NCBI RefSeq assembly: GCF_021869535.1
Contig: NW_026262690.1
Location: forward strand, 36,518,001 to 36,582,000
From: Mytilus californianus
Lineage: Eukaryota
Direction of reading: 5' to 3'
Length of the DNA: 64,000 nt
Shown here piece by piece: positions 1 through 64,000 of the stretch (position 1 is its first letter; the number at the start of each line of letters is the position of its first letter). The translations under genes were made by a program, and so were the position numbers. Under the pieces are notes generated by a model, which had not been told where the DNA came from, made no database searches, and was given only the letters and a program-made list of their open reading frames with translations.

Positions 1-814
1 CTTTCTAAAATTTGGAATCGACATTCATGTGACCATGCTAAACCATGTGATGACTTTTTACATCCATCACTTGACCTATTTTACCAAATATTTATAATGG
101 TGGTATCATTAGTGAGCAATAGCTCACATTTCAACTGGTTATGCCTGAAGACATTGAGCTGACTTGTATATTGTGTATAACAATGTATTATAATGGATTT
201 TAGTCCTAATGCGCATTTTCTTGCTGATGACTTACTTTTCATGGGAATGCATTTACTGCCCTTGGACTTGTATAATTTCATGAATCTTGTACTTTTGTAG
301 ACTTTTTTTTGCTGTTCCTATATAGATATTAAGCTGATTTTAGATCTTTAGATAACAATGCCAAATTACATATCAAGTTCAAGGTTTAGATGCCATACTT
401 AACACTGAAGTAAGAAGTCTGTCCCTCAATTTGGAGGTTGGGTCATTTTAGATGTTGGGACAGATCAAAGTAATGTACCTCCTTCATTAAATATTTCAAG
501 ATTCAGAAAATGTAACATGTAGAGAGCATGAAAAAAAGGTCAAGGTCATCACATGAGTTTAAATCTTGTAAATAATATATAACTCTGTCATATCTCTACA
601 TCCAATTAAATTTGACAACATCCATTGCCTGGCCATGGGGAATTCTTGAACCCTATTTAATTTTAAGTTTAGAGGTCAGAGGTCAAGTTGATATTATGAC
701 TGATGCTTAAAAGCTTATAGGCAAATAAGAGCTCCAGTCTTGCATCAAATCTTCATTAAACAAATTTTTGAATTAGTAGTTATTGATGAAAGGTGATTGT
801 CACAATATGACTTT

Positions 815-883
815 GGTAAGGTAAGCCTCTAGGCATGGTAAGGTAAGCCTCTAGGCATGGTAAGGTAAGCCTCTAGGCATGGT
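815..883. repeat. Tandem repeat, 3 perfect copies of 22-bp GGTAAGGTAAGCCTCTAGGCAT
   Basis: Read directly: units at 815, 837 and 859. Confidence 0.95.
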
Positions 884-1220
884 GGACAGCCAGTCTTGCA
901 TCCAGTTTTCATCTTATTGGTCATTGTTAGACCTTTAACCATATTCAATTTGAAAGTTGAAACTCAAAGGTTACCTGATTGCACTGTAGAAAAAACTGCT
1001 ATCAAAATTATATGGGATTATGATTGAATGTTGTGCTAAATCATCCCATATTAAAATATTTATTTAAGCAGAAATATAAGGGAAATTTGATGCAAATGTT
1101 CTTAAGATGGTCATATGAAATGATTAAAATCGGCTACATACATTTTTACTGAAAACTAATTTTTTACTGACATACTTCATCCGGAAAGTGCTATAAGTAT
1201 GATTGTTTCATATATTTCAG

Positions 1221-1381
1221 GTTTGATAAAAGATTCAACTGGTTCCTGGATGAATGTCTTTAGGGTCAATGGATCTGTAGCCCTGTTTGGATGTTTTATG
1301 TTACTGATTATAACATTCCTAGAGAGAAGAAAACCCCTTCAAACCTCTGAGATAGAAATGGATACCACTGTAGAATTGTGA
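1221..1381 (+). CDS. Terminal coding exon of a major facilitator superfamily transporter (SLC16/MCT- or SLC17-like); upstream exons are outside the window
   Basis: Acceptor tatatttcag at 1211-1220 (phase 1), then GLIKDSTGSWMNVFRVNGSVALFGCFMLLIITFLERRK... to TGA. The G-x-x-x-D-x-TGS(W/Y) loop followed by a hydrophobic helix is typical of MFS TM11-TM12. Confidence 0.75.
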
Positions 1382-1667
1382 AAATGGTGAGCAAGATCCA
1401 AAGGAAAATTAGATGTGGAATGGTTCAACTTTGAATTTTGATTCAATGTAGAGTTTAATAATGTCAAACATTCAAGAATTTCAAATTTTCGTAAACAGTG
1501 GTAAAGAGGAACTAAATTAAGTATTTAATATTATAACAGTGCCATTTTATAGTGTATGTAAAAACCCTATTGTTATTAAACCCTATCTAACAAGTCAAAT
1601 ACATTTGATACCATCTTAATGAAATTGTATCTATAGTAACATGTGTGTTCGAAAATCATTTTACTTC

Positions 1668-2048
1668 TTTTTAGTCCCCAGTACCGACGAAGTCGAAGGG
1701 CACTTTAGGTTTGCACTCCGTCCGTCAGTCCGGCAAATCAGTTTTCCACACTTTTTTTCTTCATGCTTGAAGATATTGATTTGATATTTGGTTTATTGTT
1801 TTATCATGACAAGTTACAGATCAATTTCGAATTTTGTTCCTGTCTGATGATTTTGTGTAGCGTTATGGTCCTTGGACTTAAAAAATTCACTTAAATAATC
1901 AACACTTTTTTTCGTCAGGCTTGAAGATATTGACTTAAAATTTGCTATATAGTTTACACCATGACAAGTTATAGATCAAGTTAGAATTTTGTTCCAATGC
2001 AATGAATTTTTAACCGGTAGGGGACTGTATTGCCATAGAATGCTTGTT
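1668..2048 (+). mobile_element. Helentron-associated non-autonomous element (HINE/DINE-1-like)
   Basis: Starts in a T-run with AGTCCCC(AG)TACCG, has GTCC microsatellite and an internal duplicated core. The inverted subterminal copy CGGTAGGGGACT (~2015-2026) is followed by a short 3' palindrome and ends GCTTGTT. Confidence 0.7.
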
Positions 2049-2515
2049 GAAATTATAGTATTTTAGTGCCTTTTGTTGTGGATGTTTTGCAGAGTTTTAC
2101 AAGAGAGTAAATTTTTAATTGTAGTGCATATTAGTGCTATTTTACTTGGAAATCTACAGCTAAGGAATAAACCTCTATATATGGAATGAAAATGACTGAA
2201 TTTTTCAGAAGATATTTAAGCAACATAGAATAAATAACTTGTATTTGTTGAGCCTGTGACATTTATGTGTGAAAAAGAGACTTAGGGATCCCAGATTATT
2301 TGGTTTTGGTTCAGTCTCTGGTTAAATTTTTTTTAGGCAATTTTCTAGAGCAATATTGTGAAAATATTTATTTTCATTTTTCCATATTTGACTGATAAAT
2401 GGATTTAGATATTTTTTCAGCTTAGTTTTCATTGCTTTTAGATAGTCTAAGGTTAAAGTTTTTCAGTTATCAATAACGTTGTCAACACTTCATTGAATTT
2501 TTTTCAAATGTAGAC

Positions 2516-2673
2516 AGAAGCTTTTTTATGACCAAAAGAAGAAGCTTTTTTACGACCAAAAGACAGTAACCAGAGCAGAATTGTGAAAAATAATTTATGA
2601 TATAAAAAGTATATATGGTATCTAGGATTTTATGATATAAAAAGTATATATGGTATCTAAGATTTTATGATAT
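2516..2673. repeat. Two local tandem duplications (~24 bp x2 and ~35 bp x2.4)
   Basis: AGAAGCTTTTTTA(T/C)GACCAAAAG twice, then TTTTATGATATAAAAAGTATATATGGTATCTA(G/A)GA repeated. Confidence 0.85.
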
Positions 2674-3132
2674 ACTGTAATTAATAACCTTGGCCTAATT
2701 TTACCGAAAAATATTAAATTTTAAAAAAAATAATCATGGTATTTATTTTTTTGTATTGAGTATAAAGTTGTTCATAAAGTTTTATATTAACATTTATTTA
2801 TTCTTTTTTTTTAAGTGTTTGTTGGAATAAGACATTTAGAAAAGAGGGCATAGCATATTTTAGAGACAATTATATTCCTTTAAAATATTAATTCGTGATA
2901 GCATTAGAACAAATTTGTCATGACAATAAGAGGAAACATGATATGAAAATTATTAAAGATCTGATTGACTTTTATATCCAGAAACTCCATCATAAAGTGG
3001 CATTTAAAGGTCGAATGGACAATGTATCGTTTGATATCTAAAAGGTTATGTAGCTGAAAAAGTAGGTAATATTGTAATGTATGCATTTGCTTGAATTAAA
3101 AAACTGCCCTCAGAATAAAGAAATGAGGGCAC

Positions 3133-4010
3133 ATTGAATTTGCGCCAATTTTTACAAAATCCAATCTTTCATTTACGCCACAAGGTTATATTTCATTTGC
3201 GCCATTTTACAGGTAACATATAATGGAAAAGTTTAAATATTCATTGCTATATAAAACTGAGAGTCACTTAGGTTTAAATCTATATAGTGATCACATGTTT
3301 GAGCTAGGTGTCAAGATGGACATTGTCAATTCTGAGACAAATTAGTTTTTTTCTCAATTGGATTGTTTCATATTTTTCATGTCGGGACTGTTTCAAGCCG
3401 ACTATATGGTATGGGTTTTTCCTCATTTTTGAAGGCTGTACGGTTGCCTATAATTGATTTCATCCACTTCATTTGAACTTTGGTGGATAGTTGTCTCATT
3501 GGCAATCATACCACATATCCTTATTTTTATGTAGAAGAAATATGTCTGTAATTTTTTATGACCACAAATATTGGGTTATCCAGTGTGCATGAGTACATCC
3601 GAGCAGTTGCTTACAAGTCTTGTGTCAGAACCAACTTTTTGTTTTACTCCAGTGTATAATGCTTTCTCTTAGGTTTTATGATCTCTTTGATTTATAACAG
3701 AACTGTGTTTTAACATTATTATGAAAAGTCTCTTATGTTACAATGACTGATTACGGAGGAATATGTTTTATTATGCAATCAAAATGTGTTTTAAAGTTAT
3801 TTTTAAAAGTCTCTTTTGAATAAAACTATTTTTATACTATTTATAAATAAGAAGATGTGGTATGAGTGCCAATGTGACAATTCTATTTACCTGTATTATT
3901 GGCGCAAATGAAATGTTTTATTTTGGCGCAAATGAAATATGATTTGTGGCTCAAATGAAAGATTATTTTGGCGCAAATGAAATGCCAGTTGGCGCAAGAG
4001 CAAAGCATTG
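3133..4010. repeat. Pair of inverted blocks of TGGCGCAAATGAAA subrepeats (transposon-end-like) flanking ~670 bp
   Basis: The reverse complement of 3135-3216 (CCTGTAAAATGGCGCAAATGAAATATAACCTTGTGGCGTAAATGAAAGATT) aligns with 3887-3965. Confidence 0.6.
3340..3530 (+). mobile_element. High-copy retroelement 3' tail fragment (GTTGTCTCATTGGCAATCATACCACATCTT family)
   Basis: The same motif recurs, in either orientation, at ~3848, 24600, 28105, 39072, 42167, 45770 and 54255-54480. Confidence 0.7.
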
Positions 4011-4765
4011 AGAAATGAAAGTTTACATGAGTTGTACCCCATTTCCTACATAGAAATGGCATGTATGACATCATGGATAAAAAGAAGAAAAGAAGATATA
4101 AATATATAAAAACCTACTCAACACATTTTATTAGTTTAAACCTATTTCAACTGGATCATCACTTTCATTACTTAGTAATCTTGTATATAGGCATGATAAG
4201 AAAAAGTTGTATTATCGTTATATTTTTTCACTGAATTTTGCCATTTATGGCAAAAGGAAAAAGGTCTTTTGTAGGGCTTGATTTATTCCCTTAAAACCTA
4301 AAACAATTTGAATGGGAAATTAAGAAGCATCCTATTTTAATATGTCCAGTATTATGTTCTATGTTAAGTAAATTATCCATTGATACCTATTTTGTGTTGA
4401 CTATAACTCATAATTGACACACAGGAATATTTTTTGTAATCTTGCATCATTAGGTTTTTGTTAATCCCAAATTCTCCAACTATACTTGACCAACACTAAT
4501 CAAACATGTGCTGACTCTTTTGGAAGAATTAAGCTTACACATATCTCATTTTAATTTTTGATTTGAAAAGATAAGTTTTTCAGTCCTGTTCAGTTCAGAG
4601 GAACACACTTCTAAAATATGCAACACCCTCTAAACCACTTTGAGAAAACATCAAATTCACACAGACTCTTTTACTGGTAGTGTAATATTTTGATATTTTA
4701 TCACATTGCTTTCTGAGATACCATAACTTTAAAATGGAATTCAAAGTTATTAAGAGGTCACACAT

Positions 4766-6277
4766 CAGGGATGGGCACGATTACTGACAAATGTAATCGA
4801 TTACATGAAGGATTTTTGTGTAATCGATTAATAATCGATTACTCTGATTTTTGTATGTAATTAATTGCAATCGATTACTTTATCAAAAGTAATTACATTA
4901 CTTTTCGATTACTGTCAATTACATTTTACAAAATTACAAAAAAAATTATAAAGTAAGTTAAACACAATTATGTTGCTCAACGTTTATATAGTGGAAATTT
5001 AGAACTTTACCAAAAACAGCATTTAGAGCATTGTTTTCAAATTTTAATTTGACATTTGTTTTCTAGATGGAATCTCTTACTGAGGATCAGAAATATTCAA
5101 ACATTCTTGAAATTTTGGCTTTCAACATGAACGAGAGATGACATCGCATTGCATCAATCACTTATTTATATTGCAAGTTTGTTTTCAAAAATTTTGCTTT
5201 CATACTGACTTAGAGAAGCTTTTTTGTTTTTACTCATTAAAAACAGGTATATTTTTATTTAACATAGTTAATTGCAATATTGGAAATTTTCCTCTGAAAA
5301 AAAGTAGAATAATTAATTAGTTCAGCTAATTTCAAAGATCAAAATTTATAATTATAATGACATGCATGAATTAATCCTTTTGTTTGGATAACCACCCTAA
5401 TTACAGGTTATAAAACTGCCAATGGAGTACAATTTATAACCTGGGGCAAAATAATGTAAATCTCCCTCTTAATTAGACATAATTGAAATGAAAACAAAGT
5501 CTACATCTTATTTATTAGAAGTCTTTTATCATCTGATTAGTAAAGACAAGAATTTTGTTTAGATTTTTTTATTCTCTAATCAAATTATAAACAATATATA
5601 TTTATATTGTCAAAATGGGATACATGTATCTATTTCTCCAAAAGAATTTCAATGCATAGCCAATATTTCATTGTCGAAAGGATTTTGTGTACTTTCTTAA
5701 TTTTTATATTATAACATTATAAGGAATCAACTGATTATCTATTCTAATCTAAAATTCCAACTCTTATTTAAAATTATGCTTTAAAGAATTTGAATAAAAA
5801 TAAGCATACTACTTTAATGTAGTACAGTACTTAACTTAAGACTCATTTCTTATTTTATAAGGTCTTGAATTATTGACAAGCACATAAATCCATTTATTTT
5901 TCAAAAGCTAGATATAAAGTAAAATTTGGTAGGGATCTGGTTGATCATAATGCAGCTTGAGACAATAGATAGATATAAAGCAGTTGATAAACTCTTAAGT
6001 CATATTAATACATTCTGTTTTATCTGTACTTTAAAGTGATGAATACATACATACTTTCATTTAGAATAGGTTATATTTCATCAAACTATTTTACTAAAGT
6101 AATCGAAATGTAATCGAAAAGTAATCGATGATTACATCACAATTTTTGCTGTAATCGATTAAATTACGATTACATGTAATCGAAAATGTCTTTGATTACA
6201 GATTACTGTCGATTACTGGAAAAAATGTAATCAATTACAATCGATTATGATTACAGATTACGATTACCCCATCCCTG
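4766..6277. mobile_element. Non-autonomous hAT-type DNA transposon (1512 bp)
   Basis: Perfect 10-bp TIR CAGGGATGGG...CCCATCCCTG and 8-bp TSD TCACACAT (4758-4765 and 6278-6285). Clusters of GTAATCGATTAC subterminal repeats at both ends; no transposase ORF. Confidence 0.92.
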
Positions 6278-8782
6278 TCACACATATCTCTAATCTGCAT
6301 CTTCTTCTCTACCTCTCAATAGAATCCAGCCTATTTGCTTTTTCTTTTCAACTGACATCAAGCTGTGCATCCATTTCTTAATTTTTGGTGACATTGATTT
6401 TGGTGTTTCAATAGTCAGCAAAAGCATTTAAGACATTTATATTAAACTGAAAAGTTTCCAAGTCTAGAAAAAAATTAAAACAATTTTAGATATAGAGGTT
6501 CAAAAATTTAATATGTGTGATATTATTTTGTTAGGCTTGAAGACACTTATTGAGAACTATAGGAAGAGTTAATAGCACAGAAGAATCTGTTGAATATTTG
6601 ACTAAAGTTGCCAAGTCAGGGGTGAAATTGTATCCTTATATAGATTTTAGTTGCTACTATTTGCTGATTCATTATTGAGTCAAATGTATTCCAACCCTTA
6701 AAGAAAAACATCATTTGCAACAGTGATATCATGTGATTCTTAGGTTCTTTGTGTAGCCATTTATAAAAGAAATGATTATTTAATTCCTTATAGATATGTC
6801 AGTAAACTTCAGTAAAATGGAGATAAGAATCTCATTTCATTCATGAATATGCATTATATTAATTCATGTGATACTTGATCCTAAAGCTTTAAGGATCAAC
6901 ATAAATTTTACATTTGATTTTTATAATTTTTTGTTTATTTATATTTTTAGTTTATAACGTAACACTGTTTTTATAAATAATAATTTTTCTGTTTGTTATT
7001 CTTTCCATACATCAAATATCAGGTCTTTTTGTCTCTTTCATTATACATTTTCCTGTGTTTCCTTAATTTTTTAAATTCTAAAGTTTTTGAAAAGATAAAT
7101 GTTATAAATGATGAGAAAGAAATCATAAGACATTACAAACAGTCCAAATAATTTTTGTAAAACAGAATTTGTTGAATTTGTAATTATTCAGCATCTTATT
7201 TTTCGTATAAGGTGAAATGACTTTCTCCCAAAATTCTGTCAGCTGCAGACATTAATACATGTATATCTCTATATACAAATAGTTTTATCAGAAAATTTGT
7301 TAATTTCATGTGTTGCTTTTTGTTTTCTTAATTTTGTTGTTGTTGTTGTTAAAATGAGAAATCAATTTTTTAAACAAAATAAAAAACATATATTCAGAAA
7401 TTTGTGACTGATTTATCTTTTTGTTGTTGTAAACATGATAAATCAGTTATTTAAATAAAATAAGAAACGTTTATTCAGAAATAGGTAACTTAGCTATATA
7501 TTTAGTGTAATATGCAACCCTTGACTTTTCATTGAAAACCTACAGCCCTGAACAATCCTCAGCTTTTATAAATGCATTGACTATGTTCATTCTTACTAAA
7601 TGAACAAAAGTACATTGAACAATATATCACCACTCACAACTTGCAAATGATACAGAAAGAAGGAGCCATCTAAATATAAATATGAAGATCTCAAAATGAG
7701 GCTATTTTGGCCGATATTGAAGTTTTGCATGAATTTTAAGTAGTTTGAAGCCCTTAAAGCAAGTATGTAAGACAAATTTTAAGAATATAAAAACTGATAC
7801 CTGACAAGACTAATGTATTTGATACATCTGAAGGTTGTTATTTGAAGGATTTATAATACTTCTTGAATTTCAAATTCAAAGGGCCATAAAAGTGGCATTG
7901 TGATATACCTACTTCCCTTGTCAAATTTGTAAACATCAGATTAAACATTTTATGTTGAATTATTTAAATTTTTACCATGGAAAAAAGGCATTTTATTTAT
8001 CATTCATTTATGGTGTATACAATGGTAAAATTTTTCAATTTGCTTGTTAATTTTTATCAAGGTTACTGTACTTTCATGGCTTTGTGATAATTAATGTGTA
8101 TTTTAGAAGATTATAAAGTAGTAAATGTTTTTGATGATGCATGCAAAATATTTATACATAAAATAATTGTACGTGCCTTGTTATTGTATTTACATATTAA
8201 TGTGCAATAAAGCTGTTGTAAGTGTTTTCAAAATGCCATGCTGAAGATTTCAGAAGATACCATGCACCAATTGTTGTATTCATATTTTTAAATTCACTTG
8301 TAAGGACAATTGCTGTTTATGATAAGATATTGTTTGTAATTATATGTCAGTTGCAATGTTGCTGTTCTTACCACTAGATTGAATTAATCTGGATTATTTC
8401 CCTTTAGAGAGCATGTGCAATGTAGTTTGTTATCCTTCCTAACAGCTGTTCAACTCAAGGATTTGGGGAAACAAAAAGATATCTGTTATCCTTTTCGTCA
8501 TTTTGATATTCAGTATTAACATCCTACCAATTATTCTTTGCAACTTAAAATGAAAAAAAATACAATTTTAAAGTTTACAGAACTAAAAACAGTTATGTGT
8601 ACCTGATGAACATTTAACATGAATAATGCTTCTTTTTGCAAATATAAGAATTTCAAAAATTAACATCAACACAACAACTTTGGTATGGAAGGTTAGATAC
8701 AATTTTTTATATGTCTGTCATTAGATGTACAGGTTTCTCCTGACACATTCCTAATTTGTTATGTTCAAGTGTTTCAATGCCA

Positions 8783-10145
8783 ATTTTTATGGCCCCCTAT
8801 GACAGAAGGGGCATTATGTTTTCATGTTGGTGTGTTAGTCTCTCCCTCTTCAGGTTTTTGGCCAAGGTAGTTTACAATGAAGTTTTAGTCACACCAATTT
8901 AGTACACATGTTATCATGATGTGAACATTTTAAATTATATGACAAATTACGATTTTGACCCAAATTTCAAAGATCACTGAACCTGTAAATGTGATAGTGT
9001 GAAAACAGTACATTCTCAGGTTGAAGGTTTCACTAAGGTAGTTTACCATAAGTTGTGGTGACATCAACTTGAAATTTAGTACACATATTCATTATGATGT
9101 GATTTTTAAATATAAAAAATTTTGCGGTCGTATATTGGTATCACGTTGTCGTCGTCGTCTTCATCCGAAAACATTTGGTTTTTTAACAATAACTTTAGTA
9201 TTAATGAATAGAAATCTATGGAATTTAAACATAAGGTTTATAACCACAAAAGGAAGGTTGGGATTGATTTTATGGGTTATGGTCCCAACAGTTAAGGAAT
9301 TAGGGGACTCAAATGGGCCAAAATAAGCATTTTCTAGTTTCATGACAATAACTTGTGGAACAATGTATGGATCACTCTGAAATTATACCACAAGTTTCCA
9401 TACCCCAAAGGGATGGTTAGGATTGGCTTTTGGGGGTTATGGCTCAAACTGTTTAGGAATTAGGGGCAAAAAAGTGAGAAAAAACAAAGGTGTCCTGGTT
9501 AATGGACAATTACTGAAGTACAAATTACAGTGTAAGGGAGGTAATTCAAGCACAACTTTGAATTACCTCCCTTACACTGCTTTTAAATTATGTATACAGA
9601 TTTTTTGTATTGTCTTGAGGTGATTAGCTGTCAATTCATTTTTAGAAGTTACTATTTTAATAATTTTAAAAATACTGATTAAGGTAAATTAATTTTAGCT
9701 ATGATTATGTATGTCATTTTCTATTTTAAGACTTTTATGATGTATTTAAATGGGTTATTATGGTTGCAAACTCCATTGGAAATTTCAATTGAAATTATGA
9801 CCATGACTGAGGGGGGGACAATTTTTTTCTCCACAAGATTTCAGAAATCAAAAAGAAAATCCTTCAAATTTTTTTTTTTTTAAAAAGGGGGGTGGGAAGG
9901 TCAATTCGCAACAGCATAGTGTAATGCACAAAAGCAAAAAAATTAATATAAATTCAAATCATATAACCAATTCTTAGTTCTTTGACTACAGTTATTCTGT
10001 GTCAGAAACCTATTATGTGTAAAATATTGAATTACAATCCAAATTCAGACCTGTATCAAGTGCGAATATTGTGTCCATTTTTGCCCCAACTGTTCAGGGT
10101 TGGACCTCTGCGGTCGTATCCAGCTGCGCTCGGCGAAGCAATTTA
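8783..10145 (+). mobile_element. Nested HINE/Helentron-associated elements
   Basis: First element starts TTTTTATGGCCCC...GGGGC (hairpin). A second starts ~9110 (TTTTGCGGTCGTATATTGG, GTC microsatellite) and ends with subterminal GCGGTCGTAT plus a palindrome at ~10110-10140. Confidence 0.6.
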
Positions 10146-10805
10146 TTTTAATATAAATGCCAAATTACAGATATGTTCCTGATTCCTTTTGGTTCGCCGA
10201 ACAAGGAAAATGACAGTTGAAGCTGGACATTTGAACCCATGGACGCATATTCTTGTTTAAAATAACTTGCTTGAATAGACCAGAAATAGTGAACTACTGT
10301 CTCTGTTTGTAGTACTGTATGACCATGCACCGAGGTAGAATACATTTATTAGATTTTTGAACATTATTTTATCAAGCAGAGTTTCTCTTGCTGTGTTTTA
10401 TTGTGTGAAGCTTTGTTTTGTTATATTTTATTGTATTGTTATGATGAACCAGTAGAATCTCATTTTGTTGTTAACAAGTGCTTATTTGTTTTAGTGAATA
10501 ATAAATCATGAAAAAGTCTTACTTTATACTAAATACCGCCTCTTCCCTTGTGTCTCTTATCAACAGTTGTCTTAGGGGCTGCCATATAACAAAATTATTA
10601 TCTTTATGTTCATTATTATTTGGAAGGTAAATTATAGGAAATATCTAGTATATGAAAATGAGACAAAAATTCAAAGGCGCCAGAAATCTAGAGCATATCT
10701 ATAGGTAAACATACAGTTTTTAACAAAAGACAAATTACTATATAATACGTCAGACTTTAAATCGACTTAGTCTAGAAAATTCGTGTATAAATTCAACAGA
10801 TATTA

Positions 10806-11013
10806 CTGTGGATTCATTTATTTTCGAGGGAACCAATTTTCGTCGATTGATGGAAAATTGTATTTTCGTGGATATTTGATTTTGTGGTTTTGCCGAAATA
10901 TGCATACCAGCCTATTACAAATCTTTACTTCGTTGAACATTTAAATTCGTGGTTTACGTTTACCCACAAAATCCACGAACATTGGTGTCCCACGAATAAT
11001 AATGAATCCACAC
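10806..11013. mobile_element. MITE with ~25-bp TIRs (Tc1/mariner-like, TA target)
   Basis: CTGTGGATTCATTTATTTTCG...CGAATAATAATGAATCCACA(C). A second family member lies at ~55894-56071. Confidence 0.75.
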
Positions 11014-14000
11014 ATAAAGATCTGCCATTAACAAGAAATGCATTAAGGGACAACAAAAATAAGATATGACTGAAAACAATCACCGGGGAAGCTCCTGACG
11101 ACAGACACACGAACATACGGAATAGTTAAGATGTTTTTGAGCATTCATCTTTCCATCAGGGGAATAGTAAAATGTACATAATGATCTAGATCTATATCAC
11201 TACTATATTTATAATTGACAGTTTGTATAGGCATACACTATTACAAACCTCATTTCTTAACTATCCTGTACTATTCATAATATTATAATGAAACTATATA
11301 ATTATGTAAAACAATTCACAGGTTCCAGATTGAAGAAGGGATCAACTCACAAGTCTGTTATTCTAACGTTTGTATAATGCATGATAAAAATGTAACGTTT
11401 GTCAATTGGAATCAAACCTTGGTGGTTTATTTCTTGATTTGACAATATTTTCTCGTTCCTGATGATTTACCATGGAACAAAAGATCATTGGAATCCATCG
11501 AGAAGAGTTCCACTTTTACAGTAATATTTTTTGCATTTTTACACAAGCTTAATTTGTCATTTTATAAAAATATGATTTATGGCAACTTTCCTAGATCGTT
11601 TTGAAATTCGCTTCCTAAAAAAGTAACACCCGCTTCAATCATTTGTCTGTTAAAATAATTCCCAATATATACTAGTATCCATGCATTATTACAAAATGAT
11701 TGGTAGGATTGCTAGTATACATGTATGTACGAGAAACATATTTTATAAACTACTAAAAAAATATTTGCATGATTCTTTACAAAAACATACGATAAAATCT
11801 GAAGATTTGGATATTACAAAGAATGTTTAATGCTAAAAAAACAATCATGTTCCAGTGGGATATCCAGTGAACGAAAATTCACTCTTCTTATGATAGAGTC
11901 GAGAAAGTCAATAATAAAACAAAACCGGTAACGATACTGATCAAAAGTTATTTCTAAATAATAATTGTATATTTTAAAGAAATTATTTATTAAACTGTGT
12001 TATTAGAAATATACATGCAAATACACGATGTTTTATGTTCAGTATTTATCGAGATAATTGCTTTAGAAGCTTGTGAAACTGAAATTTAAAAACTGCCAAT
12101 CTTTGCTGCATATTGATAAAAAAAATTGGAAAAAATCATGTACATAAAAAATCGAAAGATCTTTCGGGTCATTAATTTTCTAAGTGTTCCAAAAACTCCT
12201 TAGCATGTAACAATTTCCAAAAGTATGATTATTTTTCACACCTGAGTTATCGAGCACACCGGTCTGCTCTTGTCACATGTACATTCAATAGAGAACTATT
12301 GTCTTTTCGTGAATATAAACATTTAAAGGTTTGTCTGTGCAGGTTAAAAAATTAAAGATAACTATTTTTATAAAGTATGTATCTTTCTACTATTTTGTAT
12401 ACAATTTTAAGAAAAGTTCTCGAGTTTTGTACAAGTATTTACCAGGCGGAAACCCAGTTGAAATTAAACAAAAGAAATGGAACTCTTTGTTAGAGAAGGT
12501 GAAAAAGAAAAATTGGTATATTTAATTGTTAACATCTGTTTCTATGGGCTTTAAAAGTTTAATAAAGGTGCATAAATTAGGATTTTATGCATCTTACATA
12601 CGTGTTTTTTTTACAAGAATAATAGTATGGAGCTTCGAGATATTTGTAAACTTTTAAAATTGAAAAATTTTCACAAAACAGTCGATTGTGGAAGTTGCAA
12701 ATACAGTTGGATCTTTTTTGTGCATAAGCATTAATTCCGCCGAAAAAAATTCCAAAGAAAGATAACAGATTGACCCTTTTAAAGCAGTAATTGCATCTCT
12801 TCCCCCGATGACAGTTTTTTGGAAAAAAATCCCGAAAATGGGCAATAATTTCATCAAAAAGAGAAAGTCGAGTACACCTTTTTTGTTTAGGCGTGTTTGA
12901 GTTGACTATTATGACTTCAAAACGTATAAAAGAAAAATATTTCACACATCACCTCGCTTCAGATTCTATTAATTTTATATTTTGAAGCTCTAGGTTGATA
13001 TAATAACATTAAAAATTTACAGTTCTAAAAAATAAAATATATGGGTCAAATGAAATACCTTTCCAGTGAGTCATAACAGCAGAATTGGTGTGTTCGAATA
13101 ACAAATTTTTACTAAAAGTACTTGACGACAGACTTTTCAGTTGGATCTCAAAAATGCATATCTTCAAAAAAACTTCATTTTTTGTGTGTTTTATCTAGGA
13201 TAATTAGTCTTCAACCTCTGAAAACTTTTAGTCTGCCCTTCCACGAAATATTTAATTAGAATTTTTTTTAATATTTTTGAACTTTCGAAAATTCCACCTG
13301 ACAACCGATCAGATAAAAGTTTTAAGTTGATCAGATGCATAAAAGTGCATTAAATGATGCTTAATAGCTAGTAGATACGTTTATATTTTAAAATACAACT
13401 TGCATATAAGGATCGTAAGTATGCTATGTGGATATATTTATCGGTTTTCAAGAGCTATAATGACAGCGCGTCATCACTACAATGGCTTCCATTTTTACGA
13501 TTATAAAAATTAAGTGGCGTAATGGGGAGATAATTTTGACGAAGTAGAATCCTGACTGTTTACGGTCTTCTCCATCTATTCACATTCAATGTTTACATCG
13601 AGATAAAGTATGTTTGATTTTGCTTAGTAACTTAAATTCAAAAGTGCCAATCTTTGCTGCATATCAGTCGATTCCTTTGAATTTTTTTCAATGACTTTCT
13701 CTGATTTAGCTGTATATATATATACGAATAATTAGTATGTTCCAGAGAAGTATACAGACAGAAAAAAATAATCGAAGTTGGTACTCCAGGAATTTATTCG
13801 CATAATAACATTTTAAACCAGTTTTACTGCAAACATCTTAAGCCGGCTGCACTCGTCGTTTGCTACTTAAGGAGGAAAATGATAATATTGAGTAGAAGTT
13901 TTTTTTTATTTCAATTTATTTCTATTTTTACTACTTACCAGAACGTTTTTCCGTGAATCCATAATTGATAGCGTCTTTGCTAAAATGGGACAAACATTGA

Positions 14001-14132
14001 GAAGATCTAGTTTTCAGTGTTTACAGGGGAGGTAATATTTTGTCACTAGATTTCCCACTGGTTCATATATGATCGACAGATATTAATAGAACAGATTATC
14101 ATCAATACTGAATACTTTTCTCTGATAAAAAC

Positions 14133-14212
14133 TGTGATAGGGTCATTTATATATTGAAATTATTTATTTGCAATGTACATATATTTTATTATTTATTATT
14201 TTCCATGTCCAG
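14133..14212 (+). repeat. 5' LTR remnant (first 80 bp only)
   Basis: Matches 18940-19019 with 1 mismatch, then jumps directly into gag sequence. Confidence 0.92.
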
Positions 14213-14486
14213 TAATAACTGGAGAGCAAGAAATAATGAAGGAAATTCACAACAAACCAAATTTCAAGGACACCGGGGTCAAAGACAATTTGGGCAACAG
14301 AGTCAGAGACAATTTGAGAATACATATGAAAATAACGTCAATCAGGAACAACAACCTAGATTTAACAGGAATGAAAATGAGGAAGTAGTTTGCCGGCGTT
14401 GTGGTCAAAAGGGACATATGAGAATAGGATGTAGAGATCGATTAGACCACAGTAGAAATTCTTTAAACAGGAAGGGATCAGCATAA
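14205..14486 (+). pseudogene. gag: Gag C-terminal remnant (nucleocapsid, CCHC zinc knuckle)
   Basis: Q/N/R-rich stretch followed by CRRCGQKGHMRIGC (CX2CX4HX4C). N-terminal gag is deleted. Confidence 0.85.
14462..14468 (+). promoter_or_regulatory. -1 ribosomal frameshift slippery heptamer T TTA AAC (gag to pol)
   Basis: Heptamer is in the gag frame (TCT TTA AAC). The -1 frame (FKQEGISITGRM...) is open into the protease ORF at 14495. Confidence 0.8.
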
Positions 14487-17400
14487 CGGGGCGTATGTTT
14501 GGTCGTCGTTTTGGGCGCTCCAATAATCCTAATTACCTAACAGATTTAGTTGGAAAATCAAATGAAGTTCAGATAATTATTGGTTCAGTTACTACAATAG
14601 CTCTTTTAGATACCGGTTCATCAGTTTCCATAATAAGTAGATCATTTTATGATAAACATTTCTTTGAAATACCTATCCATCCAGTTCAAGAAATCTTAAA
14701 AATTGAATGTGCAGATGGTCAAGAACTCCCTTATGAAGGTTTTATTGAAGCAATTATGAACATCTTAGGATCAAGAAGTAAACAGAATGAGGACAATACA
14801 CTGAACAATTGCCTTTTCCTTATCGTTCCTGACAGTAAATACAATATCAATGTTCCAGTTTTGATAGGTACTAATATTTTGTCTTCTTTTATGGAAATTC
14901 TACAGAAAAGATATGGCGAAAGATACCTGCAGCAGGCCGAATTATTTACACCAGTATACATGACCCTAAGATGCTTGACACTTAGAGAAAAAAATCTGCA
15001 AAGACAGAATAATAAACTAGCTGTTATAAAGTCTGCTGAAAAAGAACGAATTACAATAGAAACCAATTCTGAAGTTGTAATATCTGGCTATTTAGACAAG
15101 AAAGTGCCATACCAACCGGTTTGTGCTCTACTGCAGCCAACACAAAGATCATCTATCCCACTTGACTTAGATATTACACCTGCGATAACTTCTTATAGCT
15201 ACAGTAAACATGCTTTTGGAACAACAAATGTACTTATTTCAAATCCTTCGACAAGGACCGTTACAGTTTCACCAAACAGTGTTTTATGTGAACTTCAACC
15301 AGTCCATATTGAAAATATTGAACGATATGACGATGAACAACATCAAAAAGATAACACAGAAGTCATAGAAGGAATAACTATGTGTACAGATGGTCTTACT
15401 CAGACACAGATACAGAAAGGAAAACAACTTGTACAAAAATATGCTGATATTATGTCCAAAGATGACCTTGATATTGGACACAATAAAATGGTTAGACATA
15501 GAATACAGTTAATAGACGAAACTCCATTCAAACAGAAACATAGACGAATACCACCATCAATGTATGAAGAAGTTAGAGATCATCTTCATCTATTATTAGC
15601 AAGCGGAATTATACGTCAATCATTTTCACCATAGGCATCAAATGTAGTTTTATGCAGAAAGAAGGATGGTAAACTGCGCATGTGCGTGGACTATCGCCAA
15701 CTCAATGATAAATCTGTAAAAGATTCACATGCGTTGAATTGAAGAAATTTTAGAAGGGCTTGCAAGAAACAAGTTCTTTACAGTAATAGATATGAAGTCA
15801 GGGTATCATCAGATTGAGATAGAAGAAGATCATAAGGAAAGGACTGCGTTTACAGTTGGCCCGCTAGGCTTTTATGAATATGAAAGAATGCCATTTGGTT
15901 TAGCAAATAGCCCAGCAACATATCAAGGATTAATGGAAACCATATTGATGGACCTAAATTTGAAGATTTGTTTTGTCTATCTTGATGACGTTATAATATT
16001 CTCCAACACATATGAAGAACATTTGAATAGAATAGATCTTGTCTTTAGTCGACTGAGAGAAGCAGGTTTAAAATTATCACCAAAGAAATGTTCTTTCTTT
16101 ATGAGAAAAGTACGCTATGTAGGACACATAGTGTCTGCGGAGGGAATTGAACCTGATCCTGATAAAATAGAGAAGATCAAATCTTGGCCAATACCAACGT
16201 CACCAGAAGAAGTTAGAAAATTCTTAGGTTTTGTTGGCTATTATCGTCGTTTTGTAAAAGACTTTGCAAAGATTACTAGACCACTTACCAATCTTATGCC
16301 AACACCTGTCAAGAAGAAACAAGAGAAAGGAAAGAGAACAAAGAAAGTAGAGAAAAAACCAGAATGGACATGGGGAACAGCACAGGAAGAATCATTCAGT
16401 ACTTTAAAATCTTGTTTAATGACACCACCGGTTTTAGGATACCCGAATTTCAAAAAGCCATTTGAACTTCACACTGATGCTTCGGGTCATGGCCTTGGTG
16501 CAGTTCTTTACCAAGACCAAGACGGATTGAAACGAGTTATTGCATATGCAAGTCGAGGACTAACTAAAGCAGAAAAACATTATCCTGCTCAGCGTTTGGA
16601 GTTTTTAGCGTTAAAATGGGCTATAACTGAAAAATTCAGCGACTATCTGATTGCCTCCACATTTGTAGTGTTCACTGACAACAACCCGTTAACTTATGCA
16701 ATGAAATCTGCAAAATTAGATGCCACCACTCAAAGATGGGTTGCTGCGTTATCTTCTTTCAATTTTGAAATCAAATATAGACCCGCTTCGAGTAATGCAG
16801 ATGCTGATACTTTATCAAGACTGCCAGGAATAGTGTCTGAGAAAGAAGATACAGTTAACTTACAGAATGAAACAGTTAATGCAATCTGCAATATAACATC
16901 GATGCCAGTAATAGAAACAATTTCTTTTTCATCAGAAATAGTTGATAATCTTGCAGATCCAATGACAGGCTTAAAGATAGATTTAGTTGAAATTCAACAG
17001 AAAGATAAAGTTTTAAAATATTGGATAGATAAAGTACAAATAGGTCAAAAACCACTGAAGATAGATATTCCAAAGACACCTGAATATCATGCTATGTATA
17101 AAAACTTTGAAAAGCTACGCTTAAGTGAAGGAGTTCTACAAAGAACCATTACAGATAGCATCAGCGGGGAAAAAGTCAACCAACTAGTCATTCCATCATC
17201 ACACCGTTCTATGATATTAAAATACCTTCATGACGAAATGGGACATCAGGGTAGAGACCGTACACTATCATTGGTCAAAGATAGATTTTACTGGTATGGA
17301 CAGACAAGAGATGTAGAAAATTATATAGCTGCTTGTGGAAGATGCTTACGCAGAAAGACGCCAAGCAGAGATAAGGCTGAATTAGTAACTATTCAAACAT

Positions 17401-18842
17401 CACAACCACTAGAATTAGTCTGCATGGATTTTCTTGGTTTAGAAACATCAAAAGGAGGGTACCAGTATATTCTTGTTATCACAGATCATTACACCAAGTA
17501 TGCTATTGCTATACCAACTAAAAACACTACTGCTAGAACAACAGCTGAAGCATTTATTAATAATTTTGTTGTTCACTACGGATTTCCACATCGTATCCAC
17601 AGTGACCAAGGTGCAAACTTTGAAGGCAAGTTAATGAAAGAGCTCTGTGATATAACAGGAATGAAGAAATCAAGAACTACTCCATATCATCCCATGGGTA
17701 ACGGAGTATGCGAAAGATTTAATAGAACCTTGATTAGTATGTTAGGAACACTCAATCCAGACCAGAAGAAAGATTGGAAATCCCATGTTGGGACAATGAC
17801 TCATGCCTACAACAATACAAGACATGACACTACAGGATTTACTCCTTATAAATTAATGTTTGGTCGAGACGCAAAGTTACCAGTAGATGTTATTTTTTCA
17901 ACAAAATCACCAGATACCAGTAAAGTCCCTGTTACTAGATATATCAAAGATCTGAAAGAACGAATAGACACTGCATATAAATTAGCATCAGAAACAGCTA
18001 AAAAGTCTCAACAAAAGCAGAAAGAATCATATGATTTAAAGAAAATGGGATCTATTATTCATGAAGGTGATACAGTACTAGTTAAAATAGTAGCCTGGGA
18101 CGGAAAACACAAATTATCAGACCGCTTTGAAGATGAACCATACACAGTACTGAAACAGCCAAACACTGATATTCCAGTTTACACCGTAAAAAGAAAAGAT
18201 GGAGTTGGTAGAAACAGAACTCTTCACAGGAACTTGTTATTACCAATTGGGAACCTATCTGACGGAACCACAGATCGTCATTATGAGGATGAAATCGAAG
18301 ATGAAATCGTCTATACAATTGAAGATTCAAGTACAAGTAGAATTGGTACAACAGATGCACCAGAAAAAGTTCAACTTGAAGTGATTGATACAAGTAATTA
18401 CACAGTGTCAGCAGATGAGCCCTCTGCAACTGACACATGTGGAGAGGATATGACAGGGGACGCCCTATATCCAGAAAATATAGATGATGTTTCATCTCAA
18501 GATATTCATAGAAGCGAGACAGAAACTGAAACCATAACACACGAATCTCCTACTCAAGTACAGCATACAGTTGAGTCAAGTCCACATAGGACTGAACAAC
18601 AGGGCCCTGATGAAGAAATTGAAGATGATGAGTCTGATGGAGAGGATAATTCTGAGAGGAGACCAGTACGGACTAAACGTAAACCAGCCTGGATGCGAAG
18701 TGGTGAATTTGTCATGTTGCAACAGCCAGACTGGATGCAGAAAGCTGAATATTTAAAACGTCTCGCTCTATCTGGAATGTTTCCATCTGCTGAAGAAGAC
18801 TTTGGAAAAGCATTGCTTCGGATTGTGACTGAAAATATGTAG
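14462..18842 (+). pseudogene. pol: Gypsy pol polyprotein (protease, RT, RNase H, integrase) with two lesions
   Basis: Motifs LLDTGS, YLDD, TDAS and LEFLALKWAI, H-X4-H...C-X2-C, and DDE (MDF, SDQG, E). TAG at 15632-15634 replaces the W of SPW. A 5-nt deletion near 15736 (DSHAL[PR]IEE) shifts into the 15792-18842 ORF. Confidence 0.92.
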
Positions 18843-18925
18843 CTAATGTTGTATTTATTAAGTCATGCATTTAATGCTTTCTAAGAACATCTCTTGGAAA
18901 AATGGTATGGAAACCATTTTTTTGC

Positions 18926-18939
18926 AAGGACCGGGAGAA
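18926..18939 (+). promoter_or_regulatory. Polypurine tract
   Basis: AAGGACCGGGAGAA immediately before the TG of the 3' LTR. Confidence 0.75.
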
Positions 18940-19918
18940 TGTGATAGGGTCAATTATATATTGAAATTATTTATTTGCAATGTACATATATTTTATTATT
19001 TATTATTTTCCATGTCCAGATAATTGAAGTTTAAAATATATGTAGTATTGATTTATTGCCAAAGTATGGACATAAACAGTAGATTAATACAGGTGATCAA
19101 TACTTTATATACATGTTTTTATTATTGTGATGTCATATCGACTGTTTAGTTGTGATGTAAGTCTTGTGATGTCATTTCGTATATCTGTGTGATGTAGATT
19201 TGGTACAGGAGTTTCATTGGACGAAATGTCACAAGGGATTAATTCTATTTTCTGATTGGTTAGATTTGACCGAGGGAAATTACAAAATTTTGATATTGTT
19301 TGAGAGTAAGCACTGGATCATTTTGTCTTGTGTCACTTTCGGAAATTTATTATATTTCTGTGTTTATTTATTAGGAAATGTTCCTGTTGTCTCTAAGAAT
19401 AAAGATTTAAATGTTGACAGTTGAATTATTGTTACCAGTACGTGTGGTATCATAACCTAAGTCCCATAGACAGGTAATTAAATGTTTTATGTTATAATGT
19501 AAACAATGATTAAATAATGATTGATCTTGATTGTGGTATTTACTCATTGTGTTTGTATAATGTTTACATTCTTGAAACTTTCACAGTTTGATAAACGTAT
19601 AAATAAAGAAATACTATTTAATAATTATTTGAATATTGTATATTGAATATTATAGCAATTTACTATAAAGAATAACCTTCTTTTCATACTTGTGTATTTG
19701 TGATACTTTGCAATAGCACTTTTATTTATTTACTGTTAATTATCAGGGACTAGATGTACAATTGTCTTTTAATGCATAATGTGATATTATTGTTTAATAC
19801 ATCTGTTTATACATATTTTATTGTTAATTGCAGGGTTATATTCTTACCATCTATTAAATATTTCCTGTACACAAGGGTGTCTAGTTTTAATGATTAGCCA
19901 GTGGCCAACCCTGTTACA
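18940..19918 (+). repeat. Complete 3' LTR (979 bp)
   Basis: TGTGATAGGG...CCCTGTTACA. Contains four TGTGATGT motifs (~19125-19196) and a TATAAATAAA element (~19598). Confidence 0.9.
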
Positions 19919-20254
19919 AAACAAAAAATGGCATTATTTTTCTCCACACATGTAAGAAAACAATACATTAATTTTACATTTACATTTTAATCAAAAACTG
20001 GGAATCCTATAAACATTAAATAAAAAGGTAACAAATATAACACATATCCGAATCTTACGAATTTTACCGGATGCGCATTATCCATTGTCCATTTGAGAAG
20101 ACATCCAGTCGTGTTACACATTATTTACAGTTTTCTTTCAGTTACCTTGTTGGACAGGTACGGATGTGAAAATACGGACTGTCAAACAGAAAATGGCCAA
20201 TAAAACATGCAACAATAATCTTGATGTTCATATAAACCCACTTTGATACCATTT

Positions 20255-20405
20255 TCTACACAAGGAAATGCCTGTTCCAAGTCAGGAATACCACAATTGT
20301 TTTCCATTCGTTTGATGTGTTAGAGCTTTTGATTTTGCCAATTGTTAAGAAGCTTTCCCTTTTGAATTTTCCTTGGAGTTCGGTATTTTTGTTGTTTAAC
20401 TTTTT
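20255..20405 (-). mobile_element. Naiad-type PLE 3'-end fragment (family 2)
   Basis: Reads in the opposite orientation to the terminal sequence at 26246-26400 and 60955-61100, which is physically joined to Naiad RT sequence. Confidence 0.75.
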
Positions 20406-20579
20406 GAAGGCTATATATTCTTCAGCTATCTAAAAATCAATTTTATTGCACAATAACTTTCATTTTTAAAAAGTTCACCATGGCCAAAATACGAAATCAA
20501 ACTCCTAACTGTGTATTGCTACCTAAGACTGTCCAAGTAAACTAGAATATTCTTGTGTAGCTGCATTACGGATAGTTTG

Positions 20580-21560
20580 GATGAAAACGCTGCTGATGGG
20601 TAACCGACAAAGTGCGTCATCATCTGCATTGGTTTTGCAGATCTGTCTTTGATGGCAAAAGTAAATGCCATAAAAGCCGCTTGTCAGCAGTGTTCTGTTG
20701 CATACAACTTTTCAGTTGTCAATACGTAGGGGACTGGATTGTCTTCTGTGTACAACATTAAGTCTTGACCGTATGAGTCGTCCCTAAACATATCAATAAC
20801 TGCTCATTTTGGCGGATTGGTGCACTTCCGGAGTAGTCTTTTAGTGTCTGGAATGCCTGTCGATGTTATTCAATCCACCTCCACTTACTGGAAGGCTTCC
20901 TCTTCTTGTTCGGTGATGGAATCAAATCGGTCAAAGGACGTCTGACTTTGCTTAGTTTCTGGATGAAACGTCTGTAAATAACCGACAAAGCTAAAAATTC
21001 TCCCCATTTCTTCTAGACTGATTAGTTTGGGCCAGTTAACAACCTTTTCCATCTTCTGTTGATCTATTTCAACTTCCAATTTCTCATACCACGTCTCCGA
21101 AATACTTTGAATTTTGCTTAAAGATCTTAAATTATCTATTGTTTGATGAAAGCTTCAGGTTTGCTTCTCCGATCTTCTCAAAAACTATTCGTATATTCTG
21201 GAAGTGCTCTTCGAATGTCCTTTCATAAATGATGATATCATCAAAGAATATCAAGCATAATTATATTGAGGTTGTAATCTCTCAGGTAATACTTCATTAG
21301 TCTCTGATATGTCGCAGTAGAGTTGGTTAGTTTCACCCTGTTGTAGTGTCCTAATCATAGTTAGTTGTTTCCCTTCACCAAGTTGTTCATCTATTAAATC
21401 AATATTTATAATATCCACTTCTTCCAGCAACTTCATATCGCCCACAGTAGTATGGTTTTGACGTCCTTCAAGTTTAACTGGTTGAACTTCACAAATTATG
21501 ATGTATGGCAAGATACCTGGAAACAAGATCAACAGTACCAATGGCATTTATGAACCGTAT
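20580..21560 (-). pseudogene. Degenerate Gypsy pol relic (pre-RT region, RT C-terminus, RNase H)
   Basis: Minus-strand peptides: ICEVQPV...EQLGEGKQL (cf. LCELQPV...QIQKGKQL in the young element), IFFDDIIIY..TFEEHF..EANLKL, KVVNWPK..EE...SFVGY and KTNADDALCRLP, with many stops and frameshifts. Confidence 0.8.
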
Positions 21561-23599
21561 CTATAACATTGATACGGTTGATCCTATATTTTGACAGGAG
21601 GCTAGTAGTTGTAAGTTAAAAGGGTTAGTTCTTTGTAAATTCCCTTGTAACCTGCTTCCAAAGTAGTTGTTTGAATAATAGATAGAGTTTTTGTATACCT
21701 TATTTCCTTTTTATAGTAGCCAGTAACTTTGATTGTGGTAATTGGAAGTATGCTAATTGTGTTGCATGTTCTAATCATCTGTTGTTCGTTTTTGGAAAGT
21801 TTGCAATAGCAATACTTTCCTAAGGCGTCGGCCTCAACCGCAAGTAGCTACTTTAGGATGTGTGTTCTACTCCTAGATAATGTAATATTAATGTTTGAAT
21901 ATTAATTTTCGGAAGATGCTTTTGAAATTTTGAGTTTCTACTTTTTTTATAAGCTTACAGCTTAAATAAAAATGGACTGAATGTTTACCGACATTTAAAT
22001 GAATTCAATGTTATTTCGAAAATGGTATCACAAACACTACTTCGCGGATCTGCCGTACGCGTAAGAAAAAATCAAAACAAATCTACACGAAACAGCAGTT
22101 TCCACGTTTAATCCATAGAAAAGTTTGAGGGCCTGATATTTATTTTCAAGTTGACTTTTTTTTTACATTTATGCATGAAATTTAAGTATTTCTGTTTGTT
22201 TATGATCATGTAATCTTTAAAATTTTTACGTTTGTAAATGCTATTAGGATTGACACTTATAAAGTATGCATACTTTCAAGGATTTGTATATGTGAATACA
22301 AATCCTTGATACTTTGAACTGTCAGCCAATTTGTGTTTATTTTACCTGTATTCTTTCGTACGGGATTCCCCAGACATGCGCACTGACACTTAATCTCCAT
22401 GTGTGTGCAATCCGACTAGATAATATTGACATGCTAATCGATTCTTTTGAGTTAGATTTGAGACAAACAATAAGAAATATTATTGGTGTGCTGTGTCATA
22501 GTCTGTGCATAGTCATTATTTATGCACAACGCACTCGAAAATAATAGTTTGTCCCAATATCGTCTATGAGTTTTTTTTTAAATGTACAGTCCATTCTTTA
22601 CGGTTTGTCATTTAAATTTCTCATTGGTCAATAATTAATTCTATTTAAAACAACCAAGGAAAACACTTTAATCTCGTACATATAGTTTACATTACCACAA
22701 AATACCCGAGATTAATTATGAATGAAACTTTTTTTCGGAATTTTAAAACGTTAAGTTAAGGCCACGAACAACTACGATAGCACCTGTTGGAAATCAACTA
22801 GCCTGTTTCAAGTTTATTGGCGAGTTGCAGTTTTTTGTTTTTGAATTTTCGTCGAACTGAATTTCAAAGATCACCGTGATCTTCCAAATTGTGTTCTCCC
22901 CTTGGTCACAGGGATGGCGGCAGCGGATTGCAGTTGTGAAAAGTCCTGGGCTGAAAATTATCCGAAAGGTGACAACCGATCGCATGACATTCTCAACTGA
23001 CAAGCCGCCTGTCGAAGAAGAGTTTGTAACACCTATATACTCGAAAGAAAAATGTCAAACTACGGAAGTCTCTTAGAATTCCATTCTAATTTTTTTAGTT
23101 TTAGTACAAATATCTTTTTTTTTATATTAATTGAATCTGGTACCATTAAATAAAAGTACTAGGCCCAAATAGATACTCACAAACACTTAGACAACAAGAA
23201 AATAAATATACCCCCCTCCCCCCCATGTCTATCATCATGGCATTCATTAACTCTGGTAGCTCTATAATCATTGCACACATTAGATATACAATAAAGCTTA
23301 AAAACAAAATTAACAGAGTGTATGAAATTACTAGACTGTGAATGAACTTGCGGCTTAGAAAAGTAAACTAAGAACACATGACTTAGAAATAGTTTAACAG
23401 TTAAATAGAGAATACAATAAAAATGTGATAGCTAGAGAGTTATTTGCTTCCAAACTAAGAACTTCGGAGTCTCAGAATTTGATCTTAGAAACACCATGAT
23501 AGCTGTAAACATTATGTGTTGATAATTAAAAGTACTTAGAATAAATGACTCAAAAACAGTTTCACTGAGAATTGTTTTTCTTTGTAATGAAATATATGT

Positions 23600-24390
23600 T
23601 ATTATGAAAATAGGTAGATTGTTGATATTATATAGGAATCACCATGTCCGTCTGTCTATTTGTCCGGCTTCCTGTTCTACGCATTACTTTTGTACTGTAA
23701 AACTTCGGTTAACTAATTTTAGTATGCAATTGCATCTAAGGCTGGGGTGTGTCATACCAAAGACAGGTCGCTCTGACCTAGACTTTGACCCCTTTGATAG
23801 TAAAACCATGTCGAATTCGTGTCCTGCTCACAACTTTTGTACTGTAAAACATACTAAAGTCACTCCACTCTGACCTTGACCTTTACCTCTGACCATAACG
23901 ATAGTTAACTTTATCCAATTTGTGTCCGGTTCATTAATGGTGTACTTGCATTATGGTCTTTGGATGTGTCATATCCCAAGTTGGATCACTATGACCTTGA
24001 CTTTGTTCTTTGATACCTATGATAGTAAAACCTTGTCTAATTCGTGTCTGTGTCATATCTTTTGTACCTTAAAATTGTGGTTAACCTAACCTGGTATGCA
24101 GTTGCATTATGGACTTGGGGTGTGTCATATATCAAAGTCAGATCATTCTGATCTTTCCCATTTGACCCCTATGATAGTTAAACAGTGTCTGTTTTGTGTT
24201 TGGTGCATAACTTTTGTACTGTAGCACTTAGATTGTCAAAACTTTGTACGCAGAGCATCATACTGACCTTGACATTCAATTTCAGAATTTACAGTATGCA
24301 AACCTCACACTTTGTTCCTGGGTCAGTATGATTCTTTCAGATTGACCTATCATTTACAATGTGTCCATTTAACACAGAGGCGGAATGATT
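23600..24390 (+). mobile_element. Degenerate HINE-like element with TGACCTTGAC core repeats
   Basis: GTCCGTCTGTC microsatellite near the 5' end, then several diverged ~150-bp units containing TGACCTT. Confidence 0.5.
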
Positions 24391-24837
24391 ATATAAAATG
24401 AATGGCTGAAAACCCAAAATCTCAAAATGTCAGTGCCTCAATGCTGAATTTAAAAGCAGCAACTAAAATGTATTACAGGGTTATAAGTACCTCTGCGAAT
24501 CTAGTGTATATTAACTTTTTATTCCTGTCTACATTATTGCCATTGTTGATTAAATCCTTTCTTATAAATACACTTTCACTACGGTTGTATTGGTTTTTCA
24601 AAATAGGACATGTGGCATTTATTGCCAATGAAACAACTATCCACTAGAGTTCAAAGAAGATATATAAGCAATTATAGGTCATCATACGGTCTTCAACAAT
24701 GAGAAAAACCCATACCATATAGTCGGCTATAAAAGGCCCTGATATGAAAAATGTGAAACATTTCAAACAAGAAAACTAACGTCTTAATTAATAACAATAT
24801 AATTTACAAAAAAAAAAATATGAAGGACATGAGTCCA

Positions 24838-25420
24838 TAAAGAGCTGCGCCATGAGCGCATGATACGCCCGTCGCTTTTTCAACGAATAAAGTTCCATTT
24901 CTCCTCAATATCATATCAGAAATTTATAAAAAAAAAAATATAGGGAGCTTATTTTAGTAGATATAAACCAGTCACCAAAGTTTCATGAAAACTGCTCAAA
25001 GCATTTTTGCGTTATTGGTCGATAACTGGAAAATCCCCCCTTTTTTATGAATAAAATCCCATAACTCGGAAACGATAAATCTAAAATTTATAAAAAAACT
25101 ATAGGGAGCTTATTTTAGTAGATATAAACCAGTCACCAAAGTTTCATGAAAACTGCTCAAAGCATTTTTGCGTTATTGATCGATAACTGGAAAATCCCCC
25201 CTTTTTTATGAATAAAATCCCACAACTCGGAAACGATAAATCTAAAATTTATAAAAATCGAAAGGGAGCTTCGGTCAATAGATATAAACAATTCACCGAA
25301 ATTTCATGAAAATTGGTTATAGCATTCTTGAGTTATTGTCCGACATGGTGACGACGGACGGAAGGACAGACGGACAACGGTATACCATAATACGTCCCGT
25401 AAACGGATGTATAATTAAAA
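24838..25420 (-). mobile_element. HINE with central ~160-bp tandem repeats (2.6 copies)
   Basis: Near-identical units start at ~24939, ~25099 and ~25261 (AGGGAGCTT). GGAC microsatellite at ~25355-25375; terminal palindrome GCTGCGCCATGAGCGC. Confidence 0.75.
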
Positions 25421-26245
25421 GTACTACATCACAGGCCCCTGACATGGGATGGGCACATAAAGAATGTAACAGAGCTTTTTGAGTACTGAATTATTAAATC
25501 TACAGTAAGGTTGCAATAGAAAATATATATCAAAATTTTACATGATAAACATATGAATAAAGGGCGATTTTTGAAGATTGCTGATGAGACAATGATTTAG
25601 TAACAAACATCAAAGCTGTGATTAAATTCATATTTGAAATAACACACATCTACCGTTGCAACCTTTCCGCAGGTGCTATCCAGCACTTTGATTAACCCCC
25701 TCCCTCATGGTTAAATTAATCAAGGCCATATTCCGAGGTGTTGTTAAATCAGCATTCTGCAAATATTTGGCTCCGTGTTCCTTCTTAAAAACACCACGTT
25801 GTCCTATAGATTAGTTCCGATCAAAGCTGGTATGTGACTGTCAAATTTTCTATCAGGTACAACTAGACATTATATGTTTGTCAGTGTTGTTGTAATTTCC
25901 TGGTGTATTGATCTTCACCTTTATTTATCCTCTATAAGGTAATAGAGATCCTTAAGCATATCCGGCTTTCAAGATGTTATCCAAAAGTTTGAATTGACCT
26001 GTCGCCGATAGGCATCCTATCGATGTGTGTCCTTTTAATGCACAAATTACTGTTTATTGGATATTCGTTGTTGGTTTGTTGCTGCTGTTATGGCTGAGTT
26101 TCACTATTCTTAAGTCTCTGTTGACCATTGTTCTATTGTCTCTCCTCTAGCATCTCTCTAACTTTAAAAGTTGTCCTTATAGTGTTTGTTGATGTGTTCC
26201 CCTCAGGTAAGTTACCCCATGTGTTAACTACTGGTCCATTAATTG

Positions 26246-27305
26246 AAAAAAATAAAATCACAAAAATACTGAACTCCGAGGAAAATTCAAAAAGGAAAGT
26301 CCCTAATCAAATGGCAAAATCAAAAGCTCAAACACATCAAACGAATGGATAACAACTGTCATATTCCTGACTTGGTACAGGCATTTTCTTATGTAGAAAA
26401 TTGTGGATTGAACCTGGTTTTATAGCTAGCTAAACCTCTCACTTGTATGACAGTCGCATCAAATTCCATTATTTTGACAACGATGCGTGAACAAAACAAA
26501 TAGACATAATAGGTAAAAATGTCAAAAATAGGGGTACAGCAGTCAACATTGTGTTATCATCTTACTCACTATAAAAACAAACAAATGTAACAAAGAAGCA
26601 CAAAAAGGCATACATCAAATTTAACATCCTCATTTTGCTTTTATATTATACGATTTTATTTATCTATGTAGAATCCACCCATAAAGGATGGAAGGTTTTA
26701 AGTACTGGCGTAGAATCGCGTGTTTGACGTCACACAGGTAACTATAAAATCATTTTGTCGTTCAAAGAATGACGGGATACATAAGTACAGAGTCACGTCA
26801 AAGGGATATCACAAAAAACAGACTTAACAGTAAAAGTAATATTAATAAAGACAAATAAAAGAATACTATAACACGTTATTAAGATGATAAACAACGTCAG
26901 TACGCAGAATCTATACTTCAAGACCATCGTGTATTATTTGTGAAGTTGATACGGAATATTTATCAACAAGGTCTTGGTACCTTCCGATGAACTTTTTTAG
27001 AAAAAGTACGAGACGTTCTTTGACATCAACTTTCTGCTTAGACACTGATGACGTTTTACAAAGTCTGAGTAGGAGCTGCAAGCTCTTGAATACCGAATAA
27101 GTTGGGAAACGTATGTCCCATATGCAGGTGAAGTTGGTAGATTGCTTCTAAGGTGGGGGAAATTGATAATTTCAAAATTAAAATCGTCTCGTTTGTCATA
27201 GATTCTGGTACTGAGATGACTGTGTATGTCAAATTCGAGGTATAAGTCTAAAAATGAGGCGGAGGAAGCCGTGTCTGTTGTTTCTTTAATTTCTAGTTCT
27301 GAAGT
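26246..27305 (-). mobile_element. Naiad-type Penelope-like element, 3' fragment (family 2) with RT C-terminus
   Basis: Minus strand encodes ...KETTDTASSASFLDLYLEFD...YDKRDDFNFEIINFPHL..NLPTSPAYGTYVSQLIRYSRACSSYSDF..., followed by a ~650-nt 3' tail. Confidence 0.85.
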
Positions 27306-27944
27306 TGTTCAAAACTCTGTCTGTCTGATTAGGTGGTAGCATTTTCTGCTTTTGCTGTTTTATGTTTTCTCTTCCAGTGTTGATTATCTTTCTCCGTCTG
27401 TGGAAACACTACTCTGAGTTGATTGAAATCTTAAATGGAGTCCCCTGAAATCCTTTAGTTCCTGTTTTAAGCCATGGTAAGTATCATGAAGTTCATCTCT
27501 TTGTAGTTGATGATGCCTGTGTATTGTTTCGTACCTAGTATCTTTTGTTATCGATTACTTCAAGTCGTAACATCCTAATCATCATCTGTAAAATTTCTGC
27601 AAAACGCTGTTCTTTGTTTTTTACACTGCCATATACACTGCCCAAAAAATGTGGTATCTGCTCAATCTGTTTCCAATCCTTGACTCATAACCACCATAGC
27701 AGCAGATCCTGAAGGTGAGCATCTGTTCTATTGTTGTCTGCTGTAAAGTTTATATAATTTATAAGCTGATATATAAATGTTCATTTTACGTCATATCGCC
27801 AGATGTCATATGGCAAATCTCGTTTGCTGCCTCCACCTTTGGTTGGTGAGAAAATATAGTTGTTGGTTTTTCTTCTTATTATAAATGATAATAATGTTAT
27901 TTAGCGCTATACATAAATGTTGAAGACACTTTTGGAATTAGACT

Positions 27945-28481
27945 ATTTACCAGATTTGTAATAACATAAGCAACACAACGAGTGCCATATGTGGAGCAAG
28001 ATCTGCTTACCCTTCCGGAGCACCTGAGATCACCCCCAGTTTTTGGTGGGGTTCGTGTTGCTAAGTCTTTAGTTTTCTATGTTGTGTCATCTGTACTATT
28101 ATTTAGATATAAGAAGATGTGGTATGGGTGCCAATGAGACAACTCTCCATCCAAGTCAAAATTTATAAAAGTAAACCATTATAGGTCACAGTACGGTCTT
28201 CAACACGGAGCCTTGGCTCACACCGAACAGTAAGCTATAAAGGGCCCCCAAAATTACTAGTGTAAAACCATTCAAACGGGAAAACCAACGGACTAATCTA
28301 TATAAAAAACGAGAAACGAGAAACACTTATGAATCACATCAACAAACGACAACTACTGAACATCAGATTCCTGACTTAGGACAGGTGCATGTTTGTCTTT
28401 TTATTTTTGGCCATGGCGTTGTCAGTTTGTTTTTCGATCTATGAGTTTGACTGTCCCTTCGGTATCTTTCGTCCCTCTTTT
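27945..28481 (+). mobile_element. Naiad family 1 3' UTR split by an opposite-strand retroelement tail insertion (28105-28389)
   Basis: Matches the reverse complement of 30711-30975. CTGTACTATTATTT and TGTTTGTCTTTTT are nearly contiguous (separated only by GTC) in the 30.8-kb copy but separated here by 285 bp. Confidence 0.88.
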
Positions 28482-29249
28482 GGATCAGTTTATCAATATT
28501 TATGTTGTTTTTGCTAGCGTTTGCATTGAAAGGTATCCTTAAGCAATTTGAATACATTTCTCTCTGAAAGACAAATCATACTTTTACTTCCAATGGAATG
28601 TTGGTCCTTTTTTTTGAAAAATTACTTAGAAATAATCCAAATCCAAAAAATAAAGCCATCTTCACGCGTTGATATGTTGGTTTCTTGTTCAGAAATACGC
28701 TTTAATATTAAAAGAACCTCAACGTACATAAAGATGAAGCTTTGATACGGGCAGCCATTTTGAAAATGGCCATGACTTTAACATAATTTTAGTGGAAATC
28801 GGCTCTACATCTGTGCTGTGAATTTGGGACACTCAGGTGTTATCATGTGAGTTATTTTTTTTTACCTTTATTGAGTTTTATAACTATCATTTCGAGTTCA
28901 ATTAATTTACTCAGGTTTTCAGGGATATCAAATTTATTTTGATACTGATTTCATGCCATTACCAATTCAAACTCTATATACTATGTCTACCATGGTAGCT
29001 CCTCAGTGAATGTATCGCTTCATCATGCATCTTCTGTGGAACCGTCGTCCCACGTGATTTTAAAATCAATAGGTCAAATAATAAGTTCATAACAGCGCTA
29101 AATTACCAATTTGAAGAAAAACAGTTCAAAAGTTATTTATTTTATAACAAATTCAATCCTTAAATGGCCAAACTTTGACTAATACTATCCCAATCTCAAA
29201 TGACTTTGATCACAAGGACTAACGGGTAAAGAGATATGATAATCCCTTG

Positions 29250-29530
29250 AGTTCTCCCATCCGGCAATTCAACCCTTGCTTGTAGGAAAAATGCCAGGCT
29301 CTGCACGTTAAAGAAACACCGAAACAACTATTTTGGGTTCCGTAGATGGTCTTCGACAAGTGAAATTTTTGCTCCTATCCAACTTTCCCCAATTTTCCAG
29401 TTGTTGTAAAAGTTTCCATATTTCATCATAGAAGACCAGCCTATTGGATTTACTGTTTCACTCTTTTCTTGAATATGTGTAAGCATGAAATAGTTTCAAC
29501 TCGACGTTACGCAAACAACAATGAATTAAT
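29250..29530 (+). mobile_element. SINE fragment (Nin/Deu-domain-like), homologous to 59757-60190
   Basis: Shared blocks TGCACGTTAA(A)GAA, GGGT(T)CCGTA and CCTATCCAA..TTTTCCAG, and a degenerate CAAT tail. Confidence 0.55.
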
Positions 29531-30703
29531 CAAATTCGATTAAGCTATGAAAAGACAGACTCTGAAAAATGAGAAAACACTTGGTGTCTATGTCAACAAG
29601 ATTTTAATTATAAATATAAATTTTACGGAACTCACATGCTTTTCTCGTCATGAACAATTTGATAATGTGTACCTATATTTCAGGTTACTCCTGAATATAA
29701 AAAGGAGTTATACATATTGTGTCTAAAATGCAAATTACACCAATACAGTCGATCATTCACATATCTCAGTTATACTAGAGGACCAATTAAAAGGACGAAG
29801 TGACCTCAACTGACCATCAATACTAAACAGATGGATAGGGGCAGATATCTCACTTGCTAAAGTCCATCTTCAAAACCTCAAATAGTTGTTTTGTGGTTTC
29901 TTTAAGGTGCAAAGAGCGTGGCAGTTTTCTTACAATATTCATCAGATTCAATGTCTGACCGGACATTGTCGGGTATTTAGGCATCCCACACAGCAAAACA
30001 AACGCTCCTTTTTTTAAGTTTGGGATTTTCTTATTTTTTTTGCATTGAGCATCACTGAAATGCGCATCTGGTGCAGTAAAATGTGTACCGTTTATGTTAT
30101 TATTTTCTTGGATTATATGGGTCAATATCCCTAATGCGCCTCGAAATGAGGTACTCAAAAGTTGTGTGTAAACAAAAAATCTGTGTGTAGTGATATTGGA
30201 CATGTTTCTATTTTTTACAAATGACTGAGCTTAACCGTTTGTGGTGCTTAGGAAAGTAGAGGAACATAGAATAAATGTGTAAAAACTATGGAGCTATTAA
30301 ATGTGTTCAAAGTATTAAATTTTCAAAGAACTTATTGTGTTAAAAAAGGGATTATTTACCACGAGGAGCCGCATCACGAAAGGATGTTCGGGGTATGCTA
30401 ATTTACGGAAAAAGTAATCTTACTTCGTTCCCCGAAAATTTAACCACATATGTGAAAATGTCACAGCTTCGAAACGAGCTATCATACATATCCAACTTTA
30501 CGATATGGACTGAGCTATAGGAAAAAACGTTACCATTACCGCCTATGGAAAAACAATTAAAGATATTAACCCATATACTAAAGACACATTTAGTATTATA
30601 CTAAATGAGTAATCAAATCAGTTATGCCTGTCTGTATCCAGGATAAATAAGATCAGTGGTCGGTGTTGTTGAATTTTCCTGGATCTACATAGATCTTATA
30701 TTG

Positions 30704-33032
30704 AAAAAGAAAAGAGGGACGAAAGATACCAGAGGGACAGTCAAACTCATAGATCGAAAACAAACTGACAACGTCATGGCCAAAAATAAAAAGACAAACA
30801 GACAAATAATAGTACAGATGACACAACATAGAAAACTAAAGACTAAGCAACACGAACCCCACCAAAAACTGGGGGTGATCTCAGGTGCTCCGGAAGGGTA
30901 AGCAGATCCTGCTCCACATGTGGCACCCGTCGAGTTGCTTATGTTATTACAAATCCGGTAAATAGTCTAATTCGGTAAGTCACATTCGTGAAAAGGGAAG
31001 GGTATTGTAGTTACGACATAAGGAACATATCCGATATCATCTGTGAAACGGTTATTCCATAACGGTCAACCAACTCGTGATGTCGTCCGTAAAATTTACG
31101 AAGGGATGACTTCAACTTCACCATTTGGAACTCTTGGTTTAATAGCTTCCTTGTGAGCAGCAATCCTCTATCAAGGAAATCATGATAGGAAACACAAGCC
31201 CGGGAATATCGTATCAATTGGGAGATATATACTCCGTATGCAGGCGCTGCTGGAATGTTGCTACATAGAAATGGAAAGTTCACAATTGGGAAGCTGAAAT
31301 CATCTCTTTTGTCGTAAAGTTTTGTTTTCAACCGACCCTCATTGTCAATTTCTAGATGTAAGTCAAGATATGAGGCAGACTTAACTGTATCTGTAGTATC
31401 CTTTATCTCTAGTTCGATGGGATAGATTCGTTCAACATAGTCACCAAATTTTGTATTATTTAGTGAGAGAACATCATCTATATAGCGGAACGTAGAGTTA
31501 AAGGATATTGCTAACTTCTTATCTCTCTTCCTAAGAAGCTCCTGTATGAAGTCAGCCTCATAATAATAGAGAAACAAGTCGGCAAGAAGAGGGGCACAAT
31601 TGGTTCCCATTGGAATTCCGACAGTCTGTTGAAAAACACGTCCTCCAAACGTAACAAATATGTTGTCAATCAAGAAATCAAGCATCTTGATAATGTCAGT
31701 TTCAGAGAATTTTTTGTTTGAATCAGAGTGATTCTTTACAAAGTAGGATTTATCCCTCCCCAAGACAAGATACTTGTATCTACGTTCGCCATTCTTTTTA
31801 ATGAAACAAAGTAATACCAACTCTTTCAATTTGTCTTTTAGTTTGGAATGGGGAATACTTGTGTAAAGTGTAGAAAAGTCAAATGTTTTAATACTATTGC
31901 AAGATGAGAGAGTCTTAGATTGTATGTACTCTAAAAGATCTTTGGAATTTTTTAGTATCCACATCTGATTCACGCCACTTCTAGAATAGGCAGTTTCACA
32001 ATAACTTTGGAGCCCGGCTTTGATTGCTGATAAAATAGATGTTAATAATTTAGAAAGAGGTTTCGTGGAGCACTTGGAAGACCCAGCAATATACCGTTGT
32101 TTGTAAGGACACTTATGTAGTTTAGGTATCCAATACAGTGATGGAAGATCCAGTTCTTCGTCTTTGGTTGAAATTCCAAAGGAACATAGAACAGACCTAT
32201 GATTATCTAGGATTTCCTCTTTGGTAAGTGTCGTGAGGGTATATGTTGAGTTTCCAAGTGAATTGTCAATACCTAATTCATTTATCAAGCAGTTTATGTA
32301 ATGATATTTACACACAAAAACGATGTTGTTTGGGGCTTTATCTGCGGGGACAACAACATATTTGTCATGGAGGTAGGACAAGTGTCTTGCAACATTTGGG
32401 TCTTTAAAAATTGATGTAGTGTGGGTATTGATATGCCCATTTAGTTTCTTAATTCGGATTTGTATCAACGACCTCACAGCCTTAATCCACTCGGAAAGAG
32501 TATCTACGTCTTCTTTCTCGCGTTTAGCCCATTGCCTGGCATAATCCTCGACTGAATCCATCAGTATTTTGAAGTTGTATTTCCAATTGATGGATTTAGG
32601 CTCACGATATTTCGGACCTTTGGATAACAAATTTCGCAGGGAAGTGTTATCGACAATGTTGAGGTCTCCGGTAATAACGTGGCCAGCCGGATTATATGTG
32701 AATTGGGAACTAGCACAGGTGCAATCAGGAGGTTTAGACTTGAAGTCGTCAATGTTGAGATCCTGCAAAACGTGTTTGTAATTGAAAATTTTAGTTGCAA
32801 TTGGTTTGGTATAGGTATAAGAAATTATTGGTACAGACTGATCTTTAAAATAAGGAGGTATTTTCGACTGAACTAATTTATGATGAAGGATATTGCCTAA
32901 GTTGACGCCATCGAGACCTTTGTTGGCAAAGGAAAGTTTAAGAAAAGATCTTTTCTCTTTTTCATCTTTTCCAATGCGAACTGGTTTGAAAAGTCTGTGA
33001 CTTGCAATATCCGAAATAATGAAGTTTTGCAA
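30704..33032 (-). mobile_element. Naiad-clade Penelope-like element, 5'-truncated (GIY-YIG endonuclease missing)
   Basis: Contains the 673-aa ORF and a ~300-nt 3' UTR. The CxC linker N-terminal to RT is the diagnostic feature of N-terminal-EN PLEs (Naiad/Chlamys). Confidence 0.88.
31011..33032 (-). CDS. Penelope-like (Naiad) reverse transcriptase, uninterrupted but N-terminally truncated
   Basis: PPDCTCASS..GHVITGD (CxC), KTFDFSTLYTSIPH, GIPMGTNCAPLLADLFL, FRYIDDVL and YDKRDDFSFPIVNFPFLCSNIP..PAYGVYISQLIRYSRAC. The TTG start is not a real initiation codon. Confidence 0.9.
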   Translation of the reverse strand: MQNFIISDIASHRLFKPVRIGKDEKEKRSFLKLSFANKGLDGVNLGNILHHKLVQSKIPPYFKDQSVPIISYTYTKPIATKIFNYKHVLQDLNIDDFKSKPPDCTCASSQFTYNPAGHVITGDLNIVDNTSLRNLLSKGPKYREPKSINWKYNFKILMDSVEDYARQWAKREKEDVDTLSEWIKAVRSLIQIRIKKLNGHINTHTTSIFKDPNVARHLSYLHDKYVVVPADKAPNNIVFVCKYHYINCLINELGIDNSLGNSTYTLTTLTKEEILDNHRSVLCSFGISTKDEELDLPSLYWIPKLHKCPYKQRYIAGSSKCSTKPLSKLLTSILSAIKAGLQSYCETAYSRSGVNQMWILKNSKDLLEYIQSKTLSSCNSIKTFDFSTLYTSIPHSKLKDKLKELVLLCFIKKNGERRYKYLVLGRDKSYFVKNHSDSNKKFSETDIIKMLDFLIDNIFVTFGGRVFQQTVGIPMGTNCAPLLADLFLYYYEADFIQELLRKRDKKLAISFNSTFRYIDDVLSLNNTKFGDYVERIYPIELEIKDTTDTVKSASYLDLHLEIDNEGRLKTKLYDKRDDFSFPIVNFPFLCSNIPAAPAYGVYISQLIRYSRACVSYHDFLDRGLLLTRKLLNQEFQMVKLKSSLRKFYGRHHELVDRYGITVSQMISDMFLMS

Positions 33033-34926
33033 TTTAATGGTTTTTATATTATATTAATATTAAGTGTTTGCACAAAACTTTTCAAAGGTATCGCAACTAA
33101 TCCGCTTGGTTTGAATTGACTCTCATCATTGAAGACCAGGAAATGAGTTTTTCTAATTTGTTTGATCTTATTCTATACACCATTATTTAGGATACTGTAT
33201 CATGTACATCTCTGGTTGTTTAACTTCCGGAGAAGTGGGAAACACGATCTCAAATAGTATATGAATTTATAGTTTGACGCATACAGACAAATCTTAACTG
33301 ACATATTTTCTGACTTGACTGCTTAAAAAAAATAAAGTTTTAAAGAAACGTGTAAGATTGTTTGTATAAAAAGAAAATTACTTTGTGCCATATCTAAATG
33401 ATGAAGTTAAGTGCCAATCTGCCTAAGAATCATTCAGTGGTGGAAACATGACAAACAAAAACCCACTCAAGTTTACATTGATTTAAGTTTAAAATGTATA
33501 TTGATGCACGAATATAACATTCGTTTCCTTTTCCTGTTCTGGTATTTCAAGATATATTTTGGTTGAAATGCACTAGAAATTACCAATTAAGGGGAGCTAA
33601 CTCCGTAATTTGCTATCATTTTAACCAAAAATTATTTAGAGATTTCTCGAATTACCAGATGCGCAGAAACGAAAGACGTACTATTTCTTACTCAGGAGGA
33701 TGGTTACTTCAAAATAGAATGGCTAGCTCAGTGGGTTTTTTTTCAGCCATGTTTTAAAATTCGTCTAACTTTCCTGATTCTTACATAGACTGGCACTTAA
33801 AATAGCCATTTTGTTACAAGTTGTATGGACTCCATCATGACTTGATTAACTGTTGAGGATGGTGTCCACGTCTTGAAAGTTTTTTATGCACAAAAATGCA
33901 AAACATTTACTAGAATATAAGCTGAATTTGTTTAAATGTCCCTTCAATGTTTATTTTATGAAGCAACTATTGTTGCAGATGGTTTTGGTCGTTATATTAT
34001 TGAACAATCGATGTTATCAGTTGAATGAGTACGGGTCATCTACGGACCTTCTAATTAATATTACACCCAGTTCTATTGTTATACTTCACAGTTTCTATTT
34101 CTGAAACAAGTGTAAATTGAATAGATCTATTGTTACGAATAACAATGGATTTTGACCACAGGGTGTGACGAGCGGGGTTTCTGGAAACCCCTGCTTCTAC
34201 ATCCCGTAAACACAGTCCATTGTAATTCATAAAAATAGAAATTGATTATTTTTTTTAAATAGCATGAACATAAGAAATTACAAAATAGTGTTCACTACAA
34301 GTTGTTTCAAGATATTAGAAAAACACATTTTAGGAAATTCCAATAGCGAAAAAAATATTCAGCATCTATTTTGAATTAAAAAAATCCTTTAAATACTCCT
34401 TTGCTTGAAGTTAGAATTTTTGATCCTAGTCATATGTCTCTATTCTAAAGCATTGATCTAATAAAAAAAAACGTGGATTCTAACTCTCTTATGATTACCT
34501 TCATTAAACTGATACAGGTAAGTACTTTGGGTTATAATATTGCCTTTATCTTTAGTCTCTTCTACCAAATCCAACGCTTGGCTCAAAATGTAGTCCGTCT
34601 TATACCCGTCCATATTGACAACTGCATACAAGGAGCATCATGTTTTTTTTTTGTAATAAGAATCACGAAACGGTCAACCTTGACCTGCTGATCCATATTA
34701 GCACATGGATTTAACGGGAATATGCAAAACAGCAACTTTGAAATTTGTAAAATCTACTCACTTGTCAGTTTGAACGAAGATAGCTAAAGTAAGGTTACTA
34801 GTGGGGTTTCATGTAAAACAAAAACAAAAATTCTTATAAATCATGGTTTGATATTGTCAATAAATATGCTATCCGTTCTTTTTCATTTAATAATCAATGT
34901 TAACAAATATAGGGTTTAGCATCGGG

Positions 34927-35045
34927 TGTAAGTTAGTTATACACCTCGGGATACGGCGTGTCTGGATAAGAAACCCTTCCGGCCTTCGGCCGTCGGGGTT
35001 TCTTATCCAGACACACCTATCCCTCGGTGTATAACTATTACTTAT
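34927..35045. repeat. Near-perfect ~110-bp foldback palindrome (mini-MITE)
   Basis: AGTTATACACC/GGTGTATAACT and GTGTCTGGATAAGAAACCC/GGGTTTCTTATCCAGACAC arms, with a CGGCC-TTC-GGCCG apex. Confidence 0.9.
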
Positions 35046-36528
35046 ATTTTAAGATTAGCAAATAACACAAAGACACCAAGTTCATTGAGATATATAGTCA
35101 GATTAAAAATAAATGCCCTGCAATGGTCTGGTCCATAGGATATATTTATTCACAAGTTAAACCTTTCAAACTGTGGAATTTGGTTCATTTTGCTAAGAAA
35201 TATACCTTTATGTCGAAGCTTTTGTGTATTTGCATTGTTAATATTGTTTAAAACAGTATACCGCACTAGCTGAGACTTCCTTTTGATATATTCAAACTTT
35301 TCCTAAATAATTCAATATATTACAGAAAAGTGTTTTAAGTTCAAACTAGATTATTTTGTGCCGGAGCGCGTCTTTGCCTGTTGGACTTGAACGAATGAAA
35401 GGGATTACTATGGTCTAACGTGTGAGAAGCGAATTAAATATTGTCATTGGTCATTGCGTTATAGTTCAAATCTGTTGATAAATGTAATGGTATACTTTCT
35501 GACAATCGGATATCAGCCACTGCACTTTTTAGTTAAATATAAAAGAGCAACGTCATGAAAAGTTCAATATGAAATTTAAAAAAGTTAAATGCAATTATAA
35601 ATTGAAAATTTAAGTACAGTATTTCCAAACAGCATAAAGTAGATAAACGAAACAGTTTAGTTGTATATCAAGTTGTAAATAAGTTAATTGCTGGTCGTTG
35701 TTTTTGGTAAATATTTTAATATTATTGTTTTTGTCATTTTAGAATTTGTTGAGGATGGTAGATCTGAATGAAACATGAGCTACAAATGTCCGAAGCAGTC
35801 ATATTCAAGGACTGATAGGGATTTTTAAAGAAAACAAATTGAAGATGGTGCTCTAAAAGATATGATATTCCCAGTCTTTATTATTAGTTATAACTATGCA
35901 AAAAGCACATATAAACATAAGAATAGGAGATCACGAAAATATCAGTACGTGAAAATATAATTTCAAAAGGACAAAGATCAAAACATGACCTATTTTTAAC
36001 TATATTGTATTATATGTTTTCAAAAGTAGCTGTGAACTAGGTCTGATTTTATATATATATATATAACAATACTACTAATATCACGATTATATGGCTTTTT
36101 CAAAAGATAATTGTATGCCTCCCTCACTGTATTTATTAGCAGGGTCTCAATATGGGACGCTTTTTTTCTGTTTTATTCTTACTTTCATTGTAAGTTTAAA
36201 TCCAGTCTACCTTTATGTATTGTATGGAAATACAAAAATAGAAAATATAAATGACTTGTAAGAATACATGACACTGATCTTGTAAATAAAAAATATGTAT
36301 AAATTATTTTAACATGTTTGACACACTTTAAAATCATAACCATGCGGTCATGTTGTATTTAAAATGTAATAACTCAGTATTTACCTATTAATTGATAAAT
36401 CTCATCTTTGTTGAGTTTTTTTTACACTGAGTTATAATTATTATGCAGCATCAGAGAGGGTCTGTTATATTATTATTGTATCTTCTAGCCAAAGACACCG
36501 TTTTGGCTTACATCGCTCTGAATATATA

Positions 36529-37497
36529 TGTAGGACTCAAATCTATGGTGGGTTCCAAATCTATGGCAGATTCCTAATCTATGGCAAATATGACGTCATG
36601 ACATCCCAAATCTATGGCAGATTTTTTACAATCCTAATCTATGGCAAGTTTTGTAGTTTCCTAATCTATGGTGGATTTTGTTCAAATGGAAAACAATGCA
36701 GTACATATACGATCAATGACTTTTCTTAAACAAGTGGACATATACGACAACGGAAGCATGTCTATAAACATTTGTGAAATAAACATTCCATAATGGTCAA
36801 CCAAATCGTGATTTCAAACAAAACATTTCGTAAATGATGAATTCATATAACTTAATACAGACTTCAAGATTGAAATGATGTGCCCCGTAAAAATAAACAT
36901 TTTTTAATCTGTGCATAGTACCTGTTTAACTAATTCATTAAACCAACTAGTAAGTCCCTTAACAAACAAGAAGGCAGGTTTTTATAAAAAAAAATATATA
37001 TAAATAAAAATGAACAGTTTGAATTTTCACATAATGTTATTTCAACGTTAATACTTTTTTTTCTTTATGACGATTTAAATCAAATTGGTATCCGGTAATT
37101 TAATCTTTCAATTTATAAACTTTGCCAGCCGTAAAATATTTATTATAACTCCTTTTCTAAAATATCCGGTACTGAAAACAGCGGTGTACTTATTCATTGC
37201 GGGCTTCGGCCGGTACCGCACATTTTGTCCCTCTTTCCGATAATAGGTCACATCTTCCTTTAAACCATCCGCAAATTGTTTAAAAATGTTCAAATCTATG
37301 GGTTCCGCAATCGTAAGCGGCGGCGACGATGTAATATGGCGTTTTTCAATTGTGACGTTATGAAAAGGTCTGCCATAGATTTGGAGAAAACAAAAATCTG
37401 CCATAGATTTGATTTGTTTGACTTTTGTAACGTCACTTTTGCCATAGATTAGGAATCTGCCATAGATTTGGAACCCGCCATAGATTTGAGTCCTACA
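36529..37497. mobile_element. Non-autonomous DNA transposon (969 bp), ~60-bp TIRs, TG..CA ends, inserted in TATATA
   Basis: TGTAGGACTCAAATCTATGG(T/C)GGGTTCCAAATCTATGGCAGATTCCTAATCTATGGCAAA at both ends (1 mismatch). TATATA on both flanks; AATCTATGGC subrepeats. Confidence 0.9.
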
Positions 37498-39149
37498 TAT
37501 ATAAAATGGACAAGAAATGATATCTATAAATATAGTCGCTACCCTAGTTGAACAAAATTATATAAATATTTATAAATGTATATTAATATGTCTTGTAATC
37601 AAGAAATCAACAAAACATTGGAAATCAGTGTCAAACTACTGAATACTGGTGAGGAGTTGATACCATCAGAGCTATACAGTGAGAAAGAAATATAATTCAT
37701 AAAGGATAATATGTTAAAAGATTAAGGGTATTTCATTAATATCCATTTTGAGCATTATTCGATGATATTTAATGATCTTATCCTTTTCAATTAACAAGTA
37801 TTGGTGTCTAAAATTAAAATAAATGTCTCATTCAAAAGTAATATCAATCTGATACGCAACTTATGTCCAATTTGGAATATAATTTACATGAACACTAGCT
37901 CGGAGTCAATTTTAAATGAACTCACAGGGAGAAAGCTTTCAATCAAAATATTCTAAAATGTTTTAGGTTAATTTGCTTTAGGGAATAGGAATTTGAGTCG
38001 TAATAGTAAGACATTAAAAAATTAGACTTAATATAATTGTGCCTTATAATACGTCCGATGACGAAACATTGGCTACCTGGTGGATGACCATGGTATTCTT
38101 CTTAATTAACAGTTAACCTTGTCCAATGTCAACCCGGCGACAGCATGTCAAAGTATAAGATAATACGTCAACTGTTAGCTTGTAATTATAACATTAATTA
38201 CTTGACATTTCGATATTGACCTTGGCATCATTATAGGTCCTACCATTGGTCTTTGAATTCCGAAGCTGGATATGGATATGAAATAGGCAAGATATAACAT
38301 ATACCTATAAATAATCATATCAATTTGCCACTGCAACAGCTACAAAACATTAAGAACATTAATTGTGAAGCATTTCCTCAAATGATTATAACTTCAACCT
38401 TTTGTGTTAATGATTGTAATGTGATACTTTTGTATTCTAAATCGTGATCATATGTGTATAAATTTAAAATACTCTTTCATGAGACCAGAATTCACAATGC
38501 TCCCAACATCACGAATTTGTGACATGTGTGTTCAACAATAATTCTTAACATTCTGTACAATTTTGTGTTTAAGGTGTATATATGGGACATTCATATATTT
38601 CATTCTTCTTATATTTGTTTTGTAAACAGACATTGCTTAATTCTAAAAAAACTACACAACACTGGTCATATTGATAAACAAGGTGATTTTTAATTATGCC
38701 AATTTATGTGACCACCAAACTTGTTCACCACAAACTAATCTCTGTCACAGTTCCAACATACACAAAACATCCGTAGATTAATTAATAACAATTTAATAAT
38801 TCGTTGCATCAAACAACACCTTCGAATTTATCTATTTTCACATTATCTTAAATTTTAAGAATGTTTGATGTATTTTTTCCATTAAATATATATTGAAGAA
38901 GGCTATCATTTTGAATTGCTAGTACAAATTTATTACTTGTGATAAAACACAACCATGAACATAGACTGTATAGTAGAGACTGTATGAAGACCGGAAATAT
39001 TGGTGTGAAAGTTATGAATTTTGCATCCATTCGGCTTGCTTATATTTTTCTCTTAATGGAATTAATAGAAATACGAAGATGTGGTATGAGTGCCAATGAG
39101 ACAACTCTCCATCCAAGTCACAATGTGTAAAAAGTAAAAAATTATTATT

Positions 39150-39720
39150 GTAAATAATAAGGATGTTCTTGTCCCAGGCAGAAAATCCTGGCCGTGTTAG
39201 GCGCAACTTTTTGAAGTTTTGGTCCTCGGTGCTCTTCAGCTTTGTACTTGATTTGGCTTTCAAACTTTTTTTATCTGAGCGTCACTGGTTAGTCTTGTGT
39301 GGACGAGACGCACGTCTGGCGTATTGAATTTTAAGCCTAGTACCTTCTGCTAGCTATTATTCGTGTGTTTCTTTGTCCTATATGTTCTCCCATTTATTTG
39401 TATTGTGGTCCTGTCATGTGATGTTGTCGTTTTGGTGTTGTGTTTGACGTTGCCATAAAAGCGGGAGGTTTGGCATGCCACAAAACCAGGTTCAACCCAC
39501 CATTGTTTTCTTAAAATGTCCTGTACCAAGTCAGGAAATTGACCATTGTTATATTATAGTTCGTTTCTGTGTGTGTTACATTTTAATGTTGTGTTTTGTT
39601 GTGTCGTTGTTCTCCTCTTATATTTGATGCGTTTCCCTCAGTTTTAGTTTATAACCCGGATTTGTTTTTATCTCTATCGATTTATGAGTTTCGAACAGCG
39701 GTATACTACTGTTGTCTTTG
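39150..39720 (+). mobile_element. Retrozyme-type repeat with degenerate type I hammerhead (39280-39321) fused to a Naiad-like 3' tail
   Basis: CGTCA-CTGGTTA-GTC ttgtgtg GAC-GAGA-CGCAC-GTC-TGGCG has the hammerhead layout with a mutated core. The tail AAAACCAGGTTCAA...CCTGTACCAAGTCAGGAA matches the reverse complement of 26360-26425. Confidence 0.7.
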
Positions 39721-40129
39721 TAGTATATTCTAACATTTAAAATGAAAGCAGCTTTTTCAAACAGCTAAACTATTATGAATAGCATCTCCTTATTTCTATA
39801 TAGAGAATAATACATTGGAAAATCTGTATCTACCCAAAGGATCAAATGATCAAATGATCAAATGATGTGTAAAGCCAATTGATAATAGGCGAGGGTTGTT
39901 ACAGCATACAATACAAATGTCAATTTGTTGTGTTTAATTTATTATATATCTAAACATTATAATCCTGAGAAAGGATATGATGGAATGCATGCAACATGTG
40001 GCGCTATTCTGGATTTACCTTCACGAGGAACGCTCGATCAAAGCCGAATATTTGAAAGGCAAGGATGTAAAAGAACCAACACAGTTGGAGAACTGGATAA
40101 CCAAAAAGGACTTTTAAAATAATAGCCAA

Positions 40130-40570
40130 ATCCATCTTAGGTCAACTTTGCCTCAGGCAGTTGAAACCTTAGTTTCTTAATAATTCATAAATCTATAAAC
40201 GGACTATTTAGAGAAAAGGTTAGTTATCAATCATTTCAGTACCGAAGAACTGACTAGCTGATGATACCCTCGGAGACTGATAGTCCAATGTATAAAAAAT
40301 CATCAAAGATATCAGATTTCTAATTTCATCAACAAAAGACTCATCAGTGGACGCTCGAATCAAGTTAAAAGGCCAAATAAAGTACGAAGTTGAAGTGCTT
40401 TGAGGACCAAAAATTCCGAAAGGTTTTGCTAAATACAGCTAAGGTAATCTTTTCCTGTGATAGAAAATCATTAGTATTTCGAAGAATTCTAAAGTTTTGT
40501 AAACAGTTAATTTATAAATATGACAATATCAATGATAATTCATATGATACAGGGCATTTGCTGTATGTTT
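40130..40570 (-). mobile_element. Retrozyme-type repeat with partial hammerhead (40323-40355)
   Basis: Minus strand GAGCGTCCA-CTGATGA-GTCTTTTGTTGAT-GAAA. Core boxes are intact but stem III and the cleavage site are deleted. Confidence 0.6.
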
Positions 40571-43523
40571 CAGTAATGCATTTAGATAAGATATTCTAAA
40601 CCGAAGACTTAACAGTTAAATAAATGATATAAAATGTTATCTGACGACTATTTGGCAACTATCACCGTATGCTTATATCATAGTAACACATGATTTCAGT
40701 CTTGGGCTGGTGTTTGTTACAGAACGAGTTCACAGTTGTTCCATGTGCACGAGAACGAGATAGTAAGGCTTTCGAAGAAGGGCTCTGATCTGAATTCATA
40801 ACAAAATTACATATCGGACTTTATCAAATTTTAAGCCATAATAAACTACGTCTTACTAAATCGTAATATGTCTGAAAAATTGTTAAATGCACATTTTATA
40901 TTGTAATTACTTATGTATAACGTGAATGGACAGAAACCAATAGATGAACTCATTTAACATGTAAAGGGTAATGGTTTAAAGTTTAACGTTGTGCAAGGTC
41001 ACACTGTTTATATACAATATTACTTACATCACGATTGTGTGACACTTTCGGAAAAAAGATATTTGTAGGACTCCTCCACTGTACATAATAAGGGTCACAA
41101 TACGTGACGCCAATTATTTATTTAAAATTTGCATACTTTTCATCAAAATGAACTCGAACCCTATTTATGGCATTGAAGTATGAAAACAGAACTTTAAATG
41201 CTTGATAAAGTATATGTCAATAATCTTGTAAATAAACAATTGAACATTATTTTGAATAGTTTCAATTGCGTTTGACTCATTTTGCAATTGTTTCCATTCG
41301 GTCAATTTGTATTTCAAACATTATATTCACAACATTCTTACGGCTTCGCTGAATCAATATACACAATTAGATCAAAGTATGTGTACCTCTCATTTTAATA
41401 TGATGGTAGTATAGTATCTCTAGCGTCACATGCTTTTTTGCCTGCAATCACGTTAAACAGATTTTAATCAAGGGCAACAGTAGTACTGATTTTCAAATCT
41501 CATATAAAATCCATTAAGAAGATACAAATCAAGGTAAAATGAAAACTGAGGAAATCGAATGAATTTCATAAATAGAAATACAGAGTGCATTTCCAGTTAT
41601 GCATGCATCGCCCGTCATGCGAATCCACACTCAGTCAAAATATCATAAATGTTGAAAATGGAAATGAATATTGATAAGAACGACAATTTATCTAAAATTA
41701 TATATAAATTTTTTGAAACTTAAATATTACATTTCTGAAGTAATGTTACTGTTAAAAGTTCTTGGAGCTTTCATTATAGTTACGATCGAGAACATAGACA
41801 AATTTAAAATGATAAAATGGCTCCAAGGAAAGCGAACATTAAGTTTAAAAGCAGAAATATTGCAGTATTTTGAATTTATTTACTACTCAGCTAGACTCAG
41901 GCAAAACAAAGTATAACCCAAATACCGAACTCTAAGGTAAATCCAAAAAGGGGAAGTCAATAAAAACTGACAAAATCAAACGTTATCAACGAACAGAACA
42001 TGTGAAAAACAACTGTCATATTCCTGACTTGGTACAGGCATTTTCCGAAGAAAATGATGGGTTAAACCTGGTTTTATACCTTTAGATCTTTGAAAACGAT
42101 AAAAACAAAAGTCTGTTCTAAGAGATATAATGTTGTCTCTAGTGACCTTTTTGGTTAAGTATGTAAAAGAAGATGTGGTATGATTGCCAATGAGACAACT
42201 ATCCACAATAGACCAAATGACACAGAAATTATCAACTATAGGTCACCGTACTGCCTTCAACAACTAGCAAAGCCCATACCGCATAGTCAGCTATGTTTGT
42301 GTTGGTTTGTTTTTCTAATCATGGTTATTCAAACAATTTCTTTAATCATAAAAAATCTCTACACAAAAATAATGTAATCCTCTTGATGGGTCATTTGTTT
42401 CTGATGATCGTATGCTTACACTCGTGAGTTGGTAACAAGGATAAATTATTAAGCAAAGTAGTTATGTGGTATTCCACTCTTAACGGAAAAAAATGTTCTA
42501 AGAAAAATCCTGAACTCCAAAGTAAATAAAAAAAAATGGGAGGTCCATGAAAACTGACAAAACCAAACGCTCGACTATGTCAACAAATCGAACGACTGGA
42601 AACAACTGTCATATTTCTGACTTGGTTCAGACATTTTCGAAGTTACTTTCGTTGGGAACAATTGTATGATGAAGAAACACGTGTCTGGTTTACTAAATTG
42701 TAATCCTGGTAAATTTTATGACTTTTTGTAAACTACATCATCATTAAAAGTGCAAGATATTCAAGGGACAGATTCCCATCAAACTATGAATGGCGTCTTA
42801 ACTGTTGGCAGTATTGAGCTATATGAAATTAAAAACAAATTACAAACATAAGGCCAGACCGTACTTTCACAATTATTACCAACATCACGTTGGTGTGATT
42901 ATTGTATTAAAATATGTTTCATCAGGCCAGTCCTAACGATGTAAACAAATCGGACACCATTTTTTTTAATCCCTTTTTTATTCTCTTTTATATCTGTTAT
43001 GTAAACAGGTTCTTTAACAACTGACAAGACTACAGGGCAATAGCACTATAGATAATCACATAGAACATGTACAGAATATATATTTTATTTGGAACAACTG
43101 ACAGACAATGTTTAGTTTTTTAGATTTGACTTTTAATTCAAAATTTTGGGGCTATATTCTGACAACAGACGGCTTTGATCTCGCTATATATTGCTTTCGG
43201 TTCACTATTTTATTTTATTTTCTAATAATGAGTTTAAAAAACCATGTTAGTGATAAGATTCTAACGGTAATGTTTTAACTGTCTTATAATATAATAGATT
43301 TTATATTGAATATTATATTTCTCAAAATGAAAACATTCAAAATATCTTTGATCTCAATTTAAAGATCTAGTTAAACAAATACCGTATCAGGTTTTTTTTT
43401 TAAACGCCCCCAGTTCAATGAAAACGTTTATTCTCTTTTAATTCTTTTGAAATAAAAAACATGAAATCGTGATTTCTTTGAATATAAGTAATACTGTGAA
43501 TGAGAAATTGGCACTCGGTATAG

Positions 43524-43530
43524 TATAAAA
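43524..43530 (+). promoter_or_regulatory. TATA box of the secreted modular-protein gene
   Basis: TATAAAA starting 43 nt upstream of the ATG (context TCAAAATG), with an Inr-like TCA at ~43552. Confidence 0.65.
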
Positions 43531-43566
43531 CTGGAGAAATTTCTCTTCTGATCACCAGGGATCAAA

Positions 43567-43629
43567 ATGAATCTGAAGTTAGTAGTTGTCCTTCTAGGTT
43601 TCTTGTGCATTTCACAAGCCTATCCTAGG
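43567..43629 (+). CDS. Exon 1: signal peptide MNLKLVVVLLGFLCISQA-YPR
   Basis: Basic n-region, hydrophobic core and S-Q-A cleavage site. Strong donor AGG|GTAAGT (phase 0). Confidence 0.85.
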
Positions 43630-45468
43630 GTAAGTTTTTGTTTTATGTTAGTTGTAATTTCTTTATCAATCTGTAATACTGTAATATATTTTTGAATTTG
43701 CCTCGGAAAACACACGAAAAATGCAAAGGATAAAACGTCAAATCTAAATTGAGCCTGTAAAACATAGTTCAGGGTTAGTGGATTCAACCATATAATGGTT
43801 TTTATTTCTTTTCGAAAGGTTTTGTGCTTTTCATTTATAAATTAAAAAGAACACACTTCATCAACAACACGCAGTAAAATAGATCGTCTTATGCACAAAT
43901 ATGAGTGAAAGGTATATATTATATATTTTCCAATCTAATCTGGATGAGTCGGTTGAAAACTATTTTTTACAAATCAGATTTTAACGTATAAAGATTGCAT
44001 CATGGGGGAAAAAATTAACATTTGGTACAACACCAATTGGAACATGAATCAAAAGTGCTTCGTAAAAAAAATAAGCTAAATTAAAATCCATACATTTTTT
44101 TAATAATTTGTCAAAATGTAGTTTATATCATGCTTTTTTCGAAAATATAATAAACAGTATGGGTCACCGGGCATTTTTTTCACGCCACAGGTTGTGCAAA
44201 ATTGTCAGCTTTTGTATAGATTATGCATGGAAACCTCAACTTTGTGTGATAAAATGAAAAATAAACCATAGAATTTTATGATAAAATATGAAAAGATAGC
44301 TCTAATAATATGCTTTCCGATAAGAAAAAGAAAAAAAATGGGTCACCGGACTCGTTTTCTTGCTACATAATAAAATAGGTAAATTCATAAACATGCTATT
44401 ATAAAAGGTACTTGATCTGAGTTATCTCCCCTTATGTTACAAAGTTGAAAAAAAATGAACCAAACAAAAATATTCTGGTTTATTTTTGGTAAAATATAGC
44501 CGTAAAATATGATAAAATACTTAATTTTCTATATTAAATTTGAAAAGTATTACACATGATTTACATATTACTCTCGAAATTTGCACATTTCATTAAAGAT
44601 CTAGACCGATTGTTATCTGCTACTTCAAAATCCAAGATGAAGGAAGACACCACAGCTACCTTAACATATACATGTATGATTTTTTTTCTCAAGTAGGATG
44701 TTTTAAGAGAATTGTCGTTCTTTATTTTGCTATATAAATAATGTGATAATGTGAGATGCGGGATAACTGTCAATGGTGTCAATAAAACATGTCAAGTTTT
44801 AAATTCATTCGATGCAAACAGCAATACACTTAAACATACATTATAGTTATACGCTTTTTTCTACAACAAGTGTTTCTATAAGTGTGTTGTCATTCGTTAA
44901 TGTTTAAAGGCGACCGTTTGCATTGTATGTACTTTGCCATATTATACCATCATTTTGATTCGGTCATTTTTATGGGAGATATGGGACTTTGATAATATTT
45001 TGGACTATCGTCCCACAATGACCCTCGTATATACAACTCCCCAGAAACCGTTTCAGAAAAAATTCTCGGACTAAGTAGGATCGTTTGACATTATATGTAG
45101 TTGACCATATTAAATTTTCATTTACATTCGAACATTTTACGGGAATTATAATACATAACTTTGACCTTATTGGACTATTGTAACATTATTACCCTTGTGA
45201 ATGCCACTCCGTTGAGACCGTTTGACAGACAACTCTCATATTTAGAGTGATTTTTTGCCATCATGTGCAGTTTACTATAATAAACCGTCATGTTGATACT
45301 ACCTTGTTACGGGATTTAAGGGATATTGATCACAATTTACGCATTTGCACGCAGATGGGCCCTCTGTGATTACATGTATTGGTCCTACACCGGTTTCCTT
45401 TTTTTGGAAACAAACAGAATGTTAAAATTATATATCTATAATTTTAACAAATGTTGTGAATTTTACAG

Positions 45469-45550
45469 AATCATCGCCGGCAAGATGGGGAATCTGCTGA
45501 CGAGGATCTCGAAAAACAAATCGAGGAGGAGTTTGAAGAACTCTTGAAAG
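45469..45550 (+). CDS. Exon 2: acidic module A1 NHRRQDGESADEDLEKQIEEEFEELLK
   Basis: TTTTACAG acceptor and AAG|GTAC donor; 82 nt; homologous to exons 5 and 8. Confidence 0.88.
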
Positions 45551-46016
45551 GTACTCGTTTTTTTATAATTGGATGAACCAGAAAAGTGTGTTTAATAATT
45601 TCTTACGTATATATGATCTCAGAATATTTCAACCAATGGTTCAGCATTGAATGCAATCATTTGGTTTCTGGTTTGTTCTGACATAATAATTTGAAATTTT
45701 AGCAATATATCAAAATTTGCATTGAAAATGCAAAGTAATCAAACACAAATCATACTCATAGGATCTCCTTTAATCAACAATTATGTATGGGTTTTGCTCA
45801 TTGTTGAAGGCCGTACGGTAACCTAAAGTTGTAAATTTCGATGTCTGTGATCTCTTGTGGAGAGTTGTCTCATTGACAATCAGACCACATCTTTTTATTT
45901 TTAACATTACAAAGTATGTGTTATAAATTCTTGAATGTAATTTTATAATGTGTTTTAGAAGTTGTTTGTTCATGGCAGTGCCGTATATTATTTTTTTTCT
46001 CATTTTTATCAATCAG

Positions 46017-46094
46017 ATGAAGGAAGACTGAGAAAAGGTGGAAAAGAAAATCAATCAGGAGGTGGAAGAGGCGAAGGAAGACTGGGTAACAAAG
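46017..46094 (+). CDS. Exon 3: Gly/basic module B1 DEGRLRKGGKENQSGGGRGEGRLGNK
   Basis: CAATCAG acceptor and AAG|GTAAAT donor; 78 nt, phase 1-1. Confidence 0.85.
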
Positions 46095-46449
46095 GTAAAT
46101 ATTAATATTTATTGAATAACTAATCCCAAAACTTAAATGTCGAAAAATACTTAACGAATGACTGAACGAAACATTAAGTCAAGAATGCGCGTAGAGCATA
46201 ATTTAATTATCAGTGCTGTTCGGTGACGAGTTGAATGATTTCTTTTCAAATCAACAGCTCAGTAGTCAGTGCTTCAGTACTGACATAATTTATAGCATGA
46301 TGCCTTTCTTAAATTCTGTGTTGATAAATCTACAAATAAGTAGCAAACTAAGGTTCAAATTCAAGTATTCTTTTCTGTCCCTTTTGGTCATATAGCTTTT
46401 CACGTATTCAAGTACTTATATCCCCTGTCTTTCATTTGGGTTTTGAGGT

Positions 46450-46472
46450 GGGGGGGGGGGGGGGGGGGGGGG
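46450..46472 (+). repeat. G23 homopolymer in intron 3, followed by TGAGCGTTCC x2
   Basis: Read directly. Confidence 0.9.
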
Positions 46473-47183
46473 TGAGCGTTCCTGAGCGTTCCTGATTAAA
46501 TTATTTTAAAACATCTCTGTTTTTGATGTAAAGCATTCTAATGAAACCAACAATGTCTATTTCTACACGTGCTATCTTCCTTTTTGACGCAACTTTGCTG
46601 ACAACGCATTATCAACATCTATTGTTGTATAAACTAAAATTACTGTTCACTGAGATTTCCCTTAAATTCTGAACCTGCTATGTTGAAAGTACTTTTTAGT
46701 AGAATTTTAAATATTGCATGAAACAAATCAATTGAAAAACTGGCCATGGCGTTGTAAGTTTCTCTCCGCCTCGTTTTTATAGCCAAATCTGCAGATTCGA
46801 CAAAATGAGAGTAAACAGTAGAAGACAGATATATATGTCAAATGTACATTATGCAACATACACACATGACATTTCCCATTTGTCAACATAATGTATTCAA
46901 AAGTTTTAAACAGTCAGATTTAAATCGGAGGACCAAACATTCCCTTTTGTCATTTTGCCTTTAAAAAATCAGTTGTTCGGACGTTTCAGAGAAGTATTAC
47001 TCAGACAAAAAGCTGAGATATTTTGTCAAGATAAATATAGATTCGTTTTTCCGAGAGTTTTTATCTATGTCATTACAGTTGATATGAAATTGAAGAATAG
47101 AAACTAAGTCTGATTCATATGGTTTTTATGAAACTTCAGTGATTTTATCTTTTTCATGTACCTTGATTTATTCTGTCTTTTAG

Positions 47184-47293
47184 GACCAAAAAGACCAAGC
47201 AGTACGGCAGAGCCAGATCAAAACGACAGACCAGCAAGACCAGAAACAAATGGAGAGAGACCAAAACCCTCGGATATGCCTGTAATGCCAGAG
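47184..47293 (+). CDS. Exon 4: Pro-rich module C1 GPKRPSSTAEPDQNDRPARPETNGERPKPSDMPVMPE
   Basis: CTTTTAG acceptor and GAG|GTAAAA donor; 110 nt; core of track ORF 47156..47392. Confidence 0.9.
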
Positions 47294-47513
47294 GTAAAAG
47301 TTATACCTGTACACTATGTCGAACATGTATGTAAGAGACTGCTAAAACACTTTAATTATAAAGAATTATTAAATATAATTTATGAAACTTAATTACTTTT
47401 CATGTTCGGTCTTTATTTTTGAATATATTGTCAATAAACTTATAGTTTAGGAAACAAAGCAAAATGTTAAAATAATGCATCGATTGTTCTAGCATATAAA
47501 ATAATTTTTACAG

Positions 47514-47595
47514 AATCGTCGGCGAGCATATGAGGAATCTGTTGACGAGGATCTAGAAAAAGAAATAGAAGAGGAGCTCGAAGACTTCTTGAAAG
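47514..47595 (+). CDS. Exon 5: acidic module A2 NRRRAYEESVDEDLEKEIEEELEDFLK
   Basis: TTTTACAG acceptor and AAG|GTACAT donor; 82 nt. Confidence 0.9.
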
Positions 47596-47802
47596 GTACA
47601 TTTTTTCCTATTATTTTGAAGCATCAGAAACGTTTGTTTAATGACTTAGTATGTATATGCTGGATTCTAGGAATAAAGTTAGAAAACCTACACCAAAAAT
47701 TTAGTTTAGCCTAGCAACTATTCTTAAACGATGGAATATAACTGCATAGTGTGATTGTTCATTATAATGTCTTTATTATGGTTGTCATTTCTATTAAACC
47801 AG

Positions 47803-47892
47803 GCGAAGGAAGCTCTAGGAAAGGCGGCAAAGAAGAAAAATTAGGAGGCGGAAAAGACAAAGATAGTGGTAAAGGAAGAATGGGTAACAAAA
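47803..47892 (+). CDS. Exon 6: Gly/Lys module B2 GEGSSRKGGKEEKLGGGKDKDSGKGRMGNK
   Basis: AAACCAG acceptor and AAA|GTAAAT donor; 90 nt. Confidence 0.85.
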
Positions 47893-49648
47893 GTAAATAT
47901 TGATAAATACGGTGCATAACTACTTAATATGTTTTTACTTTTAATATTCACGAACAATTACCCAGATATTGGGGTAATCGTCAATGACCAATCAACCTAT
48001 ACAAAATATCAAAGACTTATAAAAATTGTGTTTTTAACAGGTACATTCTACACTGGTTAATGGATTTTTTGTTTCATAGATTTAACACGTAGTAGGACAC
48101 TTTACATTTTCGATCTTACAAAAAGGAAAACCCACATACATAATTACGAATCTATTATACCCTAAAACATAAGAAGATCTATTCCTATGTGAAGTGTCGC
48201 TGTACTTGGTTCAAATTCTAGAGTACCATTATCCTAACGTACCATTATCCTTCACCGGTATTGTTATAAATAGAATACTTCATGGTTTTTAAAATGATGT
48301 ATACGTTTCCTTTTACGTTTCTTCGATTAATTTAACACAAAAACAATAATCAGAAGAAAACTCGAATGTCATAACATTTCAGTATAACATAGAAAAATAA
48401 TATTGATTGATTGATTTTTTGTTTAAAAGGTTCTAACGGGATCCTATTATTTCTCTTGTCTTTTGATTGTTTGAATAGCAATTTCTCGGAGTTTAAGTAA
48501 TCCGTTGCTGACTTTCCTCATTTTAGTTTCCTTGAATAATTGCTTGAGACAATTGTATCAATTGAAAACACTAAATTACAAAATCATAAAATGTGCTTAT
48601 CAATCTTAAAAATAGGAAGAAGTTTATATTTTTATTCTTTATGCTTAAAAGTCTATCTAAAAAAATATGTGTGATACATGAACAAGTCTTGCTCCATTAA
48701 ACCGGTAGCGTCAACAGAAGTATTTCAAAGATATTATGCACTCCAAGCTAATGGTATTTTTTTTTCCAAATTACGATAACTTAAGTCTTATCTGTAGAAA
48801 CTAAAACACACATATGTTATGACCAGCGTACATAGATGAAAACATATCTGCATCTACCTATATCTTTGTATCTATAAAAGAATTTGGTGAAAGTTTTAAT
48901 AAACTTGTGGTTACGAAACCCCTGACTTAATAAATTACCAGTTATACTAAATTACATTCAGTTAATTATAAACACGACTACAAACACGGGCATAGCAAAA
49001 AAGTTGTGAAATATACACAGGTGCTAAAGGAACATATCACCGTCCAAAAGGGGAAAATTAACAATCGAGAACGAACAATCGTCTCTTTTGTCAAAACCGA
49101 GAACACAATTACAGTTATGTCTTTCGAATGAACTGACTTGACTGAATTTTCTAATAAATCATTGGAAACTTCAGTCAAGTCATGCAACACTTAACATTCT
49201 GCTTCATTCGACCCGGTCTTGAATTTGTATTTGATTGCTACTTCTCAAGAATATCTCCCGAAAAGGTCCAGATTCATTTTTTGGTCGCTTCACCAGAAGT
49301 TATTCTTGAGATGTGCAGAGGAGAGCAATAAAACACGCCCCTGTAAATAACGCAACGAAATGCGAAATGAACGCTACTCTAAACTCCGAAACATACAAAT
49401 GAACCAAAATTTTTAAAAAAACTCACAGAAGAATAACAAAGACTTGAGGTTCCTGACTTGGGACAGAGGCAAAAATGAAAAAAAATAAAGCTTCGAATTA
49501 TGCAATATTTTGGCGTTTTTGCTGCAATTGCATCTTTCTTCGCTTTGTTTTGATTTTCTTATCTCTTTCTCATCTATTTATCTTTTCAGTATTCAACTGA
49601 TTTGTTTTGCATTTTGTAGCAATTTATGCGTTATATTCTTTATTTTAG

Positions 49649-49758
49649 GACCAAAAAGACCAAGCAGTACGGCAGAGCCAGATCAAAACGACAGACCAGC
49701 AAGACCAGAAACAAATGGAAAGGGACCCAAACCTTCGGATATGCCAGTAATGCCAGAG
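49649..49758 (+). CDS. Exon 7: Pro-rich module C2 RPKRPSSTAEPDQNDRPARPETNGKGPKPSDMPVMPE
   Basis: TATTTTAG acceptor and GAG|GTAAAA donor; near-identical to exon 4. Confidence 0.9.
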
Positions 49759-49978
49759 GTAAAAGTTATACATGTACACTATGTCGAACATGTATGTAAG
49801 AGACTGCTAAAAACAATTTAATTATAAAGAATTATTAAATATAATTTATGAAATATATTTACTTTTCGTGTTCGGTCTTTATTTTTGAATATATTGGCAA
49901 TAAACCTGTAGTTAAGAAACAAAGCAAAATGTTAAACCAGTGCATCGATTGTTCTTATATATGAAATAAATTTTACAG

Positions 49979-50060
49979 AATCGTCGGCGAGCATATGAGG
50001 AATCTGTTGACGAGGATCTAGAAAAAGAAATAGAAGAGGAGATCGAAGACTTCTTGAAAG
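49979..50060 (+). CDS. Exon 8: acidic module A3 NRRRAYEESVDEDLEKEIEEEIEDFLK
   Basis: TTTTACAG acceptor and AAG|GTACAT donor; 1 aa different from exon 5. Confidence 0.9.
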
Positions 50061-50327
50061 GTACATGTTTTCATTCAGAAACGTTTGTTTAATGACTTAG
50101 TATGTATATGCTCTGATTTTGTATAACGAATAGAGCATTGAAATAAATCATTTGGTTTACTGTTTTGTACTGACATAAAAGTTTCGGAATTCTAGGAATA
50201 AAGTCAGAAAACCTACACCAAAAATTTAGTTTAGCCTAACAAATATTCTTAAACGATGGAATATAACTGCATATTGTGGTTGTTCATTATAATGTCTTTA
50301 TCATGGTTGTCATTTTTATCAAACCAG

Positions 50328-50417
50328 GTAAAGGAAGCTCTAGGAAAGGCAGCAAAGAAGATAAATTAGGAGGCGGAAAAGACAAAGATAGTGGTAAAGG
50401 AAGAATGGGTAACAAAA
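50328..50417 (+). CDS. Exon 9: Gly/Lys module B3 GKGSSRKGSKEDKLGGGKDKDSGKGRMGNK
   Basis: AAACCAG acceptor and AAA|GTAAAT donor; 90 nt; paralog of exon 6. Confidence 0.85.
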
Positions 50418-52042
50418 GTAAATATTAATAAATACGGTGCATAACTACTTAATGTGTATTTACTTTTAATATACATGAAATATTACCTAGATATTAGGGT
50501 AATCGTCAATGACCAATCAAACTATACAAAATATCAAAGACTTATAAAAATTGTGTTTTTAACAGGTACATTCTACACTGGTTAATGGATTTTTTTGTTT
50601 CATAGATTTAACACGTAGTAGGACACTTTTCATTTTCGATCTTACAAAAAGAAATTACCACATAAATAATTACGAATCTATTATACCCTAAAACATAAGA
50701 AGATCTATTCATATGTGAAGTGTCACTGTAATGGGTTCACATTCTAGAGTAGGACATAACTTACCATTATCCTTTACTGGTATTGTTATAAATAGAATAC
50801 TTCATGGTTTTTAAAATGATGTATACTTTTCCTTTAACGTTTCTTCGATTAATTTACCACAAAAAACTAATCAGAGACCCGAATGTCATAACATTTCAGT
50901 ATAACATAAAAAAAAATAATATTGATAATAGCAATTCCTCGGAGTTTAAGTAATCTGACTTTCCTCATTTTAGTTTCCTTAAATAATTGCGTGAGACAAA
51001 TGGTATCAATTGAAAACATTAAATTACAAAATCATAAAATTTGCGTATCAATCTTAAAAATATGATGGAGTTTATATGTTTTATTCTTCATGTTTAAAAG
51101 TCTATCTAAACAATAATATGTGTGATACATGTACAAGTCTTGCTCCTTTAAACCGGTAGCGACAAAAGAAGTTTTTTAAAGATATTATACACTCCAAGCT
51201 AATGGTATTTTTTGTTTTTCCAAATAACGATTACTTAAGTTTTATCTGTAGAAACTAAAACACGCATAATTTATGACGAGCACACATAAATGAAAACATA
51301 TCTGCATCTACCTATATCTTTGTATCTATGAAATAATTTGGTAAAGGTTTTAATAAATTTGTAGTAACGAAACCCCTGACTCAATAAATTACCAGTTATA
51401 CTAAATTACATTCAGTTAATTTTAAACGCGACTACAAACACGGGCATATCAAACAAGTTGTGAAATATACACGGGTGCTAAAGGAACATATCACCGTCCA
51501 AAAAGGAAAAATTAACAATCGAGAACGAAAAAATCGTCTCTTTTGTAACTTTTTGCATACTTTCTAGCGTCAACTTTGCTTTTACACTTACATCAATGAC
51601 AAAACCGAGAACACAATTACAGTTATGTCTTTCGAATGAACTGACTTGACTGAATTTTCCAATAAATCATTGGAAACTTCAGTTAAGTTTTACAACACTA
51701 AAAATTCTGCTACATTCGACCCCATCTTGAATTTGTATTTGATTGCTACTTCTCCAGAATATCTCTCGAAAAGGTCTAGATTCATTTTTTGGACGCTTCC
51801 CCAGAAGTTATTCTGGTGATGTGCAGAGGAGAGCAATAAAACACTCCCCTGTAAATAACGCTACGAAATGCAAAATAGACGCCACACTAAACTCCAAAAC
51901 ATACAATTAAGCCAAAACTAAAAAAAAAAACTCACAGAAGGATTCAAATATTTCTTTCATTGTTAAGAAGACATGAGTACTTTTTCAAGACTGATTTGTA
52001 TCACCTTCCTTAAACGAAAATACATCCTATTTTTCCTTTTAG

Positions 52043-52272
52043 GACCAAAAAGGCCCCATGGTACAGCAGAACCGGATACGAATGGAGATAGACCAGAAAA
52101 CACGGGAGAAAATGGAGGAAGACCAGAAAACCCCGATAAAAGTCAGGATAAACCAGAAATCCCAGAAGAAAATGAGGGTCAGGATCCTGAAAACAGACCT
52201 AGCGAACAATCAGTAAAACGCCGAAAAATAGCTCTTTATAGAGCTCTTGGTTCTTTATATCGAAGGCATTAA
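52043..52272 (+). CDS. Exon 10 (terminal): extended module C3 plus basic tail ...SVKRRKIALYRALGSLYRRH*
   Basis: CCTTTTAG acceptor; RPKRPHGTAEPD... is homologous to exons 4 and 7; TAA at 52270-52272. Confidence 0.9.
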
Positions 52273-52945
52273 ATGGTAACAAATTAAATACGCTCGATAA
52301 CACTGCTTGTTTATTAAACTTCGAGAAAAAGAAATAAAACAGAAAAAAATCGTCAACAGTTGAAAAACACATTCACACTTTCAAGTAAAATATTAAATTC
52401 ATTGTGAATCCAAAATAAACATGTTTTTTAATGAAAAATCACGAGTAAAATTCTTCATTTGGTAATCTCAATATTCCATCTTCTCAATGGAAAATACATT
52501 TGTATAAGTATTATTCAATTATTGCTTTTTCACATAAATCAGAGCAACAGTAGTTTACAGTGTTCAAATCTCATAACTGAAATCAGAGCATACAAATCAA
52601 GAACAAAAATCCCGAGAAAATCAAATTATCTCCAGAAGGAGTGAGATTGGATGCGTCAACTTGTTATGCATCTCCTGATTTGCATGCATCCCCCTCCATG
52701 CAAATCCACACTCAGACAAAATGTCACTATTAAAAATAAGACACAATATGTAAGGTTACACTTTTTTAAAACTTTCATTAAAATTTCTGATAGAACTGGA
52801 CATCTTTTCCGTTTTAGTTTTACTATTTGGTTACTGCCTTATTGATGATTATCCAAGATACATTGTTCATATATATTGAAAACTCTTGAAAGAGAAAAGT
52901 ATCCGAAATCGCATTTTGTAATAGGCTAAATACATTTTACAGTTG

Positions 52946-53375
52946 ATACGATATTCCAGGGCTTGCGTTTCCTATCATGATTTCTTTGATTGAGGGTTGC
53001 TGCTCATAAGGAAGCTATTAAACAAAGACTTTCAAGTAAAGAAGTTGAAATCATCCCTTCAAACATTTTACGGATGCCATCACGAGCTGGTTCATCATTA
53101 TGGAATATCTATTTCACAGATGACGACGGATATGTTCCAATCGTCGTAACCACATTCCCGTCCTCTTTTCCCCGAATGTGACCTACCGATTTTGACTTAT
53201 CAGCGGGTTTATACTTGCATTAATTAATCTTTATTTACCAAAGTCATAACAACTATAGGCATGAACAACAACAGGGGTGCCACGTGTGGAGCAGTATCTT
53301 GTTACCTTTCCGGGGTTTAGTGTACTGTTGTTTGTCTTGTGGCCTTTTTCTATTTGGTATCTTTCGCATCTCTTT
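52946..53375 (+). mobile_element. Naiad family 1 3' fragment (RT C-terminus and degenerate 3' UTR)
   Basis: Encodes RYSRACVSYHDFFD*GLLLIRKLLN...KLKSSLQTFYGCHHELV...DMFQSS*, matching the end of the 31011-33032 ORF. Confidence 0.85.
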
Positions 53376-54799
53376 TACAGTGACATATCAAGGGCAGACC
53401 AAAGGGACAAATGGACCTAGAAGCTCATATTATAACCGAAAATTAGTTTAAATACTTTTCAGATTTTTATTACCGCCCCTTTTTTCGGTGGGCACAACAG
53501 CATATCCTTCTCAATATCCTGGATCCGTCGCTGAATACTAATTCGTTTACTAGCACTTTTGGTTTTATGTTCCTTGTTTTACTTAAATATGGAGAAATGA
53601 TGCATAGATGAAGACATTTGTCCAACGTAAAACTACACTGCTGAATATATCACGGCTTTATTGCTCCCTTAGTAAGAAAACGCAACGGAAAACATGTTTA
53701 TCTTAAAACATTTGTAATTTTGGTTTTCAAAGAAATAACAACATACTTGAAATTTAATTTATTGAAATATACTTAGTATGGCATATAATGCTATCAACAA
53801 CATGCCGCTGATAATACATCATTTCATATAGGCCAACTGTACTATGGGGAAAAGAAGTGCGGTGATGCTGTAAAAACGCTACTTACTTTATTGTAAACCT
53901 TTGTATCCACTAAAGAGAAAAACAAGTACAACTTCTGTAAAGATAATATTACAAGGTAGCTTAACATTCCGTTTGCTATGTATGATCAATTAGATATTCG
54001 AAATCTACTCTTGATAAAGTTTCATATTTCGTTACATGTTTTCAGATACCAGACAACGGACAAGGAAACGATCACAAGATTAAAGATTCAACGACAAACA
54101 AATGACATTTCTATCTTATTTTCATTATTTGCTTCATTAAAAATATTATGTCCATAAAAGCCGTGTTGATTTAATATTTTTTTCTCGAGAAAATGTATCA
54201 CTTCGCCATTTTGAGAATGCCTTCTTATTATTATAAAAGGGTCTGTTGGTATATATTAAGAGTTGTGGTATGAATGCCAATGAAACAACTATCCAACAGA
54301 GTCAAAATGACGTGGATTTGAACAACTATACTAGTATATAAAAATAAAAAGATGTGGTAAGATTGCCAATGAGACAACTCTCCACCAGAGACCAAATGAC
54401 ATAGTTAGCAACTATAGGTCACCGTACAGCCTTTAACATTGGGCAAAACCGATACCGTAAGGTTAGCTATAAAAGACCAAAATCAGAAGCACAAAAAAAT
54501 CCAACTCACAAAGTACCGATCTATGAGTGCTCGCAGTTACTGAAAGCTTGTTCTAAGTCAATAACAACTAATACATAAATCAAGTTCTCCCAGACTAAAG
54601 TATCAATCAGTACACATCCAACGGATTTAATGTAGAGACGTCATTAACAGTTTGGGGAAAAGCATGACAGAGTACGAGTTCATATACTAGTAGTTCTTTT
54701 TGTAAAGCAATAAAACATTGAAATTTATTTTAAACAACCTTTTAAAGCAACTCACTGAAATGTGTGTTTTTGAGTGAAAGGACATCAATACAAGGAGAG

Positions 54800-55650
54800 A
54801 AGGATGGATTTGTGATTTTTAAAATATCCTCTTACGTGAATGTTGTAGGGGTATATGTTGGATTCCCAGTTTTGCTGTGAATTCCAAGTTCTTTAGTTAG
54901 ACATTCATAATAATGAGTTTTGCATATTCCAAAACTGTTGTTAGAGGACTTGTCTCCTCGAAGAACAACATATCTGTAGACGGCAGACGATGAAGCATCC
55001 ACAATCTCGCGTTTCTTGAAAGGGTTAGCTAGCCGTGTGCTCTATGTACGTTGTTGGTTTTGAATGTACATCTGAATCCATGACAGAACAGCTTTGATCC
55101 ATTTAGATAAAGTGTCCAGATTTAGTTCTTCTGGCTCGCGCCTCACCAATTTTCTAGTATAACCCTCAACTGCATATATCAGTAACCTGAAGTCCTTCTT
55201 TCAGTGGATCGGCTTATGAATTGAACATTTTGGGCCTTTAACTAGCAATTCTCTTAATTGTTTATTGTTTATGATGCTGCCAAGGTGGCCAGTAATAACA
55301 ACATGACCAGCGGGAACATGTGTGTACAAGACCAATCGGGAGGTCCAGAATTTACATAATTGAGAATAAAGGTATATAATATCATTTGTGGTTGAACATC
55401 ACATTAGGTTGAGTAATGTTATATGAAATGACAGGTGTAGTTTTATCTTTGAAGTATTCAGGAATTGTTTTCTGCACATGATTTTGGTCGATAATATTGC
55501 TAAAATTGATAGTATCGAAACCTTTATTTGCAAATTCTTCATTAAAAAACTACGTTTTTCCTCATCTATGAAAGTAGTTGTCATCGGTTTGAATAGTCTG
55601 TGATGTACGAAGTCAGTCATCTTTGCAACCAATCTGTACAAAATATAAAC
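54800..55650 (-). pseudogene. Degenerate Naiad ORF fragment (linker and RT N-terminus)
   Basis: HHRLFKP...EKRSFL..KFANKGIDT, GPPDW.C..PAGHVVITG, LLVKGPK and DTLSKWIKAV parallel the intact copy, with frameshifts and stops. Confidence 0.8.
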
Positions 55651-55893
55651 GCTTGAAGAATCATTATGCACATCAAGATATCTGATAAATAATGTGAATA
55701 TGTAGGACGATACAAAATTGGCCCCACATCCATTAGTATGATTAAAAAGGGACAACGGGAAAAGAGGATTATTATTATGACCGTAACTGCACAAAAAGTG
55801 ATAATTTAGTTCAGTGAGGAATTTATAAACTATACAATCGGTCACCTACAGACCGTCCAAAGAGTTTCTGTTAATGTTCAGACAATTTTACTT

Positions 55894-56071
55894 ACTGTGG
55901 ATTAATTTATGATCGTGGATTGAGAGAAATTTGCATCTTCGTCGACATTTGGTTTCGTGGTTTTGACAAAGTTTGAACACTAGCCGATAGAAAATTTTTA
56001 GTTTGTTGAGATTGTTGTTTCACAACGAAATCGACAAAAACAATTACTCCACGAATATAAATGAATCCAGA
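55894..56071. mobile_element. Diverged copy of the MITE at 10806-11013
   Basis: CTGTGGATT...CCACGAATATAAATGAATCCAGAG with TA flanks. Confidence 0.6.
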
Positions 56072-56559
56072 GTATCTTATTCGTACTTTTAATCAAATTC
56101 CCCTAATCAGAGTGGACGTAATTGTGAATCTATTCATTCGTCAAAGGAAAATGCACTCTTCTGATCGAGGAAAGAAATATAAGCAGTCATACTACTTTAC
56201 GTAATGTATCAAGCTGGTTTTAGATCATGGAAGATATGAAACTCGTACAAATATATGCAAGTTTGTTTCCAATACTTTCACTTACAAACTTTTTGAAAAA
56301 CGTATTCTTAACTTATCTCATTAGAATACGAAATAGGACTGCAAGAGAAATTCAGATTTTTATAATTTTGGCTGAATTTGGCAGATTCGAAATATCGCTT
56401 TATGCAATAGTTTGGATGATATTTTTGTAGGTAGAATTATGGACAGTAAATAGAGCATAATATCTCATTTTCTTAAGTATTTATCTATTTTCATTGCCAT
56501 GGTTTTAAAGGTAAATGATTAACAGATGGTATTTCTTATAACAGTAGAATGTTCTACTC

Positions 56560-56960
56560 GTCTGGCGTACACAATAATAAGCCTGGTATCTTTGATGATT
56601 TTTTACAACCACTGGGCCGATGCCACTGATGGTGGATATTTATCACTCGATTAAATCACCAGCCCAGTAGTGAGCACCTGACTTTTGTGTTGACATGAAA
56701 TATCATTGAATATATATGTTTATTTTTTCTGTAAATTTTCTGTTTATCAAATGTTGAATTATTCGAAATAGCATGAGTTTTCTACCCCAGGTATATAATG
56801 CATTAGCCTACACATTTTGTTTGAATTTTCAGTTTTAAATACTGTTTAACTTCGTATATGAGTTGTCCTTCCAACTGTTTTGATTTGAGCGTCACAAACT
56901 ATTCTTATGTAGACGAAACTGCGTCTGGCGTACAAGATTATAAGCCTGGTGGTATCTTTG
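56560..56960 (+). mobile_element. Retrozyme-like monomer (363-bp period) with degenerate type I hammerhead at 56890-56930
   Basis: Direct repeat GTCTGGCGTACA...TAAGCCTGGT..ATCTTTG at 56560 and 56923. Stems I and II and the GAAA box are present; CTGATGA is replaced by CAAACTA. Confidence 0.7.
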
Positions 56961-58160
56961 GTAAGTTTTTACTAAACAAAATTACTGATACATATTCATA
57001 GCTATCGATAAGAGAGTGAATGGTTAACAAATATTTAGATATGTCTACTAAAATGTTTTAACTCCAAGGTACATTAAAAAGGGGAAGTCCATAAAACTTA
57101 ACCTGACAAAAACCAAATGCACGACTATAACAACCAACGGAACGAATGGAAAACAACTGTCATATTCCTGACTTGGTTCTGGCAATGATGGGGAAAACCT
57201 GGTTTTATAGCTAGCTGAATCTCCCATTAAAGACTATAGAACAGAATTTGCTAATTTTATAATCACCAAATAATTCATTATTAGCATACATTTACTGCAA
57301 ATTTCAATATGCTATAGTCACTGAACACAAGTTGCGAAGGGAAATGCCGAGGTCTGACGTGAAACGACAAACCTGTCATGTCTGCAACCAAAATGATATT
57401 GATGATGAATTTTATCAAATTATTACTTGTTAAGTTTGAAGGTCTTTGAATACTTGGAGAAATGACCTTTTTTCAAAAGTATTGCTGGACAAATATAAAT
57501 TCATTTCGCAAAAATTGTGCAGGTTTATTTAAGTTACACATGTGTAAATCAGTCCTCCAGGAAGAAGATTGTGAACACAATTTCATGTTTAGATATAAAT
57601 ATATGAAATGGTACATATGAATGTTTTATGTAACTGTGACGTGTTTCTATAGTATAGTACAGTACAGTATATTCATTAATATATATTTAATTTTTGAATC
57701 TTTCTCCTTCCCAGCAAATTCGATAACCCAGAATGAATCTTCAATAAGGATGAATGTCAGTGAAATACGTTTGTCGACTTGAATGTCGCATACGTACTGC
57801 GTCTTACTTTTTTACTATGACGGCGCATTTTTCACGGTCAAATGAGAACATATGAGAATATTAAAGTAAAGACCAAAAAACACGAAAACATAATTGAATG
57901 GTATATTGAGTTATTTTATCTAACTTACTTAATACGATTTGAAATGAACAATTTCATGTTTACATTTCTCACGTTTGAAGTTTGTTTACTTTTTAACACA
58001 TTATAGTTAATTACAATTATTTATAATTCGTTCTTACTTTATATATTTTGTTTTCGCAATTAGATTTCAAATTTTTTTAATGGTTGTTTTGAATAACATA
58101 CTTATAAATGTTGCAGACTAATTAAATGAAATGGTTGAATGTACCGGTAGTTTAAACCAC

Positions 58161-58642
58161 GCTATATTTATGTTGTGTACAAGATGTAAGTTTGTACAAA
58201 TTATAATTTGTACAGGATTTTTGTACAAGTTATAAGTTTTTTGACACACACCCTTTTGCACCGGGTGATAAATGTTTATCTTCTAAAATTTATCAGCTTA
58301 ATGTCCTAAATTCAAATTTATATACTTCAAGCTAACATTTAGTGCTATCCTCTTTGTCCTAAAACTCGAAATAATTAAATTCTATATTTAATTGTCTCCT
58401 TATACCAAAGTCATATCCATAAAAAGTCTTTTTGTGTTCTTATAATGTTTTTGTAGCAATGCTCAGTATTAGACTGTGTCATGTAGTCATTGAAATATGA
58501 CAGAAATATGCGAAACATAAGACTGTTTGCTTTTATCATCCATTTGTGTTAAGCGGTTCATAAAACACTGATAATTTGTACAAAAATTATGTACAAATTA
58601 TAATTTGTACAACATTACAATTTGTACACAACAAATACAGCA
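58161..58642. mobile_element. MITE-like element with ~70-bp imperfect TIRs rich in TTGTACAA
   Basis: TATTT(A)TGTTGTGTACAA..TTTGTACAAATTATAATTTGTACA at the left end and its inverted copy at 58570-58640. Confidence 0.65.
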
Positions 58643-59756
58643 GCACAAAAAAAAATTAACACATTTTAAATTCCTGAAGTATAAGTTTTACTAAAAAAAA
58701 AACGTGCGTACATAGAAAAGAGAATCCTAGCTTTATTTTATTCAAATCTTCAAAAATGTACTTTTATTGAGTTATTGTCTTCCCGTGCTCTAATTCGTCG
58801 ATAACTGTTCTGTATGCAGAGACCTTAACCATGACACCCTCGTAAGAAATTCGGCAATCACACAGTGCGAAATGAAAATCTGCGATGAAAGAAAAAAAAA
58901 CAAACGTTGAAGGAAGATAGTATAAACCGATTCTAAAAGGAAAATCACAAAACACCAAATCATGTAACAGCTGTAAACATGTTTAACCTCGCTAATCTTT
59001 TTGCCTGTCAAAAGTCAGGGCTATGAAGCTCAGTTGTTGTCATATTTGCTGTAATGTTGTAGCTTAAATCAGACCGTTGATTTCTTTTTTTTTTTAATTG
59101 TTTCACATTTTATTTTACTGATGCATTTTAAAGCTTGCTTTACAATATTGGTTTTGTTGACTGTTGAAGTCCATACAGTGACCCGAAGTTTTCTGAATCC
59201 TTATCTGTTGTTCTTTGGGGGAAAGGGTCCAGATAAAATGATACTTAATCTTATTTACGGGTGAAAAGGTGTAGGTAAAATAATACTTAATCTTATTAAT
59301 TTATCAGACCTTAGAGTCAATGTTTCCATATGTTTTAAGTAACAATGACTTGATATACAAAGCAAAGGAATTTTTAAGGAAAAAAACAATACATTTATCA
59401 ATAAAGTAAAGTTAACATCTGATTTTGGAACAATCGTAATTTGAATATTTATTGATTAAGTTTTATCATTATTATAAAAAATATACAAGTTTTGAAAAGC
59501 TGATTTATCATTGTGTTTTTTTTTTTAGATATGTAAGTATTTAAGTTTGCCTGAAACAGAAACAAGATACTCTTCTTCAAATCAAATCAAATTATCCTCT
59601 TTTATCCACAAACATATCTTAGTGGTTTTTTTTATTCCATCTGTTGGAATGACCATAAGATATGATTTACATCCTAACCACGTTAACACTTTAAATTGAC
59701 CTGATTTTGAGGTTTGATTTATAACAATAGGAAAAGATAATTTGGTGATGTTACTC

Positions 59757-60190
59757 GATTGATTGATTGATTGTTGGTTGCTTAATGTTCAGTGACAAAA
59801 ACTTCATGCATGTTAAGGACGAGATCAAATTAACAATAAATACAATAGGCAGATCCTGTAATAGAGGTCATTCGGGATGAATGTCGGAAAAACTTGACTG
59901 TCACTGGAAAATGAGGGTAAATTGGATAGGGATAGACATTTTGCCTTGCAACAGGCCACGTACGGACCCCTCGAATAGTTATTGCAAGTGTTCTTAACGT
60001 GCAGAAAGCATGGCACTCTCTACATGAGGCATCGGTTTTAATTATGACCGGACGTGGCTGCGTACTTGTACATCCCGCACAGCCAAACGAATGCCCAACT
60101 TTGGCAAGGGTTTTACTGCCGTTCGGGAGAAGACAAAGAGTGACCATATTTATATTCCCTAGTCAACCTTGGGGGTGATGTAACTCGATG
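59757..60190 (-). mobile_element. SINE (Nin/Deu-domain-like) with (CAAT)n tail
   Basis: Minus strand ends ...AAGCAACCAACAATCAATCAATC; homologous to 29250-29530. Confidence 0.6.
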
Positions 60191-60954
60191 GTGTGAATAT
60201 GTTCTAAATTGGCCATACAATACTTAGTCATGTTTTAAGAACATTCAAAACCATCGGCTACCCCTCGGGCTTTCAATGTTCATAAAACATGACCAAGTAT
60301 TGACTTACCTATAAATAAAGGAGATACAATCAATAGTTCATTCGATACAAATAAAATACGAGGCCGGAGGGCGAATGATATCTTTTTACGAACCGACACT
60401 TATCCATTGTAATAATTATCTAAAGTACTAATGATACGTCTTTTCAAACGAAGGCAAAGTTGACTTTAAACAAGACGAATATCCAATACTATACAAATAA
60501 ACCATGCAGAATGTACACGATCATTGCAAAAATATCAGATAACGAAAACAGTAAAAGAAAGCAAAAAGAACAAAAATGAAAAATAAGGAATCGAACTTAA
60601 AGCTAAAAAGATTTATTCCAAAGGTTAACTCTACAACCAGCCTAAACCTCGTGGCTAACAAATCAAAGTATAAAAATGTCGTATAAAATATTATATAAAG
60701 GCATAAGACCTATGTGTCCATTGTACTTGTGTTTATCCCTTTTTAATTAAGTATTGATAAAAAATGTCGGCTGACGAGAAAATCGAAATGTATAATTTAA
60801 TTCCTTATACGAAATATATTCAAATATTTTCCCTCATATAAAAATGGAATCTTAACTAAGAACATTATGGTTGTATGCATATACATAAAAATAGACATTT
60901 TAATTTTTGTTAAAAATGATACTAGTAATCGAGGGGTTTCATTGATGTGTTTGA

Positions 60955-62205
60955 TAAAAGTAAAATAACAAAAATACCGAACTCCAAGAATTCAAAACGG
61001 AAAATCCCTTATGAAATGGCAAAATCCAAAGCTCAAACACATCAAACGAATGGAAAACAACTGTCATATTCCTGACTTGGCTCAGGCATTTCCTTATGTA
61101 GAAAATAGGTGGATTAAAAAATGGTTTTTTGGCTAGGTAACATCTCACTTGTATGACAGTCGCATAAAATTCTATTAAATTGACAACACTGTGTGAACGA
61201 AATAAACAGACACAAAATAATATTTTCTGTTTGCGTACCAGTCGTTTAATGAAAACATGTCAAAAATAGGAATCTTTTTAATCTTAGTCACTATGAAAAC
61301 AGACAAATATGTCAACAAAGAAAACAAAATGGCATATAGACAAAGCTCATAAGCAAAAATGAAAAACAAGAATACAAAAAATGACTATAACACAATAATA
61401 CAACGGCGGGATGATAAGTATCGAGCCACGCCAAAAGGATATTACCAAAAATTGGCTTAACAGTAAAGGATAATAATTTACAAAGACAAATAAAAGAACG
61501 CTATATCACGTAATTAAGTAAGATGATTAATAACGTAAGCACCTAGAATCTATACTTCAAGACCATCATGTATTATTTGTGAAGTTAATACGGAATATTT
61601 ATCAACAAGGTCTTGGTATCTTCTGAAGAACTTTTTTAGAAAAAGGACGAGGCGTTCTTTGAAATAACCCTGGTTCTTCAACTTTCTGCTCAGACATTGG
61701 TGACGTTTTATAAAGTCTGAGTAGCAGCTGCAAGCTCTTGAATACCGAATGAGTTGAGAAATGTATATCCCATATGCAGGTGAAGTTGGTATATTGCTTC
61801 TAAGGTGGAAAAAAATGATAATTTCTTATGTAAATCGTCTCGTTTGTCATAGATTCTGGTACTAAGATGACCGCTTATGTAAAATTCGATGTATACGTCT
61901 AAAAATGAGGCGGAGGAAGCCATGTCTGTTGTTTCTTTAATTTTTAGTTCTGGATGATATATTAATGGAACCCAATCAGAAAAGTTTGGATTGTTAATGG
62001 AAAGAACATCATCAATATATCTGAATGTGAAATTAATTGATCTGGCTTCTTTGATCTTCTTGTTTTTGACAAGTGTCTGAAGGAACTCCGACTCATATGA
62101 AAATAAGAAGAGGTCGGCAATGAGAGGCGCACAGTTCGTTCCCATAGGAATGCCGACAATTTGTTGAAAAAGTCTACCTCCAAATTCAACAAATGATATC
62201 ATTTA
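60955..62205 (-). mobile_element. Naiad family 2 3' fragment with partial RT (ORF 61708..62202)
   Basis: GIPMGTNCAPLIADLFL, FRYIDDVL and KETTDMASSASFLD..YDKRDD, with the same 3' tail as 26246-26900. Confidence 0.9.
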
Positions 62206-63419
62206 CACCATACACTGTAGGGAAATTAAAATTGAAAAAATCAAAAATAAGTTTTTGGATTAATTTAATTGAAAAACCATGTTTGAATAGAAAAATATCA
62301 TGGAAGATACGTAACTATTTAAGATCTTTTAAAGGTTCACGTTAAAGAAACTGTTCAAGTGTGTTAATAATCAACCGTTTTCTTCAACCCATCAAAAGAC
62401 TCGTACGCAAACAGAAAATATTATTTTATCTGATATTAGGTAAATCTATATAATTAGTCTACGTAGCAATATTGACTTATTATTTAAGTCATTCGTATAA
62501 TAATCTTCTTTTATATTACTAGAAGTAACTTTCAATGATTTAAAGATATAAATCACTTAAAATATATAGTAATTAGAGTTCAAGGCGTAACAATACAAAC
62601 ATGCAATACTTTTGACTAATTACATGGAAAGTTCTGTAAACAAAACCTTGGAACAAGCGATACAGACTTCTTCAGTTCTTCAGTTCTTCTGATGTTTGGT
62701 GGCTTATTATTTTTGCTTGCTATTACTTTTAAATTCAAATCACTTTACCATTGTTTTCTTTGGTAGTTTTAGTTGGCGTTTAGAACGCATCGTATAGGAA
62801 ATAATTTAGACTTCCATGTTTTGAATACTTTTGTAAGGAACCTTTATAACTAATCCTAATACTGACTAGTGTTTCTCACGAATTGCAACAAGCCTGGTAC
62901 TTTAGCAATTGAATGTGTCAAATAGATACAGAAAAATTAACTTGATTAATTCCCACTAAATTTTGAAGGGGTGCCCCATACCCAAGATACCCAAGCTGGT
63001 CTAGGGGAATTTATTCAATACAACTATTTAAAAAAAACATGTTTCGTTAAAATAACGTGTCATTTGCAACCATTTAATGGCTGATACCAATGTACATATC
63101 TTAAATAATTTATGGAGTTTCATTAATTTCAGGGAATATTCGAAACAGAGGTCCATTATCCATAGGTGGTTTAGAACGTTTGGGTTTTCACAGAAATATT
63201 ATTAATAAGTAAACCAATAACAATGATTTTAATGTATTAAGTGCAACTTTTTGAGTTCAAAACGATATTTGTATATTTGAATATTCAATTTAAGAAGATC
63301 AGTATAAAAAAAACAAAAAACAATAGTTATCAATTCTAAAAGAAAGTTTACAATTAGGTTAAATATTTTTGATTATCATTAGTTGTTAAGAATCATCATT
63401 TTGTTTCATGAATTTTTTT

Positions 63420-63960
63420 TAGTTCGGACGCACCATTATTATACAGTTATATTTCCATTATTAGGCCAGATTTCAGTGCTTCTTTGCTGCCATGATTAAT
63501 TCCATACATTTCTAAAATTCTCCGTTAAAACATTTATAAATTATTAAAAAGACTAAGGTTCCAATAGTCTCAGGCAAATTTAACCTTAGGTGGATTTCTC
63601 TTTTCTTTTTATGTAGTTATAAAGCTCCTCAAGTATTCAAGCATTGAATTTTAAATGTTAGGGTCTGCCTGTTTCTGGTGAAGATAAAGCAGATAAGAGC
63701 TTTGGACGCACCACATTATATATCAACAATTTCCTTCCTAGCACTGAGTCGATACCGAATCTCGTACGGATAGTTCCAGATTTGTCGTCAGCTCAGTAGC
63801 CAGTGCTTCGGTACTGACATGTTTCATAACATATCTTTAAATACTCCGTTGTATAATTTAGAAAGGTTCCAACATTTTCGGGCAAAGTTGACCTTAAGAG
63901 GAATTGGATTTTCTATTCACGACCGTTTTTATCATAAAGCTCTTTGGTCACAGAGCTTAA
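63420..63960 (+). repeat. Degenerate tandem retrozyme-like repeats (~280-310-bp period)
   Basis: GGACGCACCA at 63426 and 63704; AGGTTCCAA...GGCAAA.TT.ACCTTA at 63556 and 63864. Hammerhead-like remnant CTGGTGAAG..AGATA at ~63675-63695. Confidence 0.5.
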
Positions 63961-64000
63961 CCTTCTATAGCACCTGAGTTTACCCTTGGTTTTTCTTAGG

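What the first reader, a model, noticed from the sequence alone, without database searches (positions are those of the whole stretch)
43567..52272. Hidden 10-exon gene encoding an unrecognised secreted A-B-C repeat precursor
Seen: small exons that the ORF track mostly misses splice into a clean 338-aa frame. It comprises a signal peptide, then three rounds of (A) an acidic amphipathic helix DEDLEK(Q/E)IEEE(F/L/I)E(E/D)(L/F)LK with 11-12 D/E in 27 aa, (B) a Gly/Lys-rich flexible block and (C) a Pro/Arg/Asp-rich block, ending in a basic tail. Each module is exactly one exon. There is no Trp, and the only Cys is in the signal peptide. I cannot assign it to a known family; the signal peptide and layout differ from myticalins, mytilins and mussel foot proteins as I know them. 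Inference: either a polyprotein releasing several peptides, or a charge-block intrinsically disordered secretory protein (shell matrix, mucus, gamete coat or coacervate-forming).
Basis: partly seen in the sequence, partly recalled or inferred. Interest (0 to 1): 0.8.

Follow-up and report, generated by a model that had tools for sequence, protein, structure and literature searches.

The report
Mussel secreted charge-block repeat gene
This is a real, transcribed California-mussel gene of ten small coding exons for a secreted, cysteine-free, mostly disordered protein built from three acidic-helix / Gly-Lys / Pro-rich units; RefSeq already holds it under a misleading name, no relatives were found, and its function is unknown.

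Summary
Ten coding exons (43567-52272, + strand), all nine introns GT..AG, join into 1017 nt = 338 aa without a stop. The layout is signal peptide, then A (acidic helix), B (Gly/Lys) and C (Pro/Arg/Asp) modules, one exon each, then a basic tail. Stranded RNA reads cover the exons only. They show the C>A, A>B, B>C and B>last-exon junctions, and an eleventh, non-coding exon at 54046.

The gene is not "hidden". The identical 338-aa protein is RefSeq XP_052104910.1 of Mytilus californianus, named "translation initiation factor IF-2-like". That name is spurious: no Pfam domain passes its cut-off.

The gene is single-copy. No relative turned up in 1.8 billion cluster representatives, three word-index searches, Pfam or PDB.

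The third unit comes from a recent 2.46-kb tandem duplication (C1-A2-B2 to C2-A3-B3). All five exon variants listed from other individuals change the protein, and one breaks the KRRK motif before the tail.

Best reading (inference): an intact, lineage-restricted, disordered block-polyampholyte secretory protein. The main rival is a convertase-processed multi-peptide precursor. Tissue and function remain open.

The parts
43524..43530 (+). TATAAAA box-like motif 37 nt upstream of the ATG (putative core promoter)
   Evidence: Sequence only.
43567..43629 (+). Coding exon 1: start codon and signal peptide (MNLK, hydrophobic core, SQA, then YPR); ends in phase 0
   Evidence: AF2 helix at residues 3-18. 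Identical to the N-terminus of RefSeq model P0001. The cleavage site after SQA is inferred from the -3/-1 rule. SignalP was not available.
45469..45550 (+). Coding exon 2: module A1, acidic amphipathic helix (net -8)
   Evidence: AF2 helix at residues 29-55, pLDDT about 72.
46017..46094 (+). Coding exon 3: module B1, Gly/Arg/Lys-rich (10 Gly, net +4)
   Evidence: Its last 30 nt (46063-46092) form the loose end of RNA reads lying before exon 4 (10 X10 reads and an X1 contig).
47184..47293 (+). Coding exon 4: module C1, Pro/Arg/Asp-rich (9 Pro, net -1)
   Evidence: RNA joint 47293>47514 with 11 reads and an X1 contig.
47514..47595 (+). Coding exon 5: module A2
   Evidence: RNA joint 47595>47803 with 7 reads and an X1 contig. 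AF2 helix at residues 111-139.
47803..47892 (+). Coding exon 6: module B2
49649..49758 (+). Coding exon 7: module C2
   Evidence: Covered by X10 reads (16 reads at 49723).
49979..50060 (+). Coding exon 8: module A3
   Evidence: RNA joint 50060>50328 with 17 reads plus X1 and X5 contigs. AF2 helix at residues 205-231.
50328..50417 (+). Coding exon 9: module B3
   Evidence: RNA joint 50417>52043 with 11 reads and an X1 contig.
52043..52275 (+). Exon 10: divergent C3 module (net -8), then the basic tail KRRK-IALYRALGSLYRRH, stop TAA at 52270-52272; the exon ends at 52275 before a GT donor
   Evidence: A loose end behind 52275 appears in 18 X10 reads and in X1 and X5 contigs. AF2 helix at residues 317-337.
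54046..54163 (+). Exon 11, 3'UTR only. Starts after an AG acceptor. ATTAAA lies at 54136-54141. The end near 54163 is approximate.
   Evidence: The 30-nt loose-end consensus maps uniquely to 54046-54075. Sequence. The X5 contig carries 118 letters beyond 52275. The 3' end is inferred.
47169..49633 (+). First copy of the recent tandem duplication (C1, A2, B2 and their introns)
   Evidence: blastn between units: introns 89-92% identical; exons 95.5-98.8% identical to the second copy.
49634..51940 (+). Second copy of the duplication (C2, A3, B3 and their introns)
   Evidence: pN/pS = 0.39 over 94 codons (6 non-synonymous and 4 synonymous differences).

Best explanation
This is a single-copy, lineage-restricted Mytilus californianus gene with 10 coding exons and one 3'UTR exon. 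It is transcribed from the + strand and spliced as predicted.

It encodes a 338-aa pre-protein. An N-terminal signal peptide sends it into the secretory pathway. The mature chain of about 320 aa has no Cys, and 45% of its residues are charged. It is a block polyampholyte: three acidic amphipathic helices (A, net -7 to -8) alternate with flexible basic Gly/Lys linkers (B, +4 to +7) and extended Pro-rich spacers (C). It ends in an acidic Pro/Glu/Asn stretch and a basic amphipathic helix (+7).

The gene grew by duplication of whole three-exon units, which keep the frame only as a set. The latest step was a 2.46-kb tandem copy of C-A-B.

Most likely (inference) the protein acts largely intact outside the cell or in secretory granules. 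It would serve as a multivalent, electrostatically sticky disordered scaffold that binds cations, mineral or oppositely charged partners, or condenses with itself. This is the usual role of fast-evolving repetitive low-complexity proteins in mollusc secretomes.

Shown: gene structure, transcription, splicing, single copy, lack of relatives, predicted helices and disorder, charge segregation.
Inferred: secretion, absence of extensive processing, and the scaffold or condensate role.
For: - Frame and splice sites.
- Exon-only, strand-specific RNA coverage and GT..AG joints. 3'UTR exon.
- Identical RefSeq model.
- Single locus in the 1.65-Gb genome.
- No relatives and no domain.
- AF2 single-sequence model: helices only at the signal peptide, the three A modules and the tail; B and C have pLDDT below 50. 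The Atlas model has pLDDT 0.41.
- Charged fraction 0.45, and charge segregation exceeds shuffles (z = 3.9; 1 of 2000 shuffles reaches it).
- Basic pairs are not enriched (17 versus 14.7 +/- 2.9, p = 0.27).
- The three PKR motifs are followed by Pro, which by my own knowledge of convertase specificity is unfavourable at P1'.
- KRRK is polymorphic (R322S in 3 of 4 runs).
- The best-conserved element between the old units is the acidic helix (A1/A2: 18 of 27 residues identical), not a candidate cationic product.
- The duplicated exons are more alike (95.5-98.8%) than their introns (89-92%), with pN/pS 0.39. This suggests some constraint.
Against: - No protein-level data, and the tissues of the RNA runs are coded, so the site of action is unknown.
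- Basic clusters sit at every module boundary and are kept between the old duplicates (N[HR]RR at the start of A, PKRP at the start of C). This also fits a processed precursor.
- All five listed exon variants are non-synonymous, so constraint on the C-terminal part is weak.
- E-rich helices are not typical of known acidic (Asp-rich) shell proteins (my own knowledge).
- The signal peptide was judged by eye and from the AF2 helix only.
Confidence: 0.45

Rival explanations
1. Multi-peptide precursor. Proprotein convertases cut at the basic clusters that flank each exon-module (NHRR/NRRR before A, NK[GR]-PKR before C, KRRK before the tail). This would release acidic helical peptides, Pro-rich peptides and a C-terminal 14-residue cationic amphipathic peptide (IALYRALGSLYRRH), with the acidic helices masking it until secretion. 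Candidate roles are host defence or signalling.
For: - A signal peptide followed by repeated units with basic motifs at each boundary, kept between the old duplicates.
- The tail is predicted as an amphipathic helix of net +7 preceded by KRRK in this assembly.
- The nearest language-model neighbours are an apidaecin polyprotein cluster and Sp185/333, but at 0.79 and 0.76, scores that shuffled proteins often reach.
- Very uneven expression between runs (word depth 1022 in X5, near zero in others) would suit a gland- or condition-specific peptide gene.
Against: - Basic pairs are not more frequent than chance.
- Pro follows all three PKR motifs.
- R322S turns KRRK into KSRK in X10, X8 and X5, and R337S lowers the tail's charge in all four runs.
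- There are no Gly-basic amidation signals, and the A and C products would be anionic or neutral, unlike known antimicrobial or neuropeptide products.
- PF00807 (Apidaecin) did not match.
- The acidic supposed spacer is the best-conserved part.
Confidence: 0.33
2. A young, fast-drifting gene without a settled function. It is transcribed and perhaps translated, with its repeats growing and shrinking by unequal crossing-over under weak selection.
For: - No relatives anywhere.
- Five of the five listed exon variants are non-synonymous.
- A recent unit duplication.
- Hints of unit-number differences: joint 47293>49979 in X10 and X5, and no A2- or C2-specific depth in X5.
Against: - Nine clean introns, a conserved module grammar between the old units, and exons more conserved than introns, with pN/pS 0.39.
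- High expression in some runs.
- A well-formed signal peptide.
Confidence: 0.12
3. A true relative of translation initiation factor IF-2, as the RefSeq name says.
For: Only the automatic product name.
Against: No GTPase or IF-2 domain appears at E <= 0.01. The protein has a signal peptide, 338 aa of low-complexity repeats and no folded core.
Confidence: 0.01

Closest known systems
Lineage-restricted repetitive low-complexity secreted proteins of mollusc secretomes (shell-matrix-type RLCD proteins; reviewed in PMC4897951 and PMC5400390, seen by title and abstract only)
   Same: Signal peptide, no folded domain, biased charged/Gly/Pro composition, modular repeats that expand by duplication, rapid evolution, and no homologues outside a narrow lineage.
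   Different: This is a kind, not a homology family. Mantle expression and presence in shell are untested here. The acidic blocks are Glu-rich helices rather than the Asp-rich runs usual in acidic shell proteins (my own knowledge).
Apidaecin-type polyprotein precursors (Pfam PF00807)
   Same: A signal peptide followed by tandem units that each combine an acidic segment, a Pro-rich segment and basic residues. Nearest language-model neighbour (0.79).
   Different: No PF00807 match. The Pro-rich C modules are net neutral or anionic rather than cationic. The units are 90-94 aa across three exons. The neighbour score is within the range that shuffled proteins reach.
Myticalins (Mytilus linear cationic AMP precursors, PMC5577615)
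   Same: Mussel-restricted, secreted, Cys-free mature region, opposite-charge blocks, inter-individual variability.
   Different: Myticalins have a conserved signal peptide (consensus MKGxxLLLLTIxxALCMIxECEG). They carry one cationic peptide, then KR, then an anionic C-terminal extension. They have three exons and form a multigene family. Here the signal peptide is unrelated, the gene has 10 coding exons and three A-B-C units, the basic helix lies at the C-terminus, and there is a single locus.
Sp185/333 (SpTransformer) immune proteins of sea urchins
   Same: Secreted, disordered, built from mosaic repeat elements, variable between individuals. Third language-model neighbour (0.76).
   Different: No sequence match was detected in any search. 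It is a multigene family in another phylum. The resemblance is in style only.

Membership tests
Translation initiation factor IF-2 (the RefSeq product name) | GTP-binding translation-factor domain and IF-2 domains | tested here: not met
   The Pfam scan of P0001 at E <= 0.01 lists only three sub-threshold chance hits (DUF6474, COG2_N, DUF2462), with no GTP_EFTU or IF-2. No PDB sequence match at E <= 1.
Translation initiation factor IF-2 (the RefSeq product name) | Cytosolic or organellar protein without a secretory signal peptide | tested here: not met
   The N-terminus is MNLK, an 11-residue hydrophobic core, then SQA. AF2 places a helix at residues 3-18. SignalP itself was not available.
Myticalins | Conserved signal peptide (consensus MKGxxLLLLTIxxALCMIxECEG) | tested here: not met
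   The signal peptide here is MNLKLVVVLLGFLCISQA. The consensus was read in PMC5577615.
Myticalins | Order of signal peptide, cationic 23-42-aa peptide, KR, anionic extension; three exons with signal and mature peptide on one exon; multigene family | tested here: not met
   10 coding exons, three A-B-C units, the acidic block first, and a single locus versus the description.
Apidaecin polyprotein (PF00807) | Match to the apidaecin peptide profile | tested here: not met
   PF00807 is not among the hits at E <= 0.01 for P0001 or E <= 10 for the single exons.
Convertase-processed multi-peptide precursor (functional class) | Repeated product peptides flanked by cleavable dibasic sites | tested here: inconclusive
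   Basic clusters lie at every module boundary. They are not enriched over chance. Pro follows PKR. KRRK is polymorphic.
Convertase-processed multi-peptide precursor (functional class) | Processed peptides detected in vivo | not testable with these tools
   This needs peptidomics.
Mollusc repetitive low-complexity secreted / shell-matrix-type proteins (a kind, not a homology family) | Signal peptide, low-complexity repeats, predicted disorder, lineage restriction | tested here: met
Mollusc repetitive low-complexity secreted / shell-matrix-type proteins (a kind, not a homology family) | Expression in mantle and presence in the shell or another secreted matrix | not testable with these tools
   Run tissues are coded. 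No proteome data were at hand.

The most novel reading that the evidence does not exclude
A mussel-specific, previously undescribed multi-peptide precursor whose number of A-B-C units differs between individuals. Acidic amphipathic helices would mask a C-terminal cationic amphipathic peptide (and perhaps the Gly/Lys blocks) until convertase cleavage. That would be a new host-defence or signalling peptide family with repeat-number and cleavage-site polymorphism.
Probability: 0.15. Interest if true: 0.6.

Novelty: new member of a known kind. Interest (0 to 1): 0.35.

Why it matters
The gene shows that a well-expressed mussel secretory gene sits in RefSeq under a wrong, composition-driven name (IF-2-like), which would mislead any expression or enrichment study that picks it up.

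As biology, it is a tidy example of exon-unit duplication building a charge-patterned disordered protein, caught with a very recent extra unit and possibly still varying between individuals.

If it turns out to be a matrix or condensate protein, or a peptide precursor, it would add an orphan family to the mussel secretome. That secretome is studied for biomaterials and for mucosal immunity.

None of this is very surprising to a specialist, because fast-evolving secreted low-complexity orphans are common in molluscs.

Tried and rejected
- **Exon-by-exon Pfam scan** and whole-protein scan: only sub-threshold chance hits (COG2_N, Annexin, DUF6474, DUF2462).
- **phmmer of exon 10 against 1.84 billion representatives**: the gene's own product plus two chance hits. 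P0002 is a Culex tandem-repeat hypothetical protein. Each repeat scores only 23 bits, so its library E-value comes from summing 13 repeats. P0003 is an unnamed 2783-aa protein.
- **Word-index searches** with the full length, the C-terminal 75 aa and the N-terminal 111 aa: nothing but self. The low-complexity words saturated the 8000-candidate limit.
- **The look-up of encoding contigs**: no record.
- **PDB sequence search**: nothing.
- **ESM Atlas** by features and by structure: scores within the noise range, so leads only.
- **Literature searches** for the accession, for five peptide strings and for the product name with Mytilus: nothing relevant.
- **Earlier findings of this scan**: nothing at or about this locus.
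- **tRNA scan of the intron repeat**: none, so there is no evidence that it is a tRNA-derived SINE.
- **Unit-number polymorphism or unit skipping.** I considered calling it from the joints 47293>49979 and 47892>52043. I rejected it as proven because A2/A3 differ at 1 of 82 nt, B2/B3 share their 3' ends and C1/C2 differ only in their last 45 nt. Short reads and de Bruijn contigs cannot place those joints uniquely.
- **No hand-joined sequence was searched.** No hand-joined spliced sequence was sent to any search tool. Exons were searched by reference, and full-length searches used the database's own record P0001. Exons were joined only inside scripts that read /data, to check the frame and codon effects.


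Full report
**What is in the sequence.**
Reading 43300-52500 and checking by script, I place ten coding exons on the + strand:
- 43567-43629
- 45469-45550
- 46017-46094
- 47184-47293
- 47514-47595
- 47803-47892
- 49649-49758
- 49979-50060
- 50328-50417
- 52043-52272

Every intron starts with GT and ends with AG after a pyrimidine-rich tract. The exons add up to 1017 nt, which is 338 codons plus TAA with no internal stop. Intron phases run 0, 1, 1, 0, 1, 1, 0, 1, 1. A single A or C exon is therefore not frame-neutral, but a whole three-exon unit (270 or 282 nt) is.

Exon by exon the product is:
- a signal peptide (MNLK, hydrophobic core, SQA);
- three A modules of 28 aa with 12 Asp/Glu each;
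- three B modules of 26-30 aa with 8-10 Gly and net charge +4 to +7;
- two 36-aa C modules with 9 Pro each;
- a longer, divergent C3 (net -8);
- an 18-aa tail of net +7.

There is no Trp, and the only Cys is in the signal peptide.

**It is transcribed and spliced as predicted.**
One search for runs (last exon plus flank) found holders labelled with one organism, and one marine metatranscriptome with a small share. I laid four runs on 46500-52499.

X10 is stranded RNA-seq raw reads, of which about 6% were read. It covers exons 4-10 at depth 4-16 and the unique intron sequence at zero, almost all with the first mate on the - strand. In the usual stranded libraries that places the RNA on the + strand.

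GT..AG joints are seen at:
- 47293>47514 (11 reads)
- 47595>47803 (7 reads)
- 50060>50328 (17 reads)
- 50417>52043 (11 reads)

Contigs of two other studies (X1, X5) agree. Reads ending before exon 4 continue with 30 letters that map uniquely to the end of exon 3 (46063-46092), so junction 3>4 is supported too. X8 covers introns and exons evenly and is DNA.

Junctions 1>2 and 2>3 lie outside the stretch laid. Junctions 6>7 and 7>8 are not among the rows displayed, although exon 7 is covered (16 reads at 49723).

**An eleventh exon.**
Eighteen X10 reads and contigs of X1 and X5 leave the genome just after 52275, three bases past the stop, where a GT follows. They continue with a sequence that maps uniquely to 54046, directly behind an AG. 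The rest of the 3'UTR is therefore a separate exon. An ATTAAA lies at 54136-54141, and the X5 contig carries 118 letters beyond the junction. The transcript probably ends near 54163 (inferred).

**It is not unannotated.**
I searched the spliced model exon by exon, by reference, and sent no hand-joined sequence to any search tool. The exhaustive phmmer search with exon 10 returned a 338-aa protein, P0001, that is letter-for-letter the spliced model.

P0001 is RefSeq XP_052104910.1, [quoted passage not shown], on a 127-Mb contig. The window therefore comes from the California mussel. The gene is already a public model, and an independent annotation pipeline reached the same ten coding exons.

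The name is spurious. Pfam finds no GTPase or IF-2 domain, only three sub-threshold chance hits. PDB sequences give nothing.

**No relatives found.**
- In the 1.65-Gb genome, the A, C and last exons match only this locus.
- Among 1.84 billion cluster representatives, exon 10 finds only its own protein and two chance hits. One is a Culex tandem-repeat protein whose E-value is inflated by 13 repeats of a 23-bit match.
- The word-index searches with the full length (186-591 aa candidates), the C-terminal 75 aa and the N-terminal 111 aa find nothing else. The 90% cluster has one member.

Caveats apply. The A, B and C modules were not searched exhaustively on their own. Orthologues above 50% identity could be hidden in P0001's own 50% cluster, though would then have shown them if they are 186-591 aa long. 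No tool here reaches other mytilid genomes. "Taxonomically restricted" is therefore likely but not proven.

**How the gene was built.**
A blastn comparison of the units shows that 47169-49633 (C1, A2, B2 and their introns) and 49634-51940 (C2, A3, B3 and introns) are tandem copies. Introns are 89-92% identical and exons 95.5-98.8% identical. The coding part has 6 non-synonymous and 4 synonymous differences, giving pN/pS 0.39.

Both copies carry the same insertion of a dispersed repeat of about 255 bp, with thousands of copies in the genome. The duplication is therefore younger than that insertion.

The older layer is A1-B1-C1 / A2-B2-C3:
- A1 and A2 share 18 of 27 residues.
- B and C3 are much more diverged.
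- The motifs N[HR]RR, DEDLEK.IEEE, EG..RKG.KE, GNK and PKRP..TAEPD survive.

**Variation between individuals.**
The five exon differences listed all change the protein:
- G194R
- N306D
- Q318R
- R322S, which turns KRRK into KSRK (in X10, X8 and X5, not X1)
- R337S (in all four runs)

Joints 47293>49979 and 47892>52043, and the lack of A2- and C2-specific depth in X5, would fit alleles or isoforms with one unit fewer. The near-identity of the units makes these placements ambiguous, so I leave this open.

**Predicted structure.**
AF2 without an alignment (mean pLDDT 53.6, pTM 0.22) gives helices only at five places:
- 3-18 (signal peptide)
- 29-55, 111-139 and 205-231 (the A modules, pLDDT 70-78)
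- 317-337 (the tail)

The B and C modules fall below 50. The Atlas model agrees (pLDDT 0.41).

The mature chain has a charged fraction of 0.45 and net charge -7. Its opposite charges are more segregated than in shuffles (z = 3.9; 1 of 2000 shuffles reaches the observed value).

**What it most likely does.**
Two readings fit: an intact disordered scaffold, or a convertase-processed multi-peptide precursor.

For processing:
- Basic clusters stand at every module boundary and are kept between the old units.
- The tail looks like a cationic amphipathic peptide behind KRRK.

Against processing:
- Basic pairs are no commoner than the composition predicts (17 versus 14.7 +/- 2.9).
- Each PKR is followed by Pro, which I recall as unfavourable at P1' of convertase sites. 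This rests on my own knowledge and was not tested.
- KRRK and the tail's charge are polymorphic.
- There are no amidation signals.
- The A and C products would not be cationic.
- The most conserved element is the acidic helix.

I therefore put the intact block-polyampholyte scaffold first (0.45) and the precursor second (0.33). A drifting young gene without a settled function gets 0.12. The language-model neighbours (apidaecin polyprotein 0.79, Sp185/333 0.76) are within the noise range and serve only as leads.

**Comparison with known families.**
- It is not a myticalin. The signal peptide, module order, exon structure and copy number differ from the definition in PMC5577615.
- It is not an apidaecin (no PF00807 match).
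- It is not IF-2.
- It belongs to the loose kind of fast-evolving, repetitive, low-complexity secreted proteins that are common in mollusc secretomes. Its tissue and matrix are untested.

**Verdict.**
The gene is real and expressed but already annotated, under a wrong name. It has no detectable relatives, and its function is unknown. Interest is moderate to low (0.35).

Noticed in passing
window 49089-49346 (core), within 48960-49440; second copy within 51414-51943: A dispersed repeat of about 255 bp sits in the B>C intron of both duplicated units. The genome holds at least 3092 first-look candidates at about 77-81% identity, DNA word depth in X8 reaches 1.8e5, and RNA reads are present at low level. 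ARAGORN finds no tRNA-like part.
   Followed up: partly
window 14495-18842 (+): Two adjacent long ORFs of a Ty3/gypsy-type LTR retrotransposon. One is 379 aa with a weak gag-aspartyl-protease hit. The other is 1016 aa with RT, RNase H, integrase zinc-binding and integrase core domains. Observed only.
   Followed up: partly
window 31011-33032 (-): A 673-aa ORF with a weak reverse-transcriptase match (RVT_1, E = 2.5e-5, below the Pfam cut-off). It is probably another retroelement remnant.
   Followed up: no
window 46450-46472: A run of 23 G in intron 3, followed by a short direct duplication (GAGCGTTCCT twice).
   Followed up: no
window 52171-52266 and 49723: All five exon variants listed from other individuals are non-synonymous (G194R, N306D, Q318R, R322S, R337S), and 52266 G>T is fixed in all four runs. 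The assembled haplotype may carry the rarer allele at the tail.
   Followed up: partly
window 47293>49979 and 47892>52043 (joints): Reads and an X5 contig (word depth 1022) join C1 directly to A3 and B2 to the last exon. X5 shows no A2- or C2-specific depth. X8 DNA depth is lower over unit 2 (about 17-56) than over unit 3 (about 36-65). This would fit an allele with one unit fewer, but near-identical units make the placement ambiguous.
   Followed up: partly
run X6: A marine metatranscriptome holds 17% of the sampled words of the last exon. Mussel RNA (larvae, gametes or shed cells) may be present in that sample.
   Followed up: no
P0002: A 923-aa Culex quinquefasciatus hypothetical protein made of tandem repeats of about 68 aa matched the tail at library E = 1.6e-9. 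Each repeat scores only 23 bits, so the match comes from repeat summation and is not homology.
   Followed up: yes
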